From the NCBI GenBank assembly GCA_043819075.1, contig JBDRFE010000014.1, forward strand, positions 1-18,762: DNA of 18,762 nt, in the 5' to 3' direction. A program made the position numbers and the translations under genes. This DNA is from an archaeon. Lineage in GTDB: Archaea > Iainarchaeota > Iainarchaeia > Iainarchaeales > 1-14-0-10-31-34. Positions 1-18,762 of this stretch are shown here, one piece after another (the stretch's first letter is position 1; each line of letters starts with the position of its first letter). The notes beneath the pieces were generated by a model. That model was not told the origin of the DNA, did no database searches, and saw only the letters and a program-made list of their open reading frames with translations.

Positions 1-1
1 T

Positions 2-33
2 CTGTAGGCAATGATGAGGTTAACACCCTCTGA
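2..33 (+). ncRNA. Candidate box C/D guide sRNA, 3' half (probably truncated by the window edge)
   Basis: Perfect RUGAUGA (ATGATGA, 11-17), a 12-nt spacer GGTTAACACCCT (18-29), then CTGA (30-33), with a degenerate D'-like CTGT at 2-5. It lies just beyond the pdxT stop. No target identified. Confidence 0.45.
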
Positions 34-36
34 ACT

Positions 37-609
37 TTAAACTGAATTTTCTTTTGCCATTTCCAGAAAGAATTCGTGCAGTTTTGTATCAGAGTTTATT
101 TCCGGATGGCAGGTTGAAATCAAAATTTTTCCTTGTTTTGCAATAACAATTTCTTTTCCGAGTTTTCCAATTACTTCAGCTTTTTTTCCAATTGATTGAA
201 TTCTTGGCGCGCGAATAAAAGAAACTGACAGTTCGCCAAAAGAAGTTTTGATTTTTCCTTCAAAAGAATCATTCTGCCTGCCAAAAGCATTTCTTTCAAT
301 TACAGCATCAAACAACTTCAAAGAAAACTCTTTTTTTCCGATAACTTTTTTTGCTAAAAGGATTGCTCCTGCGCAGGTGCCAAAAACCGCTAACTTGTTT
401 TTTTTTGCCTTTAAAATAATTTTTTTTCCTAACCCTGTTTCTTTTAAGAGTTTTCCTATTGTAGTTGATTCCCCGCCTGGAATGATTAATGCATTAACTT
501 TTTCTAGGTCAGTTTTTGTTTTCACTAAAATGTTCTGCACTTTAAGCTTATCCAGTATTTCTTTGTGTTCAGCAAAATCTCCCTGCAGTGCAAGAACTCC
601 AATCAGCAA
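37..609 (-). CDS. pdxT: Pyridoxal 5'-phosphate synthase glutaminase subunit
   Basis: GVLALQGDF, IIPGGESTT, GTCAG (catalytic Cys), RNAFGRQ, FIRAP and HPE motifs. TTG start preceded by GTGAT. Adjacent to pdxS. Confidence 0.96.
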   Translation of the reverse strand: MLIGVLALQGDFAEHKEILDKLKVQNILVKTKTDLEKVNALIIPGGESTTIGKLLKETGLGKKIILKAKKNKLAVFGTCAGAILLAKKVIGKKEFSLKLFDAVIERNAFGRQNDSFEGKIKTSFGELSVSFIRAPRIQSIGKKAEVIGKLGKEIVIAKQGKILISTCHPEINSDTKLHEFFLEMAKENSV

Positions 610-614
610 TTAAA

Positions 615-758
615 TCACTTAAAATTATATTTTTTTTTAACTTCTTCTTCACTCAAAAGCTTTATTTTTCCCTGTTTTATTTCTTTTTCAATTTTCTTCA
701 TTTTCCTAATAACTAATTCTTTTTCTATTCCTGATAATTTTCTTTTCAAAAAAACCAC
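615..758 (-). CDS. Small basic/acidic protein (44-47 aa), antitoxin-like, not in ORF track
   Basis: Manual translation MVFLKRKLSGIEKELVIRKMKKIEKEIKQGKIKLLSEEEVKKKYNFK* (GTG at 758 or TTG at 749). It fills the pdxS-pdxT gap on the same strand. Confidence 0.6.
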   Translation of the reverse strand: MVFLKRKLSGIEKELVIRKMKKIEKEIKQGKIKLLSEEEVKKKYNFK

Positions 759-771
759 TTAAAACATGTGT

Positions 772-1641
772 TTATTTTCCGCGTTTAGCGTATCTTTCTT
801 TTAATTCACTTAACTCGTTTCCTTTCATTGCTTTTCCTAAATTAAATGAAACTTTTGCAAGTTTATCTGCATCATTAAAATAAGTTGTTGCTTGAACTAT
901 TGCTTTAGCTAATTTTAACGGATTTTCTGATTTAAAGATTCCTGAACCAACAAAAACTCCTTCTACTCCTAACTGCATTACCAAAGAAACGTCTGCCGGA
1001 GTGGCTATTCCTCCTGCAGCAAAATTCACTACAGGCAGTTTCTGGTTTTTTAAAGTTTCTTCTAATAATGAAAAAGGAATATTCTGCCTGCTTGCCCAGA
1101 TTTTTTGTGCTTCAAGGCTTCGGTCTTTTAAGAACTCGATTTCAGATTTAATTTTCCTTATGTGTTTTACTGCTTCAATAATGTTTCCTGTTCCTGCTTC
1201 TCCTTTTGTTCGAATCATTGAAGCTCCTTCGTTTATTCTTCTTAAAGCCTGCCCTAAGTCAACTGCACCGCAGACAAAAGGGGTCTTAAACTTTTTTTTC
1301 TCTATATGAAATTCAGCGTCAGCCGGAGTTAATACCTCTGATTCGTCAATAAAATCAACTCCAAGTGATTCTAAAATTTGTGCTTCAGCAAAATGCCCTA
1401 TTCTTACTTTTGCCATTACTGGAATTGAAACTGTTTTCATTATTTTTTTTATTAAAGCCGGATCAGACATTCTTGCAATGCCTCCGTCTCTTCGAATGTC
1501 TGCCGGAATCCTTTCTAATGCCATTACTGATACTGCGCCTGCTTTTTCTGCAATTAATGCCTGTTTTTCGTTTGTTACATCCATTATGCAGCCGCCTTTA
1601 AACATTTTAGCTAAGCCTCTGTTCACGTTTTCTCTTTTCAT
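772..1641 (-). CDS. pdxS: Pyridoxal 5'-phosphate synthase lyase subunit
   Basis: [74 protein letters not shown]. Confidence 0.98.
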
Positions 1642-1719
1642 AAAATCACACTTTCACTTATTTCTTTTTTAATTAATTGATTTAATTTTTTGTTGCTTTT
1701 TATTTTTTTGGTTCAAAGT

Positions 1720-1804
1720 TCAGCTAAGCCTTTTCAGCTTGCACGCACGGCTTTATGCCGTGCACTCCCTTCCGAGGAGCAGCTCGGAAGCCGAAACTGT
1801 GCGT
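1720..1804. repeat. GC-rich multi-hairpin element, copy 1
   Basis: TCAGCT twice (1720, 1734); hairpin GCACGGC-TTTAT-GCCGTGC (1745-1763); hairpin CTTCCGAG-N6-CTCGGAAG (1769-1790). GC-rich island in an AT-rich spacer. Confidence 0.7.
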
Positions 1805-2506
1805 TCAATCTTCTTTGCAGGTTCCATCGAATTGCCTGCAAAGCCTGTCAAGCCTTCTGATTCTTGTGTTATCTGAATCAACTGATACTTCATTGTTTCC
1901 TTTCAAAACAATTTTCAGCAAATCGTTTTCAATTCTTGCATTCCTGAACAAGCCTTTTTTTTCAATTATTTCCATTAGTTTCGGCAGTTTTTCTGTTGGA
2001 ATAACTATCTGCTGGTTTCCTTTTGTTTCTTCTTCCAGTTCTTCTGCTAACGTGTCCAGGCTGACTGTTCCGATGAATTCCGGCTTGAAGGAAATCCTTG
2101 AAATAGAAAACAAAGGATAAGCCTGTTTTACGAATTCAGTCATTAAGTCAATGTTTTTGAATGCATAAACCCTGTTTGTCCTGAAATTTTCAAGGAAAAG
2201 TTTTGCCCTTATTGTTTTGTCTTCAAATGAATTGATTTTTTCTTTTGCAGCTGAAAGCTTTTCTTCCATTTGCTTGTATAATGAACCAAGTTTTTTTTCT
2301 TTTATTTCCTTTGAAATGCCTGAAAGCAGTGCAGGGTTTTCTTCTGTCAGTTTTTCCATTAAAAGAATGTTTTCAAATATTTCCCCTATCATTGAATTAA
2401 GTTTTTCTGCTTCTTCAAACTGGTTTGAAATTTTGTATAAACTGCTTTCGGCTTTTTTTAAGGCATTATTTAACTGAATCTTTTCATTAGCCATTGCTCC
2501 CACCAA
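1805..2506 (-). CDS. Hypothetical protein with N-terminal coiled coil
   Basis: 233-aa ORF with an E/K-rich heptad-like N-terminal half. The ATG of MANEK is an alternative start. No family recognised. Confidence 0.8.
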   Translation of the reverse strand: MVGAMANEKIQLNNALKKAESSLYKISNQFEEAEKLNSMIGEIFENILLMEKLTEENPALLSGISKEIKEKKLGSLYKQMEEKLSAAKEKINSFEDKTIRAKLFLENFRTNRVYAFKNIDLMTEFVKQAYPLFSISRISFKPEFIGTVSLDTLAEELEEETKGNQQIVIPTEKLPKLMEIIEKKGLFRNARIENDLLKIVLKGNNEVSVDSDNTRIRRLDRLCRQFDGTCKED

Positions 2507-2567
2507 TCTATTAAAGCAGAATACTGTTTTAATTTTATGCTCTTCAATCTTATTTAAGGGTATTTAA

Positions 2568-4061
2568 ATGAAAAAAGAATTGCTGTATTTTTCTGCTTTC
2601 ACTGCCTTAATTGCCCTGCTATCAGTTTTAAGCAATTTTTTCATGCTTTTAGTGCATGGATTCAGCCAGACAGTGTTTGAAGGAAACTCTAACGGAAAAA
2701 CTTTTGTAATGCTTTTATGGTTTTTTTTAATGCCATTGATTTCTTTTGCTTTTCTTAAACTGAAATTAGCTGAAAAAATTAAACTGCATTCAAAAAAATT
2801 TCTTACAGTCTTTCTTGTTTTTGCTGTTTTAGGCTATTCTCTGGGATTGCTTCAGTTTGTATTAATTTCAGCTGAATTCAGTTCTTTAGGCCCTTTTGCT
2901 ACAATAACCGAACAAGGCAGTGTAATGAACTGGGAGGCTTCAAAGTTAACCCACAATCATTTTCCAAAGGCTTCTTTGTTTGTATTGAATTCTTTTTTAG
3001 GGTTTAATTCAAATGGAAACTTTGATGACGGCTTTCCATGGTATTCTTTTATTCCGAACGCAAATTTGTGGGCTTTAATTTATCTTTTAGTTGAATTAGT
3101 TATTCTTTTGTCTGGAATTCTTTTCATTAACTCTAAAATAAATAAAACCTCTTTTTTTGATTTCCTTGTTTTTAGTGCAGGCTTTCTTGCAGTAATCATT
3201 TCTGTTTTAGACGGTGGAATTGCTTCTGGTGCTGCAATGATGGCAATTTTTTTCCTTGCAGTATATTTTTCAAGAAATTATTTGAAAACAGAAAACCATA
3301 TTATTGCAACCTTGTTTCCTTTGCTGTTTATTGGTTTCATTGGTTTTGCTGATGTAATGCTTCCGGTTGAAATCGGAAACAACTTTTATGCTTCTTCTAT
3401 AATCCTTTTTTTTGGCTTATTGTATTACTTTTTTTCTGAAAAAAAACTCGGAAAACTGAATTTCAGTGTTCTTAATGCAATTCTTGGATTGCTTTTAATT
3501 TCTTCTTTTGCGGTTTCTGCTGCAGAATACCTTGATTTTTCTTTTGGAAGGGAAATCCAGCCTATTTATTCTGCTTTAACTTTACAGCAAAAAGATTCAG
3601 GCGGAGGCTTATTTGTTTACGGCATGCCTGTAAATCTTTCAAAACAGGCAGTTGACTCTGAAGTCCAGGCATTCGGAAAAATAATCAAGTCAGATAAAGC
3701 CGGCTGGAGTTATTATGCGTTAATCCAGCCTGAAAAAAATTTCCGCACAGGCGAGTTAGAGAAAACCCTCAAGGAAAAATTCAGTGAAGGCTCTTATCTT
3801 TTCGTTGAAGAAGTTACTCCGGCTAAAACAGTTAACTCTTACAAAATTTTATGGTTTTCTGAAGGCATTAATTCAAGTGATTTTTTGAGAACAGAGTTTC
3901 TTGGCTCAAAAATAATTGACAGAAAAGATGTTCCGGAAAAAAAATTAACTGAAATCGTTGTAGAAGAAAAAATGCCTTATATCTGGGAAATGACTGCAAT
4001 TTTATCTGAAATAAGATCCAACGGCTTTAAAGGAAAAATTTTGTTGATAAAAAATTCTTAA
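2568..4061 (+). CDS. Polytopic membrane protein of unknown function with soluble C-terminal domain
   Basis: 497 aa with about 10 hydrophobic segments in the first ~320 aa, a loop containing LTHNHFPK and DDGFPW, and a hydrophilic C-terminal ~170 aa. Confidence 0.85.
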   Translation: MKKELLYFSAFTALIALLSVLSNFFMLLVHGFSQTVFEGNSNGKTFVMLLWFFLMPLISFAFLKLKLAEKIKLHSKKFLTVFLVFAVLGYSLGLLQFVLISAEFSSLGPFATITEQGSVMNWEASKLTHNHFPKASLFVLNSFLGFNSNGNFDDGFPWYSFIPNANLWALIYLLVELVILLSGILFINSKINKTSFFDFLVFSAGFLAVIISVLDGGIASGAAMMAIFFLAVYFSRNYLKTENHIIATLFPLLFIGFIGFADVMLPVEIGNNFYASSIILFFGLLYYFFSEKKLGKLNFSVLNAILGLLLISSFAVSAAEYLDFSFGREIQPIYSALTLQQKDSGGGLFVYGMPVNLSKQAVDSEVQAFGKIIKSDKAGWSYYALIQPEKNFRTGELEKTLKEKFSEGSYLFVEEVTPAKTVNSYKILWFSEGINSSDFLRTEFLGSKIIDRKDVPEKKLTEIVVEEKMPYIWEMTAILSEIRSNGFKGKILLIKNS

Positions 4062-4065
4062 AAAT

Positions 4066-4138
4066 TAGGAGAGGGGAGAGTTGAACTCCCGATCTTCGCC
4101 GTGTGAGGGCGATGTCATAGCCACTAGACCACTCTCCT
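4066..4138 (-). tRNA. tRNA-Val(CAC)
   Basis: Cloverleaf AGGAGAG/CTCTCCT+A; D arm GTC-TAGTGGCTAT-GAC; anticodon arm TCGCC-CTCACAC-GGCGA; T arm GGGAG-TTCAACT-CTCCC. CCA is not encoded. Confidence 0.96.
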
Positions 4139-4144
4139 ATGTCA

Positions 4145-4954
4145 CTACTTTTTTTCTCCGATTAATGCCGCCCCCACAGCCGAAGCATAACCCGCTTCCT
4201 TCAAAAAAATTGGTTCAGCGAAACTGAATACTTTATTGCATTCGCTGAAAGTTTTCTGGAAGATACTGCTTTCAGCCAGAGAACCAGAAAAAACTATTTT
4301 TTTGTGGCCTAAAGATTTAGCACAGCATAATGCATTTAATGAAATTCCCTGGCACACTAAATTAAATATTCCTGCACTTAAATCCTGTTTTTTTCTGGAA
4401 GAAATTTTCCCGAAATGCGATACACACACATTTCCTTTTAATGCCCCTATTCCTTTTGGATAAACATCTGAAAGCATTAAATCAGTTTTCTTGTAATCGC
4501 CTTTTAATGTATTTGATTCTGCCTGCTTAAAATCTTTTATTCCTGTGATAAGCCAGTTTAATCCGGTAATTGTTTTTCCTCCCAAGGCTGTTCCCCCGCT
4601 GTGGGCTGACTTGTTTTTTTTGACTGAAATCATTGCTGTTCCTGTTCCGGCTGAAACCGCAAGAAATTCTTTTTCTTTTGAAAGAAAAGTGCTTCCTTCT
4701 GCTGTTGCCTGAATTTCGTTCACTAAAACAACTTGAATTCCTTTTCCTTCAATTATTTTTTTTGCTTTTTCAGCATAAGCTCCAGTCAAAGCAATTTTTC
4801 CTGTTTTAAGGAAACCTGTGCCTGAAAGAAAGCCTTTGATTTGTTTTTCAATGCCTTGTTTTTCGTTTAAAAAAATTCTTTTCTTTTTCTCAATCCTTCT
4901 GTCCTCTAACTTTACTGCCTTGAAAGAACTTAAACCAAAATCTATTGCAATCAT
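4145..4954 (-). CDS. coaW: Type II (CoaW/fumble-like) pantothenate kinase
   Basis: IAIDFGLS (ASKHA phosphate-1), VNEIQA, VSAGTGT, GGTALGG, TDLMLSDVY, SHFGK, ASAVGA. Start placed at ATG 4954 (MIAIDFG) because the GTG-extended 5' part lies within a hairpin cluster. Confidence 0.82.
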   Translation of the reverse strand: MIAIDFGLSSFKAVKLEDRRIEKKKRIFLNEKQGIEKQIKGFLSGTGFLKTGKIALTGAYAEKAKKIIEGKGIQVVLVNEIQATAEGSTFLSKEKEFLAVSAGTGTAMISVKKNKSAHSGGTALGGKTITGLNWLITGIKDFKQAESNTLKGDYKKTDLMLSDVYPKGIGALKGNVCVSHFGKISSRKKQDLSAGIFNLVCQGISLNALCCAKSLGHKKIVFSGSLAESSIFQKTFSECNKVFSFAEPIFLKEAGYASAVGAALIGEKK

Positions 4955-4965
4955 AAAACTGTCAC

Positions 4966-5059
4966 TCAGCTGTTCAATCAGCTGGTACTTGTGCACTGCG
5001 TAAAGCAGTGCTAGCGCGAGTTTATCTCGTGCACTGACGCCAGCCGACAGTGGCGGCTG
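4966..5059. repeat. GC-rich multi-hairpin element, copy 2 (four tandem hairpins)
   Basis: CAGCTG-N6-CAGCTG (4967-4984); GCACTGC-GTAAA-GCAGTGC (4993-5011); GCGCGAG-TTTAT-CTCGTGC (5014-5032); CAGCCG-N7-CGGCTG (5041-5059). Confidence 0.72.
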
Positions 5060-5060
5060 A

Positions 5061-5178
5061 TGCAGGAGACAGGATTCGAACCTGCGTAGGCACTAAGCCA
5101 TTGGGTATTTTCAAATAAAAATCAAAAAGACTTATTATTTTCCTAAACCCAACCCGTTTTCCACTCCGGCACACCTGC
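5061..5178 (-). tRNA. tRNA-Leu(TAG) with 35-nt intron at position 37/38 (intron 5107-5141)
   Basis: Acceptor GCAGGTG/CTCCTGC+A (one U-U mismatch); anticodon stem TTGGG/CCCAA with TT-TAG-G|A; long variable arm; T arm GCAGG-TTCGAAT-CCTGT. The AT-rich intron folds as a hairpin with a near-canonical bulge-helix-bulge. Confidence 0.93.
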
Positions 5179-6103
5179 AGAGAAACTCTGATTTTGGTTC
5201 TATTTTAAATTGGAAGCCGTAATACTTTTTATTATATAGTTTGTTAATCCATTCGTCTTTTGACGCTTTAATTCCAAATTCCTGCAGTAATTCAAAGTTC
5301 TGGTCCCTAAACTTTTTTGAGGCACTTGTCAATCCTAACCCTTTTCTTCTTTTTCCTCCATCGGTTTCAAAAACTCCTTTTAAGAAAGCTCTTTTAATTT
5401 CAGGTGAAGATTGGAGAATGCTTTCTGGAACCTTTATTATGTCACATTTTTTTCCCGCTGGAATTTCAAGGAAGTTGTTTAAGAATCTCACTGCGACCCG
5501 GTTTTCACTATTCAATCCAAATAGCTGTTTTATGCTTTGTGGTTTATCTTTAATAAGATAGTTACAGGATTTAATTTCAAAAATATTGTTAAATGCAATC
5601 TCAATTTTTTTAATGAGTTCTCTGTCGCTTAAATTAAAAACTACCCTGCTTTTATTTTTGTCAATATGCCCGTCACACAGTATTGTTGCCGCCAGCCAGG
5701 CAAGTTCTTGTGAAATTTTTTTAGGAATTCTTGCAATGGTGCCTGTTGTACTGCAGAAGTAATCTAAATGTTGGTAAATTTCTTCAACTTCTTTTTCACA
5801 ACCAAACTCGTTCAGTTTAATTATTGTAATCAAAGGAATTGATGCTCTCCCTAATAACCAGTCTTTTGGGCTTGCTTTTTTCACTTTAAATGGTAATTTT
5901 TCAAGCCATTTTTCTTTCCAGTTTAATCCAACTTTTTTTCTAAGTTTGAAATTTATTTGTCTTAAAATTCCTATAATTTTTTCTGCTTTAAAATTCCTTT
6001 CAGTTGGACTTTTGACGTATTTTGGCATTATAGTGTATGCTCTGACACATTTTCTCAGTTCAGTATCTCCAGCACAGTGCAGGTTCAATAGATTAAATTC
6101 CAT
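5135..6103 (-). CDS. Free-standing double-motif LAGLIDADG (DOD-type) homing endonuclease-like protein
   Basis: Motif 1 LAATILCDGHI, spacer IPAGKKCDIIKVPESIL, motif 2 FLKGVFETDGG, then LTSASKKFRD..LLQEFGIK. No Hint splicing motifs. Start ATG 6103 is favoured by TATA spacing; alternatives are 6163 and 6028. Confidence 0.85.
   Translation of the reverse strand: MEFNLLNLHCAGDTELRKCVRAYTIMPKYVKSPTERNFKAEKIIGILRQINFKLRKKVGLNWKEKWLEKLPFKVKKASPKDWLLGRASIPLITIIKLNEFGCEKEVEEIYQHLDYFCSTTGTIARIPKKISQELAWLAATILCDGHIDKNKSRVVFNLSDRELIKKIEIAFNNIFEIKSCNYLIKDKPQSIKQLFGLNSENRVAVRFLNNFLEIPAGKKCDIIKVPESILQSSPEIKRAFLKGVFETDGGKRRKGLGLTSASKKFRDQNFELLQEFGIKASKDEWINKLYNKKYYGFQFKIEPKSEFLCRCAGVENGLGLGK
5202..5209 (-). 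promoter_or_regulatory. Putative TATA box for tRNA-Leu, inside the endonuclease ORF
   Basis: TTTAAAAT lies 31-24 nt upstream of the tRNA 5' end at 5178. Confidence 0.4.
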
Positions 6104-6124
6104 GAAATAATGACTTTTTCTGTT

Positions 6125-6132
6125 TTTATAAA
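6125..6132 (-). promoter_or_regulatory. Putative TATA box of the endonuclease gene (leaderless)
   Basis: TTTATAAA lies 29-22 nt upstream of ATG 6103. Confidence 0.45.
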
Positions 6133-6228
6133 CGCTCTGACAGCGGATTGCCGGTAAAACCACTTATTAATGCTTTTTCTTTTTTTCCCTGTATTCTGTT
6201 TAAAAATTTTTCTTGAAGCAATTCTTGA

Positions 6229-6870
6229 ATGAAGAGAATCATTAATTTTTTTATGCCAAAAGAAGACGTTTTTTTTGATTTGCTGAAAAACCAGGCAAAA
6301 ACTGTTTGTGAAACCGGAACACTGCTTGGAAAATTTGTAAGAAATTTTGATTCATTGAGTTTAAAGGAGCGGAAAAACAGTTTAAGGAAAATAAATGACA
6401 TGGAGCACAAGGCAGATGAATTAACTCATGAAATAGTTGAATTGCTTCATAAAAGTTTTATTACTCCGATTGACAGGGAAGACATTCACGAGTTAGCTGA
6501 CTTATTGGATGACTTGGTTGATTTAATGGATGATATTGCGACAAAAATAATCCAGTATGAAATAAAAGAGATTCCAGAGGACTTGTTTGACTTGTCTGTT
6601 GTTTCATTAAAGTCTTTGAATGAAGTCTTTGAATCTGTTTCCTGCCTTAAAAACCCTAAATCAATTAAAGTTCATTTAAGGAGCATCCATGATTTTGAGG
6701 ACGAAGGAGACAGAATTTATTATAAGGCGATAACTTTTTTATTCAGGAAAGAAAAAAATGCAGTCAAGCTGATTAAGTTAAGGGACATTTACCGTGAACT
6801 GGAAGAATTACTGGATAAATGCCAGAGGGTTGCAATAGTCATTGAAGGCATTGTGGTAAAGCATGCTTGA
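6229..6870 (+). CDS. DUF47 / PhoU-like phosphate transport accessory protein
   Basis: EHKADEL, FITPIDREDI, DDLVD, EDEGD and IVVKHA end. Overlaps the start of the PiT gene. Confidence 0.93.
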   Translation: MKRIINFFMPKEDVFFDLLKNQAKTVCETGTLLGKFVRNFDSLSLKERKNSLRKINDMEHKADELTHEIVELLHKSFITPIDREDIHELADLLDDLVDLMDDIATKIIQYEIKEIPEDLFDLSVVSLKSLNEVFESVSCLKNPKSIKVHLRSIHDFEDEGDRIYYKAITFLFRKEKNAVKLIKLRDIYRELEELLDKCQRVAIVIEGIVVKHA

Positions 6871-7870
6871 TTCTTTTTTTTTGGTTGCAATAGGAGTTTT
6901 TCTTGCACTGGTTTTTGATTTCGGCAATGGATTAAATGATGCTGCAAACGCGATTTCAACTGTTGTTGCAACAAGAGTTTTGTCTTTAAGGTCTGCTGTA
7001 CTGCTTTCAGCTTTCTTTAATTTTGCTGCAGCATTCTTTTTTTCTGTTGCTGTTGCCACTACAATTGGAAAAGGCTTGATTCATCCAGAGGCTGTTACCA
7101 CAGTAATTGTGTTAAGCGGCTTGATTGGCTCAATTTTATGGGTTTATGCTTCTTCTTTTATTGGAATACCTGTTTCTGCTTCGCATGCATTAATTGGCGG
7201 CTTTGTTGGTTCGGCTTTGATTGGCGCAGGATTTAATTCACTGATTCTTTCAGGCATTATTCCGGTTTTTGCTTTTATTTTTGTTGCTCCAATTCTGGGC
7301 GCAATTGGTTCATTCCTTTTTTCTTCTCTTGTTTTAAAGATTGTAAGAAACGCTCCTCCTGGAAAAGTCAACAATTATTTTAAAAAACTGCAGTTAATTT
7401 CTGTTTCAGTTTATTCTTTAGGCCATGGAACAAATGACGCGCAAAAAACAATGGGATTGATTTCAATTTTATTGTTTTCCGGAGGATTTTTAGGCAGTGA
7501 GTTTTTTGTCCCCTGGTGGGTTATAATTGCTTCTTATACAACCATTGCTTTGGGAACAATTGCCGGCGGCTGGAAGGTCGTAAAAACAATGGGAACAAAA
7601 ATAACTAAGTTAAGGCCTGTTAACGGCTTTTGTGCTGAAACATCTGGTGCTGCAGTAATTCTTGGAAGCACTTTTTTTGGCATTCCGGTCAGTACAACCC
7701 ATGTTATTTCCGGCTCTATTATGGGTGTCGGGATATCAAAAAGGCTTTCTGCTGTAAGGTGGCAGATTGCAAGAAATATTGTCTGGGCATGGATTCTCAC
7801 AATTCCGGTCACTGCTTTAATCGGGGCAATGAGTTACTTGATTTTAAATCCTTTAGTTAATGCTCTCTAA
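6863..7870 (+). CDS. pit: PiT family inorganic phosphate transporter
   Basis: GLNDAANAIST, PVSASHALIGG, HGTNDAQKTMG, PVSTTH signatures. Confidence 0.95.
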   Translation: MLDSFFLVAIGVFLALVFDFGNGLNDAANAISTVVATRVLSLRSAVLLSAFFNFAAAFFFSVAVATTIGKGLIHPEAVTTVIVLSGLIGSILWVYASSFIGIPVSASHALIGGFVGSALIGAGFNSLILSGIIPVFAFIFVAPILGAIGSFLFSSLVLKIVRNAPPGKVNNYFKKLQLISVSVYSLGHGTNDAQKTMGLISILLFSGGFLGSEFFVPWWVIIASYTTIALGTIAGGWKVVKTMGTKITKLRPVNGFCAETSGAAVILGSTFFGIPVSTTHVISGSIMGVGISKRLSAVRWQIARNIVWAWILTIPVTALIGAMSYLILNPLVNAL

Positions 7871-8410
7871 AAATTTCCTTAATTTTTTTGCTGCCTGCGC
7901 TCTGTGAGAGAACTTGTTTTTGCTTTTCCTTGAAAAAAAGGCAAGCACTCTTTTTTTTCCGTGCGGAACAAAAATTTTTTCATAAGCCATGACATCTTTT
8001 TCTTTCAGAAAAACTTTTTCTGTTATTTTTCCAAAAAGTTTTCCGGTAAAAGTTTTTGTTTTTCCTTTTCCATTCACAAAACAAATAACTGTTTCATAGA
8101 AAGCGTTTCTTTTTTTTCCTTCAAGTTTTTCCAGCAGTCCCTTGAAGCCAAGTTTTTCAAACACTCTTTTTGGCTCTGTTCCGGGAAAATTTTTTAATGA
8201 AGTAAAGTAAATCCCGGTGTCTTCTGCAATTAACGGCTTATGCAGTTTTTCAAAAGCTTTTTTTGCCTTGAATTCAGCTATTTTTTTCACTGAACCAAGT
8301 TTTGGTTCGTGAATGTCAAGCTCTTCCTGTTTTAATTTAATTTTTTTCCCTAAAACTTTTTGTATTTCCTGCATTTTATGCTTGTTTCCTGTTACAAAAA
8401 TTAACTGCAT
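7853..8410 (-). CDS. rdgB: Non-canonical purine NTP pyrophosphatase (RdgB/HAM1/ITPase)
   Basis: FVTGNKHK, AEDTG, FPG, KNKFSHR motifs. Confidence 0.9.
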   Translation of the reverse strand: MQLIFVTGNKHKMQEIQKVLGKKIKLKQEELDIHEPKLGSVKKIAEFKAKKAFEKLHKPLIAEDTGIYFTSLKNFPGTEPKRVFEKLGFKGLLEKLEGKKRNAFYETVICFVNGKGKTKTFTGKLFGKITEKVFLKEKDVMAYEKIFVPHGKKRVLAFFSRKSKNKFSHRAQAAKKLRKFLESIN

Positions 8411-8430
8411 AAAACCTTTGTTTTCCTAAA

Positions 8431-8440
8431 GCTTTAAATA
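8431..8440. promoter_or_regulatory. Putative bidirectional TATA box
   Basis: GCTTTAAATA gives TTTAAA about 28 nt upstream of both divergent starts (8410 on -, 8461 on +). Confidence 0.4.
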
Positions 8441-8460
8441 TTTGTTTGAAAACAAAACTT

Positions 8461-9747
8461 ATGATGAAAAAACTTGTTTTGGCACTTGTTTTGGTTTTAG
8501 CTTTTTCCGGCTGCCTTTTGGAGCCCCAGGTAAACATTAAGTCAGTTGATGTTTCAGCTGAAAAAGCTGTTGTAGAGATTCAGTCAAACAAGGAAACCAG
8601 TGTTGAAGTAAAGTTATTGGATGAAAGCAACAACATTTTGTGCACGAAAGAACTTCTTTTAAAGCAGGGAAATAATTCAGTTGAATTAAACTGCACTCTT
8701 TCTTCTTCTAAAGTAAAAGTTGCTGTTTCTGCTGGAGGAGCAGTTTTTTCAAAAGAATTAAATGTTGGTTTTGACGGGGGAAGCCTGAATCAGAAAATTT
8801 TGTTGCTTGCTGGCCAGACCCTTGAAGGAGAACTGATGGGAATTCTTGCAAAAAACTTTGAGAAATCAAGTGAATGCACTGGACAAAAATATGTTGACAG
8901 CATGAACAGTTTTTTTGAAAAAATGTCTGAATCCAATCCTTCTTATATTTCTTCTACTGACAATCCTTTTGCTAATTTATCCCAGGAAGAAATTGTTTTG
9001 CTGGATGAACAGATTAATGCAGTGAAATCATGTGAGATTTCAGTTGAAAAGAAAATAACTGATGAAGGCAGTTCAAAGTATTCGGTTAATTATTCTTTTG
9101 TTGCAGTGAACTGCGGGGATAACACTGTTTCACAGCAAGATGTAATGATAATTGAAGTTAATTTAACCAGCAATTCAGCTGAAGTAACCAAAGGCTCTTT
9201 TTCTGATTCAGGAATGAGTGAAGAAGAAATTGCTTACCTGCATGAAGTTTACACAATGATTGGCGGATGCATTAAGGCAATGATGCTGAACATAAGCACT
9301 CTTTCTTCAGTAAGTTCTTCGCCGGAAATGAAGGCAATTCCTGTTTGCACTTCAGGCCCAGGCCACATAGAAATAGAGTATTTTGGTATTGAACCAAGCT
9401 ATGCAATTCTGCGCATTAAAAAATCTGTTGAAGAAGAAATTACTGTCACTGGTTTTACTGGCTCTCCTGTTTCAATTTCATGCAATTTCTGCCCTCAAAA
9501 ACTTTTTACTCCTGAACAAAACAATGGCGTGACAATCTTTAATGTGGATGGAAATTTTTTCGAGCAGGGAATTGGCAGCACGATTAACGAGGAAATAACA
9601 ATTAATTATTCTTTGGATGGCTTTAATTACTCTCAGCTGGTTACCTGCACTGCGACAGTTGAAGACACTTGGGGAAGCACTGAAATTCAGAAAGAGAATG
9701 TAACTGAAATCAAGAACGAGAACGCAACTGTAATTAAAGTTGGCTGA
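8461..9747 (+). CDS. Secreted lipoprotein-like surface protein, Cys-rich, unknown function
   Basis: MMKKLVLALVLVLAFSGC signal and lipobox; acidic and Ser/Thr-rich; 10 further Cys. Confidence 0.8.
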   Translation: MMKKLVLALVLVLAFSGCLLEPQVNIKSVDVSAEKAVVEIQSNKETSVEVKLLDESNNILCTKELLLKQGNNSVELNCTLSSSKVKVAVSAGGAVFSKELNVGFDGGSLNQKILLLAGQTLEGELMGILAKNFEKSSECTGQKYVDSMNSFFEKMSESNPSYISSTDNPFANLSQEEIVLLDEQINAVKSCEISVEKKITDEGSSKYSVNYSFVAVNCGDNTVSQQDVMIIEVNLTSNSAEVTKGSFSDSGMSEEEIAYLHEVYTMIGGCIKAMMLNISTLSSVSSSPEMKAIPVCTSGPGHIEIEYFGIEPSYAILRIKKSVEEEITVTGFTGSPVSISCNFCPQKLFTPEQNNGVTIFNVDGNFFEQGIGSTINEEITINYSLDGFNYSQLVTCTATVEDTWGSTEIQKENVTEIKNENATVIKVG

Positions 9748-9760
9748 TTTTTCAGAAAAA

Positions 9761-10960
9761 CTATTTTGAATTCTTTTCCATGAATTCTTTTATTCTTTCA
9801 ATTCCGTTTTTAATGTTTTCATCTGATGTTGCAAAAGAAAACCTGATGTGTTCTCCTTCTTCCGGAATTTTTGTGCCAAAGTGAATGTCAGACAAGACAG
9901 CAACTTTTGCTTCATCTAAAAGTTTTTTCCTGAATTCCTCTGAATCCTTTATTCCTGTCAGCTTGCATGCTTCTGTTACATTAGGGTAAGCGTAAAAGGT
10001 TCCTTTAGGGCTTAAGCACTTAAAGCCGGGAATTTCATTTAACAGCTTTACGATTAAGTCTCTTCTCCTGTGGAATGATGCAGTCATTTTATCTGATTCT
10101 TCTATTGCTTTAGTTAATGCACCGATTGCAGCGTATTGGTTTGGATGAGCTGCTCCTGCAGTGATGTTTATTGCCCATGTCTTGAAATATTTTGAAAGCT
10201 TTTCGTTTATTGCATAGCCTATTCTCCACCCAGTCATTGCAAAAGTTTTTGACACTCCGGTAGCAATAATTGTGTTTTCCTGCATTCCATCCAATGATGC
10301 AATGGATTCAAACTTTCCTTCAAACAGGATGTTTTCGTATATTTCGTCTGAAAAAACCCAGATATCTTTTTCCATTGCAATTTCAGCTATTTCTTTTAAT
10401 GCATTTTTTGTTAATACTCCGCCTGTAGGGTTTTGTGGTGAATTGATTATAATCAGTTTTGTATTGCCTGAAACTTTTTTCCTGAATTCTTCTGCGTCAA
10501 AGTTAAAGTTTTTTGATTCAAGCAAATTGTATGGAACAGGCTTTGCCCCGTTGACTATTGTCTGCGCCTGGTAAATTGGGTAGCCGGGATTAGGGAACAT
10601 TACTTCGTCGCCTTTTCCTGAGTCTGTTGTGGTCATGATTGAATGGGTAATAAAAGGTTTTGCTCCTGCGTCAACTACAACTGCTTCAGGGTCAATTTCA
10701 ATGCCTCTTTTTTTTCCCTCGTATTCTGCTATTGCTTCCCTTAATTCTTTTATTCCCCTGCAGTCAGCGTAACCTGTTTTTCCTTTTTTTAATGCATCTA
10801 TTGCTGCATCTTTTACTGCCTGAGGCGAGTCAAAGTCCGGCTGGCCAACACAAAAGCTGATAATTTTTTCTCCTTTAAACAATCTTCTGTTGACTTCCTC
10901 TAAAACCACGAAAGCGTTTTCTGTTCCAAGTCCTTTAGTCCTATCAGAAATTCCAGGCAT
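9761..10960 (-). CDS. PLP-dependent class I aminotransferase (aspartate aminotransferase-like)
   Basis: GQPDF, INSPQNPTGG, SDEIYE, SKTFAMTGWRIGY (PLP Lys), GTFY, IRFSFA. Confidence 0.93.
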   Translation of the reverse strand: MPGISDRTKGLGTENAFVVLEEVNRRLFKGEKIISFCVGQPDFDSPQAVKDAAIDALKKGKTGYADCRGIKELREAIAEYEGKKRGIEIDPEAVVVDAGAKPFITHSIMTTTDSGKGDEVMFPNPGYPIYQAQTIVNGAKPVPYNLLESKNFNFDAEEFRKKVSGNTKLIIINSPQNPTGGVLTKNALKEIAEIAMEKDIWVFSDEIYENILFEGKFESIASLDGMQENTIIATGVSKTFAMTGWRIGYAINEKLSKYFKTWAINITAGAAHPNQYAAIGALTKAIEESDKMTASFHRRRDLIVKLLNEIPGFKCLSPKGTFYAYPNVTEACKLTGIKDSEEFRKKLLDEAKVAVLSDIHFGTKIPEEGEHIRFSFATSDENIKNGIERIKEFMEKNSK

Positions 10961-11070
10961 TTTATTCCTCCAAAAAGTTCATAATTTTTCATACAATTGA
11001 AAGCGCAAAACAAATTTAAACTTATTTGTAGATTGATTTGCGGTTTCTTTTTTCAGTTTTGGATTGTGCA

Positions 11071-12612
11071 TTAAACTTTTTTGTAGATTGATTCGCTGAT
11101 TTCTTTTTTCAGTTTTGGAAACTGTGCAAGCCAAGCCTTTCTTTCTTTTTTCATTGCATCAATTTTTTCCCTGAATTCTTCTTCAGAATAATAATGCGAG
11201 GGCTCGAATTCAGAGAAATCTTTTCCATTCACTGTTTTTGGAACCAAGTAATTAAAGTCTTCTGCTTTCTTCCATTCAATGCAGTCTTTTGCAACAAACT
11301 TCATTAAATCAGTTGACAATTTAATTGAAATATTTTTTCCTTTTTCAAAGCCAGTTCTTCCAACCCCTCCTGTGTTCATTAAAAAGCATTCAATTTCAGG
11401 ATTTTTTTTCAGGATTTCAAGCAATCTGTTTCCTTCGTATTCTTCTCTTCCAATAATAAAAGGATTTGTTCCAACTTCTCTTTTTGACTGGCCTGCTTTT
11501 GTTGGGTCTCCAGCAGAAGTTTCAATGCTTTCCCCTAACATGAAAAAAGCTGCTGCCTGTTCAGGTGAAAGCTTTGCTATTACTGGCACAATGTCTTCTC
11601 TTCTTGTAATAAAAATTATTTTGTCTGCTTTTTTCAGGTCAATTTCTTTTCCTGCTCCGCTTACTTCATTTCTTGGCAATACTCCGCGGCCGTTTGAAGT
11701 TAACTCAAAGTCTTTGAAATCAATTTTTCCGTTTTCGTCAACTTTGACGTTTTCAAATATCGCTGAAGGCTTAATCGCTGCCTCAAACAATACTTTCTGG
11801 CTTTCATCTAATCCCTCTGTTTTGATAAAAAAGCCGAATTCTGTTCCGGCACAAAAGCCTTTTTCATCCATTAAAACAATATCATCCTGCCGAATGCTAA
11901 CTTTTTCTTCTCCGATTAATCCGTGGTCATGGATTGTTAAAGTTGTTTTTCCTGTGCCGCTTAAGCCGAACATTATAAAGCCCACTTCTTTTATTTTCCC
12001 TGTTTTGTCTTTGACTTTCAATAATTTGCTTCCTGCGTGAAAGCCCAAGCCTTTTGTTTTTTCCTTGTGGTAAAGCATTGTCATTCTCAAAAAAGATTTT
12101 TTTACTTCACCAAAATAATCTGAACCCAGGCAGAAAGTTATTTTTTGTTTTGGATAGCAAAAAATTTTTGTTTCAGGCCATTCAGGAATATGAACACTGA
12201 TTAATTCAGGGTTTTTTCCTTTTCCGGGAAAAAGCATGTAATTCCACATGAACCCAAGCCTTGCAAAATCTTTTGTTGTGTAAAGCCTGCATGGAATCTC
12301 ATAATCCGGATTAGTGCACATTGTTTTGTCTAACTGGATTAATTCTTTTCCTTTCAAGTATTCCAGGACTTTTTCTGCCAGTTCTTCTGCTTCTTTTTCT
12401 TCTATTGGTGGCTGTTTTATTCCTAACTCTGTTTCAGGCACAATAAAAGTTTTTTTTGCGCTCCTGTTCCTTATTTTTGAAACAAAAGAGGCAGAGCCAA
12501 ACTCTGTTGTTTTTTCATCTTTTTTTGCCTTGTCCCTTAATTCTTCTGCTGAAGGATTAATGATAATATGGCAGTTTTCACTTATTTTTTTTATTAAGCT
12601 TTCTTTATTCAT
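11071..12612 (-). CDS. pckA: Phosphoenolpyruvate carboxykinase (ATP)
   Basis: YFGEVKKS, FHAG, FGLSGTGKTT P-loop, QDD, FENV, TSNGR, MNTG. ATG at 12612 preferred over TTG 12639. Confidence 0.9.
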   Translation of the reverse strand: MNKESLIKKISENCHIIINPSAEELRDKAKKDEKTTEFGSASFVSKIRNRSAKKTFIVPETELGIKQPPIEEKEAEELAEKVLEYLKGKELIQLDKTMCTNPDYEIPCRLYTTKDFARLGFMWNYMLFPGKGKNPELISVHIPEWPETKIFCYPKQKITFCLGSDYFGEVKKSFLRMTMLYHKEKTKGLGFHAGSKLLKVKDKTGKIKEVGFIMFGLSGTGKTTLTIHDHGLIGEEKVSIRQDDIVLMDEKGFCAGTEFGFFIKTEGLDESQKVLFEAAIKPSAIFENVKVDENGKIDFKDFELTSNGRGVLPRNEVSGAGKEIDLKKADKIIFITRREDIVPVIAKLSPEQAAAFFMLGESIETSAGDPTKAGQSKREVGTNPFIIGREEYEGNRLLEILKKNPEIECFLMNTGGVGRTGFEKGKNISIKLSTDLMKFVAKDCIEWKKAEDFNYLVPKTVNGKDFSEFEPSHYYSEEEFREKIDAMKKERKAWLAQFPKLKKEISESIYKKV

Positions 12613-12741
12613 TTTTCCCACTTTTTTCCTGAAAAACAAATTTTACTGTTCAAAAATCTTTTAAACAGATTGACTCTATTTTTATTGCAGGAAAACTAAA
12701 TTGTTTTTTTGTTTTTTTGCTTTTTGTTTAAGGTTTTTTTA

Positions 12742-13476
12742 ATGCACTCTGAAACAATAATTAAGGCATCCAATGTAGTTAAAACCTATGATATGGGTGC
12801 AGTTAAAGTTCATGCATTAAACGGAGTTGACTTTGAGTTAAAGGACGGGGAATTTATTTCAATTATGGGTCCCTCTGGAAGCGGAAAAACCACTTTGCTT
12901 GATGTCTTAAGCGTTTTATTGCGCCCGACTTCAGGAGAGGTTTTCATTAAAGGAAAGCCTATTTCAAAAATGAATGATGATGAACTGGCAGGCATTAGGG
13001 GCAGGACAATTGGTTTTGTTTTCCAGACCTTTAATTTAATTAACAGGCTTACTGCAAAAGAAAACGTGATGATGCCTTTATGGTTTCAGGGTGTGCCAAA
13101 AAATGAAAGGGAAAAAAGAGCTGAAAAAATTCTGGCTGAAGTCGGTTTGGGTGACAGGGTAAACCATAAGCCGTCTGAATTATCCGGAGGCCAGAGGCAG
13201 AGAGTGGCAATTGCAAGGGCTTTAGCTGTTAATCCTGAAATAATTGTTGCAGACGAGCCCACAGGAAACCTTGACTCTGTTTCAGGAAAACAGATACTGC
13301 AGTTAATCAATGACTTGCATGAAAAACAGGGAAAAACTGTTTTGATGGTAACCCATGAAAGGGCTATTGCTGAAAACGCTGAAAAAATCCTTAACTTAAA
13401 AGACGGAAAAATTGTCGGCACTGAAGTCCTGAAAAAGAAAGCAAAATACTTTAATGGAGAAAACAGAAAAAATTAA
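12742..13476 (+). CDS. ABC transporter ATP-binding protein (LolD/MacB type)
   Basis: GPSGSGKTT, IGFVFQTFNL, LSGGQRQRVAIARAL, ADEPTGNLD, VTHE. Confidence 0.95.
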   Translation: MHSETIIKASNVVKTYDMGAVKVHALNGVDFELKDGEFISIMGPSGSGKTTLLDVLSVLLRPTSGEVFIKGKPISKMNDDELAGIRGRTIGFVFQTFNLINRLTAKENVMMPLWFQGVPKNEREKRAEKILAEVGLGDRVNHKPSELSGGQRQRVAIARALAVNPEIIVADEPTGNLDSVSGKQILQLINDLHEKQGKTVLMVTHERAIAENAEKILNLKDGKIVGTEVLKKKAKYFNGENRKN

Positions 13477-13552
13477 TGAATGCAATCAGTTGAATGATTA
13501 TTAAATGTTTTGAATTTAATTATTTTAGGAGAAAATTTTTGGATGTGATAAA

Positions 13553-14761
13553 ATGAAAAAACTTGGCTTGATTTTTTTTGTATTTCTTTTGGCTGCAACA
13601 GTTAATGCAGTTAACTTGGATATTAATTCAGTTACTTATTCGCCGTCTCCTGCGGTTCCAGGAGGCTATTTTGAGTTATGGGTTGTAGTAAAAAACACCA
13701 GCAATGCTGAGTCAAACCCGGTTAAATTCATTTTAAATTTAGAGTATCCATTTTCTCTTGACCCCGGAACAAGCAATGAAAAAGAGTTAGGCACTGTAAG
13801 GGGCCACGACAATATTCTGGTTAAATTCAAGGTAAGAATTGATTCAGGGGCATTAAACGGCTCATATAATATAAGGCTGAAAACAGAGGAATCAGGTGCA
13901 ACAAGCAAGAGCAGCCCTTATTCAATTGACGTTCAGAGAATCAGCCCGCAGATAGAAATAATTTCTGTTTCGCCGATAGAGATTGCTCCAGGCGCTTCAT
14001 CTGAAGTTAAATTAAACTTAAAAAACATCGGAAGCGGTAAAGCAATAGATGTTTTAGTGGGAAGCATTGAAGACAGGACTGTAACAACAACTGGGGTTGT
14101 AGTTGAAAGAGAAATAAAACAACTAGGAAGTTCTTTTGTTTACTTAAAAGAAATTGCCGCAGGACAGGAACAAACTGTTTCAATTCTTTTAGGAGTGAAT
14201 CCAACCGCAGAACAGGAAACTTATATGGTGCCAATAACCATTAAATTCAAAGACGATGAATTAACCGATTACACCCAGACAAAATACATTGGAATAAAAG
14301 TAACAGAGAACGCTGAACTTGATTCAGTTATAAGCGGTTATTCTGTTAAGCCTTTTCCCGGAGCAACAACTGAACTGACTTTTGACTTGTTTAATGTAGG
14401 AGTCGGGGATGCAAAATCTGTTGTAGTTGAATTATCAACTAATGCAGGAAGCTTTGAAAACATAAAACAGTTTATTGGAACAATGAATGCAGATGACTTT
14501 GATTCATTCAAAGAAACACTCAAATTAAACTCTGATTTAAAGAAAGGAGACTATTCTGTTACACTGAAATTCACTTTCAAGGACCAGTATGGAATAACCA
14601 AAACAGAGACAAAAACTTTAACCCTTAAAGTCTATGACTTAACAGAGATTTCGGTTGCAGGGGAATTCAATTTATGGTTCTGGATTGTAGTGTTAATTGC
14701 ACTGTATTTCGGCGGAAAATTCCTGCACAAAAAATTCATTAAAAAAGAGAAAGTAAAGTAA
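13553..14761 (+). CDS. COG1361 S-layer-domain-like protein
   Basis: Signal peptide, three Ig-like repeats (VKNTS, LKNIGSG.A, LFNVGVGDA), and a C-terminal TM anchor with basic tail. Typical partner of MacB-type ABC genes in archaea. Confidence 0.82.
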   Translation: MKKLGLIFFVFLLAATVNAVNLDINSVTYSPSPAVPGGYFELWVVVKNTSNAESNPVKFILNLEYPFSLDPGTSNEKELGTVRGHDNILVKFKVRIDSGALNGSYNIRLKTEESGATSKSSPYSIDVQRISPQIEIISVSPIEIAPGASSEVKLNLKNIGSGKAIDVLVGSIEDRTVTTTGVVVEREIKQLGSSFVYLKEIAAGQEQTVSILLGVNPTAEQETYMVPITIKFKDDELTDYTQTKYIGIKVTENAELDSVISGYSVKPFPGATTELTFDLFNVGVGDAKSVVVELSTNAGSFENIKQFIGTMNADDFDSFKETLKLNSDLKKGDYSVTLKFTFKDQYGITKTETKTLTLKVYDLTEISVAGEFNLWFWIVVLIALYFGGKFLHKKFIKKEKVK

Positions 14762-14779
14762 ATAGGGGAAAGGGAAACA

Positions 14780-15976
14780 ATGGTTTACTTTGAAACCTTT
14801 TCCGTTGCCTTCAAGAACATCCGCAGCCAGAAAATGAGAAGCTACCTGACTTTGCTTGGAATAGTAATCGGCATTGCAGCAATCATTTCCTTGATTGGAA
14901 TAGTTCAGGGCTTACAGGGATTTATTACAGGCGAATTACAGGCGCTTGGAATGGACACAATTTTTGTTGAACCAGGCTCTAATGCAGGGATTTCAACTGC
15001 AATTTCAAGAACAATAACAAACGACGACCTTGATATGATTAGAGGCATTCAGGGAGTAAAAGATGCAACAGGTTTTTGGGAAACTTCTGCTACAATGAAA
15101 TTCAAGGGACAGGAAGCTGAAGTGCTTTTAATCGGCATGGAACCGGATAAAATGTATTTGCTAGAGGACATGGGTTATATTGATTTAATTGAAGGAAGGG
15201 ATTTTACTTCAACTGACAGATTTGTTGTAGGATTGTACTCTGATTTTGCTTCAGAAACATTTGATACTGAAATAAAGTTAAGGGAAAACGTTGAATTAAA
15301 CGGAAAAAAATTCAGGGTAATTGCAATAAGCAAGCCAAACACTTTTGCTTCTTCGTTTGGTGCCTCAAACATGGTGTTAGTGACAGACACAATAGTAAAA
15401 GAATTCTTTAACGAAGAAAGACCCACAGAACTTGCAGTAACAGTTAATAACGCTGATGAAATAAAAGAAGTTCAGGAAAGAATTGAAAAAAGATTAGAAA
15501 AAAAACACGGCACAAAAGACTTTTATACAATGACTTCAGAAAACATTCTTTCAAGCGCAGACACAATCCTTGGTTTAGTCGGATTAGTTGTATTTGTTAT
15601 TGCAGGAATTTCTTTGGTTGTAGGCGGCATTGGAATAATGAACACAATGTTAATGGCTGTAATGGAGCGCACAAGAGAAATTGGAATAATGAAAGCAATC
15701 GGCGCAAGCAGCAACTTAATTCTTTCATTGTTTTTGTTTGAAGCAGGCTTAATCGGCTTGATTGGCGGAATAATCGGAATAATTTTAGGGGCATTAATTG
15801 GCGGATTAGCTTCTTTTGTTGCTTCAATTGCAGGCTTTCCGTTCAATGCACTTCCTTCAGTTGAATTAATTGCAGGTGCAATGGTTTTTTCTCTTGCAAT
15901 TGGCATGATTTCAGGATGGGTTCCGGCGAGAAGAGCAGCCAGAATGGACCCGGTTGAAGCTTTGAGGTTCGAGTAG
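14780..15976 (+). CDS. ABC transporter permease, MacB/FtsX family (paralog 1)
   Basis: RSYLTLLGIVIGI, ISLVVGGIGIMNTMLMAVMERTREIGIMKAIGA, PARRAARMDPVEALR. Confidence 0.94.
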   Translation: MVYFETFSVAFKNIRSQKMRSYLTLLGIVIGIAAIISLIGIVQGLQGFITGELQALGMDTIFVEPGSNAGISTAISRTITNDDLDMIRGIQGVKDATGFWETSATMKFKGQEAEVLLIGMEPDKMYLLEDMGYIDLIEGRDFTSTDRFVVGLYSDFASETFDTEIKLRENVELNGKKFRVIAISKPNTFASSFGASNMVLVTDTIVKEFFNEERPTELAVTVNNADEIKEVQERIEKRLEKKHGTKDFYTMTSENILSSADTILGLVGLVVFVIAGISLVVGGIGIMNTMLMAVMERTREIGIMKAIGASSNLILSLFLFEAGLIGLIGGIIGIILGALIGGLASFVASIAGFPFNALPSVELIAGAMVFSLAIGMISGWVPARRAARMDPVEALRFE

Positions 15977-15979
15977 CCC

Positions 15980-16064
15980 TGCCCTTTTTCTTTTTTCCGA
16001 AAAAGAAAAAGTGCAAGTTGCCCAAAAAGAAAAAAGGAGAAGAGTTGCCCAAAAAGAAAAAAGG
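15980..16064. repeat. Hairpin plus 22-bp direct repeat, purine/pyrimidine-tract element
   Basis: Inverted repeat TGCCCTTTTTCTTTTT-TCCG-AAAAAGAAAAAGTGCA (15980-16015, one mismatch), then AGTTGCCCAAAAAGAAAAAAGG twice (16016-16037, 16043-16064). Confidence 0.8.
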
Positions 16065-16096
16065 TTTAAAAAAATAAAATTAAAAAAAAGGTTTGA

Positions 16097-17299
16097 ATGA
16101 TGGATTCAGAATTAATTTCAACTGCGTTTGAAAACCTGAAAAGGCAGAAATTCAGGTCAGCGCTTACATTGCTTGGAATAATCATCGGAATAGGCTCTGT
16201 TGTTGCATTAATTTCAATCGGCGACGGCTTCAACAAATCAGTTGAAAAAGAATTCGAGAAAATGGGTTCAAACACTTTAATTGTATTGCCTGGCTCAAGC
16301 CTTATTTCAACTTTTTTTGCAAAACTCGACAAAGATGACGTTAAAAAAATTGAAGCAGTCAAAGGAGTTGAAGGCGCAACACCAATGTATTTGTCTTCGC
16401 AGATTCTTTCCTTTAAAGAAGAAAAAAAAAGTGTGTTGATTGCAGGCATTGACACAAAAAAACAGGCTCTCTTAAAAGACATGGGGATGCTTGACATTAA
16501 CAGCGGAAGAACTTTAACTTCCTCTGACACTTACGCAGTATTAATTGGCTCAAGGTTTGCAAAAGATCAGTTTGATTCAGAAATAGAAGTAAAGCAAAGC
16601 CTGAAATTAGACGGAGATTACTTAAAAGTTGTAGGCATTACAAAAACAGCAGGCCAGTCATTTGGCGCAATGTTTGACAATGCAATAATAATGAATTATG
16701 AAACACTAGAAAAAATAACCGGAACAGAATTAACTCCTTTCAGGATTTTTGTAAAAGCAGTCAGCAAAGAAGAAGTTTCTGAAGTAAAAGAAAGACTCAA
16801 AAGAGAACTCAAAAAAGCTCATGGAAAAGAAGACTTTCAGATAATGACTGCCTCGCAGATACAGGAATCAGCTTTATCTGTTTTAGGCTTAATTCAATTA
16901 GTTTTGGTTTTCATTGCGGCAATTTCTTTGGTTGTCGGCGGAATCGGCATAATGAACACAATGTTAATGGCAGTAACTGAAAGAACAAAAGAAATCGGAG
17001 TAATGAAAGCAATTGGCGCGACAAACAATATTGTGTTGTCTCTTTTCCTGACAGAATCAGGTTTAATCGGCTTAATCGGCGGAACAATTGGATACTTGTT
17101 TGGTTTTGGCATTGCATTAATCGGAGGAATTGTTGCAAGCTCTTCCGGAATAGATTTGCTGATAAGCTTTGACCCCCTGCTGATGATTGGCTCGCTTGCT
17201 TTTGCTTTTTTAATCGGAATGATTTCAGGTTTTGTTCCCTCAAGAAGAGCTGCAATGCTTGAACCAATAGAAGCACTGAGACAAGGTGAAAAGGATTAG
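16097..17299 (+). CDS. ABC transporter permease, MacB/FtsX family (paralog 2)
   Basis: RSALTLLGIIIGI, ISLVVGGIGIMNTMLMAVTERTKEIGVMKAIGA, PSRRAAMLEPIEALR. Confidence 0.94.
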   Translation: MMDSELISTAFENLKRQKFRSALTLLGIIIGIGSVVALISIGDGFNKSVEKEFEKMGSNTLIVLPGSSLISTFFAKLDKDDVKKIEAVKGVEGATPMYLSSQILSFKEEKKSVLIAGIDTKKQALLKDMGMLDINSGRTLTSSDTYAVLIGSRFAKDQFDSEIEVKQSLKLDGDYLKVVGITKTAGQSFGAMFDNAIIMNYETLEKITGTELTPFRIFVKAVSKEEVSEVKERLKRELKKAHGKEDFQIMTASQIQESALSVLGLIQLVLVFIAAISLVVGGIGIMNTMLMAVTERTKEIGVMKAIGATNNIVLSLFLTESGLIGLIGGTIGYLFGFGIALIGGIVASSSGIDLLISFDPLLMIGSLAFAFLIGMISGFVPSRRAAMLEPIEALRQGEKD

Positions 17300-17334
17300 T
17301 TACTCTGTATTGAGTAACCTAACATTTTTAAGTA
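17299..17334 (+). promoter_or_regulatory. Palindrome plus putative TATA box upstream of the riboflavin operon
   Basis: GTTACTC-N6-GAGTAAC (17299-17318) followed by TTTAAGTA (17327-17334). Confidence 0.4.
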
Positions 17335-17371
17335 CTTTTACACTATTCTTGTTTAGCTGATTGTGGTTTGA

Positions 17372-18286
17372 ATGAAGATTGGAGTAGCTGACACGACTTT
17401 TTCAAGGGTAGACTTGTTTGCTTTTGTAAAAGAACAGTTAAATGAACTGAATTTTTCAGGGGAAATTGAAAGATACACTGTTCCGGGCGTAAAAGACCTG
17501 CCTGTTGCCTGCCAGAAATTATTCAAGGACTTTAACTGCGACATTGTATTGGCTTTAGGCATGCCCGGCAGAGAAAAAATTGATAAAACCTGCTCGCATG
17601 AAGCCTCAATGTCAATCCAGCAAGTACAGTTATTATTCAACAAGCATATTCTGGAAGTTTTTGTTCACTTGGATGAAGCAATGAATGACAAACAGTTGTA
17701 TGAGATTGCAAAAAACAGGACAAAAAAGCATGTACTTAATGCAGTTAAGCTGATTGAAAGCAAAACCTCTCTTTCTTATTTTGCAGGAAAAGGCTTAAGG
17801 CAGGGATTTGAAAATGAAGGAACACTGGCTTTTTCCAAAAGCCAAGTTGCCAAAAACAGTTCGCAAAGCGAACGAGAAATTAATTTAGGCTTGGTTGTAT
17901 GTGATTTTCATTCAGATATAACAAAAAAAATGGAGTCCATTGCTTTGGCGCACGCAAAAAAGCTTAATGCAAAAATCGTTAAAACAATTCATGTTCCAGG
18001 TGCATTTGACGCCCCTCTTGCAGTAAAAAAACTTTTGAAAGAAAAAGATGTTCAAGGAGTAGTTGTTTTGGGAACAGTAATTCAGGGAGAAACTTCTCAT
18101 GATGAATTAGTTGCTTTTTCGTGTGCGGAAAAAGTTTTGTCTCTTTCACTTGAATTCAACAAGCCAGTTGGCTTTGGTGTTTCAGGGCCAAGGATTTCAA
18201 AAGAAAATGCAGTTAACAGAATTAAGCCTTATTCTGAGAGGGCGGTTGAAGCTGCTTTAAGTTTAATTAATTCTCTGGAGGAATAA
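17372..18286 (+). CDS. ribC-ribH: Fusion of archaeal riboflavin synthase (N-terminal) and lumazine synthase (C-terminal)
   Basis: RibC part: KIGVADTTFSRVD, YTVPGVKDLPVA, LGMPG, HILEVFVHLDEA, AGKGLRQG. A ~17-aa linker follows. RibH part: VPGAFDAPLA, LGTVIQGETSHD, KPVGFGVSGP. Confidence 0.92.
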   Translation: MKIGVADTTFSRVDLFAFVKEQLNELNFSGEIERYTVPGVKDLPVACQKLFKDFNCDIVLALGMPGREKIDKTCSHEASMSIQQVQLLFNKHILEVFVHLDEAMNDKQLYEIAKNRTKKHVLNAVKLIESKTSLSYFAGKGLRQGFENEGTLAFSKSQVAKNSSQSEREINLGLVVCDFHSDITKKMESIALAHAKKLNAKIVKTIHVPGAFDAPLAVKKLLKEKDVQGVVVLGTVIQGETSHDELVAFSCAEKVLSLSLEFNKPVGFGVSGPRISKENAVNRIKPYSERAVEAALSLINSLEE

Positions 18287-18287
18287 A

Positions 18288-18762
18288 ATGTTTTCTTCAA
18301 TTGATGAATCATTAAAGGATTTAAGGAAAGGAAATTTTGTAATAGTTTTTGATGACCTGAAAAGAGAAGCCGAAGGCGACTTGTTTATTCCGGCAGAAAA
18401 AATTTCAGAAAAAAAAATGGCTTTTTTGATTAATGAATCATCCGGCATTATCTGTGTTCCGATGGAGGAAAGCCGTTTAATTGAATTAGGCATTCCCCGC
18501 ATGGTTGAAAAAAATTCTGATAACTTTGACACAAGCTTTTCTGTTTCAGTTGATGCAGTCCAAAAAGTGTCTTCCGGCATTTCAGCTAAAGACCGCACTG
18601 CAACAATAAAGGCTTTGATTAATCCTGTTTCAAGGAAAACTGATTTCGGCAAGCCAGGGCATGTTTTTCCTTTAATTTCACACTCATTAGGCGTTCTTGG
18701 AAGAAAAGGCCATACAGAGGTTGCAGTGGATTTATGTCGTTTGTCAGAGCATTATCCTGCCG
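18288..18762 (+). CDS. ribB: 3,4-dihydroxy-2-butanone 4-phosphate synthase (partial, runs off the window; a RibBA fusion cannot be excluded)
   Basis: Manual translation MFSSIDESLKDLRKGNFVIVFDDLKREAEGDL...SGIICVP...FSVSVDA...SGISAKDR...PGHVFPL...GVLGRKGHTEVAVDL. Absent from the ORF track. Confidence 0.93.
   Translation, partial: MFSSIDESLKDLRKGNFVIVFDDLKREAEGDLFIPAEKISEKKMAFLINESSGIICVPMEESRLIELGIPRMVEKNSDNFDTSFSVSVDAVQKVSSGISAKDRTATIKALINPVSRKTDFGKPGHVFPLISHSLGVLGRKGHTEVAVDLCRLSEHYPA

Follow-up and report, generated by a model that had tools for sequence, protein, structure and literature searches.

The region between the left-end motif and the 3′ end of the tRNA-Leu(UAG) gene is probably a selfish mobile cassette, made of an endonuclease gene and a tRNA gene, that replaces resident tRNA-Leu alleles. 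It lies in a window of 18,762 nucleotides, contig JBDRFE010000014.1 of assembly GCA_043819075.1, from a groundwater archaeon of the Iainarchaeota with a tiny genome. The proposed cassette would consist of a left-end motif and a promoter, a LAGLIDADG gene, and a complete tRNA-Leu(UAG) packed at the 3′ end of this gene. On comparative grounds, the placement of related enzymes against tRNA genes in many related archaea suggests that resident tRNA genes are overwritten by a selfish element of a type that has received little notice.

The endonuclease gene and its putative promoter elements

The ORF list gives a minus-strand frame of 342 codons counted from a GTG (5135..6163), and the sequence-only reading had taken the gene from this GTG. 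The ORF is indeed there, but its start is likely the ATG at 6103, because the alignment of homologs begins at this Met, because a TATA-like box stands downstream of the GTG, and because residues 1-19 are disordered in the structural model. The GTG-side extension, absent in most homologs, is probably not translated and would carry the predicted promoter elements of the endonuclease gene. Its box TTTATAAAAA is a putative promoter that would yield a near-leaderless mRNA, and a similar box is found at the same distance from the start in 20 loci. A second box, TTTAAAATA, is located inside the last endonuclease codons and is the putative promoter of the tRNA; the F-K-I codons that hold it are conserved among homologs. 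The positions of all these elements are collected in Table 1.

Table 1 Features of the endonuclease-tRNA region; residue numbers follow the 342-residue ORF
Feature	Position	Strand	Remarks
Free-standing double-motif LAGLIDADG endonuclease gene (likely start)	5135..6103	minus	322 aa from ATG 6103; TAA 5137..5135
Upstream in-frame extension from GTG 6163	6104..6163	minus	Holds TATA-like box; pLDDT <50 for residues 1-19
Left-end motif TACCGGCAA	6148..6156	minus	9 nt; conserved across cassettes
TATA-like box TTTATAAAAA (putative endonuclease promoter)	6123..6132	minus	29 nt upstream of ATG 6103
LAGLIDADG motif 1 LAWLAATILCDGH	5666..5704	minus	Residues 154-166; catalytic Asp164 at 5674..5672
LAGLIDADG motif 2 AFLKGVFETDGG	5354..5389	minus	Residues 259-270; catalytic Asp268 at 5362..5360
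TATA-like box TTTAAAATA (putative tRNA promoter)	5201..5209	minus	31-23 nt upstream of tRNA +1; within ORF codons F-K-I
tRNA-Leu(UAG) gene with intron	5061..5178	minus	Rfam 43.6 bits; model R1 78.8 bits
tRNA 5′ exon	5142..5178	minus	nt 1-37; in frame as ORF residues 329-341
tRNA intron	5107..5141	minus	35 nt; canonical position 37/38; putative bulge-helix-bulge type; holds ORF TAA
tRNA 3′ exon	5061..5106	minus	T-arm and 3′ acceptor strand identical to congeners G002, G004

In 17 of 20 cassettes, the left-end motif is placed at -53 to -64 relative to the start codon; the remaining three have close variants of it. We considered that it could be part of a target upstream of empty tRNA genes, and rejected this since it turned up in only 8 of the 123 regions preceding tRNA-Leu genes that served as controls, which we took as chance matches. 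Its interpretation as an inverted copy of the tRNA 5′ end, by which the cassettes would be bracketed by inverted repeats, was also rejected; local alignment of the two over 20 loci gave a mean of 10.8, against 10.3 for shuffles. A sigma-70 promoter scan was set aside as irrelevant for an archaeal host.

Pfam LAGLIDADG_3 matches the ORF over two stretches (E 2e-15). Together with the alignment of homologs, this confirmed the two intact LAGLIDADG motifs, each with its Asp, that had been read from the translation. The acidic residues are kept in all 24 aligned homologs: D164 is invariant, and position 268 is D in 21 and E in 3. The AF2 model (pLDDT 85.3, pTM 0.84) contains two alpha-beta-beta-alpha-beta-beta-alpha domains, an order seen from residue 152, and its best Foldseek matches are archaeal intein and intron LAGLIDADG enzymes. 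In addition, there is an N-terminal domain of about 130 residues that matched no Pfam family. The tRNA-encoded tail (residues 332-342) has a pLDDT below 50 and is therefore probably incidental. Overall, sequence and model argue for a double-motif monomeric LAGLIDADG homing endonuclease, with nuclease activity predicted.

The gene had also been described as devoid of intein splicing ends and of a group I intron, and both points held. We rejected an intein since neither Pfam nor NCBIfam detected a Hint splicing domain and since the ORF stands alone between promoter and tRNA; what NCBIfam matched in intein-bearing proteins was solely the endonuclease part, and no score came near the cut-off. A group I intron was rejected since Rfam found none. 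The ORF begins upstream of the tRNA and is not embedded in its 35-nt intron. With a putative promoter of its own and a position outside any intron or intein, the endonuclease is free-standing, of the type known from “intronless homing”.

The linked tRNA-Leu(UAG) and its intron

The tRNA gene encodes a class II cloverleaf with a long variable arm and a UAG anticodon read from the sequence, and the cloverleaf is backed by compensatory changes in 12 relatives. Rfam, which places a 38-nt insertion in the anticodon loop, scores it above the gathering score of 29; R1, the second model of Table 1, is a custom tRNA-Leu covariance model made for this analysis. ARAGORN, whose default settings miss intron-bearing tRNAs, did not detect the gene by default and wrongly called it Phe(aaa) in intron mode. 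No second tRNA-Leu with a UAG anticodon was found in the host genome.

In archaeal tRNA introns of the bulge-helix-bulge type, two 3-nt bulges flank a 4-bp helix, with the intron at 37/38 and helices on either side. The outer helix of the host intron (AAAUAA/UUAUUU) covaries among relatives. The central helix, drawn by hand, has three Watson-Crick pairs and one A·G, a relaxed form of this geometry. The splicing endonuclease EndA is encoded in the host genome (PF01974, 93.6 bits, G000:C15:6095-6355).

As the sequence-only reading had noted, the ORF runs into the tRNA and stops within the intron. Its TAA occupies intron nucleotides 5-7, so that its last 14 codons extend over the 5′ exon and into the start of the intron. 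This reading into the tRNA is probably a by-product of tight packing and not a functional fusion.

The host tRNA differs from the empty alleles of its genus in the D-arm, the anticodon arm and the variable arm, and is identical to them in the T-arm and the 3′ acceptor strand. This mosaic results in a U·U mismatch at pair 6:67, which is unique among the 12 relatives. Alternatively, the mosaic could stem from ordinary divergence together with selection on the acceptor stem. A D-arm type confined to cassettes was considered and rejected; the same type also turned up in 7 of the 127 tRNA-Leu genes, and all seven are unlinked.

Linkage, turnover and competing explanations

That homologs adjoin tRNA 5′ ends was borne out at 42 of the 49 distinct free-standing family loci, where a same-strand tRNA lies at the 3′ end of the ORF; these counts come from metagenome-assembled genomes, and kinship among them inflates the figures. 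In the host genome, a given ORF end has an expected probability of about 0.002 of having the start of a same-strand tRNA no more than 100 nt away, and the arrangement is thus not due to chance. The partners are tRNA-Leu with a UAG or CAG anticodon, or tRNA-Gln. Thirty-three of the 42 are tRNA-Leu with at least 67 bits in model R1 and five are tRNA-Gln(CUG) (L035 by ARAGORN, L038 by Rfam, three by manual reading); among the others, three are truncated at contig ends and one is weak. At the seven exceptional loci, the tRNA is 130-190 nt away (two), convergent (three), divergent (one) or missing (one). A diverged paralog in the host's own genome (C59:40273-41031) overlaps tRNA-Leu(GAG) by 15 nt.

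Within the genus, the locus is flanked by PhoU-like and Fumble-type kinase genes in all six genomes. Three of them (G002, G003, G005) have an empty site, with an intron-less tRNA of 84-86 nt alone between the flanking genes. The host (G000), G001 and G004 have an endonuclease and a tRNA between the same genes, with an insertion point about 12 nt upstream of tRNA +1. The G001 and G004 endonucleases are only 38-39% identical to the host enzyme, against 59-69% for the flanking proteins, and fall in a clade of tRNA-Leu(CAG)-linked enzymes (support 100/100). On the other hand, the nearest relative of the host enzyme comes from another family (G018, 66% identity), and the two are paired in the tree with support 100/98. 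Tree rows L008, L014 and L015 were assigned to G018, G035 and G027, respectively, by identical-sequence matches, and the tentative label G057_f3 of row L009 was disregarded. The gene tree is incongruent with host relationships, and the members of the genus appear to have been invaded independently.

Among 32 good genomes with one tRNA-Leu(UAG) each, this tRNA is linked to an intact enzyme in four, to traces only in two (G015, G039) and to none in 26. The selfish distribution anticipated for the nuclease was thus recovered as empty syntenic sites in congeners, a host-incongruent gene tree and decayed copies. Judged by these comparisons, presence/absence polymorphism at one site combined with host-incongruent phylogeny corresponds to the pattern of a mobile element.

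Of 35 linked tRNAs, four are followed downstream by a displaced tRNA 3′ fragment of at least 30 nt; the same holds for none of the 112 unlinked ones. For fragments of any length there is no significant enrichment (6/35 linked versus 9/112 unlinked, p 0.20).

In the cassette reading, the enzyme would cut cassette-free tRNA-Leu alleles within the tRNA gene, most likely somewhere between the D-arm and the variable arm, with the anticodon loop as a possible site. Repair templated by a cassette-bearing copy would then bring in the endonuclease together with the linked, resistant tRNA segment, the resistance being conferred by the intron or merely by a different anticodon-arm sequence. A right junction in the conserved T-arm would produce a mosaic tRNA, as in the host, and a junction beyond the tRNA would leave the old 3′ part as a relic. 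No left-side homology arm for repair into a foreign genome was evident.

Strict collaborative homing, in which the target would span the intron insertion point, the 35-nt intron would confer immunity, and nuclease and intron would spread together as a route for tRNA introns, is the strongest of the alternatives, and we hold it to be doubtful. The co-occurrence of nuclease and intron expected from it is seen as an enrichment. In the 32 good genomes, 5 of 8 linked tRNA-Leu (UAG or CAG) have an intron, versus 7 of 45 unlinked ones, a roughly fourfold difference (Fisher p 0.010, with related genomes treated as independent). Over all linked loci, 22 of 35 tRNA-Leu have one. Moreover, cassette introns are homologous across host families, with a covarying helix in common, all three empty alleles of the genus lack the intron, and, as a hint from two cases, the longest displaced remnants (L015, L041) start at the anticodon loop. 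The association is, however, not obligatory. The intron is absent from 13 of the 35 linked tRNAs, including that of G004 in the same genus, and its state flips repeatedly within enzyme clades, with whole intron-less sub-clades that retain intact enzymes. In addition, seven tRNA-Leu genes (five UAG and two CAG) have an intron without any enzyme. Introns without the nuclease are seen in G006, G007, G008, G029 and G051, and in G006 and G007, of the same family as the host, they are homologous to that of the host. Intron and nuclease are statistically associated, but the intron is not required.

Insertion into a safe harbour would account for the position of the gene in another way: the enzyme would recognise promoter-proximal DNA, or be tolerated for the replacement promoter that it provides, the tRNA being neither cut nor co-converted. 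The insertion point just upstream of the tRNA fits such a scheme, as do the TATA-like box at the right distance in the 3′ end of the ORF and the 32-aa C-terminal enzyme trace that G015 keeps upstream of its tRNA-Leu, as expected if this trace now serves as the promoter. We nevertheless judge it unlikely. Linked tRNAs differ from empty alleles from the D-arm through the variable arm, and the enzyme clades follow tRNA identity (Leu-UAG, Leu-CAG, Gln). The DNA preceding empty alleles shows no conservation and would thus be a poor target, and the displaced tRNA 3′ fragments point to breaks inside tRNA genes.

It is more improbable still that the locus is an old insertion that has lost both mobility and cleavage, an inert relic whose overlap with the tRNA is due to the accidental lack of a stop codon. 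This would agree with the disordered tRNA-encoded tail. It would also agree with the groundwater data: among contigs of four groundwater studies, we found only the cassette-bearing allele and no clean cassette-free joint. A joint from 4889 to 5949 was examined as a candidate cassette-free allele and rejected, as it rests on a single contig with a side of 21 nt and its ends differ from those of the cassette. Against an inert relic, the reading frame is unbroken and every conserved residue is present, and dozens of independent loci are packed in the same way, with the stop at varying positions within the tRNA. Furthermore, the turnover within the genus implies that the endonuclease family was recently active.

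Domestication of the LAGLIDADG protein, as a WhiA-like regulator or a maturase-like helper for expression or processing of the adjacent tRNA, is very improbable: the conserved tRNA-adjacent position, the conserved motif upstream of the gene's own promoter, the N-terminal domain without known family and the presence of WhiA among the fold matches speak for it, but 26 of the 32 good genomes lack the gene, as do three of the six members of the genus, where a functional tRNA occupies the site, its tree is host-incongruent with decayed copies, and the WhiA reading itself was rejected given the conserved catalytic acids (24/24), which WhiA-like regulators have lost, the lack in the ORF, by Pfam, of the HTH domain that such regulators carry at the C-terminus, and the 43rd rank of WhiA in the fold search (12-13% identity).

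Significance and related systems

It has long been asked by which routes tRNA introns arise, move and disappear in archaea, and for what reason the tRNA genes of these organisms are so frequently interrupted, split or duplicated as fragments. To our knowledge, protein-spliced tRNA introns have not been linked to any machinery of mobility, and we found no description of archaeal tRNA-abutting LAGLIDADG cassettes in open-access papers and preprints. The host locus and its approximately 40 relatives offer a concrete system, a nuclease family with defined tRNA partners, in which empty, filled, decayed and mosaic alleles all occur naturally. The family pattern suggests that horizontal replacement can reach essential tRNA genes of very small genomes. 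The family also supplies new LAGLIDADG scaffolds whose natural targets are predicted to be highly conserved.

A broader reading, which we put forward only tentatively, is a radiation, among DPANN archaea, of tRNA-specialised free-standing LAGLIDADG cassettes that often contain an intron and overwrite the resident tRNA. The cut would be in the anticodon arm, the intron or a variant stem would provide immunity, and the conserved motif 53 nt ahead of the start codon would be an operator to which the enzyme itself binds. If so, such cassettes would be a DNA-level vehicle for the horizontal spread of archaeal tRNA introns and of whole alleles, as well as a source of tRNA gene fragments.

Several described systems resemble the locus in part. 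SegB, a free-standing enzyme of T-even phages encoded in the T4 tRNA gene cluster between tRNA-Arg and tRNA-Ile, targets the tRNA region (PMC2988022). As in this intronless homing, the studied gene is outside any intron or intein, has its own promoter (here putative), stands beside conserved genes and would be inherited with flanking DNA. SegB is, however, a GIY-YIG enzyme of phages, whereas the present one is a LAGLIDADG enzyme of a cellular archaeal chromosome. The studied gene is welded to the tRNA 5′ end with the predicted tRNA promoter within its coding sequence, its family keeps to certain tRNA identities, and tRNA genes would be replaced in whole or in part.

In collaborative homing, the free-standing F-CphI is encoded beside a cyanophage psbA group I intron without endonuclease (PMC2988022; PMC6083498). 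The likeness is that of a free-standing enzyme next to a gene whose endonuclease-less intron could disrupt the target site. The partner intron of F-CphI is a ribozyme, whereas the studied one is a predicted protein-spliced bulge-helix-bulge tRNA intron and is present in just 22 of 35 linked tRNAs.

An integrase-type element of Caldiarchaeum inserts into tRNA-Thr and leaves tRNA fragments (PMC3293823). The proposed cassette would share with it tRNA genes as targets, leftover tRNA fragments and a tie to intron gain. The Caldiarchaeum element is a separate DNA of 1.8 kb that codes for a recombinase; the studied cassette has no integrase or recombinase and amounts to a LAGLIDADG gene, about 1 kb long, and a tRNA.

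At the protein level, I-DmoI, I-Tsp061I, PI-TkoII and the TliVMA intein have the same core fold and both motifs (Foldseek E 6.6e-12 to 3e-6, 17-26% identity). These four archaeal enzymes lie within rRNA introns or inteins, whereas the studied one is free-standing and tRNA-linked; its extra N-terminal domain further sets it apart from them.

Mobile endonuclease ORFs of fungal mitochondria, such as that of Allomyces atp6, supply a new end for the gene that they enter, and the former end persists as a relic. The proposed cassette would similarly combine an endonuclease with a substitute partial copy of the target gene, with the displaced resident fragment downstream; since the substitute copy travels with the endonuclease, the function of the target gene would be kept. 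The Allomyces case concerns the 3′ ends of organellar protein genes, whereas here the genes are archaeal tRNA genes with the endonuclease upstream.

The endonuclease gene and its tRNA

The window corresponds to contig C14 in a 1.24 Mb host genome (G000; 35% GC, 90.6% complete), and its relatives are titled Iainarchaeum or DPANN. Both LAGLIDADG motifs of the endonuclease are intact, and all 24 of the 24 homologs keep the catalytic acids. AlphaFold predicts the structure confidently (pLDDT 85.3), and the predicted core matches LAGLIDADG nucleases of archaeal inteins and introns (TliVMA intein domain, 6.6e-12; I-Tsp061I; I-DmoI). At the N terminus, a conserved domain spanning about 130 residues gave no match in a Pfam search. 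An intein was rejected, no splicing domain being detected in the ORF, as was a group I intron, none being detected.

The final 14 codons correspond to the tRNA 5' exon and the first intron bases, and the TAA stop is intron nucleotides 5-7; the sequence-only reading had described this overlap correctly. The true start is almost certainly the ATG at 6103, since homologs begin there, a TATA-like box lies between the GTG and this ATG, 29 nt ahead of the latter, and the model shows residues 1-19 as disordered. It also shows disorder in residues 332-342, the tRNA-encoded tail, and in relatives the stop codon is found at many different places, within the D-arm, anticodon loop or intron of the tRNA or 1-18 nt ahead of it. 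The overlap is packing rather than a designed fusion. A TATA-like TTTAAAATA is positioned 31-23 nt ahead of the tRNA +1, within codons F-K-I kept in homologs, so that the 3' end of the coding sequence probably doubles as a putative tRNA promoter. At two loci of other genomes (L135, L209), only the last ~30 endonuclease codons are left directly upstream of tRNA-Leu. These remnants fit retention of the promoter-bearing part after loss of the remaining gene.

Positions of features in the window, of paralogs in its genome and of two remnants
Feature	Position	Strand	Remarks
Endonuclease ORF	6163..5135	minus	ORF list; Pfam LAGLIDADG_3, 2e-15, two stretches
tRNA with 38-nt anticodon-loop insertion	5178..5061	minus	Rfam, 43.6 bits
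9-nt motif, TACCGGCAA	6148-6156	minus	upstream of the endonuclease start codon
GC-rich block	4997-5060	minus	between tRNA 3' end and next gene; short hairpins, e.g. CAGCCG..CGGCTG
Diverged 252-aa paralog	G000:C59:40273-41031		overlaps 5' end of tRNA-Leu(GAG) at 41017-41102 by 15 nt
Paralog	G000:C2:38217-39161		123 nt downstream of tRNA-Leu(UAA)
Paralog	G000:C60:6390-7436		42 nt downstream of tRNA-Thr(CGU)
Remnant, L135	G015:C15, upstream of 41440-41556		last ~30 codons
Remnant, L209	G029:C4, upstream of 14412-14496		last ~30 codons

Read from the sequence, the tRNA is a class II tRNA-Leu with anticodon UAG, whose exons of 37 nt (5') and 46 nt (3') are separated at 37/38 by a 35-nt intron. The predicted fold contains the cloverleaf and an intron helix (z -2.8), and compensatory changes occur at 24 of 36 predicted pairs, intron helix included, among 12 intron-bearing relatives. 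Read by hand, the intron approximates what we take to be a relaxed bulge-helix-bulge, with an outer helix of 6 bp, a central helix of three Watson-Crick pairs and one A.G, and the splice sites in two 3-nt bulges. A splicing endonuclease is encoded in the genome. As this is the single tRNA-Leu(UAG) gene found in the genome, in which no CAG isoacceptor was found either, it must be functional. On 5059-5179, ARAGORN called no tRNA with default settings and, in intron mode, a tRNA-Phe(aaa) whose intron, of 33 nt, would be at position 36. Therefore, automatic annotation would overlook or misname the only tRNA-Leu(UAG). GC-rich hairpin blocks comparable to the one behind this tRNA are observed in G003, G004 and G005, of the same genus, and at locus L032.

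tRNA linkage across the enzyme family

From species-representative genomes, 61 genomes of the same order and metagenome contigs, 59 loci including the window were collected; removal of six duplicates, three intein copies (inside ORFs of at least 843 aa) and one locus without a hit left 49. A same-strand tRNA adjoins the ORF 3' end in 42 of the 49, for a chance expectation of about 0.002 per ORF, which bears out the expectation that homologs consistently abut tRNA 5' ends. The tRNA is tRNA-Leu in 33 loci (full-length match of at least 67 bits, start -89 to +18 nt from the ORF end) and tRNA-Gln(CUG) in five (L035 by ARAGORN; L038 by Rfam, 38.8 bits; L037, L039 and L040 by manual reading); three show a tRNA-Leu start at a contig end and one (L068) a weak match. 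The others have a tRNA-Leu 130-190 nt downstream (two), a convergent tRNA at the ORF end (three), a divergent tRNA upstream (one) or no tRNA (one). In addition, the genome of the window encodes three further free-standing LAGLIDADG ORFs, each beside a tRNA gene.

Several loci depart from the window arrangement. The tRNA-Gln(CUG)-adjoining enzymes (L035, L037-L040, from G055, G033, G050, G005 and G003) form a sister clade with 28-32% identity. In L037-L040, this tRNA appears to be interrupted in its D-loop region by one or two non-canonically placed introns that escape standard tRNA finders. The linked tRNA-Leu of metagenome contigs L057, L066, L068 and L070 has non-canonical introns upstream of the anticodon, or two introns. 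More distant LAGLIDADG ORFs (L020 and L021, titled Woesearchaeota, and L071) terminate next to the 3' end of a convergent tRNA or overlap it, a different geometry of association; this tRNA bears an intron in L021 and is an intron-less tRNA-Leu(UAG) of 88 nt in L071 (ARAGORN). Finally, L018, on a contig titled Candidatus Falkowbacteria bacterium (CPR bin), is a cassette with an archaeal-type intron-bearing tRNA-Leu; this contig is probably archaeal and mis-binned.

Invasion, proposed recombination and the intron

A PhoU-like gene and a Fumble-type kinase flank the site in all six genomes of the genus. Between them lies an intron-less tRNA-Leu(UAG) alone, of 84-86 nt, in G002, G003 and G005, the endonuclease with an intron-less tRNA in G004, and the endonuclease with an intron-bearing tRNA in G000 and G001. 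The G001 and G004 enzymes share 38-39% identity with the window enzyme, as compared to 59-69% for the flanking proteins. In a maximum-likelihood tree, the window enzyme pairs, at 66% identity and with support 100/98, with one from another family of the order, the G001 and G004 enzymes cluster with tRNA-Leu(CAG)-linked enzymes (100/100), and tRNA-Gln-linked enzymes form a third clade. This one site was therefore entered at least two times, and enzyme clades have swapped tRNA partners. Among 32 high-quality genomes with exactly one tRNA-Leu(UAG) gene each, the linked enzyme is intact in 4, reduced to wreckage in 2 (G015, where 32 aa of the C terminus are left as a trace, and G039, where a fragment is interrupted by stop codons) and missing in 26. 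Overall, these comparisons, in which the endonuclease family behaves as a mobile, selfish element, give good support to the proposal of a tRNA-targeting selfish unit.

At the G001 left junction (L026), resident upstream sequence shared with the empty site of G002 is followed immediately by a similar cassette left end, an arrangement resembling a small duplication where the cassette entered. The organism's cassette-bearing allele is present in contigs of four groundwater metagenome studies, one of 8570 nt covering 4164-7200 with 6 differences; these contigs yielded no trustworthy cassette-free joint. A search of public data found no RNA run for this organism.

Compared to the empty alleles of the genus, the window tRNA differs from the D-arm to the variable arm and is identical in the T-arm and 3' acceptor strand. 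This mosaic accounts for a U.U mismatch at pair 6:67, seen only in the window tRNA among 12 relatives. The G004 tRNA is a comparable mosaic. Ordinary divergence could also produce such tRNAs. At other loci, the complete tRNA is followed, after 2-70 nt, by a second tRNA 3' fragment, which is diverged. Among tRNA-Leu loci, fragments of at least 30 nt occur at 4 of 35 linked ones and at 0 of 112 unlinked ones (p 0.003), and start in the anticodon loop in two cases and in the variable arm in two; fragments of any length are not enriched (6/35 versus 9/112). Together, these patterns fit a recombinational origin, in which a break within the resident tRNA would be followed by repair templated by the cassette, ending in the conserved T-arm or past the tRNA.

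The idea that the intron would protect its own allele is only partly supported. The intron is present at 22 of the 35 linked tRNA-Leu loci and is commoner beside the nuclease, in 5 of 8 linked versus 7 of 45 unlinked UAG/CAG genes of the 32 genomes (p 0.010, which overstates significance because the genomes are related and non-independent). However, it is missing from 13 linked tRNAs, intron state switches back and forth inside enzyme clades, and the enzyme-free tRNA-Leu(UAG) genes of two other genomes (G006, G007) contain introns clearly homologous to that of the window. Thus, the intron is neither necessary for nor exclusive to enzyme linkage. It may be one of several putative escapes of the linked allele from cutting, and may often hitch-hike with the cassette.

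Related systems and a conserved upstream motif

Among the closest mechanisms are mitochondrial endonuclease ORFs that supply a replacement gene end. Others are the intronless homing of free-standing phage endonucleases, of which SegB, in the T4 tRNA cluster, is a notable case, and collaborative homing (PMC2988022). Archaeal tRNA genes are also fragmented by elements of the integrase type (PMC3293823); unlike them, the cassette has no recombinase. A full-text search of open-access papers and preprints turned up no account of LAGLIDADG cassettes joined in this way to tRNA genes of archaea. The window unit is of a known type, the free-standing homing endonuclease, with an unusual anatomy, and bears directly on the evolution of tRNA introns and tRNA genes in archaea.

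The 9-nt motif upstream of the endonuclease (consensus C-A/T-C/G-C-G-G-C/A-A-A/G) is followed ~17 nt further on by a TATA-like box. In the 20 cassettes with a placeable start codon, from very different enzyme clades, it is positioned between -53 and -64 relative to that codon in 17, with near variants at -53 in three; besides the window, this position is recorded for L010-L016, L026, L027, L029-L032 and L055-L063. Of 123 control regions preceding tRNA-Leu genes, 8 contain the motif. A comparison ruled out that it is an inverted copy of the tRNA 5' end. The motif may be an operator, a promoter element or a cassette end. I-TevI has an operator for the enzyme itself and, by analogy, one might guess that the endonuclease binds the motif as its own operator. 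The motif is conserved as DNA while the reading frame over it differs among loci, so it is non-coding.
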